Below are positions 1 through 25,389 of a DNA stretch of 25,389 nt, piece after piece. The position numbers and the translations under genes were made by a program. Positions within the stretch are counted from its first letter, which is position 1. Each line of letters starts with the position of its first letter. Source of the DNA: an uncultured Candidatus Saccharibacteria bacterium (lineage in GTDB: Bacteria > Patescibacteriota > Minisyncoccia > Phycocordibacterales > PALSA-1337); contig CAZRJE010000001.1 in assembly GCA_964600335.1 (NCBI GenBank), positions 1 to 25,389 of the forward strand. Reading direction: 5' to 3'. The notes under the pieces are model-generated. The model made no database searches. It saw only the letters and a program-made list of their open reading frames with translations, and was not told the origin of the DNA.

Positions 1-595
1 TCTTTTCTTCGTGCAACCATTTATGTTTTGAATTCTTCTGAATCGAACGATCGTCATGGTTTTCAATGGCATATACAAAAATTCCATACTTGAATCTCTG
101 TGAACCATGCCAACGAAAGAAATCTTCATCAATATCAAGCATCTTCTTTGTTGGCCACAATAGATAACATTCTTTCACATCTTTTTTCCATGACATATCT
201 CTAAATGCTTGTTTTATGCCGAGAATACCAGAATAAAATCGTATCTTAGGTCTCGATACAGTATCAGAGATCTTGGTATTATTTATAAGTCTTATGAGTT
301 CAGATTGAGCATTTTTTATAGATTTTACTCTTTCTTCATAGACATTATTGATTTGCGACATGTCTGATATTCCATACGATCTACTTCGATTATTGTTGTA
401 TTCATTTATGAGACTAGACTCCAAAAGGGGAGGGATAGAATCATATATGGTTGATTTTGGTAGATTCAATCTCTCAGCCAACTGAACGACCGTGGATTCA
501 CCGTATCTTATAATACTCATTAAGACATTTTTTGATACGGAAGAAAGATTGAAATAATCTAGAAAATCATTGTTATTCGGAATTCGCCGATTCAT
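1..595 (-). CDS. TrmB-family transcriptional regulator, 3'-truncated at window edge (not in ORF track)
   Basis: Hand translation from ATG at 595 is open to base 1: MNRRIPNNNDFLDYFNLSSVSKNVLMSIIRYGESTVVQLAERLNLPKSTIYDSIPPLLESSLI...RPKIRFYSGILGIKQAFRDM. N-terminal winged HTH (LAERLNLPKSTIY), coiled linker and the 'PKIRFYxG..GIK' motif of TrmB-type regulators. Confidence 0.85.
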   Translation of the reverse strand, partial: MNRRIPNNNDFLDYFNLSSVSKNVLMSIIRYGESTVVQLAERLNLPKSTIYDSIPPLLESSLINEYNNNRSRSYGISDMSQINNVYEERVKSIKNAQSELIRLINNTKISDTVSRPKIRFYSGILGIKQAFRDMSWKKDVKECYLLWPTKKMLDIDEDFFRWHGSQRFKYGIFVYAIENHDDRSIQKNSKHKWLHEEK

Positions 596-601
596 GGACT
601 T

Positions 602-610
602 ATATTAACA
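602..610 (-). promoter_or_regulatory. Extended -10 promoter in leaderless geometry for the first TrmB gene
   Basis: Minus strand reads TGT-TAATAT-aagtcc-ATG: TGn plus TAnnnT ending exactly 6 nt before the ATG at 595. Confidence 0.55.
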
Positions 611-633
611 TAATATTAGAATGTTTGCATAAT
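605..633 (+). promoter_or_regulatory. Putative sigma70 promoter for binding protein 1
   Basis: TTAACA (605-610), 17 nt, CATAAT (628-633); one mismatch each to TTGACA/TATAAT; overlaps the divergent TrmB promoter. Confidence 0.45.
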
Positions 634-644
634 CTAATAAATAT

Positions 645-1754
645 ATGAAAAAAGTAATAATATTCGGTGTGATTTTGTTCGTCGCTATTGTCTTGATTTG
701 TTTTCAATCGCTTTTTGAGCGCGATAATAAAGCCATTATAAAAATAGGTGCGGTCATATCTCTTACGGGAGATGCGAGTCCTTGGGGTGAATATGCAAAA
801 AAGGGAATGGATCTTGCTGTGGAGAGTATAAATAAAAATGGTGGCATAAATGGTCGAAATGTTGAAATTGTGTATGAAGATGATCATACTGATCCAAAAC
901 AAGCAGTATCTTCATGGAATAAATTGTCTGATATTGATAAAGTCCAAGGCATAATCGGTGGGGTATTTGATTTTACAGCTCAACCACTCATTCCTTTGGC
1001 AGAATCGCGTAAAATTGGATTTATTTCACCGTCAAATTTTCGAATAGAGGGCGGTTTTGAACTGAATCAAAATAGTTTTGTAATGCTGACTGATTTTGAT
1101 CAAACTATTATGAAATTGAAGCCTTTCATTGAAAGTAATAAAATAGACAATCTTGCAGTCGTTCATTTCAAATCAACTTTCGGCACTCAGATCTATAAGA
1201 CCCTAAATAAAGTCATGAATGAATTGGGGAGACATTTAGCATTTAATGAACAGTATGCAAAAATTGGAAACAATGACTTTCGAACAACTATTATAAAATT
1301 AAAATCTGAGAATGTTGATGCTGTGTTTATCGATGCGGTAGCAGACGATCCATTAAACTTTATAAAGCAATCTACACAGCTTGGATTTCGGCCTGTATTT
1401 ATAACTTACAATGGAGCGTTAGATGCTTTTACAAATATTCAAGATAAAAAATTATTGGAAGGTGTTGTTATATTGAATTGGGAAATATCTACCCCATATT
1501 TTAATCAATTGTTTAAGGATAAATATAATATTGAGGCTACTAAATCTGCTGACAAATATTTTGATGCCGTATATGTTATGGCAAATGCAATTGCTAATAC
1601 GAATCATAAAGATGCTGTATCGAAATACATTGAATCAAATACATTTTCGACTCCGAATGGTCAAATAACATTCAAAGAAAATCATTCAGTAAAGGATTTA
1701 AGCACCGCTATTCAAGTCTACAAAGACGGTAAATTACAAAATTGGCCGGAGTGA
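645..1754 (+). CDS. LivJ/LivK-like (type I periplasmic-binding fold) ABC substrate-binding protein 1, N-terminal membrane anchor
   Basis: 369 aa; MKK plus hydrophobic helix; IKIGAVISLTG, GGINGRNVEIVYEDD and DFRTTIIKLK motifs typical of branched-chain amino-acid-type binding proteins. Confidence 0.9.
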   Translation: MKKVIIFGVILFVAIVLICFQSLFERDNKAIIKIGAVISLTGDASPWGEYAKKGMDLAVESINKNGGINGRNVEIVYEDDHTDPKQAVSSWNKLSDIDKVQGIIGGVFDFTAQPLIPLAESRKIGFISPSNFRIEGGFELNQNSFVMLTDFDQTIMKLKPFIESNKIDNLAVVHFKSTFGTQIYKTLNKVMNELGRHLAFNEQYAKIGNNDFRTTIIKLKSENVDAVFIDAVADDPLNFIKQSTQLGFRPVFITYNGALDAFTNIQDKKLLEGVVILNWEISTPYFNQLFKDKYNIEATKSADKYFDAVYVMANAIANTNHKDAVSKYIESNTFSTPNGQITFKENHSVKDLSTAIQVYKDGKLQNWPE

Positions 1755-1789
1755 TTATTTATTTGATCTATAATCGGTTAGTCTCTATA

Positions 1790-2539
1790 TCATTTCGCAA
1801 TCCTCCACAAATAATCGAAATGCTTTTGAAAGGCCGTAACGACGATTGGATTATTTATTGTAAATATGACAGGATTATCACCCCATACAGATATCATTAT
1901 CTCCTTTTGGGATATATTTAAAGTGTAGGGAAGCATATATCTCGAAGATAAATACTTGATTTCATATATAGAACTATCCGGACGTTCTTTTTGGATTATG
2001 TTATTTATTGTCTTATTTGTAATCATTCTCGCTTTACATTTTTTTCTAATCATAATCTTATCTACAACATTACTAAAGAAATTTCGAATTTCTCTAGATT
2101 CTTTGTATTCGGGTCCGACGAGAGTAATTATCGAAAGTGTCTCCTTTGGATTCATGAGTGATATATGATTTTCATAAGCCATTTTGAAACCCCTGATACC
2201 TTCGTATGTATTTGTCTCATTCCTTTCATTTCTTATTATGGGAAGGTCTTCAAGAGATTGTGATAAATCAATCAATCTCTTTGTATTGTCTTTTACTTCA
2301 TCGATGAGTTGGTTTGGTATTTCTGCCTGATAATACTTTATATTATTCTTCACTTGATATGTCACAAGACCTTTGAGTACTAGGTGGCGTAGGGAAGAGT
2401 ACACTCTAGAACTCGCTATCCCACTCATTTTTATTATAGGTCCAGTCTTCGATCTGCCAATTGAAAGAAGAGTCGAATATATTTTGACATCATTTTTATT
2501 TAGACCAAAATATTCAAGTATTTCTGAGTTTATTGTCAT
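1790..2539 (-). CDS. TrmB-family transcriptional regulator (249 aa; start moved from 2680 to ATG 2539)
   Basis: MTINSEILEYFGLNKNDVKIYSTLL...SGIASSRVYSSLRHLVLKGLV winged HTH; TYEGIRGFK; C-terminal ...FTINNPIVVTAFQKHFDYLW characteristic of TrmB C-terminal domains. The upstream extension overlaps the divergent gene. Confidence 0.88.
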   Translation of the reverse strand: MTINSEILEYFGLNKNDVKIYSTLLSIGRSKTGPIIKMSGIASSRVYSSLRHLVLKGLVTYQVKNNIKYYQAEIPNQLIDEVKDNTKRLIDLSQSLEDLPIIRNERNETNTYEGIRGFKMAYENHISLMNPKETLSIITLVGPEYKESREIRNFFSNVVDKIMIRKKCKARMITNKTINNIIQKERPDSSIYEIKYLSSRYMLPYTLNISQKEIMISVWGDNPVIFTINNPIVVTAFQKHFDYLWRIAK

Positions 2540-2565
2540 GATATTGCACTCCCAAACGGGAGAGT

Positions 2566-2593
2566 TTGCATTAATAAATAGTGTATATACAAT
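2566..2593 (+). promoter_or_regulatory. Putative sigma70 promoter for binding protein 2
   Basis: TTGCAT (2566-2571), 16 nt, TACAAT (2588-2593). Confidence 0.45.
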
Positions 2594-2621
2594 ACTAATA
2601 TTAAGATTAAATGTCAATATT

Positions 2622-3770
2622 ATGAAAAAAGTTTTATACACATGCGTTGTTATATTGTTTGTGGGGGTTATTTGTCTCATAAGTGCTTTGAAGGTTAATC
2701 AAAAGTCAGGTGATAAGACAGATATTAAGATTGGCGGTATCTTTGCCCTAACTGGAATTGGTGCTGATCAGGGAGAACAAGAATTAAATGCGGCGTTGTT
2801 GGCAATTCAGGATATAAATGATAGCGGTGGCATAAATGGTCGGAATGTAAAATTAATCTCAGGTGATGTGTCTATTGATCGATTAAATATTGCAGTATCG
2901 GTTGCAAGACATGAGATAGACGCAGAAAAAGTAACTGCAATAGTTGGTACCACATGGGATGAGCCAGCTTCAGTCATCGTTCCTATAGCAAATGATTCAA
3001 AAGTACCAATGATAGGACAGAATCAGACTAAAATGATTGAGAAGGATAGATCTTATCCATATTTCTTTTCTACGTGGTATGACAATGAAATTGGAATAAA
3101 AAAATTATTAGAATTCGCGAAATCAAAAGATTGGCATAGATTAGCAATAATCAGACCTGTCGCTGACGGATTTTATCAATACGTATCAAATGAAGTTATC
3201 AGTCTGGCTCCTAAATATTCGATTGAAATAATAGCAAATGAGAATCTCAATAATCCAGCCGCGACTGATTTTAGGACTTCATTAACAAAGATTAAATCTC
3301 TTAAGCCTGATGCTATCGTTGTGGTCCTAGGTGTATTTACAGAATGTCCTTTTTTAAAACAAGAGATCGAACTAGGTATGGATATACCTGTATTGGCAAC
3401 AGAATCTGCTTTGAGTTATAACTCATTAAATCAATGTTCTGAACTTATGAAAAATCTATATATTTCATATCCAAAAGAGACAATGCAGTATGATAATTTT
3501 GCAAAGAGATACAATCAGAAATTCGGAAGATTCCCAGAAACCCCATCCGTCATGACAACCTATGATGCTTTTATGATTATTGCTCAAGCTTTAAAAAAGA
3601 CAAATGGTAATGGTGGCGATGAATTGAGGTCTGTCATAGAGTCCACAAAGGATTATGAAGGTGTATCAATCGACAAAATAAATTTTGATTCTATGGGTTA
3701 TGTCCTAACTCCACAGGATGCCTTTGAGATACGATCGGTGAAAGATAAAGAATTCATTCACTTGTACTGA
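2622..3770 (+). CDS. LivJ/LivK-like ABC substrate-binding protein 2 (382 aa; start moved to ATG 2622)
   Basis: MKKVLYTCVVILFVGVICLISAL anchor; IKIGGIFALTG, GGINGRNVKLI, DFRTSLTKIK, YDAFMIIAQAL. The ORF-track extension from 2373 is antisense to TrmB. Confidence 0.9.
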   Translation: MKKVLYTCVVILFVGVICLISALKVNQKSGDKTDIKIGGIFALTGIGADQGEQELNAALLAIQDINDSGGINGRNVKLISGDVSIDRLNIAVSVARHEIDAEKVTAIVGTTWDEPASVIVPIANDSKVPMIGQNQTKMIEKDRSYPYFFSTWYDNEIGIKKLLEFAKSKDWHRLAIIRPVADGFYQYVSNEVISLAPKYSIEIIANENLNNPAATDFRTSLTKIKSLKPDAIVVVLGVFTECPFLKQEIELGMDIPVLATESALSYNSLNQCSELMKNLYISYPKETMQYDNFAKRYNQKFGRFPETPSVMTTYDAFMIIAQALKKTNGNGGDELRSVIESTKDYEGVSIDKINFDSMGYVLTPQDAFEIRSVKDKEFIHLY

Positions 3771-3786
3771 TAGACCGTAAACCCAA

Positions 3787-3814
3787 TTGTTAAATTATCG
3801 TCTTAATGTATACT
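3787..3814 (+). promoter_or_regulatory. Putative sigma70 promoter for binding proteins 3-5
   Basis: TTGTTA (3787-3792), 16 nt, TATACT (3809-3814), in the gap upstream of ATG 3845. Confidence 0.4.
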
Positions 3815-3844
3815 GTGCTTAATAATATCAATATTAAACACATT

Positions 3845-4960
3845 ATGTTGAAATATATAAAGATCTTGCTTGGAATAATAATCGTTGCATTTGTTTTGTC
3901 TGTAATCTTACAAAAAGATAAAAAAGTCGATCAAAAGACATTTATTATCGGAGCGAGTCAGGCATTGACTGGAAGCGCTGCTTACTACGGTGAGCAAACA
4001 CAAAAAGGTATAAATCTTGGAATTGATTGGCTCAAAGAAAAATATCCAGAATATACTTTTAAAGTAATTTCTGAAGACAATCAGTTTAATGCGAAAGTTG
4101 CTATTGATAATTACAACAAATTAGTCAATCAAGATAAAATCGATGCAATAATTACTCACAACAGTCCTTCTTCTGTAGCTATTGCTCCGCTCGCAAAAAG
4201 GGATGGTATATTGCAAATAGCTATTTCCGCTGCGGCTAGTACTTATTCATCGCCTGATGATCTATCTTTTAGAACTACAGGAGTGTCATCGGATGAAGTC
4301 ATACCGATGTCAAAGTACATATCTTCAAAGTATAAAAAGATTGCCATATTATTCATGAATAATGAAATTGGTACAAGTGAAGCAAATGATCTAACAGAAT
4401 TGTTAAATAAAGAAAGTAATATAAAGATAGTTTCGAATGAAAGTTTTGCTGTTGAAAATAAGGATTTTAGAACGCAGATTGCAAAATTGAAAAGTCTTTC
4501 TCCTGATGCTGTATATATAGCTGGTCTTGCCTCTCATATAATTGATTTTGTGAAGCAGACAAAAGAACTTCATCTGACTTATCCTATTTTATCTTTTAGA
4601 ACTGCCGAAGACCCATCAATATTTAGTTCATTAGTAAATGATGCAAATGGAATCATATTTACAAATTTCTTTGATTCTTATGCTTCATCAACCGAAATAT
4701 CAAAGATGGTTAATATTTACAAGAAGACATTCAATCGTAATCCGGACAGTTATGTTGCTGAAGGTTATGAAGCAACGAGGCTCGTGGGTACTGCTCTAGT
4801 TAGATGTAAAAAAGATGAAACATGCATAAAAAAGTTTTTTGCTGAACTTCCGGATTTTGATAGTATTTTCGGTGAAATAAAGTATGATATAAACGGTGAT
4901 ATACATCACAGATATATATTACAAAAGATTGACGGAGAAAATTTTATAACAATCAATTAA
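3845..4960 (+). CDS. LivJ/LivK-like ABC substrate-binding protein 3 (371 aa from MLKYIK; ATG 3806 is an alternative start)
   Basis: Hydrophobic anchor; IGASQALTGSAAYYG, SEDNQF, DFRTQIAKLK, YVAEGYEA, GEIKYDINGD. Confidence 0.9.
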   Translation: MLKYIKILLGIIIVAFVLSVILQKDKKVDQKTFIIGASQALTGSAAYYGEQTQKGINLGIDWLKEKYPEYTFKVISEDNQFNAKVAIDNYNKLVNQDKIDAIITHNSPSSVAIAPLAKRDGILQIAISAAASTYSSPDDLSFRTTGVSSDEVIPMSKYISSKYKKIAILFMNNEIGTSEANDLTELLNKESNIKIVSNESFAVENKDFRTQIAKLKSLSPDAVYIAGLASHIIDFVKQTKELHLTYPILSFRTAEDPSIFSSLVNDANGIIFTNFFDSYASSTEISKMVNIYKKTFNRNPDSYVAEGYEATRLVGTALVRCKKDETCIKKFFAELPDFDSIFGEIKYDINGDIHHRYILQKIDGENFITIN

Positions 4961-4985
4961 TAATTATTATTAAAAATATAAAGAC

Positions 4986-6044
4986 ATGTCCAAAATATTA
5001 AAGACTTTGATAGGTATTGTGATTGTTATAGTTATCATTGTATTTATATCAACCTTACCAAACAAGAAATACAATTCCATAATAAAAATCGGAATAATTG
5101 GACCATTTTCTGGGGCAGCACAGAGTGTAGGTGAAGAGATAAGAAATACAATTCTTCTTGCAAGTAGTTCGAAGACATCATTTTTATTTGAGGATGATCA
5201 ATGTGATTCAAAAAAAGCGATCTCAAGTTATCAAAAATTAAAGCTCGAAGATGTTCATGTATATTATGTTGCTTGTAGTGGAAGTGTTCTCGCCATCGCT
5301 CCGATCGTAAAACAAGACAATAATCTAATAGTTACAGCGTATGCGGGCTCATCTCAGATTCGTGATACTGGCGATGAAGTTATTCGATTTATACCGGATG
5401 CTCTTTCGATTGCCGATAAAATGGCGAAATATTCATTGCAATTAGCCTCATCGAGCAAGGTTGGACTGTTTTATGAAAAGCAGGATTATTCTGTGTCAGT
5501 TGCAAACAATATAAAGAGTAGTTTAGGATCTTTGGTGAAATATGAAGATACATATTCTGGTGATGGAAATTCATTTAAGACTCAAATCGCAAAATTAAAG
5601 TCGGCTCAGATTTCTCACTTAATTTATATTCCAACGACTGATAAATCGGAAAAAATTATTTTCAGTGAAATGAGAGATATGAATTTCAAGCCGTTTCTTA
5701 TTGGAGATATAAATGTTTGTGAATATGCAAATGAACCAAAAGATTATGGTTTGAAAAGTGTGTGTTTTGATGCGGCTTTTTTAAATGAAACTCCTGCATA
5801 TCAGAAATTTAAGGATGATTATAAAAAGATCTATAATAATGAGGCAAAATCACCATATTATGATGCTATCACTCTAGATATTATGAAGATGATTCAAAGA
5901 TCTGAGATTCAGAATGATGAAAAGCTAGTCGAAAATTTAAAAAAATATTTTCTTGATGGAATACAAGGAGAAATGTCAGAATATCATTTCACATCTAATG
6001 GTGAAGTTGTAGCTGACCCACATATAAAGATGTTTGAGAGATAA
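4986..6044 (+). CDS. LivJ/LivK-like ABC substrate-binding protein 4
   Basis: 352 aa; anchor helix; IKIGIIGPFSG, FEDDQCD, VACSGS, FKTQIAKLK, YDAI; lacks the GGINGR segment. Confidence 0.88.
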   Translation: MSKILKTLIGIVIVIVIIVFISTLPNKKYNSIIKIGIIGPFSGAAQSVGEEIRNTILLASSSKTSFLFEDDQCDSKKAISSYQKLKLEDVHVYYVACSGSVLAIAPIVKQDNNLIVTAYAGSSQIRDTGDEVIRFIPDALSIADKMAKYSLQLASSSKVGLFYEKQDYSVSVANNIKSSLGSLVKYEDTYSGDGNSFKTQIAKLKSAQISHLIYIPTTDKSEKIIFSEMRDMNFKPFLIGDINVCEYANEPKDYGLKSVCFDAAFLNETPAYQKFKDDYKKIYNNEAKSPYYDAITLDIMKMIQRSEIQNDEKLVENLKKYFLDGIQGEMSEYHFTSNGEVVADPHIKMFER

Positions 6045-6079
6045 TAATTATCAATAATAATAGTAATAATAAGAAAATT

Positions 6080-7186
6080 ATGTCCAAAAAAATAAAAATA
6101 GTTATAGGGATTATCATAGTGATTGTGGTGGTGGTCTTATTGTCGCAGAAAAGAGGAGATAATGGTCCTATCAAGATTGGTTTTATTGGACCTTTGACTG
6201 GTGATGTTTCAAATCTTGGAGTTATTAGTAAATCCGCTGTAGAACTTGCAACAAAAGAAATGAATGATGCGGGTGGTATAAATGGTAGAAAAGTCGAAGT
6301 TTTGTATGAGGACGGTAAATGTACTCCTGTAGTTGCATTGAATTCGGCAAATAAATTGTTAAATGTTGATCACGTAAGTGCAATAATTGGTGGTATGTGC
6401 TCGGGTGAGACTTCTTCATTCATAAAGAATGCGACCGAAATGAAGATTCCAGTTATTTCATATTGTTCATCTGCACCGTCACTTAGCAATTCTGGTCCTA
6501 TGTTCTTTAGGACATATCCATCAGATTCATATCAAGGGAAATATGCCGCCATGTATGCTTATAATGTTTTGAAGATAAAAAAGATTGCGATTTTGTATCA
6601 TATATCAGACTGGGGAACGGGTCTAAAAGATGTATTTACAAAGACGTTTACTGAACTTGGGGGAACTATCGTGGCTACAGAGGGAGCAACTCAAGAGACA
6701 AAAGACTATAGAACTCAACTCTCAAAAATCAAAGCTCAAAACCCGGAATATATTTATATGGCAGTTTATACTGATGGGGGTCTAATCTCTATTCAACAGT
6801 CAGTAGATCTTGGTATAAAGGCAAAACTACTTGGCACAGATACGTGGAATGATCCAAAGTTTGTATCATCAGTAAATCAGAAAGCTGATATTACATATGT
6901 GGGTAGTACAAATAATCCGAGTCAAGATTTTTCAGATAAGTTGATGAAATTTGCTCAAGTAAAGGAAGTACCAATATGCGCGCCTCAAGCTTACGATGCA
7001 ACAAATGTATTATTCTCAGCAATAAAGGAGTCGGGTCTCGACGGTGAAGCGATTTCAAAGTCTATTCATTCAACAAAATATTCTGGTGTAAATGGGCCAG
7101 TTGAATTTGATCAAAACGGTGATATTGTTGCTACAAATTATGTGATAAGGAAGATAATAAATAATAAACTCGTTGAGATAAAATAA
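6080..7186 (+). CDS. LivJ/LivK-like ABC substrate-binding protein 5 (most canonical)
   Basis: 368 aa; IKIGFIGPLTGD, GGINGRKVEVLYEDGKC, GGMCSGET, FFRTYPSDSYQG, DYRTQLSKIK, GPVEFDQNGD. Confidence 0.93.
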   Translation: MSKKIKIVIGIIIVIVVVVLLSQKRGDNGPIKIGFIGPLTGDVSNLGVISKSAVELATKEMNDAGGINGRKVEVLYEDGKCTPVVALNSANKLLNVDHVSAIIGGMCSGETSSFIKNATEMKIPVISYCSSAPSLSNSGPMFFRTYPSDSYQGKYAAMYAYNVLKIKKIAILYHISDWGTGLKDVFTKTFTELGGTIVATEGATQETKDYRTQLSKIKAQNPEYIYMAVYTDGGLISIQQSVDLGIKAKLLGTDTWNDPKFVSSVNQKADITYVGSTNNPSQDFSDKLMKFAQVKEVPICAPQAYDATNVLFSAIKESGLDGEAISKSIHSTKYSGVNGPVEFDQNGDIVATNYVIRKIINNKLVEIK

Positions 7187-7189
7187 CTC

Positions 7190-7218
7190 TTCAAATTCTT
7201 CGCGAAATGTGAAAGAAT
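7190..7218 (+). promoter_or_regulatory. Possible internal leaderless promoter for livG-livF
   Basis: TTCAAA (7190-7195), 17 nt ending in TGA, AAGAAT (7213-7218), 6 nt, ATG 7225; the first T of the -10 is mismatched. Confidence 0.35.
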
Positions 7219-7224
7219 AGTAGT

Positions 7225-7971
7225 ATGTCTCTACAAACTCATAATATTTCAAAGCACTTTGGTGGAGTATACGCTCTCAATAATCTAAATATTGTTCTAA
7301 AAAAGGGCATTATCACGGGTATTATTGGTCCAAATGGTTCTGGTAAATCAACTCTGGTGAATGTTCTCACGGGTGTATTATCGCTTGATGCGGGTAGTAT
7401 GACTATTCTTGGTGAAAAACTTCAGAAAGTTCAACCACATCAAGTACCATTTATTGGTCTCACCAGAACATTTCAAGATGTTAGATTGTTTGAACAGCTA
7501 AGTGTTCTTGATAATATTCTCGTAGTTTTGACTGAGAGAAGTGTATGGTCATCAATATTTGAAAAGCATACAAAGATTCATGTAAGTAGAGCGCATGAAG
7601 CGCTTGATAAAGTTGGTTTATTATTCAAAAAAGATGAATTAGCAAAAAATCTTTCATATGGTCAGAGGAAGCTTCTTGAAATCGCTCGTGTTCTAGCTAT
7701 GGAACATTCTGGTACAGGAGATCTAGAGATATTTTTATTCGATGAGCCATTTGCTGGATTATTCCCAGAAATGATAAAGATAGTCAAAGAAGTGTTATTG
7801 GATTTGAAGAGTCGAGGAAAGTCAGTCGTTTTGATTGAGCACAATATCGATCTTATTCGAAGTCTTTCAGATCAAATATTTGTATTAGATTCAGGACAAT
7901 TGCTTGCGCAGGGTGTTCCTGAGGAAGTATTATCAAGGAAGGATGTTATTGAAGCGTATTTAGGAGAATGA
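7225..7971 (+). CDS. livG: Branched-chain amino acid ABC transporter ATPase
   Basis: KHFGGVYAL, Walker A GPNGSGKST, RTFQDVRLF, LSYGQRKLLEIAR, FDEPFAG, IEHNIDL, C-terminal VIEAYLG. Confidence 0.9.
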   Translation: MSLQTHNISKHFGGVYALNNLNIVLKKGIITGIIGPNGSGKSTLVNVLTGVLSLDAGSMTILGEKLQKVQPHQVPFIGLTRTFQDVRLFEQLSVLDNILVVLTERSVWSSIFEKHTKIHVSRAHEALDKVGLLFKKDELAKNLSYGQRKLLEIARVLAMEHSGTGDLEIFLFDEPFAGLFPEMIKIVKEVLLDLKSRGKSVVLIEHNIDLIRSLSDQIFVLDSGQLLAQGVPEEVLSRKDVIEAYLGE

Positions 7972-8702
7972 TATTCAAAAATAATTCAATGGAAAAACTA
8001 TTAACAATCGAAAACATCAAAGTTCACTACGGTGGAGTAAAGGCACTAGACGGTGCTTCGGTGTATATAGATGAGGGAGAAGTAGTGGCACTCATGGGTC
8101 CAAACGGTGCCGGCAAGTCAACCGTTCTCAAAGCTATATTTGGTCTCGCTCCTATAGAATCCGGAAAGTTATATTGGGAGGGCCATGAATATAAACCGAT
8201 ATCATATGAAGTGGTAAAAAGGGGAATATCTTTTGTACCCCAAGGCAGGAGAGTATTCAAGCATCTTACGGTACTTGAAAATCTGGAAATAGGTGGAATG
8301 GACGTCGATAGAAATATAAGAAAAGAGAGAATAGACAATGTATTACAATTATTTCCTGCTCTAAAGCAAAAGATAAAAGAAAGATCGGGCACTTTGTCGG
8401 GAGGACAACAGCAGATGTTAGCTATAGCACGCGGACTTATGACGGATCCAAAGATATTGTTGTTAGATGAACCGTCGCTTGGACTTTCACCGAAAATAGT
8501 AAAGGAAGTTTTTTCACTGATCAAAGAAATCAATGAAAGACGAAATATGGCGATCGTGGTAGTAGAACACAATATAAAATCATTGATTGAAATATCCGAC
8601 AGGGTTTATATATTAGATAAAGGAAAAGTAGTTGCAGAAGGTGAACCGAAGACACTCGTCACTTCAGAAATAATGGAGAAAGTATTTCTAGGAAAAGCCT
8701 AG
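7968..8702 (+). CDS. livF: Branched-chain amino acid ABC transporter ATPase
   Basis: GPNGAGKST, FVPQGRRVF, LTVLENLEIG, LSGGQQQMLAIARGL, LLLDEPSLGLSP, VEHN; ATGA overlap with livG. Confidence 0.92.
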   Translation: MIFKNNSMEKLLTIENIKVHYGGVKALDGASVYIDEGEVVALMGPNGAGKSTVLKAIFGLAPIESGKLYWEGHEYKPISYEVVKRGISFVPQGRRVFKHLTVLENLEIGGMDVDRNIRKERIDNVLQLFPALKQKIKERSGTLSGGQQQMLAIARGLMTDPKILLLDEPSLGLSPKIVKEVFSLIKEINERRNMAIVVVEHNIKSLIEISDRVYILDKGKVVAEGEPKTLVTSEIMEKVFLGKA

Positions 8703-8706
8703 TTTA

Positions 8707-8755
8707 ATTCTAGGTTTCTCATTCTAGGTTGGTCCTCTAGGACCAACCTAGAATT
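8707..8755. repeat. Perfect 16-bp inverted repeat plus upstream direct copy of its arm; possible terminator or protein-binding site
   Basis: ATTCTAGGTTGGTCCT (8721-8736), CT, AGGACCAACCTAGAAT (8739-8754); ATTCTAGGTT is also present at 8707-8716. Confidence 0.85.
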
Positions 8756-8798
8756 TATAAAAAACTTAACTCTTATTTATATATTCTTTATCCATTGC

Positions 8799-8807
8799 TG
8801 GTATATT
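8799..8807 (+). promoter_or_regulatory. Extended -10 promoter in leaderless geometry for the pilus operon
   Basis: TGG-TATATT-ttctta-ATG (ATG 8814). Confidence 0.55.
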
Positions 8808-8813
8808 TTCTTA

Positions 8814-9917
8814 ATGCAATTATTTGATGAAAATACACGAGCGGTATACATGATAGATCGAATTTTAGAAAAGGCAGTCTCATGCCGTGCCTCCGATGTG
8901 CATCTCGATATCAATCGAGAGCATATTTACTTAAGATTTCGTATAGACGGCATTATGGAATACATAGGTCATATTTCAAATAGTATTTATTCCGAATTAT
9001 ACTCACGATTTAAAATACTTGCAGGATTGAGAACAGATATACATACAGAGCCTCAGGATGGTCGATATGAAGTAAAGATATTCGATAGATCCTACAATAT
9101 TCGTATATCGTTTATGCCTACATATTATGGTGAGAGTGTCGTACTTAGATTATTACCATTTCGGGAAGATAAATCTTACACATTCGAAGATATAGGTCTA
9201 AATACACTTCATATACAGTCAATAATATCAAATTTAACAAAAACTTCAGGTATTATACTGATTACAGGTCCGACTGGTTCTGGCAAGACTACCACTCTCA
9301 ATATTTGTTTAAAGATTAAGTCTCAAGAACCAATATCTGTAATATCTCTAGAAGATCCAATAGAATATGAAGTCAAAGGTGTGAGACAGGTTAATGTTAG
9401 ACAAAATTCAGGATTTACTTTTGCGAGGGCATTGAAAGCCTGTTTGAGACAAGATCCAGACGTCATAATGGTTGGAGAGATAAGAGATAGAGAAACAGCT
9501 GAGATAGCTATTCATACAGCGCTCACGGGTCATCTCGTATTGTCTACTTTACACGCTGGCAGAGCAAATCAGGTTTTGGAAAGACTCTACGGTATGGGAA
9601 TAGAAAAATATCTCATATTGGAAACCCTAAATCTCATAATCGCTCAAAGATTAGTGAGAAAAGTCTGTAGTATTTGCAAAATGATCAACATAGAAAGATG
9701 CGAGTCATGTCGACATACGGGATATGATGGCAGGACTATCATTGCAGAGATAATCGATATTACAAAGCTAAGAAAAGAGAAAAATATGCGCACGCTCGAA
9801 GTATTTGATATAGACGATTATATTCAGAGTTCAGAATATATTTCTCTCGAGAAAGATGCAAAGGAAAAAATCTCTAAAGGAATTACAACACTATTGGAAA
9901 TGAAAAGAGTTTTATGA
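8814..9917 (+). CDS. Type IV pilus / T2SS assembly ATPase (PilB/GspE/ComGA family), short form
   Basis: 367 aa; RASDVHLD...RFRIDG, PQDGR, Walker A GPTGSGKTTT, Asp box EDPIEY, LRQDPDVIMVGEIRD, His box TGHLVLSTLHA, CxxC...CxxC. Confidence 0.93.
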   Translation: MQLFDENTRAVYMIDRILEKAVSCRASDVHLDINREHIYLRFRIDGIMEYIGHISNSIYSELYSRFKILAGLRTDIHTEPQDGRYEVKIFDRSYNIRISFMPTYYGESVVLRLLPFREDKSYTFEDIGLNTLHIQSIISNLTKTSGIILITGPTGSGKTTTLNICLKIKSQEPISVISLEDPIEYEVKGVRQVNVRQNSGFTFARALKACLRQDPDVIMVGEIRDRETAEIAIHTALTGHLVLSTLHAGRANQVLERLYGMGIEKYLILETLNLIIAQRLVRKVCSICKMINIERCESCRHTGYDGRTIIAEIIDITKLRKEKNMRTLEVFDIDDYIQSSEYISLEKDAKEKISKGITTLLEMKRVL

Positions 9918-10966
9918 TTTCAAAAAGAGATAAATTATCAAAAAAATCGAGTCTAATTATGCTTGAAAAACTTACATTTTATTTAGATTCACACATGCCA
10001 CTTGATGTGGCGCTAAGATCGAGTATAGATACAAACAATTCAAAAGACAAAATCATCTCAAAAAATATACTCTATATGATTGAATCAGGAGGGTCGATTT
10101 CAAGTGCTTTGAATAAATATACGAGATTGCCTCTGGCTTTTATTACTATGATAAGAGGCGGTGAAAAGTCTCAAAATATGAACAAATCGATATCAACAGT
10201 GATTGAGTCCATAAATAGACAAGATGATTTAAAGAAAAAGATAATATCGTCCATGACATATCCTGCCATCATCGGGTTATTTGCACTGCTTATGACTATA
10301 GGTTTAGTGCGAGGTATATTGCCACAAATAATACCCATGCTAAAAGGTCTCAATATTAAACTACCTTTTTTGACTCGCACGGTTATATTTGTCTCAGATT
10401 TCATATCAAGATATGGTCTTATTATCTTTGGATTTGCCATCATTATTATTACAGCGCTTATTATTACAAACAAAAAGTCAAAGAAATTTAGATATATATT
10501 ACACAAAAATACTTTGAGAATACCGATACTTGGTCGTATATTGATTCTTTATGATTTGGCATTTATCGGGATTTCATTTTCATCAATGTTAGAGTCCGGT
10601 ATTTCATTGGTTGATTCGTATAGTGAAATAATCTCAATTTCAAGAAATGAATTTATTAGTAGATCATTGGCACAGTATAAAGAGGAAATAAACAATGGAG
10701 TAAGTGTATCAGTGATATTGACTCGCTTCAGTTTTTTTCCAGTGGACATGATTTCACTCATAAATGCTGGAGAAAAATCAGGAAAGATATCTTATGCATG
10801 GAAGAGATGTTCCGAATCTTTCAATAGTGAACTCGATCATTTATTAAAGAGATTTACATCTCTCATTGAGCCTACGCTTATGATTACTATGGGTATTGTC
10901 ATTGGTTCAATTGCTTTATCAATCATGCTACCAATATATGAAATGTCAAAAAGTTTACAAAAATAG
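9914..10966 (+). CDS. Type IV pilus / T2SS inner-membrane platform protein (PilC/GspF/ComGB family)
   Basis: 350 aa; KKIISSMTYP, LPFLTR, RIPILGR, MISLINAGEKSG, LIEPTL..MGIVIG..ALSIMLPIY; three hydrophobic segments; ATGA overlap with the ATPase. Confidence 0.93.
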   Translation: MISKRDKLSKKSSLIMLEKLTFYLDSHMPLDVALRSSIDTNNSKDKIISKNILYMIESGGSISSALNKYTRLPLAFITMIRGGEKSQNMNKSISTVIESINRQDDLKKKIISSMTYPAIIGLFALLMTIGLVRGILPQIIPMLKGLNIKLPFLTRTVIFVSDFISRYGLIIFGFAIIIITALIITNKKSKKFRYILHKNTLRIPILGRILILYDLAFIGISFSSMLESGISLVDSYSEIISISRNEFISRSLAQYKEEINNGVSVSVILTRFSFFPVDMISLINAGEKSGKISYAWKRCSESFNSELDHLLKRFTSLIEPTLMITMGIVIGSIALSIMLPIYEMSKSLQK

Positions 10967-12434
10967 TGGCACCATACTCGTAGAAATACTTATTTCATTG
11001 TTTATTGTCACTTCATTTATCATGATTGGTTCTTCTACTGTAAACATGAGCATAACTAGATTTGAGTATATAAAGGCAAAAAAGATATTGCTGGATCGAT
11101 TTAACACTGAGATTAGTAACCTGGTACCTCTAGAAGAAAATACAAGATACGAGAAAACAATTTTTGATAATACACTCAAAACAAATATCAATATTGTTTA
11201 TTCATGGAGAAAATATCTCAATATTGGAAAGGAAATAGATTTTTGGCTTAGTGCTTCGACAAGTCAATATTCTAGAATAGATCTGTTTTTTGCTCGTATA
11301 GTAAATAGTGAAGATATATCTGTTGATACAAAACATGTATATGATTCATGCTCAATCGATATGACTAGAAATGAGAAAATTGGCGATTATGCTTTTTGGC
11401 AAAATCAGAATCCATATATATCAAGGCCAAAAGATAAGCTCGATATTCGAGATTATAAGATAAAGACCTCAATAAAAAATCTCAATGTTCATAATAATCT
11501 TTATCCAACGAGCATGTATATATCAAGCTCAACGTTATATATTTCAGAAGATTCAAATGTTATTTCAGATCCAGATTTGTATATATTTGATATAAACGGT
11601 ACGAATCTCAATGTATTGAAAAGTATAAATACTGGTCCAGGAATCGCTGAATTTCAGGTGGATCGCGATCATATATATGTAGCAAATAGGAGTACGACTC
11701 AACAATTGCAGATTCTGGATATTTCAAATGGTAATTTGAGTATAATTGCAAAATACCGATTGCCACTTTTGAGTACTACTACAGAACCAACACTTGGAAG
11801 TACGATTACAAAATTCAGAGATTATGTTTTTTTGGGTACTGAGAAGTGGGATGGAAATGAAATAAATATATTTGATGTTCATGATATTTCAAATCCAATT
11901 CTCATTTCAGGTATCGAAATCGGTAGTAAAGTCAGTGATATGAGTATAGTCCAAAACAGTCTATATGTTGTCAGTTCTCAGAATCATCAATTTCAAGAAT
12001 ATGATATTGCTAATATTTTTAATCCAAGATTGATCCGAGAATATTATTATGATGGCAGTGAAAGACAAGACGGCAAAATATTAAGTCTATTTGAAAATTC
12101 AATATTTATCGGTCGTACAAATGGAGGATTTAATATAAATTATCAATATGAACTATATTATTACAGAGACTATATCAATCGCGATTTCTCCCAAATATAT
12201 CGAGATATTCCAGGCGGAGTCTATGGAATATTGAGTGATAGACAAAGGATATATATGATAACAAAAAAGTCTGGAAATGAGTTTGAAATATTTGATAAAG
12301 AACTCTCTACTACTACGATGAAGATTGATCTTCCAATAAGTCCAAGAAAGATGATCTGTTTTAAAAATAATTTCTATATTTTAGGAGAACAGAGTCCTTT
12401 TGTATATGAATTAAATATAGAAAGAAATGAATAA
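10938..12434 (+). CDS. Pilin-like protein (class III signal peptide) fused to LVIVD-repeat / beta-propeller domain (498 aa; start moved to ATG 10938)
   Basis: MKCQKVYKNSG|TILVEILISLFIVTSFIMIG (E at +5, hydrophobic helix). C-terminal repeats: IYVANRSTTQQLQILDIS, YVFLGTEKWDGNEINIFDVHDISNPILIS, LYVVSSQNHQFQEYDIANIFNPRLI. Confidence 0.8.
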   Translation: MKCQKVYKNSGTILVEILISLFIVTSFIMIGSSTVNMSITRFEYIKAKKILLDRFNTEISNLVPLEENTRYEKTIFDNTLKTNINIVYSWRKYLNIGKEIDFWLSASTSQYSRIDLFFARIVNSEDISVDTKHVYDSCSIDMTRNEKIGDYAFWQNQNPYISRPKDKLDIRDYKIKTSIKNLNVHNNLYPTSMYISSSTLYISEDSNVISDPDLYIFDINGTNLNVLKSINTGPGIAEFQVDRDHIYVANRSTTQQLQILDISNGNLSIIAKYRLPLLSTTTEPTLGSTITKFRDYVFLGTEKWDGNEINIFDVHDISNPILISGIEIGSKVSDMSIVQNSLYVVSSQNHQFQEYDIANIFNPRLIREYYYDGSERQDGKILSLFENSIFIGRTNGGFNINYQYELYYYRDYINRDFSQIYRDIPGGVYGILSDRQRIYMITKKSGNEFEIFDKELSTTTMKIDLPISPRKMICFKNNFYILGEQSPFVYELNIERNE

Positions 12435-12582
12435 ATCACAGATAAAAGCTTTTACTTTGATTGAAATTCTAATATACATATCGTTACTTGCGTTTATCGT
12501 CATATCAATTTTTCCTCACATACTTTATCAAGATAAACAAAATGCTCAATTATTAAATAAGACGATAGAACTATATGAATAG
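12427..12582 (+). CDS. 51-aa mini-pilin, PilW-like position (not in ORF track)
   Basis: Hand translation: MNKSQIKA|FTLIEILIYISLLAFIVISIFPHILYQDKQNAQLLNKTIELYE*. FTLIE N-methylation motif; 8-nt ATGAATAA/ATGAATAG overlaps with both neighbours. Confidence 0.85.
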   Translation: MNKSQIKAFTLIEILIYISLLAFIVISIFPHILYQDKQNAQLLNKTIELYE

Positions 12583-12790
12583 ACAAGGATTTGTATCATT
12601 TATCGCGATAAACATAATAGTATTCGTATCTATTTTTTATATGGTACTTGTCTCATTGATATTGGGTTCTCACTATGATCTTATAAATTTGAAAGAATAT
12701 AGAATACAGAGAAATTTAAATAATAGTGCGAGAGACGATCTAACTTCCAGGTTTAAGATTGACCAATCTTTCTTTGTAGATTTAAATTAA
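12575..12790 (+). CDS. 71-aa PilX/GspK-like minor pilin lacking Glu5
   Basis: MNRQG|FVSFIAINIIVFVSIFYMVLVSLILG: basic leader, G|F cleavage site, hydrophobic helix, no E at +5, follows two other minor pilins. Confidence 0.65.
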   Translation: MNRQGFVSFIAINIIVFVSIFYMVLVSLILGSHYDLINLKEYRIQRNLNNSARDDLTSRFKIDQSFFVDLN

Positions 12791-12872
12791 TTTATGAATA
12801 TTTGATCTCAATTTTAAATTAAATTTATAACACTAAGCTACCATATTCATATTATTAATAATTAAAATACAT

Positions 12873-13421
12873 ATGAATATGACAAAATTGAGAGATAGTG
12901 TTCGTGATAGAGTGAAACCTATAAAGATAAAGAAGAATCATATTAAGGTCGAAAGACGAGCAAAGAAATCCGGATTTACTTTGATTGAAGTCCTAGTTGT
13001 GATAGGTATTATTGCAATTTTAGCTACCGTCGTCCTTGTTGCTGTAAATCCATCAAGACAATTTAAACTTGCTCGTGATACTGAGAGAACCAGTCATGTA
13101 AATACAATTTTAAATGCCATAGGCCAAAATATCACCGAGCATAAAGGTATATTTACTTGCGAAAATAATCCGAAGACGCTTCCAAATTCACCGACAGTCA
13201 TAAAATCTAGTGATGAAAATCATTCCGGAGCGGGAGATATAGCCCACTGCCTCATTCCGGACTATATATCTTCTATTCCGGTCGATCCAAATAAGACAGG
13301 AGCTCACTTTGCCTCACTTACTGATTATGATACTCAATATGAAATATCTGTAGATTCAAATGGTCGTATTACGGCAAGTTCATCCGGAGAAATTAGTCCT
13401 CTTATAAGTGTGACACGCTGA
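12873..13421 (+). CDS. Type IV pilin, probable major pilin
   Basis: KKSG|FTLIEVLVVIGIIAILATVVLVAVNPSRQFKLARDTER; two Cys in the globular part; long basic leader. Confidence 0.92.
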   Translation: MNMTKLRDSVRDRVKPIKIKKNHIKVERRAKKSGFTLIEVLVVIGIIAILATVVLVAVNPSRQFKLARDTERTSHVNTILNAIGQNITEHKGIFTCENNPKTLPNSPTVIKSSDENHSGAGDIAHCLIPDYISSIPVDPNKTGAHFASLTDYDTQYEISVDSNGRITASSSGEISPLISVTR

Positions 13422-13427
13422 TAATAT

Positions 13428-13483
13428 TGTGAATATATAGAACGTATACAGCCAAAAGATGTATAACGTTCTATATATTCACA
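13428..13483. terminator. Long hairpin just after the pilin stop (terminator or mRNA-stabilising stem)
   Basis: TGTGAATATATAGAACGT (13428-13445) is the exact reverse complement of 13466-13483; inner ATACA/TGTAT pairs with a 1-nt bulge; 9-nt loop; no classic U-tract. Confidence 0.65.
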
Positions 13484-13490
13484 TTGTAGT

Positions 13491-14537
13491 TTGTCTATCC
13501 TGTTATATTATATATGGGTGAGACCGAACAATATAAAGACAATAGCTTCAGTTACTACAATATGTTTCTTATTTATATTATTAGCATTTCTTCATTCTCT
13601 TACAAAGAACAGTTCGATATCCAAAAGATCACAAGTTATAAATAATTCTCTATATAAAGTTACAAATAGGAATATTGCAGACAATATTCCGGGTAATACT
13701 AATGATTCCCCCGTAACAATTGATGCGAGTTTCTTTGAAAAATTAGCAAATGTATTTCCGATGAATGATGAGAAGACAGAGCAAAGTGAGATTCAAGATT
13801 TGAAATCAAAAGTTACGGCGATTGCTTATATTGTTGGAAATCTGAAGACGGGAGAAATATATCTTGAAAAAAGAGCTGACCTTTCTCTACCAGTTGCTTC
13901 TATGTCAAAATTATTGACTGCTTCAGTGGCTATGGATTTGTTGCCAAGAAATACAATCACTCAAATTGATGAAAATACTATAAAGACAGTTCCAAACAAT
14001 AAGGATGATTTTAAACCAGGAGAACGCTTTGCTACTGAGGAACTCATACCACTTATGCTTGTAAGTTCTTCAAATATTGCCGCTGAAGCTATCGCATCTA
14101 CTACATATATGAATAGGGAAGAATTCGTACACAATATGTCCGCATATTCATGGGAAGTCGGAGTAAGATCGAGTTATTTTTCAGATCCATCTGGAATTAG
14201 TGAGTTCAATCGTGTATCTGCTCGCGATATATTCTCTTTATCTAAATATCTATATGAGAGAAAACCTGAGATCTTGAATATCACAAAGATAGCAAAAGGG
14301 TTTATAGAAAGGAACAATCTTCATGATAGTCATGTCTTTATAAGTACTCACCCGTATGTATCTGATAAGAGATTTTTAGGAGGAAAGACGGGTACTACTA
14401 TTGCAGCAGGAGAGACGATGCTCACGGTTTTATCGATCAAGGGAGAACCAATATCATTTGTAGTATTACATTCAAAAGCAGGAAATAGAAAAAATGATAC
14501 CGATATATTGATTAAGCTTGTATCGAATAGATTCTGA
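13491..14537 (+). CDS. D-alanyl-D-alanine carboxypeptidase (peptidase S11), membrane-anchored; start uncertain (TTG 13491 or GTG 13518)
   Basis: Serine-PBP motifs SxxK (ASMSK), SxN (SSSN), KTG (GGKTGTT); FSDPSGI; N-terminal hydrophobic helix; no long C-terminal domain. Confidence 0.88.
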   Translation: MSILLYYIWVRPNNIKTIASVTTICFLFILLAFLHSLTKNSSISKRSQVINNSLYKVTNRNIADNIPGNTNDSPVTIDASFFEKLANVFPMNDEKTEQSEIQDLKSKVTAIAYIVGNLKTGEIYLEKRADLSLPVASMSKLLTASVAMDLLPRNTITQIDENTIKTVPNNKDDFKPGERFATEELIPLMLVSSSNIAAEAIASTTYMNREEFVHNMSAYSWEVGVRSSYFSDPSGISEFNRVSARDIFSLSKYLYERKPEILNITKIAKGFIERNNLHDSHVFISTHPYVSDKRFLGGKTGTTIAAGETMLTVLSIKGEPISFVVLHSKAGNRKNDTDILIKLVSNRF

Positions 14538-15291
14538 GCCACTCTTTGATAATCTCTTTCACATCTTGTGGACCACTTACTGCAATACAATCTATACCTG
14601 TAGCTTTTGCAGCATAATCATTTCCGCCATAATATAGAGCGTCGCCTATAAATACCATATTTTCAATAGATATACCTGTATATTTTTCTAGTTTTCTGAT
14701 TCCAAATCCTTTATTTACACCTTTTTTTGTAACATCGATTGAGGATATACCACCAAATCTAACATCGAAAAGAGGTAAATCATTTTTGAGTGATTGTACT
14801 ATTGGTTCACGCAAAGTTCTATCAGGATCCCACTTTGATTTCAATTCAAGTGGCGCTTTTTGGCCTAGACCAGAAAAGGTAATCTGTGATCCCCGATCTT
14901 CCAGTACTTGGCCAAATACTTGAGACGGTTCTTTGTAATTTGTTTTTTTAAAAGCATTATTAAAAGCTTCAAAGATGATATCCTTTTCTTTCTGGGTAAA
15001 ATTTTCTGCATATTTTTCAGTCCATGTGCCGTTCCATACGTACATTCTAGTACCTGAAGTTGGGAGAATTGTGAGATTTGTTAGATTTGATATGTGCGAG
15101 AGTTTACTCAAAAATTGATTCAAGAATTGATTGAAACTTCCTCCAGAAATAACCACAACTTTTTTTACTTTCAATAATTTTCCCAAGAGATCTGCCATCT
15201 CAGAATCAAGATCCGACTTTGATTCGGTTAGGGTTTGATCGAGATCAAATATGACAATTTCTTTTGATTTTATATCTATATTATTTGTCAT
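14512..15291 (-). CDS. HAD-superfamily subclass IIB hydrolase, phosphomannomutase-like
   Basis: FDLDQTL (DxD), ISGG, RGSQITFSGLGQ, WDPD, GGISSIDV, KGVNKGFG, FIGDALYYGGNDY resemble eukaryote-type PMM; mannose gene context. Confidence 0.8.
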   Translation of the reverse strand: MTNNIDIKSKEIVIFDLDQTLTESKSDLDSEMADLLGKLLKVKKVVVISGGSFNQFLNQFLSKLSHISNLTNLTILPTSGTRMYVWNGTWTEKYAENFTQKEKDIIFEAFNNAFKKTNYKEPSQVFGQVLEDRGSQITFSGLGQKAPLELKSKWDPDRTLREPIVQSLKNDLPLFDVRFGGISSIDVTKKGVNKGFGIRKLEKYTGISIENMVFIGDALYYGGNDYAAKATGIDCIAVSGPQDVKEIIKEWLRIYSIQA

Positions 15292-17171
15292 ATTTCTAAG
15301 ATCCTTAAAATTGTACCTAATTTCATCGTTGCAACACCGATGACTTTGTCGGCTGCTCCGTAATACATGTATAAAATTCTATTTCTCTCTATGATTCCAC
15401 AAGGAAATACAACGTTAGGTACGACACCCTTTCTCTCGTATTCTTCAATGGGCTCAAAGATTGGTATAGCAGTCCTTGCTTTTACAATAGTCGGGTTTTC
15501 GAGATCTAGTAAGACAGCACCAACCCTATATGTTGTGCTCCACGATACTCCATGGTAAAAGAGAAGCCAGCCTTTTTCAGTTTTTATTGGTGGCGCTGCT
15601 ACACCTACTTTTCCTCCGTCCCACATTCCTTTTCTCGGTGAAATTATTTCGATGCATTCGTCTATCTTTTCTGTTTCAAAATCAAGACCATTTAACATGT
15701 CCGCACATACACTTTCATTTATTCTATGTAAGACAATGTATTTATCATTTATTTTCTGAGGTATGATTACAGCATCTTTGTCAGGAATCATTGCGGGAGT
15801 TATGACTTTTGGTTCTGACCATTTGTCCCAATGCCTATCGATGAAATCCAATTCATTTATTCGTGTGATAGCAACTCTCGGTGTTGATCCATCGTATGCT
15901 GTATAGGTCATATAAATATCACTATTTATTTTCATAAGTCTAGGATCTTCGCACCCGCGATTTTCAAAATCCATTCTTGGTCTATATATTGGTTCATCGA
16001 GTCTTTCATCTATAGAGAGACCGTCTGTCGTATTTGCATAGCCAAGGGTCGAGATATTGTCGTTTGAAAAAGCCCTATATAGAATATGTATTTTGCCCCC
16101 AATCTCTATTGCGGCAGGATTCAACGTTCCATTTACCTCAAATGGTTTATCAGCTCTCGGTGAAATAATTGGATTCCCCGGAAATCTTTGCACGACCGGT
16201 TTTTCATCAGGGTCCATACTTTTTATGAAATTCTTTAGGGGGACTGTGGCAATGGCACAATGTGTATCGGAAGCACCATAGTGAATCTCCAATATATCGC
16301 CCCTCAATAGAGCTCCTGTAGGAAATATAATATTTGAAACCATACCCGTCTTTTCGTAATAATCTTCAGGTACCAAGAATGGTCCTTTTGTTCGTCCCAG
16401 AATTTTTCTCGGGTTTGACAAGTCGAGAAGAAATGCTTCAACTCCAAATACAGCACCATGTCCGTATTTTTGAATATGCGAATATATTACTAGCCAACCG
16501 GAATCTGTCTTTATCGGTTGAGAACCGAGCTCGAGATGATCATCTTGCTGTCTCCTCAGAGATAATTTGTGTGAATCGAGATGTTCTCTCCAATCTTTCC
16601 ATTTATCTTGATTCCACATGTCTTCAATTTCATCAAATTCAGCGTAACAAATATCCGATGGAGGAGAATCTGTATTTACCGTGAGCAGAGAAGCATATTT
16701 ACCATTAATCTTTTCAGGGAAAATGACCATACCTTTAGAATTGAATGGAGTCAAAGAATGTTTTTCCTGAATAGTACGAAGATCCTTGCTTATTGCAAGG
16801 CCGACATGTATACCATCACCGCCGAAAGGGAATTTGCTGAGTGCTGTATAAGTAATAAAATATCGACTACCCAGTTTTGTGACCTTAGGATCTTCACAAC
16901 CATATTGATCAAAATCTCTATCAGGACTAACTAATACTATTCTCGAATCAGGATCAAAATTTCTTCCATCTTTTGAGATTGCACGACCTATAGACGATAT
17001 TCTAATCTGAGGTTCCTTGAGGAGACGCGGTTCGGACATGGCCCTATAGACTAGATATGTACGATCTTGCACCATGATAGGGCAACCATTAAAGCTCGCA
17101 GCAGCTTCAAATTGATGATCGCGAATAGGTGACAATATAGGATTAGCTGAGGATCTTTTTATGGTAAACAT
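15288..17171 (-). CDS. Tandem double-domain GH130 protein (beta-mannoside phosphorylase/glycosidase)
   Basis: 627 aa; two NPI starts (SANPILSP, PGNPIISP), two GCEDP motifs, two PIKT motifs, IIFPTG / VVFPCG and YGA(S/A)D each repeated. Confidence 0.9.
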   Translation of the reverse strand: MFTIKRSSANPILSPIRDHQFEAAASFNGCPIMVQDRTYLVYRAMSEPRLLKEPQIRISSIGRAISKDGRNFDPDSRIVLVSPDRDFDQYGCEDPKVTKLGSRYFITYTALSKFPFGGDGIHVGLAISKDLRTIQEKHSLTPFNSKGMVIFPEKINGKYASLLTVNTDSPPSDICYAEFDEIEDMWNQDKWKDWREHLDSHKLSLRRQQDDHLELGSQPIKTDSGWLVIYSHIQKYGHGAVFGVEAFLLDLSNPRKILGRTKGPFLVPEDYYEKTGMVSNIIFPTGALLRGDILEIHYGASDTHCAIATVPLKNFIKSMDPDEKPVVQRFPGNPIISPRADKPFEVNGTLNPAAIEIGGKIHILYRAFSNDNISTLGYANTTDGLSIDERLDEPIYRPRMDFENRGCEDPRLMKINSDIYMTYTAYDGSTPRVAITRINELDFIDRHWDKWSEPKVITPAMIPDKDAVIIPQKINDKYIVLHRINESVCADMLNGLDFETEKIDECIEIISPRKGMWDGGKVGVAAPPIKTEKGWLLFYHGVSWSTTYRVGAVLLDLENPTIVKARTAIPIFEPIEEYERKGVVPNVVFPCGIIERNRILYMYYGAADKVIGVATMKLGTILRILEI

Positions 17172-17172
17172 A

Positions 17173-18273
17173 TCAATTTTTGATTGCGTTATTATTTATA
17201 ATCCATTCGAGAAGTTCATGAATATTAGTCTCTCCAATGCAAACATATTTATCTCCTCCTCCATAATACACTATTAGACGATCGTCTTTTATTACAGCTC
17301 CACAAGCATATATGACTCCAGGTTTCCAATCGTTTTCATACCATTCTTGAGGATTGAGTATTGGCATGGGGGCTTTCGCTATGACTTTTGTTGGATCGTG
17401 AAGATCGAGTATCATTGCTCCCAAGCTATATTTATTCATCTCATTCTTTTTATGTGCATGATACAAGACTAGCCAACCCTTTTCAGTTTTAATTGGTGGA
17501 GGTCCAGCACCTCGTATAAATTCTTCCCATGATTGTATAGCTTTATTTTGTGAATATATACTCTTTATTTTAGTGTGACCAGTACTTAATTGTTCGAGTC
17601 TATCGACAAAATCAATCTGAATCTTAGGTGTGATGCCATGAAGTATGGCAAATTTGCCATTTATTTTTTCAGGAAACAATACCCAGTTTTTATTTACTTC
17701 TCCTTGGGGAGATATAAACAATAATTTTTTCCAATCAAAACGCTGATTGAAAAAATCTCTCTCATTGATCTTTACGACACCGATACGAATGAAATCCCAA
17801 CCATCAAATGCATTGAAAGTCATATATACATTTCCATCTATTCTTACTAATCTTGGATCTTCACAGCCACCCCAACTACCACCCGAAGGATACATTTTAA
17901 AATTGGGTTTTTTATCTTGATTTTCTATATTTCTAGGATTTTCCATGACGTATACAGGATAGGGAAGTCTCTCATCAAAATTTATTCCATCTTTACTTTT
18001 TGCATAACCTATCTTTGACATACCATCATGACCGAGTGCCCTATAAACCATATGTACATGACCTTTATCATCGATTAGTACTGCAGGATTAAATGCTCCT
18101 GCACCTTCCCAGTCATTGTGATTAATTGGTTTCAAAATCGGATTTGCATGATGTCTCTTTATATGAAAATGTGGAAGAAATTCACTATCCTCTTTTTTGC
18201 TAAATAGATAAATAATAAGAATAAGTATTGCTAAGATAAGAGATATTGTAAATATTGTGCCTATAGTTCCCAT
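17173..18273 (-). CDS. Single-domain GH130 protein with N-terminal transmembrane helix
   Basis: IFTISLILAILILIIYLF, then ANPIL, FNPAV, GGCEDPR, KNWVLFP, GAGPPPIKT, LYHA, VIYACG, YYGGGD. Confidence 0.9.
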   Translation of the reverse strand: MGTIGTIFTISLILAILILIIYLFSKKEDSEFLPHFHIKRHHANPILKPINHNDWEGAGAFNPAVLIDDKGHVHMVYRALGHDGMSKIGYAKSKDGINFDERLPYPVYVMENPRNIENQDKKPNFKMYPSGGSWGGCEDPRLVRIDGNVYMTFNAFDGWDFIRIGVVKINERDFFNQRFDWKKLLFISPQGEVNKNWVLFPEKINGKFAILHGITPKIQIDFVDRLEQLSTGHTKIKSIYSQNKAIQSWEEFIRGAGPPPIKTEKGWLVLYHAHKKNEMNKYSLGAMILDLHDPTKVIAKAPMPILNPQEWYENDWKPGVIYACGAVIKDDRLIVYYGGGDKYVCIGETNIHELLEWIINNNAIKN

Positions 18274-18620
18274 TATGTTTTTCTTCCATATTTATCTTCT
18301 AATCTTTCTATATCATTTGGATCAAAAAAACCTGTAGATATTTCTAGTATTTCTACATCTTCATCTATCGCATTTATGCGATGAATTATTTCGCGATCAA
18401 AATTGATTTCAAGACCAATCTCGATATCAATCGTATCTTTTCCTACATTTAGAGTTCCTTTTCCGTTCAATATTTTCCAAAATTCAGCGCGTCTTTTGTG
18501 TCTTTGTAAACTAGTAGATTCACCTGCTTTTATTTTTAATATTTTTACAGTAACAGGCGTATTTAACACATATTGAGCCTCGCTACCCCAAGGTTTTTTA
18601 AACAATTCTGGCCTTATCAT
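18273..18620 (-). CDS. Cupin protein similar to the C-terminal mannose-6-phosphate isomerase domain of type II PMI
   Basis: 115 aa; KPWG, TSLQRHKRRAEFW, IHRI, ILEISTG, DIERLEDKYGR match the PMI cupin pattern. Confidence 0.85.
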   Translation of the reverse strand: MIRPELFKKPWGSEAQYVLNTPVTVKILKIKAGESTSLQRHKRRAEFWKILNGKGTLNVGKDTIDIEIGLEINFDREIIHRINAIDEDVEILEISTGFFDPNDIERLEDKYGRKT

Positions 18621-18740
18621 TTGTCTATATTTTACTACGTATATTGGCTTTTGTGGTATAGACTGTGAATAAGCTAATAAAGTATTTATTTTTCATATTT
18701 ACTTGCTTTTCAATATAAAATATGTAAGTATATATGAACT

Positions 18741-18959
18741 ATGGTAGTACGAATGCGAGCAACGCGGTCACACCGCAACAATAGAAGATCACATCATGCT
18801 TTAGACAAAGCTCGTACTTTCGTCTGCTCAAACTGCAAAAATCCTGCAAAAATGCATACAATGTGTGCAAATTGTGGATATTACAAAGGTAGACAAGTCA
18901 TTGACATTGCAAAGAAGGCTGTAAAGAAGGCAAAAAAGACAAAGGCTGAAGCGAGATAG
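18741..18959 (+). CDS. rpmF: 50S ribosomal protein L32, zinc-binding form
   Basis: MVVRMRATRSHRNNRRSH; CSNC...HTMCANCGYYKGRQV. Confidence 0.95.
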   Translation: MVVRMRATRSHRNNRRSHHALDKARTFVCSNCKNPAKMHTMCANCGYYKGRQVIDIAKKAVKKAKKTKAEAR

Positions 18960-18994
18960 TACATATTTCATTCAAATCTTGTTTATAGATTAGG

Positions 18995-19020
18995 TATCTC
19001 GTGCAGAGATATTTTTTATT
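18995..19020 (+). terminator. Weak intrinsic terminator after rpmF
   Basis: TATCTC-gtgca-GAGATA followed by TTTTTT (19012-19017). Confidence 0.45.
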
Positions 19021-19036
19021 ATAATAAATCGCATCA

Positions 19037-19064
19037 TTGCATCTTTATATAGGTTTGCTAAAAT
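19037..19064 (+). promoter_or_regulatory. Putative promoter for nusB-rnc-smc
   Basis: TTGCAT (19037-19042), 16 nt ending TGC, TAAAAT (19059-19064): a -35 plus extended -10. Confidence 0.55.
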
Positions 19065-19085
19065 ACTAAGTAAGTACATTTTATT

Positions 19086-19976
19086 ATGGCAAACAGACAT
19101 CTATCTCGATCAATAGTCCTTCAAGCCCTCTTTGAATGGGATTTCAACAATTTTCCTCAAAATATTGAAACAGAATATATAAATAGACTCATTCATGAAT
19201 TTGCTCCAGGTCTCGCTGATACAGGTTTCTCTATAGAGTTGTTTAAAGGTATTACTGCAAAGAAAACAGAGCTCGATTTAATAATAGAAAAAGCGGCTCC
19301 AGATTGGCCGATCGATAAAATTTCTCCGATCGATAGGGCTGTTCTTCGACTAGGACTCTATGAATTGATTTTTGCTGACAAAGAGCATGTTCCTGCAAAA
19401 GTAGCCATAAATGAAGCTATTGAACTCGCAAAATCATATGGCGGTGAAGCCAGTGGCAGATTTGTAAATGGTGTTATGGGTGCAGTTTACAAAGAGATGG
19501 GAGAACCAGGAAAAGATGCTCAAGCTCCAAAGAGAAAACAAGAAGTTCCTTATGAAAAGATGCCAATACAAGCTCTTGGTGGGGCGGTTGTCTATTCTGA
19601 GAATGAAGGAGTCAAATATCTCGCTTTTGTACATGATGTTTTTGGACATTGGACTTTAACAAAAGGAAAGATTCCACAAGATGTTGATCCAAAACAAGGA
19701 ACTATTGATAAAGTCAAAGAAGAGATAGGCCTCAATGTTGAGATAATATCTGATCTTGGGGTAAATGAATATATAGCAAATGAGCCAGAGAAAGGAAAGA
19801 TTCGAAAACAGGTACATTATTTTTTGGCAAAAGCTCCATTTTCAGATTTGATTCTTGCAAAAAAACCAGGCCTCGATGATGCTAAATGGTTTAAATTAAG
19901 TGATATTTTGGATCTAAATTTTTATAGTGACATTTTGCCCATCGTTACCAAGGCAGTTACAACACTAAGCGAATAA
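19086..19976 (+). CDS. nusB: Transcription antitermination factor NusB fused to a C-terminal Nudix-fold domain
   Basis: Residues 1-~138: IDRAVLRLGLYEL, VAINEAIELAK, FVNGVMG. Residues ~163-296: GAVVY, WTLTKG...KEEIGL, VHYFLA, AKWF. Confidence 0.9.
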   Translation: MANRHLSRSIVLQALFEWDFNNFPQNIETEYINRLIHEFAPGLADTGFSIELFKGITAKKTELDLIIEKAAPDWPIDKISPIDRAVLRLGLYELIFADKEHVPAKVAINEAIELAKSYGGEASGRFVNGVMGAVYKEMGEPGKDAQAPKRKQEVPYEKMPIQALGGAVVYSENEGVKYLAFVHDVFGHWTLTKGKIPQDVDPKQGTIDKVKEEIGLNVEIISDLGVNEYIANEPEKGKIRKQVHYFLAKAPFSDLILAKKPGLDDAKWFKLSDILDLNFYSDILPIVTKAVTTLSE

Positions 19977-19977
19977 T

Positions 19978-20694
19978 ATGAAAAAGATTGATAGGCAATT
20001 GCCAAGTATGGAAATACTGTCAGAAAAGATAAACGTGACTTTTACTGATATTGGATTATTGAGAAAAGCTTGTACGCACAGGTCGTTTTTGAATGAGAAT
20101 AGAAGTTCTCAAATGGAGCACAATGAGAGATTAGAATTTCTGGGAGATGCTGTACTAGAACTCGTCGTAACGAGCTTTCTATTTCGTAAGTATCCAACCA
20201 AAGCAGAAGGTGAGCTCACCGCTTTTCGTTCAGCAATAGTAAATACTGTAAGCCTTACAAAAGTCGCAGAAAAGATCGGACTAAACGACTTTTTGCTTTT
20301 ATCAAAAGGTGAAGCCAAGGATACTGGTAGGGCACGTTCTGTAATATTGGCAAATGCTGTAGAAGCTGTAATCGGTGCTATTTATATGGATCAGGGTTAC
20401 AATGCCGCGGCAAATTTTATAAGTGAGCAAATACTAAATACCATTGATATCGAAGAGATTGTAAAGAAAAAATTGTGGATAGATGCAAAGAGTAGATTCC
20501 AAGAATTAGCTCAAGAAAAAGTCGGTGTTACTCCATCATACAAAACAATGAAGGAAACTGGTCCAGATCATGATAAAGAATTTACTATTGGAGTATTTTT
20601 GGGTTCAACTCAAATAGCATCAGGCACTGGTGCTTCAAAACAAGATGCTGAGCAGAGAGCTGCAGAGAAAGCAATCGAGGCTAAGGGATGGTAA
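19978..20694 (+). CDS. rnc: Ribonuclease III
   Basis: HRS, signature NERLEFLGDAVL, EGEL, EAVIGAIYMDQG; dsRBD DAKSRFQE...GTGASKQDAEQ. Confidence 0.97.
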   Translation: MKKIDRQLPSMEILSEKINVTFTDIGLLRKACTHRSFLNENRSSQMEHNERLEFLGDAVLELVVTSFLFRKYPTKAEGELTAFRSAIVNTVSLTKVAEKIGLNDFLLLSKGEAKDTGRARSVILANAVEAVIGAIYMDQGYNAAANFISEQILNTIDIEEIVKKKLWIDAKSRFQELAQEKVGVTPSYKTMKETGPDHDKEFTIGVFLGSTQIASGTGASKQDAEQRAAEKAIEAKGW

Positions 20695-20703
20695 AATAGT
20701 GCC

Positions 20704-22932
20704 ATGTATCTAAAATCACTAGAAATAATAGGTTTTAAATCATTTGCTAAGAAGACAAATATAGGATTTACAACACCTGTGACAGCAATAGTCGGTCCAA
20801 ATGGTTCCGGAAAGTCAAATGTAGCAGAAGCATTTAGATTTGTTCTCGGAGAACAATCCGTAAAGTCCATGAGAGGAAAGAAAGGTGAAGATCTGATTTG
20901 GAATGGTGGCAAAGATATTCCGAGACTAAATAGAGCCTCTGTAAAAGCAACTTTTGATAATACTACACGACTGTTTTCAAAATGTGACTTTGATGAGGTG
21001 ACAATAGAAAGAGTCATAAATAGAGATGGGAATAATGAATATTTGCTTAATAATACAGAAGTTCGTCTCAAAGATATAAATGAGATTTTGGCTGAAGCCC
21101 ATGTTGGTACGACGGGACACCACATAATCTCGCAAGGAGAAGCGGATTCTGTTTTGTCTTGTTCAAATATGGAAAGAAGAGAGATTATCGAAGATGCACT
21201 TGGTCTTAAGATCTATGAGTGGAAAAAAACTGAAAGTGAAAAAAAATTACAAAAGACTCTAGACAATATGCAACAAATCGATGGTCTTCGAAAAGAGTTG
21301 TCACCACATATTCGTTTTTTAAAGAAACAAGTTGAAAAAATAGAAAAATCTCGAGAGGATCGTGGGACACTTCTGAATCTGTACAGAGAATATTTTGCAA
21401 AAGAAAAGTCCTATTTGGATTTCGAGAAAAATAGACTTGGAGAATTGTTGAGTACACCGAAAAAAGATTTATCAAATATTGAAAGAGAAATAGAAAATTT
21501 GAGAAATACACTCGATCTTGATAATACACAAAATAAAGACGAGGACAAGTTGCTTGAAATTGGAAATAAGATAGCAGAGATAAGGCAAAAAAAGGATGTT
21601 TTGACTCGCGAGACAGGTAGACTTGATGGAGCGATATATTCTCTAAATAAAACAATCGAAAGAGAAAAATTAAAAAATAATGCTAATGAAGATAAGATTA
21701 TTTATGTAAGAGATGTTGAGACACTGGTTATTCAAATCGAATCTCTTCATTCTATAAATGATGTAAAAGTCTTATTCAATGAAGTCATAAACAATTTAAA
21801 GACATTCATAACTCGATTTAAATCCAAAATAGATACTTCAATAATAGATGAATATACAAAAGAATTAGAAAATCTAAAGAGAGATAAATCCAAAATCGAT
21901 GATGAATTATCCAAGATCGATATGGAATTGTCGAGATCAAATCTTGAATATGAGGAGATGAGAAATGTCTTGATGCGCGAGAAGAACAAAAAAAGTGAGG
22001 CTGAAAAAAATCTCATCATAGCTGTCACAAAGCAAAATGAACTTAGAATGCATATTCAGAGTATAAATCAAGAATTGATGAGATTAGAAAATGATGAAGA
22101 TGTATTCAAAAAAACAAAAGACGAAGCTCATATCTTACTCGGAAGAGATGCTGTCTCATTTGAAGACATGGTGTATGTAAAGGAATTAAGAAGTATTCAG
22201 CATGATAGGATGAAACAGATAGAGAGATTAAAATATAAGATTGAAGAATCTTCTTTTGGTAATGCTGATGAAATTATCAAAGAGTATAAGGAAACTAGTG
22301 AGAGAGATACGCATTTGGAGAGGGAAATATCCGATCTAATCAAGGCTGAGGATGAATTGAGAAATATCATTTCAGACTTAAACAAAAGAATCGATAAAGA
22401 ATTTCGTGATGGTATAGAAAAGATAAACTCTGAATTTGATAGATTATTCAGGATTATGTTTGGGGGCGGATATGCAAAACTCAATGTGGTGAGAATGCCT
22501 GAAAAGAAAAAGAAAATCTTAGAAGATGATATCGAACCACAGATATTTGATTCAAAAGAAGAAGAGGATGATATCCGAGAAGGACTCGAAGTCGACGTCA
22601 GTCTTCCAACCAAAAAGGTTAAGGGCTTGATGATGTTATCTGGCGGTGAAAGAGCATTGACTTCGATAGCACTACTCTTTGCTATTTCAAGAGTAAATCC
22701 ACCTCCATTTATCATACTCGATGAAACAGATGCGGCTCTCGATGAATCAAATTCAAGGAAATATGGAGATATGATAGAGAGTCTGAGTCAGCAATCAGAA
22801 CTCATAATCATAACTCACAATAGAGAGACAATGTCGAGAGCAGGGGCACTATATGGTGTCACGATGAATGCAGATGGAGCTTCAAGATTGTTATCTATTA
22901 TATTTGATGAAGCTGTACGAGTTGCAAAATAG
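20704..22932 (+). CDS. smc: SMC-family ATPase, short (742 aa), no recognisable hinge
   Basis: GFKSF, Walker A GPNGSGKSN, ISQG Q-loop, coiled coils, FGGG, signature LSGGE, Walker B ILDETDAALD, ITHN, LYGVTM; directly follows rnc. Confidence 0.9.
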   Translation: MYLKSLEIIGFKSFAKKTNIGFTTPVTAIVGPNGSGKSNVAEAFRFVLGEQSVKSMRGKKGEDLIWNGGKDIPRLNRASVKATFDNTTRLFSKCDFDEVTIERVINRDGNNEYLLNNTEVRLKDINEILAEAHVGTTGHHIISQGEADSVLSCSNMERREIIEDALGLKIYEWKKTESEKKLQKTLDNMQQIDGLRKELSPHIRFLKKQVEKIEKSREDRGTLLNLYREYFAKEKSYLDFEKNRLGELLSTPKKDLSNIEREIENLRNTLDLDNTQNKDEDKLLEIGNKIAEIRQKKDVLTRETGRLDGAIYSLNKTIEREKLKNNANEDKIIYVRDVETLVIQIESLHSINDVKVLFNEVINNLKTFITRFKSKIDTSIIDEYTKELENLKRDKSKIDDELSKIDMELSRSNLEYEEMRNVLMREKNKKSEAEKNLIIAVTKQNELRMHIQSINQELMRLENDEDVFKKTKDEAHILLGRDAVSFEDMVYVKELRSIQHDRMKQIERLKYKIEESSFGNADEIIKEYKETSERDTHLEREISDLIKAEDELRNIISDLNKRIDKEFRDGIEKINSEFDRLFRIMFGGGYAKLNVVRMPEKKKKILEDDIEPQIFDSKEEEDDIREGLEVDVSLPTKKVKGLMMLSGGERALTSIALLFAISRVNPPPFIILDETDAALDESNSRKYGDMIESLSQQSELIIITHNRETMSRAGALYGVTMNADGASRLLSIIFDEAVRVAK

Positions 22933-23547
22933 TTAGATTTTATTTTTTAGTGCACTTTCTATTGTGGACGTATCGGCATATTCTATTTCAGAGCCAGTTG
23001 AGAGTCCTCGGCCAAGTTCATATATCCGAATTGAAGTATTTATTTTTTTTATCTCATCTCTGAGTACACTTGCTGTGTTTTCGCCTTCACGATTTAGTGA
23101 TAGGGATATGATTATTTCATGAATATTTTGGTCAGTCTTTATTCTATGAATAAGTTTTGAAAGACGAATATACTTGTCGTATTCAGTTTCCATGAGAGGT
23201 ATCATGCCTCCGATAACAAAATACAAACCTTTATAAGCACTACTTTTTTCAACATTTTCTAAATCAGATTCTTTGGACAAAATCATAAGTGATGCAATAT
23301 CTCTATCTTGTGAAGAACAAATACCGCATCTTTTAGTTTGCATCTTTGTATTATGCTCATCTATATATAATCTTTGACACAATTCACAGCGGTGAGAGGA
23401 TTTTTTCATTTCAGAAATAGAATTTATGAAATCACGTATGTATGAATCACTTTGATTGATTAGGTGATATACAAATCTCTTGGCTTGTCGTGGCCCAATA
23501 CCGGGAAATCTCAAGAAAAATTGTTCGAGATGCTTTTGTTTTTCCAT
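22933..23547 (-). CDS. recR: Recombination mediator RecR (204 aa from ATG 23547; ATG 23574 is an alternative)
   Basis: FPGIGPRQAKRF HhH, CELC...CGIC zinc finger, Toprim, GEN, LGRGLSTGSEIEYAD..T; ATG 23547 lies 1 nt after the dnaB stop. Confidence 0.93.
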   Translation of the reverse strand: MEKQKHLEQFFLRFPGIGPRQAKRFVYHLINQSDSYIRDFINSISEMKKSSHRCELCQRLYIDEHNTKMQTKRCGICSSQDRDIASLMILSKESDLENVEKSSAYKGLYFVIGGMIPLMETEYDKYIRLSKLIHRIKTDQNIHEIIISLSLNREGENTASVLRDEIKKINTSIRIYELGRGLSTGSEIEYADTSTIESALKNKI

Positions 23548-23548
23548 G

Positions 23549-24940
23549 CTATTGTTTGGCGTCAAAATCTCCAAAATCTGCTTTGTCTACAGATAGAAAT
23601 GTTGTTTTCTTGCTATCAAAGTACAATTTTACTGTACCTGTCGGTCCATTTCTGTGTTTTTCTATCATGATCTCGGTCTCTTCTCTTCGTCCTCCTTGAT
23701 CCTGATCTGCATCGCGGTGAATGAACATCACAACATCAGCATCCTGTTCGATAGAACCAGAATCTCTCAAATCAGATAGTCTTGGCTTACCACCTCTTTG
23801 TTCGACCGCGCGAGACAATTGAGATAGAGCGAGTACGGGCACCTCGAGCTCTCTAGCGAGATTCTTTAGAGAACGCGATATCTCTGTTACTTGTTGGACA
23901 ATATTGTCATTGTTTTTGTATTGCGAAGAGGGAACCATGAGTTGGAGATAATCTACAACTATGAGTCCCAATCCTTTTTCATTTTTTAGTCTTCTTGCTA
24001 CTGAGCGCATCTTTACGATATTGTTTCCAGGAGTATCATCTATAAATATTGGCGCTTCGGAAAGCTTGCTTATAGCAGTACCTATAGCTTTGAAATCATT
24101 TTCTACTGATAGATTGTGCCCAGTACGAATCTTCCAAGCATCTACTTGAGATTCGGCTGAGAGCATACGATCGACGAGTTGTTGTGAGCTCATTTCGAGA
24201 GAAAATACCATGATTGGAATCTTGTGATTTACTGCAGACTTTCGGACAATATCTAGAGCAAGAGATGTCTTTCCCACAGAAGGTCGAGCAGCGAGAATTA
24301 TGAGATCTGATTTTTGAAGTCCAGCGAGTTTATTGTCCAATTCTTGAAAACCAGTTGGAACACCTCGAACCTCGTTTCTGGTCTCATGGAGATGTTCTAT
24401 TCTCGTCCAAGCTTCGTCGAGGGTATCTTTCATTGCAATATATTTTCTCGAGCCAGTCTTGTTTGTGACTTCAAAGACGGTTTTTTCTGCTTGTTCCAAT
24501 AGATCGTGTAATTCTGCTTCTTCATTGTAGCCTAGTCCTGATATATTGTCCGCGGCTTTTATGAGTTCTCGCATTATATGTTTCTTTTCTATCACTTCGG
24601 CATAATATGTAATACTGCTCGAAGAAGGGACGGAGTTTACTACTTCAGTGAGGTATGTCATGCCCCCGATATTTTCTAATTGTTGTTTTTCTTTAAGCTT
24701 ATTTGATATGGAGAGTATATCTATAGGTGCACTCTTTAGATGCAATTCTAAGATCGCATTCCAAATAGTCCTATTTTGATTACTATAAAATGAATGTTCA
24801 TTTATAATATCCAATATCTCGTATATTGATTCGGGTCTCAATACAATAGATCCAAGCAAGGCTTGCTCGGCCTCAATATTTTGAGGTGGTATACGAAGAT
24901 CTTTTGTCTTGAAGTATGGTGATGTTGTCTTGGGATTCAT
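23549..24940 (-). CDS. dnaB: Replicative DNA helicase
   Basis: PPQNIEAEQALLG, ILAARPSVGKT, FSLEMS, VDYLQL, LSQLSR, SDLRDSGSIEQDAD, KHRNGPTG; no intein. Confidence 0.98.
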   Translation of the reverse strand: MNPKTTSPYFKTKDLRIPPQNIEAEQALLGSIVLRPESIYEILDIINEHSFYSNQNRTIWNAILELHLKSAPIDILSISNKLKEKQQLENIGGMTYLTEVVNSVPSSSSITYYAEVIEKKHIMRELIKAADNISGLGYNEEAELHDLLEQAEKTVFEVTNKTGSRKYIAMKDTLDEAWTRIEHLHETRNEVRGVPTGFQELDNKLAGLQKSDLIILAARPSVGKTSLALDIVRKSAVNHKIPIMVFSLEMSSQQLVDRMLSAESQVDAWKIRTGHNLSVENDFKAIGTAISKLSEAPIFIDDTPGNNIVKMRSVARRLKNEKGLGLIVVDYLQLMVPSSQYKNNDNIVQQVTEISRSLKNLARELEVPVLALSQLSRAVEQRGGKPRLSDLRDSGSIEQDADVVMFIHRDADQDQGGRREETEIMIEKHRNGPTGTVKLYFDSKKTTFLSVDKADFGDFDAKQ

Positions 24941-24946
24941 ATTTGA

Positions 24947-24955
24947 ATTCTATCA
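24947..24955 (-). promoter_or_regulatory. Extended -10 promoter in leaderless geometry for dnaB-recR
   Basis: Minus strand TGA-TAGAAT-tcaaat-ATG (ATG 24940). Confidence 0.6.
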
Positions 24956-25109
24956 TAGTAAAAATATAATATTTGAATGCAACATATGAATAAGGAGTGG
25001 AAAAGCTGTGAATTAATCAATCTTGTCTTTATAAATATTTTACTCATATTTTAATGACTATTTATATACTCTTTATATAAATTTGATTCAGAAAGATTAA
25101 TATTTCAAC

Positions 25110-25301
25110 ATGAAATTAACAAAAGAAGATATAGATTTGATAGAAGGATTGGTATTTCAGGGTGCCGACGATTTGGCTGTTTCTATTGCGAGAAGTATCG
25201 AGAGATTAGAATCTAGGATTGATCATATGGAGACAAGATTGTATCGAAGAATAGGAGAGTTGGAACAGCAAATCACAAAAAATCACCGTGCTCAAGATTG
25301 A
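25110..25301 (+). CDS. Small hypothetical protein with C-terminal coiled-coil character
   Basis: 63 aa; heptad-like IERLESRIDHMETRLYRRIGELEQQI; isolated in an intergenic gap; TAATAT ends 6 nt before the ATG. Confidence 0.7.
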   Translation: MKLTKEDIDLIEGLVFQGADDLAVSIARSIERLESRIDHMETRLYRRIGELEQQITKNHRAQD

Positions 25302-25312
25302 TATCAAATATC

Positions 25313-25389
25313 CTATTTCTCAATAGCGATAGTTTTTCCATCCACATCACGGATTTCATAGCCTCGATCTTCGATCTCTTGCCTCATAG
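25313..25389 (-). CDS. 3' end of a gene entering from the right edge; resembles cysteinyl-tRNA synthetase C-terminus
   Basis: Translation ...MRQEIEDRGYEIRDVDGKTIAIEK* resembles the CysRS tail pattern (R.el...G..l.D..dG); only 24 residues are visible. Confidence 0.45.
   Translation of the reverse strand, partial: MRQEIEDRGYEIRDVDGKTIAIEK

Follow-up and report, generated by a model that had tools for sequence, protein, structure and literature searches.

Background

That several receptors can serve one ABC importer is well known. The LIV-I/LS system of Escherichia coli (HAAT family, TC 3.A.1.4) has two receptors, LivJ and LivK, which share the LivHMGF translocator. Likewise, five OppA receptors share one OppBCDF translocator in the Opp system of Borrelia burgdorferi, and a similar arrangement is formed by AliA/AliB/AmiA in Streptococcus pneumoniae. 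Bacteria of the CPR/Patescibacteria are unable to make most of their building blocks and, to our knowledge, little has been established about which compounds they import and by which means. In Rhodopseudomonas palustris, the COG0683 (LivK-like) family is expanded, with many Peripla_BP_6 paralogues binding ligands other than branched-chain amino acids (PMC3223731), and several receptors can lie in one transporter cluster, e.g. RPA3723-3725 (PMC3223731).

In the literature searched, we found neither arrays of binding proteins (SBPs) nor cassettes of TrmB and SBP described for CPR bacteria. Several receptors per ABC importer are known; the Liv-type, TrmB-paired variant described here was found in none of the papers searched. 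We analysed a stretch of 25,389 nt (the window) from a tiny-genome Patescibacteria/Parcubacteria-type bacterium from wastewater. The best explanation of the window, with a probability of roughly 70%, is that it contains the right-hand part of an ABC import locus of the HAAT family (LivHMGF type) with multiple receptors, which differ in specificity, are regulated separately and share one importer.

Organization of the locus

As an earlier note on this DNA had claimed, the window contains, by Pfam, an array of five Peripla_BP_6 (LivJ/K-type) ORFs, all intact, together with two divergent TrmB genes and one livG-livF ATPase pair. TrmB1 (2..595, minus strand), with a Pfam TrmB wHTH, encodes a TrmBL2-like regulator and is cut by the contig end at window position 1, so that the window covers the N-terminal 198 of its 260 aa; an exact 55-nt overlap joins contig C64 to the contig of the window, C1, and completes the ORF. 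Because C64 adds a further binding-protein gene downstream of TrmB1, the local array consists of at least six receptors. TrmB1 shares a control region (596..644) with SBP1 (645..1754, plus strand; 149 bits), a TM-anchored receptor with a non-LivJ pocket. TrmB2 (1790..2539, minus strand), a 249-aa TrmBL2-like regulator with a wHTH, a long helix and a PLD-like C-terminal domain, in turn shares a control region (2540..2621) with SBP2 (2622..3770, plus strand; 141 bits), also a TM-anchored receptor. The wHTH ORF of TrmB2 was listed as 1790-2680(-), and its start was revised to 2539; the TTG start of SBP2 at 2373 was replaced by the ATG at 2622.

On the plus strand follow SBP3 (3845..4960; 133 bits), which is TM-anchored and probably starts at 3845 (alternative start, 3806), SBP4 (4986..6044; 57 bits), which has the weakest score and is the most divergent receptor, and the LivJ-like receptor SBP5 (6080..7186; 188 bits), so that all five ORFs score above the cut-off of 31.7 bits for Peripla_BP_6 (COG0683), a family with the type I periplasmic-binding-protein fold. 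The LivG-type ATPase gene (7225..7971, plus strand), whose product carries a BCA_ABC_TP_C tail, overlaps the LivF-type ATPase gene (7968..8702, plus strand) by 4 nt. SBP2, SBP3, SBP4, SBP5, livG and livF putatively form one unit with SBP2 as its first gene, which a palindromic hairpin with a 13-bp stem (8723..8752; core GGTTGGTCC-N4-GGACCAACC) would close. This hairpin is a repeated element with nine copies in the genome when up to 4 mismatches are allowed, and many unrelated RNA-library contigs match the window in this stretch alone. Contigs from RNA libraries span SBP2-SBP5; as they are strand-less and may reflect DNA carry-over, they are no proof of transcription.

Translocator genes and copy number in relatives

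No permease gene was detected by Pfam within the window. The earlier note had taken LivH and LivM to be missing, but this is an artefact of assembly: the window begins at a contig break, and a livH-like gene lies on the 2-kb contig C65, behind another TrmB gene. It is the sole permease gene assembled, and livM was not found in the assembled genome (84% complete). The livG-livF pair is the only such pair in the genome, and its best NCBIfam matches are UrtD/LivG and UrtE/LivF, both below the equivalog cut-offs. With 12 SBPs, one LivG/F pair and one visible permease in the genome, receptors outnumber translocator sets. A BPD_transp_1 permease was found neither in this genome nor in 20 of 24 congeners, and most of these genomes seem to encode no binding-protein-dependent importer besides the HAAT importer.

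Copy number varies while the translocator stays single, as had been proposed. Genomes of the same genus have 0-22 SBP copies. The 12 with permeases have 1-22 each; one of these, G000, has one assembled permease gene, and the remaining 11 have exactly two BPD_transp_2 genes each. Of the 13 without permeases, nine have no SBP. Up to 30 SBPs and 21 TrmB genes accompany two permeases in another family of the order. A single translocator is not universal, however, since the closer relative G041 has three permease pairs and 19 SBPs. Loci of 20-33 kb in relatives contain a single livH, livM, livG and livF interleaved with SBP genes, and more distant relatives have a plain SBP-H-M-G-F operon.

In the SBP tree, the paralogues form deep orthogroups common to several species. 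Recent tandem duplication was rejected, as genome labels are unclustered on the tree (63 changes versus a shuffled mean of 62), and the idea that units are being added at the left by ongoing local expansion has to be abandoned. Because the paralogues are deep and shared across species, differential retention, loss or exchange seems to account for the variation. SBP5 branches beside L024, one of two outgroup loci with a single-SBP operon; the other, L023, nests inside the SBP radiation, and the root of the tree is therefore not clean. Non-CPR loci retrieved with LivF (L025-L038) were rejected as outgroups, being unrelated ABC ATPases with no Liv-type SBP. Homologues of SBP1 fall into 162 clusters at E<=1e-10. 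The matches listed (119 besides its own protein) are 43-65% identical, and the named ones among them belong to Ca. Taylorbacteria, the Parcubacteria group, Ca. Paceibacterota or the Patescibacteria group. Given these Parcubacteria-type names, the closest LivF locus with a name is probably mislabelled as 'Ca. Saccharibacteria'.

Membrane anchor and ligand pockets

The binding proteins differ strongly from each other, as claimed before, with 16-30% pairwise identity among the 12 of the genome. The complete ones start with M-K/S-K and ~20 hydrophobic residues, followed by 6-12 residues to the first strand. A TM-grade N-terminal segment was found in 83 of 86 SBPs and a lipobox-like motif in none of the 86. 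Searches of this genome detected neither Lgt nor LspA; among 41 relatives, Lgt was detected in one and not in the other 40. The hallmarks of lipoprotein-type binding proteins of monoderms (lipobox cysteine, Lgt/LspA) were thus not found here, in agreement with the membrane anchor without lipobox described in the earlier note.

Judged from its sequence, SBP5 is the only SBP in the window to retain a LivJ-type amino-acid pocket, keeping C78, S79, T102>S, Y150>W, Y202 and E226>D (LivJ numbering). SBP1 has W, F-D, N and F at LivJ contact positions, with Asp in place of the carboxylate-binding Ser79 and no acidic residue at the E226 position. SBP2 has W-D at the C78-S79 positions and retains Glu at E226; for its T102 and Y202 positions two alignments disagree. 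In SBP1, SBP3 and SBP4, the residues for holding the alpha-amino and alpha-carboxylate groups are missing. The SBP4 orthologue of G013 is 42% identical to SBP4, and its pocket residues match. Pocket columns, transferred from LivJ via alignments at ~20% identity, show an identity of 64% inside orthogroups and of 11% between different ones, compared with 50% and 22% for the whole domain, a contrast matched by none of 500 random column sets. These residue patterns suggest that the SBPs other than SBP5 probably have remodelled pockets and bind other small-molecule ligands.

TrmB regulators and control regions

PF01978 wHTH scores are 27 bits for TrmB1 and 48.7 bits for TrmB2 (cut-off 25.6). Pfam gives no match beyond the HTH in the TrmB proteins of the window, that is, no two-subdomain C-terminal effector (sugar)-binding domain. 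The TrmB2 profile matches the 263-aa TrmBL2 (5box) over its full length but TrmB (3qph) only over residues 5-151, and with an AlphaFold2 model of TrmB2 (pLDDT 87) Foldseek returns TrmBL2 (5bqt/5box) first, with E 2e-14. From these Pfam, profile and fold results, the window proteins are TrmBL2-like rather than sugar-sensing TrmB proper. Among solved structures, the closest is that of TrmBL2, a non-specific chromatin protein for which we know of no effector.

The unit of a TrmB gene divergent from an SBP gene is a recurring cassette, as previously suggested: the fetched loci contain 37 divergent TrmB/SBP pairs, and for the classes TrmB1/SBP1, TrmB2/SBP2 and TrmB_C65/SBP_C18 the regulator tree is congruent with the receptor tree. 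In other species, orthologues of TrmB1 (63% identity) form pairs with orthologues of SBP1. Thus TrmB1/SBP1 and TrmB2/SBP2 are co-inherited as units. TrmB genes are also present in congeners having no SBP.

In the TrmB1/SBP1 control region, an inverted repeat (CTTATATTA-N3-TAATATTAG, 599-619) overlaps a promoter-like site (605-633). A sigma-70 consensus scan of this AT-rich DNA found 50 sites versus 46 expected, i.e. no signal; promoters are therefore assigned by position alone and, promoter-like matches being not above chance, the repeat is a putative operator. The TrmB2/SBP2 control region contains a palindrome or hairpin, CTCCC-AAAC-GGGAG (2549-2562), 9 nt from the TrmB2 start codon, and equivalents of it are present beside the orthologue of TrmB2 in G019 and, in G150, beside a TrmB gene. 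In 10 of 29 regions (~1.5 expected), perfect inverted repeats near the TrmB start score higher than in shuffled sequence; the mean score is 6.9 versus 4.6 in shuffles. In relatives, livG, livF and livH/M are spread over different TrmB-headed units, and simple induction of each receptor by its own regulator thus fits poorly.

Discussion

We propose that an uncleaved N-terminal helix tethers each SBP to the outer face of the cytoplasmic membrane, where each would capture its own ligand and dock on the shared LivH/LivM/LivG/LivF. SBP5 would be the ancestral-type amino-acid receptor, and the other receptors would add ligand diversity. Where the gene of a TrmBL2-like regulator stands head-to-head with a receptor gene, its product would control that unit locally by acting on the shared promoters, presumably in response to a ligand: the targets of TrmB1 may be SBP1 and the receptor gene of C64, which lies on the strand of TrmB1, and that of TrmB2 the SBP2-SBP3-SBP4-SBP5-livG-livF unit.

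The receptors could instead be redundant amino-acid binders of the same importer, isoforms that differ by affinity or expression condition. The best solved-structure matches of all five are indeed Liv-type amino-acid binding proteins (LivJ, LivK and 4gnr), the LivJ subfamily is the top NCBIfam match for all five, and several orthogroups (SBP5, E, F and G) keep the acidic residue at the LivJ E226 position. We nevertheless consider redundancy rather improbable, since SBP1, SBP3 and SBP4 lack the residues for the alpha-amino and alpha-carboxylate groups, SBP1 and SBP2 have Asp at the S79 position (albeit with Glu kept at E226 in SBP2), and pocket columns diverge between orthogroups more than the rest of the protein. 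It seems less probable still that most SBPs act independently of LivHMGF as surface sensors or adhesins, e.g. in host-cell recognition. This would suit TM-anchored surface proteins, cassettes far from transporter genes (C14, C27 and C1:32 kb) and four congeners in which 1-5 SBPs but no permease were found. But those four are fragmented or partial cases, SBP presence follows permease presence, and in several families SBPs are interleaved with livH, livM, livG and livF at one locus, while genes for signalling partners are absent beside them.

That the array consists of decaying duplicates, or arose by mis-assembly or mis-binning of several strains, might be suspected in a 69-contig MAG, and the SBP of C40 (41% GC), nearly identical to a G041 copy, may indeed reflect mis-binning. 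Against this, all five ORFs are intact and have 40-65%-identical orthologues in many species, 30 of the 40 strain differences listed for SBP2 (75%) lie at third codon positions, and a single 34-kb contig, 0.97-0.99 of whose words occur in four runs, carries all five genes, which makes an artefact highly implausible. The preferred reading, separately regulated receptors sharing one HAAT importer, can be extended to the whole Parcubacteria-type order, albeit tentatively. One LivHMGF might be a general small-molecule gate, with 5-30 TM-tethered receptors dividing chemically different metabolites among them, including non-amino-acid ones (amines, fatty or aromatic acids, nucleobases), and with the TrmBL2-like partners as ligand-sensing one-component switches. 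If this were true, the cassette repertoire would state directly what an ultra-small cell takes from its surroundings or host.

The window is a modest, partly truncated example of this architecture. In this lineage, receptors for a single Liv-type translocator take up as much as ~3% of a 1-Mb genome, and as many as 21 paralogous TrmB regulators would be devoted to controlling them. As the SBP domains are small and soluble and their expression requires no culture of the organism, ligand screens would directly test which metabolites are scavenged, and the regulator-operator pairs would rank among the first testable gene switches in CPR/Patescibacteria.

Compared with the E. coli LIV-I/LS system, the receptor, ATPase and permease families are the same, more than one receptor serves, or here would serve, a translocator, and SBP5 retains LivJ ligand contacts. 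E. coli, however, has two soluble periplasmic receptors that are ~80% identical, in contrast to 12 here (22-30 at most in relatives) with 16-30% identity, and it lacks the TM anchors, the apparently remodelled pockets and the private TrmB that many receptors have here; in relatives, moreover, the transporter genes are scattered among the receptor genes. Borrelia Opp is similar in that additional receptors give one importer of a small-genome auxotroph a wider range of substrates, but it belongs to the peptide/Opp ABC family (SBP_bac_5), and its receptors are lipoproteins, far fewer, and without a regulator-receptor cassette. R. palustris, with a genome of 5.5 Mb, has many complete transporters and soluble periplasmic proteins, whereas genomes of 0.6-1 Mb here have, as a rule, one translocator set. 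A TrmB-family gene also lies inside an importer locus in the trehalose/maltose ABC cluster of Thermococcus litoralis and Pyrococcus furiosus, and the window TrmBs share the wHTH, long helix and PLD-like domain of TrmBL2 (PDB 5box, 5bqt). Unlike T. litoralis TrmB, they have no C-terminal sugar-binding subdomain (no Pfam match past the HTH), and, unlike the archaeal cluster, the locus described here is bacterial (CPR) and encodes a HAAT rather than a sugar importer, with many paralogous regulators per genome, each tied to a receptor class.

Organization of the receptor array

Five Peripla_BP_6 (LivJ/K-type) binding proteins, here called receptors SBP1 to SBP5, lie with two divergent TrmB-family regulators at the left end of the window. 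ORF listing together with Pfam gave, in order, TrmB1 (2-595, - strand), SBP1 (645-1754, +), TrmB2 (1790-2539, -), SBP2 (2622-3770, +), SBP3 (3845-4960, +), SBP4 (4986-6044, +), SBP5 (6080-7186, +), and the ATPases LivG (7225-7971, +) and LivF (7968-8702, +), which bears out the gene order proposed in the earlier note, with corrected boundaries. A long TTG-initiated SBP2 ORF and a 296-aa version of TrmB2 were rejected as over-extensions, and MKK-type starts were read at 2622 and 2539, respectively. From SBP2 to livF, neighbouring genes overlap or lie 25-74 nt from each other. NCBIfam placed every Liv component in the Liv/Urt (HAAT) importer group, although none reached an equivalog cut-off.

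A hairpin with a 13-bp stem (8723-8752; core GGTTGGTCC-N4-GGACCAACC) lies 3' of livF. The element recurs as a palindromic repeat, present nine times in the window's genome at ≤4 mismatches (the others at C13:10158, C15:13421, C16:108, C16:1101, C26:4958, C35:2025, C41:4750, and C44:3450, by contig), and may be a REP-like shared terminator. Many unrelated RNA-library contigs have only this stretch in common, at high depth. The type IV pilus genes directly after the array (8814-13421; PilB-type ATPase, PilC-type platform, beta-propeller-domain pilin, and N-methyl pilin) are not part of the SBP2-livF unit, and no conserved link between them and the array was seen in relatives.

The earlier note had set an array with one ATPase pair against canonical liv operons, which include LivH/LivM permeases. 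The absence of permeases from the window is, however, an assembly artefact. Contig C1 begins with the window and belongs to a genome of 618 kb, 69 contigs, and 84% completeness, whose contig ends show exact 55-nt overlaps, the k-mer signature of the assembler. Joining the right end of C64 to the left end of the window yields a complete TrmB1 of 260 aa, with a further binding-protein gene immediately downstream on the same strand of C64. The C18-C65 join restores a complete receptor of 371 aa, whose gene stands head-to-head with one for a TrmB protein; a livH-type permease gene lies behind the latter on C65. In the whole genome, Peripla_BP_6 genes number 12 and TrmB genes 7, next to a single livG-livF pair and a single visible permease gene. 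One of the 12 binding proteins is encoded on contig C40 (5 kb, 41% GC) and is almost identical to one of the related genome G041, in contrast to LivF, for which these genomes share only 79% identity; C40 may have been mis-binned or acquired by recent transfer, despite its 55-nt end overlap with contig C4.

A probable shared translocator with variable receptor number

Receptor copies range from 0 to 22 per genome among 25 same-genus genomes, and each genome in which permeases were found has exactly two, the fragmented window genome excepted; no receptors were found in 9 of the 13 genomes without permeases. In well-assembled relatives, livH, livM, livG, and livF occur once each, dispersed over a single locus of 20-25 kb that also includes several TrmB genes and as many as 14 receptor genes, and more distant relatives have a plain SBP-livH-livM-livG-livF operon. 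Order-wide, permeases occur in 41 of 301 sampled genomes, nearly always as two. In 20 of these 41, receptors mostly number 1-7, but one genus of a different family has genomes with 15 and 30. There, receptors and divergent TrmB genes alternate almost regularly between livM/livF and livH; the genome with 30 receptors has 21 TrmB genes, and the other has 15. The one-translocator rule has exceptions, since 19 receptors accompany three permease pairs in G041, a closer relative. BPD_transp_1 permeases were found neither in the window's genome nor in 20 of its 24 congeners, so that the Liv-type system is the only binding-protein-dependent importer detected there through these two permease families.

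In most congeners (loci L019, L010, L013, L018, L020, and L021), livG and livF lie apart: one unit ends with livG, beside a convergent TrmB gene, and the unit after it, of 3-4 receptor genes, ends with livF, which places the core ATPase genes in different TrmB-headed units. The window, with livG and livF coupled, differs in this respect. Other genes found within receptor arrays encode an EamA-like (DMT superfamily) membrane transporter in three congeners (L011:8011-8940, L012:9657-10577, and L016:12301-13194), a GNAT/FeeM-like acyltransferase (L016:5940-6716), and a RhuM-family protein (L018:11044-12144).

Regulator-receptor cassettes and their age

The loci analysed contain 37 divergent TrmB-SBP pairs, and the TrmB tree mirrors the receptor tree, in agreement with the proposal that the cassette is a recurrent unit. 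TrmB1 orthologues (63% identity) adjoin SBP1 orthologues in at least three other species, a TrmB2 orthologue adjoins an SBP2-clade receptor, and the C65-type TrmB adjoins the C18-type receptor. TrmB genes are also present in congeners without receptors; across genomes, TrmB and receptor counts correlate (rho 0.61), which is descriptive only, as related genomes are not independent.

In the earlier note, cassettes appeared to be added at the left of the array. However, the 12 receptors of the window's genome share only 16-30% identity, and a tree of 86 receptors shows no clustering by genome (63 label changes, with a mean of 62 under shuffling) and well-supported orthogroups with one member per species; the array is therefore not a recent local duplication. 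SBP1 has orthologues at 62% identity; a database search with SBP1 gave 162 homologous clusters at E≤1e-10. Of the 120 matches listed, the 119 other than the window's own protein are 43-65% identical, and the named ones carry the labels Ca. Taylorbacteria, Parcubacteria group, Ca. Paceibacterota, or Patescibacteria group. Rather than fresh additions, differences in repertoire would represent retention, loss, or exchange of old cassettes.

An 8.4-kb RNA-library contig from a related strain (~96% identical) replaces 80-1791, a stretch with SBP1 and most of TrmB1, by 63 other letters. This suggests that the cassette may be present or absent between strains, although the flanking 78-nt match is only ~90% identical.

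Candidate operator sequences

Perfect inverted repeats are stronger in the 45 nt next to TrmB starts (mean score 6.9, versus 4.5 in the receptor-proximal 45 nt and 4.6 in shuffles), reaching p≤0.05 in 10 of 29 TrmB-proximal regions. The TrmB2 repeat is CTCCC-AAAC-GGGAG (2549-2562); similar palindromes adjoin the TrmB2 orthologue in G019 and a TrmB gene of G150. These are putative DNA operators or 5'-UTR hairpins. Separately, ~26 nt across the TrmB1 start codon (within 560-600) are near-invariant in five species, whereas the TrmB1 proteins are only ~60% identical. The motif, ATTCGC-WW-TTCGCCGAATCATGGACA on the + strand, contains TTCG-C-CGAA and recurs at the orthologous sites L019:~8179, L020:~7540, L010:~15400, and the L012/L013 junction of G013, suggesting that the site is constrained at the DNA or RNA level, for instance as an auto-operator.

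Probable membrane anchoring and possible expression

All complete receptors have a basic N-terminus and ~20 hydrophobic residues, with the first beta-strand of the fold 6-12 residues later. Among the 86 receptors of the window's and related genomes, 83 contain a 19-residue window of mean Kyte-Doolittle hydropathy ≥1.6 (median 2.8), and a lipobox-like motif is absent from all 86, in agreement with the anchor without a clear lipobox noted earlier. Lgt and LspA were not found in the window's genome; of 41 relatives, many >95% complete, only one yielded Lgt. Thus, the receptors most likely sit on the outer face of the membrane through an uncleaved signal-anchor, as judged from sequence.

Wastewater and activated-sludge samples are the source of the locus, and four DNA runs contain 97-99% of its words. 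Contigs assembled from four metatranscriptome libraries cover SBP2-SBP5 (a ~96% identical strain in two, short near-identical pieces in the other two), which fits expression but does not prove it. In SBP2, 30 of the first 40 strain differences listed fall on third codon positions, indicating purifying selection.

Comparison with known systems

Taken together, the evidence partly supports the interpretation in the earlier note. The window most likely encodes part of a HAAT importer in which several receptors share one translocator and TrmBL2-like regulators recur in cassettes with receptors, but the cassettes are not fresh additions. The window is a modest example of this architecture, and our literature search found no paper describing SBP arrays or TrmB-SBP cassettes in CPR bacteria. 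Unlike classical TrmB, TrmB2 lacks the sugar-binding subdomain; in its model (pLDDT 87) the TrmBL2 architecture is complete, and its profile aligns with TrmBL2 end to end.

Ten pocket columns were mapped from the ligand contacts of E. coli LivJ through low-identity alignments. SBP5 keeps or conservatively replaces these contacts (C78, S79, T102>S, Y150>W, Y202, and E226>D), whereas the other receptors differ: SBP2 has W-D at the C78-S79 positions, and SBP1 has W, V, F-D, then S followed by N-F or F-R (two positions on which the two alignments disagree), F, V, and N. Within 12 orthogroups the pocket columns are 64% identical versus 50% for the whole domain, and between orthogroups 11% versus 22%, a contrast equalled by none of 500 random ten-column sets. 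From alignments at this low identity we infer the pattern that would be expected had the paralogues come to bind different ligands. Most of the LivK-like proteins of R. palustris did not bind branched-chain amino acids; their ligands were other amino acids, aromatic acids, fatty acids, or dicarboxylates (PMC3223731).

Follow-up and report, generated by a model that had tools for sequence, protein, structure and literature searches.

Minor-pilin tip complexes start type IV pili, type II secretion pseudopili and competence pili, and models of this step rely on contacts between globular heads. To address what might start a filament when most of these heads are missing, we analyzed a 25,389-nucleotide stretch of DNA (hereafter the window) from a tiny bacterium found in wastewater, in which a pilus operon contains three coupled minor-pilin genes. 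If these encode the tip, two of its three subunits are headless, which would make the complex a natural minimal case for what filament initiation needs. The locus also bears on how the ultrasmall, host-dependent Patescibacteria build their pili, which are thought to serve attachment.

Organization of the pilus operon

All genes of the operon lie on the forward strand. An extension ATPase of the PilB/GspE/ComGA type, short at 367 aa (8814..9917; Pfam T2SSE, E 2.7e-102), precedes a 350-aa platform protein of the PilC/GspF/ComGB type (9914..10966) with two Pfam T2SSF domains and a GspF match at E 1.5e-58. When compared with NCBIfam models, the ATPase aligned to positions 108-485 of 486 in GspE and 2-266 of 267 in ComGA, while the platform protein covered positions 9-330 of 332 in ComGB. 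The three coupled genes follow, namely ORF1 (10938..12434, 498 aa), ORF2 (12427..12582, 51 aa) and ORF3 (12575..12790, 71 aa), and then the major pilin gene (12873..13421), whose 182-aa precursor carries the sequence KKSG/FTLIEVLVVIGIIA... and matches Pfam N_methyl (E 1.7e-8). The coordinates and sequences given for the three genes in the first-pass annotation all agreed with our ORF check, and an alternative genetic code was dropped because table 11 leaves all frames open. ORF1 overlaps pilC by 29 nt, and the junctions of the three ORFs are ATGAATAA and ATGAATAG, each an 8-nt overlap. We rejected the identical overlaps as a meaningful signal, and attach no special meaning to the shared octamer, because the junctions in relatives range from -28 to +25 nt. 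A scan for promoters and terminators gave signals that were not above the shuffled expectation.

The arrangement extends to related loci: the ATPase is syntenic in 59/65 and the platform gene lies directly upstream of the propeller pilin gene in 63/65, while in 28/65 the downstream pilin, which shows the strongest conservation in the cluster, is 53-80% identical to the major pilin of the window. No PilMNOPQ genes were found within the operon. The Peptidase_A24 (prepilin peptidase) gene is located elsewhere in the genome, on contig C58.

ORF1 is predicted to join a pilin module to a seven-bladed propeller

The N-terminus of ORF1 reads MKCQKVYKNSG/TILVE, with residues 1-11 as the leader, and the G-x-ILV[DE] motif is kept in 28/28 homologues. 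The AF2 model (pLDDT 90.5, pTM 0.88) showed a pilin module with a lollipop fold, consisting of alpha1 (residues 12-60) and a head of four strands (residues 70-123), and then, beyond a variable linker, a propeller of 7 blades and 28 strands (residues 173-496, nt about 11454-12425). The large protein had been described as a fusion of a pilin with a propeller; the model bears this out, and the objection that it might not fold as a propeller fails. Pfam Beta_propel (PF09826) matched ORF1 with 25.7 bits against a cut-off of 22.4, and most homologues carry LVIVD (PF08309). The best structural matches of the model (Foldseek, VIA) were 7-bladed WD40 propellers with Z up to 29, and its structural neighbors in the Atlas were LVIVD clusters, part of them also with N_methyl. 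Conservation within the protein is highest in the propeller, and Cys138 and Cys474 are conserved. On the basis of this model, ORF1 is predicted to be a bimodular minor pilin in which a lollipop pilin is joined to a 7-bladed LVIVD beta-propeller. The pilin module reached no curated minor-pilin family in Pfam or NCBIfam, and a profile of the N-terminal module returned only chance homeobox matches when compared with PDB sequences. Neither Pfam nor NCBIfam gave a PilY1/PilC family match for ORF1, and PilY1 was absent among the top structural matches listed.

One of the structural matches is YncE, an ssDNA-binding 7-bladed propeller (Z 26.4), and many WD40 proteins match at least as well. The match bears on the alternative that the same structure belongs to a Com-like competence pilus or pseudopilus for DNA uptake, with the propeller contacting DNA or the cell wall instead of acting as a host adhesin. 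Such a role would be in keeping with an ATPase and a platform protein that are N-terminally short, like ComGA and ComGB, with the missing PilMNOPQ genes, and with the ComGE and ComGG leads for the two small proteins described below. However, every Com model scored below its cut-off while GspE and GspF scored higher, the major pilin is a 148-aa T4a-like protein and not ComGC-like, and a propeller-bearing pilus of Saccharibacteria is used for host binding, not competence (PMC11623550). We therefore regard a competence pilus as unlikely.

ORF2 belongs to a conserved family of headless pilins

The prepilin encoded by ORF2 (MNKSQIKA/FTLIE) has a class III signal peptide, as does ORF1, keeps Glu5 and is 43 aa long when mature; a lollipop head is impossible because these residues are too few, leaving alpha1 only. 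Pfam N_methyl (PF07963) matched it with 22.6 bits against a cut-off of 21.2. The best NCBIfam match was ComGE, at 30.4 bits against a cut-off of 49, with other models scoring lower, and all these below-cut-off matches were confined to the N-terminal helix.

The first-pass annotation had argued against simple decay and proposed a search of relatives and a dN/dS analysis as checks. A homologue of this mini pilin was present after the propeller gene in 49/63 related genomes at a near-constant 41-47 aa mature, a recurrence far beyond chance. The 50 members of the family align without gaps and Glu5 is invariant (50/50); 33 database homologues are 44-84 aa long, the same proteins having been called by public pipelines. 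For the mini pilin, dN/dS was 0.05-0.3 and pN well below pS. The mini pilin is thus under purifying selection and not decaying, and with within-genus orthologues of 41-47 aa mature, not the 150-200 aa that a recent truncation would imply, it is not truncation debris.

These data also address whether the small ORFs might be leftovers of gene decay or artefacts of gene calling in an AT-rich reduced genome. The lineage of the window does sit on a very long branch, and ORF3 is shorter than all other proteins of its family and lacks the two conserved cysteines, but the mature length of the mini pilin is constant over 50 genomes, its dN/dS is low, the small ORFs are uninterrupted in a strain of about 96% identity, and public pipelines call the same proteins. 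We rejected the decay or pseudogene reading, which we hold to be highly improbable.

ORF3 encodes a reduced, probably K-type pilin without Glu5

ORF3 (MNRQG/FVSFI) has 66 aa after the Gly and an Ile at position 5, in place of Glu5. Its gene is the last minor-pilin gene before the major pilin, the same place that it takes in sister operons. Relatives have 69-123 aa after the Gly, and the alignment of this K-type (PilX/GspK/ComGG-like) family, A4, showed an invariant G-F and R.Q plus two conserved cysteines. The view that ORF3 is not in recent decay stood in part: it belongs to a conserved pilin-type gene family and is intact at 71 aa in the strain variant, but its relatives are longer and its own copy is the shortest found and lacks both cysteines. 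The 41 members of the K-type family matched no Pfam or NCBIfam family, including the T2SSK, PilX_N and ComGG models. The Atlas feature neighbors of ORF3 (ComGG, PilX_N, DUF2509 and DUF2572) serve as leads only, and a DUF5904 match was judged spurious because it was restricted to that single sequence.

Seven genomes naturally encode the mini pilin and the K-type protein fused in frame, and in one clade both helix-only subunits form a single polypeptide with two pilin-type helices. An alignment that combined the fused, mini and K proteins (A3) was set aside because MAFFT spread the mini pilins over both halves, and A4 was folded instead. When a natural fused relative was modelled with AF2, the K-type part formed a 62-residue helix with a beta-hairpin; a K-type beta-sheet closed by a C-terminal strand was not seen, and Foldseek gave zero matches for the fused model against the PDB. 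In the genome of the window, the 66-aa ORF3 protein lacks a lollipop head, and not even the hairpin is left.

The fusions are hard to fit with two parallel, staggered alpha1 helices. They would make a two-helix membrane hairpin, easier to place in a membrane than in a filament, and both small proteins are mostly a single hydrophobic helix, as would be expected if ORF2 and ORF3 were membrane-resident helpers, e.g., chaperones or placeholders for the helix of the propeller pilin at the platform. Against such helpers stand the canonical prepilin motif with Glu5 in every mini pilin, the invariant cleavage-type G-F motif of the ORF3 family, the descent of both proteins from minor pilins of full size that take the same places in sister operons, and the two cysteines conserved in K-type relatives, which suggest an extracytoplasmic location. 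We consider helpers improbable and favor a reading in which the 43-aa and 66-aa proteins would be incorporated into the filament as pilins.

Sister operons carry full-size versions of the small pilins

About 30 sister families of the same order have a fuller layout, in which pilB and pilC are followed by genes for a GspH-like pilin and the propeller pilin, then for a pilin of 146-160 aa, a Glu5-less pilin of 110-144 aa and the major pilin. The order H, propeller pilin, full-size pilin, Glu5-less pilin, major pilin was also the usual one among 44 further operons sampled within the order. One sister H gene matched Pfam GspH and ComGD, and one sister propeller pilin matched PilV below threshold (E 1.5e-4). 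In 4/4 sister operons, the mini-pilin profile scored highest on the gene immediately downstream of the propeller pilin (41-58 versus 12-35 for the other pilins). The sister operons show that the small proteins derive from full-size minor pilins, in agreement with the earlier proposal that the two small pilins have lost their globular domains. In the lineage of the window, the H gene was lost, the next pilin was cut to its helix and the cap shrank.

The first-pass annotation had also labelled the three genes PilV, PilW and PilX. The H-I-J-K gene order of the sisters and the single weak PilV match in one of them lend this labelling weak support, whereas the proteins of the window gave no sequence-level match to the PilV, PilW, PilX, GspI, GspJ or GspK models. 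Gene order in the sister operons likewise suggests a J position for the mini pilin.

A GspH-like gene is absent wherever the mini pilin is present, and on the propeller tree the mini state requires at least three independent origins, each without an H gene. That loss of the GspH-like gene accompanies head loss, and that the reduction recurs in several families, are points beyond the earlier annotation. Within one Patescibacteria order, the tip-priming complex may have been stripped repeatedly and independently to a propeller-bearing pilin and two helix-only subunits with no H adaptor, with the propeller replacing the heads, a scenario that we put forward tentatively and at somewhat less than even odds.

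A candidate minimal tip complex

Taken together, these results lead us to propose, with a probability of roughly 0.65, that this gene trio specifies the priming complex at the tip of a minimal type IV filament. The machine would comprise the short ATPase, the platform protein and the prepilin peptidase whose gene lies on contig C58. At the tip, the I position would be occupied by a minor pilin whose normal pilin module carries a 7-bladed LVIVD propeller at its C-terminus, and the J position by a minor pilin cut back to a 43-residue alpha1 helix that keeps Glu5; both would be joined by a Glu5-less K-type cap with a long helix and a short tail. The three alpha1 helices would build a helical core on which the major pilin polymerizes, and the K-type subunit, above which no further subunit requires a Glu5 salt bridge, would be the topmost. 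The propeller may take over the capping and stabilizing function of the lost heads, much as the C-terminal propeller of PilY1 does, and it may additionally bind a ligand on a partner cell. Host-specific recognition may be one of its roles, but since no part of the protein is better conserved than the propeller, a structural or tip-nucleating function, or a ligand that is itself conserved, would fit no less well.

The licensing model of tip assembly needs the beta-sheet of the K subunit and globular contacts between I and J (PMC13533445). Both are absent here, and a tip of this kind would run against the model. Further minor pilins, H-type or otherwise, for which genes lie at other loci of the genome might complement it in trans. 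If the propeller does replace the globular heads in a repeatedly stripped tip, filament initiation would not universally depend on the licensing contacts, by beta-sheet and beta-strand addition, that have been postulated for type IV filaments in general. The reduced gene set is conserved across dozens of species and seems to have evolved more than once, and genes for pilins of 40-70 residues, which are often missed by gene callers, could be functional machine parts.

Comparison with known tip complexes and pilins

One close counterpart is the H-I-J-K core tip complex (GspH/I/J/K, FimU-PilV-PilW-PilX or ComGD/E/F/G), which is likewise encoded in a single operon beside machinery genes. Its K-type subunit caps the tip, in the order H-J-I-K (10.1101/2023.09.19.558370; PMC13533445); its last subunit, Glu5-less as ORF3 is, is expected to be this cap, and the sisters keep the four-gene order (10.1101/2023.09.19.558370). 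The operon of the window differs in having three genes and no H, a headless 43-aa subunit at the J position, and a K-type subunit that has at most a beta-hairpin in its relatives, with no curated model reaching its cut-off.

PilY1/PilC also links a 7-bladed propeller, its conserved part, to tip minor pilins (PMC13533445). PilY1, however, is a protein of its own, not a pilin, and docks through addition of its C-terminal beta-strand to PilK/PilX, while the ORF1 propeller is covalently within the pilin and belongs to the LVIVD/Beta_propel families.

Modular pilins with an additional functional domain at the tip include PilB and PilC of Streptococcus sanguinis and ComZ. CpaL/TadG similarly place an extra functional domain on a pilin module at the filament tip (PMC13533445), as proposed here for ORF1. 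In all these modular pilins, the added domain is a different one and the partner minor pilins are of normal size.

Headless pilins consisting mainly of alpha1 are known from Geobacter PilA (about 61-66 aa) and the Tad Flp pilins (PMC4471445). These are major, filament-forming pilins, Flp also having a different motif and machinery, whereas the headless pilin described here would be a low-copy core minor pilin beside a major pilin of normal size.

A close relative in kind is PilX2 from Nanosynbacter lyticus TM7x, a member of the Saccharibacteria. This minor pilin ends in a heptabladed propeller, is needed for host binding and, like ORF1, is encoded in a type IV pilus locus of the Patescibacteria (PMC11623550). 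RCC1 repeats form the PilX2 propeller, a PilD signal is not predicted for the protein and the minor pilins that accompany it are complete lollipops, whereas ORF1 has an LVIVD-type propeller, a canonical signal peptide and headless companions. Propeller-bearing minor pilins are thus already known in Saccharibacteria, while headless core minor pilins appear to be undescribed.

A compact operon for a propeller pilin and two minute pilin-like proteins

The window is contig C1 of an 84%-complete genome of 618 kb (36% GC); its relatives are Patescibacteria (Paceibacteria/Parcubacteria-type MAGs), and the same DNA is contained in wastewater and activated-sludge metagenomes. On the plus strand, genes for a T2SSE ATPase (367 aa, 8814-9917) and a T2SSF platform protein (350 aa, 9914-10966) precede genes for three proteins: a 498-aa protein starting MKCQKVYKNSG/TILVE (10938-12434; Pfam Beta_propel above the gathering score), a 51-aa mini pilin, MNKSQIKA/FTLIE (12427-12582; Pfam N_methyl above the gathering score), and a 71-aa protein without Glu5, MNRQG/FVSFI (12575-12790). 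The first-pass annotation had described 8-nt overlaps joining these three genes, and both are present (ATGAATAA and ATGAATAG). For the 51-aa protein, the closest NCBIfam model was ComGE, with a score under the cut-off. The major pilin (182 aa, ...KKSG/FTLIEVLVV, 12873-13421) lies 82 nt past the third gene; its leader as called (12873-12974) is unusually long at 33 residues, compared with ~6-20 in relatives, and an internal GTG start is possible. Next after it stands a Peptidase_S11 gene (D-Ala-D-Ala carboxypeptidase, 13491-14537), likewise in 24 of 65 related loci, which is a conserved link of a cell-wall enzyme with the pilus operon. Elsewhere, the genome has a prepilin peptidase gene (contig C58), two further pilC loci, and T2SSE-type ATPase genes that bring those over the Pfam cut-off to five, namely four PilB-like genes, including that of the window, and a shorter one that is probably PilT-like.

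The large protein joins a pilin head to a seven-bladed propeller

A search returned 117 homologues of the large protein, mostly of 420-530 aa, many with LVIVD repeats and with the leader-Gly-x-I-L-V-(D/E) motif kept; every source name that gave a taxon was patescibacterial. The AlphaFold2 model, built on an alignment of 104 sequences (pLDDT 90.5, pTM 0.88), bears out the proposed pilin-propeller fusion: it predicts an alpha1 helix (residues 12-60), a classical pilin head with a four-stranded sheet (residues 70-123), a linker of low confidence, and 28 strands in residues 173-496 that would form seven four-stranded blades. The top structural matches were 7-bladed WD40 propellers, with Foldseek E-values as low as 5e-10 and VIA Z scores reaching 29, and PilY1 was absent among the top matches listed by either tool. 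Atlas structural neighbours were LVIVD clusters, two of which (WWE3 and Roizmanbacteria) also carry N_methyl, indicating that pilins with an LVIVD propeller are present in further CPR groups as well. Across family members, conservation is highest in the propeller (mean top-residue frequency 0.57) and lowest in the pilin head and linker (0.23-0.26), which also have indels. Cys138 in the linker and Cys474 in blade 7 are nearly invariant; a disulfide between them could tie the propeller to the pilin module.

The small genes are maintained

We fetched 65 related loci, in 63 of which the genes downstream of the propeller gene could be scored. Behind the propeller gene, 49 of the 63 had a separate small gene whose mature product is 41-47 residues long (43-44 in most), and in 7 others the mini pilin was joined in frame to the next gene. 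Fifty mini pilins aligned without gaps (consensus G/xTLIExxIYxxLLSxLLxGFIxYxYxIxxxNxxLxxxIxDA), with a dN/dS of 0.05-0.3 among the closest pairs and a mean pN of 0.40 against a mean pS of 0.81 over all pairs. Public collections held 33 proteins of this type (44-84 aa), some already under a prepilin-type name. Both small ORFs are intact in a strain ~96% identical, whose contigs in wastewater metatranscriptome assemblies span most of the operon (8700-13600), both small ORFs included. The metatranscriptome contigs covering 11730-13600 show presence in an RNA library, short of proven transcription.

The third protein belongs to a family of 41 members, covered by no Pfam or NCBIfam family, in which the G-F that opens the hydrophobic helix and an R.Q motif are invariant and two cysteines are conserved. 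After the Gly, its members fall into size classes of ~77 aa and 99-123 aa; the window's copy, at 66 aa, is shorter than any other found and has neither cysteine. Its Atlas feature neighbours are ComGG, PilX_N, DUF2509 and DUF2572, which we read as families of Glu5-less K-type pseudopilins and which serve as leads only to a K-type kinship.

The seven in-frame fusions (131-157 aa; L008:6457-6876, L009:6587-6982, L019:6458-6850, L020:6455-6850, L025:6073-6474, L033:3698-4102 and L034:6576-7046) combine the mini pilin with the Glu5-less protein in a single chain whose two hydrophobic helices are ~5 residues apart. Since these genomes make up a single clade in the tree of propeller pilins, the fusion has persisted. 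For one natural fused relative, AlphaFold2 (pLDDT 82, pTM 0.48) predicted two helices, one of 33 residues for the mini pilin part and, after a break of 5 residues, one of 62 residues, followed by a beta-hairpin. Such a two-helix polypeptide is difficult to reconcile with two pilin helices that run parallel and staggered, or with the usual topology in the membrane.

The operon is a reduced form of a canonical minor-pilin set

The order pilB-pilC-propeller was kept in 63 of 65 loci. A survey of another 44 operons within the same GTDB order took in 41 from ~30 other families and three from the window's own. Their usual layout is pilB, pilC, a prepilin (137-152 mature residues; one example matches Pfam GspH and ComGD full-length), the propeller pilin (450-530 aa), a second prepilin (146-160 mature residues), a Glu5-less protein (110-144 residues) and the major pilin. 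Minor-pilin genes are canonically arranged in this way, as H-I-J-K (10.1101/2023.09.19.558370). In all four sister operons tested by hhalign, the mini-pilin profile scored highest against the gene directly after the propeller pilin (41-58, E 1e-8 to 1e-11; 12-35 for the remaining pilins), and the K-type profile aligned with the sister Glu5-less protein with both cysteines in register (E 7e-5). The window therefore carries a reduced derivative, in which the H gene was lost, J was cut to alpha1 and K was trimmed, and the full-size sister counterparts substantiate the miniaturization claimed for the two small pilins. The V-W-X labels given to the three genes are weakly supported, by the H-I-J-K order of the sister operons and by a weak PilV match of one sister propeller pilin (E 1.5e-4).

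Operons reduced in this manner, lacking an H gene and encoding mini pilins of 43-57 residues, were seen in five families, the window's and four others; pilins of intermediate size (103-120 residues) occur in three more families. The original finding is real and wider in reach than claimed. All mini operons lack the H gene. On the propeller-domain tree, the mini state requires at least three changes across well-supported branches; for example, L108 and L109, both mini operons, group as sister to the full operon L099, and L117, another mini operon, to the full operon L123. Miniaturization does not hold for every pilus of this organism, because a second, larger T4P locus on contig C4 of the same genome (L089:191-6839) encodes PilB (583 aa), PilC, two prepilins (one of 600 aa that carries CarboxypepD_reg-like domains and one of 200 aa) and a Glu5-less pilin-like protein of 474 aa.

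The gene that follows the propeller gene in some sister families apparently encodes a pilin starting at M-T-L-(F/L)-E, which has neither a leader nor a Gly at -1 (L097, minus strand, frame 5471-5662; L098, 5352-5525; L106, 4896-5321; start codons as read). Judged from these reading frames, such a pilin-like protein would be leaderless and independent of prepilin peptidase.

A proposed minimal tip bundle and its relation to known systems

We hypothesize that the three products would form a minimal bundle at the tip, made up of three alpha1 helices, with the propeller pilin providing its sole globular mass. The K subunit serves as the tip cap in known filaments, since it has no other subunit above it, and the J/K interface is the docking place of H (PMC13533445); the joint loss of H and of the J head fits an H subunit with nothing left to dock on. 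The highly conserved propeller recalls that of PilY1, a conserved C-terminal domain thought to stabilize the tip complex, and its conservation points to a structural role, or to a ligand that is itself conserved, more than to a variable recognition of particular hosts.

A propeller-bearing minor pilin is already known: PilX2 of the Saccharibacteria TM7x is required for host binding (PMC11623550). Its propeller is of the RCC1 type and its companion pilins are full lollipops (PMC11623550), whereas the window has an LVIVD-type family and reduced companions. In the literature searched, neither a core minor pilin without a head nor a repeated loss of heads among minor pilins was found described. 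Pilins that lack a head have been reported as major subunits, namely Geobacter PilA and the Flp pilins (PMC4471445), whereas the headless pilin of the window is a core minor pilin.

Follow-up and report, generated by a model that had tools for sequence, protein, structure and literature searches.

A short-armed Smc without a hinge, probably the housekeeping Smc of an Smc-ScpAB condensin in Patescibacteria

The window analysed here is a stretch of 25,389 nucleotides from an uncultured Candidatus Saccharibacteria bacterium (assembly GCA_964600335.1, contig CAZRJE010000001.1, positions 1 to 25,389 of the forward strand). It carries on its + strand an smc gene (20704..22932, stop codon counted), an uninterrupted open reading frame with an ATG start that encodes 742 amino acids (aa) and contains no internal stops or frameshifts. 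Nine nucleotides upstream, on the same strand, lies rnc, encoding RNase III (19978..20694; Pfam Ribonucleas_3_3 and dsrm), and recR adjoins the locus on the opposite strand; inspection of the neighbourhood revealed no adjacent gene for a nuclease partner. Of 50 loci inspected, 22 show the same rnc-smc adjacency, those of canonical smc in Paenibacillus and Streptococcus among them; that canonical smc in Bacillota shares this position agrees with the original prediction that the gene occupies the ancestral position.

The two ends of the product form the two halves of an ATPase head. The N-terminal half (aa 1-168; 20704..21207, + strand) contains the Walker A motif GPNGSGKS (aa 31-38, nt 20794-20817) and the Q-loop (Q144), aligns with the Bacillus subtilis Smc heads 5xg3 and 3zgx, and is modelled by AlphaFold2 (AF2) at pLDDT 82-91. 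The C-terminal half (aa 587-742; 22462..22929, + strand), recognized by alignments and AF2, contains the signature LSGGE (aa 645-649, nt 22636-22650), Walker B FIILDE (aa 669-674, nt 22708-22725), the D-loop (aa 676-680) and the H-loop (H705). All of these motifs are invariant or almost so in an alignment of 77 sequences, and the heads are complete and of Smc type, as had been predicted. A charged, lineage-specific insert of about 25 aa (aa 597-623; 22492-22572, + strand; pLDDT below 50) sets the C-terminal head apart from that of B. subtilis Smc, which lacks it in the alignment. The protein contains only two cysteines, C94 and C153.

Between the head halves, an AF2 model of the monomer predicts an antiparallel intramolecular coiled-coil arm with a joint (pLDDT 78-94). 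The N-arm (aa 169-320; 21208..21663, + strand), supported by the conservation profile, consists of helices 169-271 and 276-320, separated by a break at aa 272-275 (nt 21517-21528, + strand); the C-arm (aa 381-586; 21844..22461, + strand), delimited by AF2, by alignment to 5xg3 and by the best fold match 5xei, is interrupted at the joint, between aa 480 and 495 and again between 517 and 520 (nt 22141-22263, + strand). The joint-like segment FGNADEIIKEY, singled out from the sequence beforehand, aligns to a conserved motif of 5xg3, a B. subtilis Smc head-plus-arm crystal construct. Conservation is strong in the head-proximal neck (aa 165-215) and in the arm section aa 500-590, and two further conserved motifs mark the arms, GRxEG in the N-arm (aa 305-309) and another in the C-arm (aa 424-436). 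In the full-length model the N-arm measures about 150 aa and the C-arm about 205 aa, close to the 155 and 200 residues first estimated and, with the open frame, consistent with a gene that is free of frameshifts and has balanced arms. Arms of roughly half the normal length had been proposed; the model puts them at under half the usual Smc length (about 150 versus about 340 aa), giving a predicted reach of about 22 nm versus about 50 nm in B. subtilis.

At the hinge position stands a tip module (aa 321-380; 21664..21843, + strand; 330-377 in a sub-model) of about 50-60 residues, for which AF2 predicts a pair of short helices, at about 335-346 and at about 354-373, and which has neither a Gly-rich hinge motif nor a cysteine; this is the mostly helical apex without hinge motif or CxxC that had been placed at about residues 325-380. 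The full-length model gives the tip a pLDDT of 38-58, the sub-model one of 64-84. Pfam finds no SMC_hinge or Rad50_zn_hook match in the product even at E<=1, the outcome expected for the hinge, and in profile-profile alignment (hhalign) with hinge-bearing Patescibacteria Smc the hinge columns (PF06470) stay unmatched. A divergent hinge at the tip was considered and rejected, as hhalign spreads residues 315-396 over giant gaps; a Foldseek search of the PDB and AFDB with the tip returned only generic coiled-coil hairpins (E>0.01), with no hinge or hook. HMM, profile-profile and fold searches therefore agree in detecting no divergent hinge fold at the apex. The only PF06470 match of the genome (12.8 bits, contig C9) falls in GyrB and is not a standalone hinge.

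Pfam SMC_N matches residues 2-727 of the product (201 bits), and among the NCBIfam models TIGR02168 is by far the best, with 516 bits in two pieces; the archaeal-type SMC model reaches 277 bits, Rad50 57 and RecN 38. The match covers TIGR02168 positions 1-350 and 893-1179 only, so that about 540 canonical profile positions are lacking, and its score lies below the equivalog cut-off (516 versus 567 bits). The head aligns to B. subtilis Smc with E 1e-88, the best Foldseek match is 5xei (Smc head, coiled coil and joint), with 5xg3 also matched, and a tree built from head and neck sequences puts every Patescibacteria form on one side of canonical Smc (SH-aLRT 85). As judged from these comparisons, the smc product is an Smc orthologue, and the earlier description of a condensin-derived ATPase holds. 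With the Smc of Smc-ScpAB complexes (B. subtilis and G. stearothermophilus; TIGR02168; 5xg3, 3zgx, 5h68) it shares the head fold, motifs, neck and joint, as well as the rnc-smc order and genome-encoded ScpA, ScpB and ParB; it differs in having a two-helix tip and arms of about 150 aa where canonical Smc has the PF06470 hinge and arms of about 340 aa.

RecN and Rad50/SbcC typically have short arms and no hinge, and the gene could on that account be a repurposed DNA-repair or defence ATPase of RecN- or Rad50/SbcC-like function, Smc-like only in its heads and part of no condensin. The adjoining recR, the failure to find RecN in the query genome (84% complete) and a Rad50-like hook in some relatives would fit such a history, which we nevertheless consider improbable: the Smc score far exceeds those for RecN and Rad50, the rnc-smc synteny is that of canonical smc, presence and absence closely follow ScpB, the joint and neck are Smc-like, and no nuclease partner adjoins. 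The likeness to Rad50/SbcC lies in an ABC-type head, an antiparallel coiled coil, the missing hinge and, in the hook-bearing relatives, a CxxC apex, whereas the query itself has no CxxC, a head of Smc type and no adjoining Mre11/SbcD; RecN, too, is SMC-like, short and hinge-less, whereas its length, joint and synteny differ. An actual RecN or Rad50 identity is ruled out by the model scores (TIGR00634, 38 bits where the cut-off is 408; Rad50 models, at most 57 bits where the cut-offs are at least 700).

The partners of a condensin are encoded in the same genome. As originally observed, neither scpA nor scpB lies in the window; the genome search that had been proposed found both, as neighbours on contig C29 (ScpA 69 bits, ScpB 122 bits), and ParB is encoded elsewhere. 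Since ScpA and ScpB are present, the complex would still be Smc-ScpAB. Apart from the smc gene, no SMC-superfamily gene and no full-length smc was found in this fragmented metagenome-assembled genome (69 contigs, 84% complete); together with the rnc-smc position, this accords with the suggestion that it is probably the housekeeping copy. A TIGR02168 match on C29 is not a second SMC: it belongs to a coiled-coil M23 peptidase (EnvC-like).

The short form is widespread. SMC frames occur in 98 of the 151 sampled genomes of the class, all of about 700-810 aa and none above the TIGR02168 cut-off, and in 39 of 41 relatives the frame measures 735-800 aa. The best 150 cluster representatives are likewise short (about 640-780 aa, save one fragment of 470 aa), and almost all align end to end. 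Pfam detects SMC_hinge in none of these 151 genomes and in only 6 of the 301 sampled across the phylum. Full-length genes in close relatives would have pointed to a recent event; relatives across the genus, order and class carry the short form instead. In these sequence surveys, the hinge-less short form is the class-wide and nearly phylum-wide state and not a peculiarity of the query genome. That a full-length smc has been misassembled, has recently suffered an internal deletion or is decaying into a relic is effectively refuted: the fragmented source assembly and the complete loss of SMC in about one third of the class could be read in its favour, but the same architecture recurs in hundreds of independent assemblies, single-contig genomes among them, with no stops or frameshifts, invariant catalytic motifs and balanced arms. 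The loss in a third of the class does show that the function is dispensable in this lineage. Smc and ScpB occur together in 94 of the 151 genomes and are both missing from 52, with Smc alone in four (two of these being weak matches) and ScpB alone in one; the mini-Smc and ScpB are thus retained or lost jointly in the class.

Evidence on the role of the tip comes from close relatives. Within the 15-row clade of the query (support 100), six homologues carry CxxC(G/A/K)Q at the same apex, one of them with a faint Rad50_zn_hook match. Because these close relatives bear a Rad50-like CxxC hook there, the tip is suggested to be a dimerisation site. The tip sequence is weakly conserved across the class (1.5-2.4 bits) and varies among orders. 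In the order-level alignment, conservation reaches at least 90% at E339, L365 and F368. GRxEG and the C-arm motif lie 112-126 aa apart in the 94 homologues that match a strict pattern, and 119 aa apart in the query as read by hand. We give even odds to the proposal that this two-helix tip, some 50-60 residues long, represents an undescribed SMC dimerisation module and that, within one Patescibacteria order, evolution has swapped it with a Rad50-type zinc hook.

The most serious competitor accepts the same orthologue and its ScpAB partners and dispenses with a stable apical dimer: the tip would only cap a coiled-coil hairpin, nothing but the ScpA-ScpB bridge and the ATP-dependent engagement of the heads would hold the Smc pair, and DNA would be clamped or bridged at the heads, in an engaged-head/kleisin compartment, with no closed Smc compartment. 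Weak conservation and low model confidence of the tip, its lack of a fold match to known dimerisation modules, and the concentration of conservation in heads, neck and joint are what this account would expect. We hold it to be unlikely, if well ahead of a repair ATPase, as it leaves unexplained the tightly held tip length, the three conserved tip residues and the hook-bearing variants at the same apex in the same clade, which argue that apical pairing is under selection.

The reading we prefer, with a probability of roughly 70%, is that the gene encodes the housekeeping Smc of an Smc-ScpAB condensin in Paceibacteria/Minisyncoccota (Patescibacteria), in an ancient, lineage-wide shortened form that most likely works as a tip-joined dimer. 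ATPase heads, kleisin-binding neck and joint are kept, and the tip takes the place of the distal arms and hinge; two Smc molecules would join there through a lineage-specific helical module, or in some close relatives through a zinc hook at the same position. ScpA, with a ScpB dimer bound, would link one head's neck to the other head's cap; ATP-driven head engagement would lead to DNA clamping and translocation, and ParB/parS would load the complex. The outcome would be a small Smc-kleisin ring or rod that organizes and segregates a chromosome of about 0.7 Mb. Dimerisation through the tip, formation of a ring, loading by ParB and extrusion of loops are inferred.

Laboratory constructs provide the nearest comparison. 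Buermann et al. 2017 (PMC5344682) engineered Mini-Smc and the zinc-hook chimera Smc(Zh) of B. subtilis, proteins with short arms or a replaced hinge to which the apical CxxC hooks of the query's relatives are natural counterparts; the chimera, in which the hinge was exchanged for the Pyrococcus furiosus Rad50 hook, is described as functional. All Mini-Smc constructs retained the hinge, and the shortest functional arms were about 253-267 aa; the survey of natural arm lengths in the same study, which required a recognizable hinge, contains a minor mode at 163 aa, near the query's arm of about 150 aa (PMC5344682). Since Mini-Smc with off-period arm lengths did not relocate from parS in B. subtilis, the behaviour of a natural arm of some 150 aa might differ (PMC5344682). 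A literature search of the available library found no description of hinge-less Smc in Patescibacteria/CPR. A 'hinge-less' SMC clade has been reported in marine Actinomycetes (Sussfeld et al. 2025, PMC12153180); it resembles the query in its SMC-type heads, antiparallel coiled coil, absence of hinge and CxxC, and abundance in uncultured bacteria, and it belongs to another phylum, with no mention of ScpAB co-occurrence or hook variants in the excerpts consulted. The Atlas contains a cluster of 722-aa SMC_N proteins that is commonest in Actinomycetota.

In current models of SMC function the hinge serves dimerisation, DNA binding and gate opening, arm length is seen as tuned, and the hinge is usually regarded as indispensable. 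The hinge-less Smc of the ultra-small Patescibacteria would represent a natural minimal version of the machine: in hundreds of species, Smc-ScpAB appears to have arms of about 150 residues, no hinge and interchangeable tips (helical module or zinc hook), a natural experiment in which Smc parts are dispensable. If the proposed role of the tip is correct, nature has repeatedly run Smc-ScpAB on arms of about 22 nm without a hinge, and the complex can function in the absence of both the hinge fold and arms of canonical length. Being small, the protein should lend itself to structural and single-molecule studies. Annotation is affected as well: scoring below the Smc equivalog cut-off, these hinge-less Smc proteins often carry the label 'AAA family ATPase' or 'hypothetical'.

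In a quick tree the hinge-bearing clade branches from within the hinge-less forms, but a single hinge-less clade is not rejected by the AU test (p 0.20). Congeners are only about 54% identical, with synonymous sites saturated, and in two congeners the Walker A loop contains an intein.

The smc frame at window positions 20704-22932 (forward strand) starts with ATG, is open throughout on translation, and encodes 742 amino acids, confirming the original prediction of an intact hinge-less mini-Smc: the Pfam model SMC_N matches residues 2-727 with 201 bits, and neither SMC_hinge nor the Rad50 hook matches the query even at E<=1. Apart from C94 and C153 the protein has no cysteine, and hence the CxxC motif is missing as described. 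Among the NCBIfam models, TIGR02168 (bacterial Smc) ranks clearly first with 516 bits, followed by an archaeal-type SMC model (277 bits), the Rad50 models (at most 57 bits) and RecN (38 bits), and, with an E-value of about 1e-88, the head halves match 5xg3 and 3zgx, two constructs of the Bacillus subtilis Smc head. These matches support the proposed condensin-derived ATPase, and the joint-like segment noticed earlier (FGNADEIIKEY) is included in the alignment to the two constructs as a conserved C-arm motif. The query remains below the equivalog cut-off of TIGR02168 (567 bits) because only profile positions 1-350 and 893-1179 align; the query lacks any equivalent of the distal arms and the hinge, some 540 positions.

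An AlphaFold2 model of the full query, built on a 77-sequence alignment, has a mean pLDDT of 80 with confident heads, and the PDB entry that it matches best is 5xei, which comprises an Smc head, coiled coil and joint (E 5e-26). The model predicts N-arm helices at residues 169-271 and 276-320 and a C-arm at 381-586 that is interrupted at 480-495 and 517-520, corresponding to the joint; the tip between the arms (residues 321-380) is poorly modelled (pLDDT 38-58). A sub-model of residues 270-432 on its own alignment reaches pLDDT 84 (64-84 in the tip), and places short helices at 335-346 and 354-373 between the ends of the arm helices. The hinge scan was negative as expected, and no divergent hinge was detected either: Foldseek searches of PDB and AFDB clusters with the sub-model returned no hinge fold or hook, only generic coiled-coil hairpins (all E>0.01), and in a profile-profile comparison the hinge columns of hinge-bearing Patescibacteria Smc stay unpaired with the query family, though the arms align. 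At about 0.15 nm per residue (our own figure), the arm of about 150 residues would span roughly 22 nm, as compared with the roughly 47-49 nm stated for canonical Smc in PMC5344682 and PMC5526789; the modelled arm is thus less than half the canonical length, in support of the earlier estimate of about one half. The N-arm helix break is conserved at residues 272-275 (window 21517-21528), with near-invariant residues close by, and roughly opposite lies a conserved C-arm motif at residues 424-436 (window 21973-22011; consensus EKEKDTNRDAEK..F); together they could mark an interruption of the arm or something like an elbow. The C-terminal head carries a charged insert at residues ~597-623 (window 22492-22572), predicted to be disordered (pLDDT <50), in which a Lys run is followed by Asp/Glu-rich residues between two beta strands; it is not found in B. 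subtilis Smc and varies within the mini-Smc family.

The source genome, a MAG, totals 618 kb over 69 contigs and is 84% complete; profile searches of these contigs found no second SMC (and so no full-length smc elsewhere), no hinge and no RecN. A weak hinge match falls in GyrB, and a weak SMC match on another contig, C29, belongs to a putative coiled-coil M23 peptidase: the 425-aa protein there (L004:457-1734), encoded near scpA/scpB, begins with a signal-like stretch, continues as a long coiled coil and ends in a C-terminal domain that looks like an EnvC-like M23 peptidase by sequence, which accounts for the match.

A recent deletion or a misassembly would leave close relatives with full-length genes, and the relatives are also short. 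In a sample of 41 genomes from the order (the source genome, 24 congeners and 16 from other families), 39 show the same two-piece TIGR02168 match, and complete frames, leaving out a few that run off contig ends, measure 735-800 aa, save two intein-bearing genes of about 1330 aa. Across the class, 98 of 151 genomes show this match, and their frames measure about 700-810 aa; none of the matches in these 151 genomes reaches the TIGR02168 cut-off, and none of the genomes has SMC_hinge above its own. Hinges are present in 6 of 301 genomes sampled across the phylum, from two families. Of the 10,812 clusters that an exhaustive search of cluster representatives with the query found at E<=1e-30, the 150 best-matching are all short (about 640-780 aa, save one 470-aa fragment) and nearly all align end to end with the query. 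The database matches are named Paceibacterota, Parcubacteria, Taylorbacteria or Minisyncoccia and labelled 'chromosome segregation protein', 'AAA family ATPase' or 'hypothetical'. The short hinge-less form is therefore neither an artefact nor recent; the oddity is real but not peculiar to the source genome, being a trait of the whole lineage.

Other Patescibacteria classes (contig records L059, L060, L061 and L099-L105; tallies include one unpublished genome, G337, on which no individual statement depends) mostly have frames of 830-912 aa without a Pfam hinge. The two intein-bearing congeners (L062:270-4286; G018:C17) encode products of 1322-1341 aa, in which an intein of about 550 aa, made up of Intein_splicing and a LAGLIDADG_3 homing-endonuclease domain, interrupts the Walker A loop directly after Walker A (profile positions 36/37).

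A maximum-likelihood tree built from the heads and necks (77 rows, 443 columns) places every Patescibacteria form, whether mini, about 880 aa, hook-bearing or hinge-bearing, to one side of canonical Smc from Bacillota, Chloroflexota and further groups (SH-aLRT 85). The forms that have a hinge, which are related to Magasanikbacteria, group in one clade that the tree puts, with weak support, inside the hinge-less forms; an AU test does not reject one hinge-less clade (p 0.20), so that the hinge may have been lost once or more than once. A Patescibacteria-type Smc is also found in several MAG records with the title 'uncultured Gammaproteobacteria' or 'Bdellovibrionales' (L065, L071, L100, L101, L104, L108, L118, L124); in the tree all of these except L101 and L108 branch within Patescibacteria clades, and the titles probably name the wrong taxon.

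Conservation across the class is lowest in the tip (1.5-2.4 bits), which differs from order to order; within the order-level alignment E339, L365 and F368 are conserved at >=90%, and the spacing from GRxEG (305-309) to the C-arm motif is 112-126 aa in 94 homologues (119 aa in the query, read by hand). In 6 of 269 homologues screened for apical cysteines (P0137, P0155, P0168, P0192, P0201, P0224; 663-719 aa, 46-51% identical to the query over the stretches matched by phmmer), an apical CxxC(G/A/K)Q replaces the helical tip, one with a faint Rad50_zn_hook match (E 0.034). All six share one fully supported 15-row clade with the query and its order, and a single hook origin is not rejected (AU test, p 0.70). 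A B. subtilis Smc with the Pyrococcus furiosus Rad50 hook in place of its hinge is described as a functional chimera (Buermann et al. 2017, PMC5344682). Taken together, the constraint on the tip, the hook variants, their placement and the chimera make the apex a likely site of dimerisation, for which the helical tip would be one solution and the hook an alternative.

Earlier, scpA and scpB had been noted as missing from the window; for the genome this does not hold, as ScpA and ScpB lie side by side on C29, with ParB on contig C10. Among the same 151 class genomes, which as relatives are not independent, 94 have both Smc and ScpB and 52 have neither (many of them 98-100% complete); four have Smc without ScpB (two being weak matches of about 1e-11), and one, 55% complete, has ScpB without Smc. 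The losses are spread over many separate families and extend to whole families, and the class appears to have undergone repeated losses of condensin as a whole. The co-occurrence supports a working Smc-ScpAB complex that would be kept or lost together, and the head-proximal arm (residues 165-215 and 500-590), conserved nearly as well as the heads, fits retained kleisin-neck and joint functions.

Natural Smc arm lengths have modes of 238, 341 and 515 aa and a minor mode of 163 aa (Buermann 2017, PMC5344682); this survey counted only proteins with a recognisable hinge, and would therefore have missed mini-Smc proteins. The concept of a hinge-less SMC is already published: Sussfeld et al. 2025 (PMC12153180) describe such a clade, abundant in marine Actinomycetes, an analogue of mini-Smc from another phylum; in the Atlas, a 722-aa SMC_N cluster is commonest in Actinomycetota. 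The literature searched held no description of the mini-Smc family of Patescibacteria, of its hook variants or of its link with ScpAB, and a hinge-less Smc in these bacteria should be surprising to SMC specialists and is directly testable.

The proposed ancestral rnc-smc position is also supported. Upstream of smc lie rpmF, a nusB-Nudix fusion and rnc, whose stop is separated from the smc start by 9 nt; by a strict motif, rnc is immediately 5' of smc in 22 of 50 loci inspected, among them many mini-Smc loci as well as the canonical smc genes of Paenibacillus and Streptococcus sanguinis. The fusion, directly upstream of rnc (window 19086-19976), is a single frame in which NusB (114 bits) is followed by a NUDIX domain (30 bits) at the C-terminus. 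Downstream, recR and dnaB (window 22933-24940, reverse strand) are convergent with smc, whose stop codon directly adjoins the recR frame; recR encodes 213 aa (longest frame, TTG start) and dnaB 463 aa, and, should this TTG start be genuine, the 5' end of recR overlaps the 3' end of dnaB by 26 nt.
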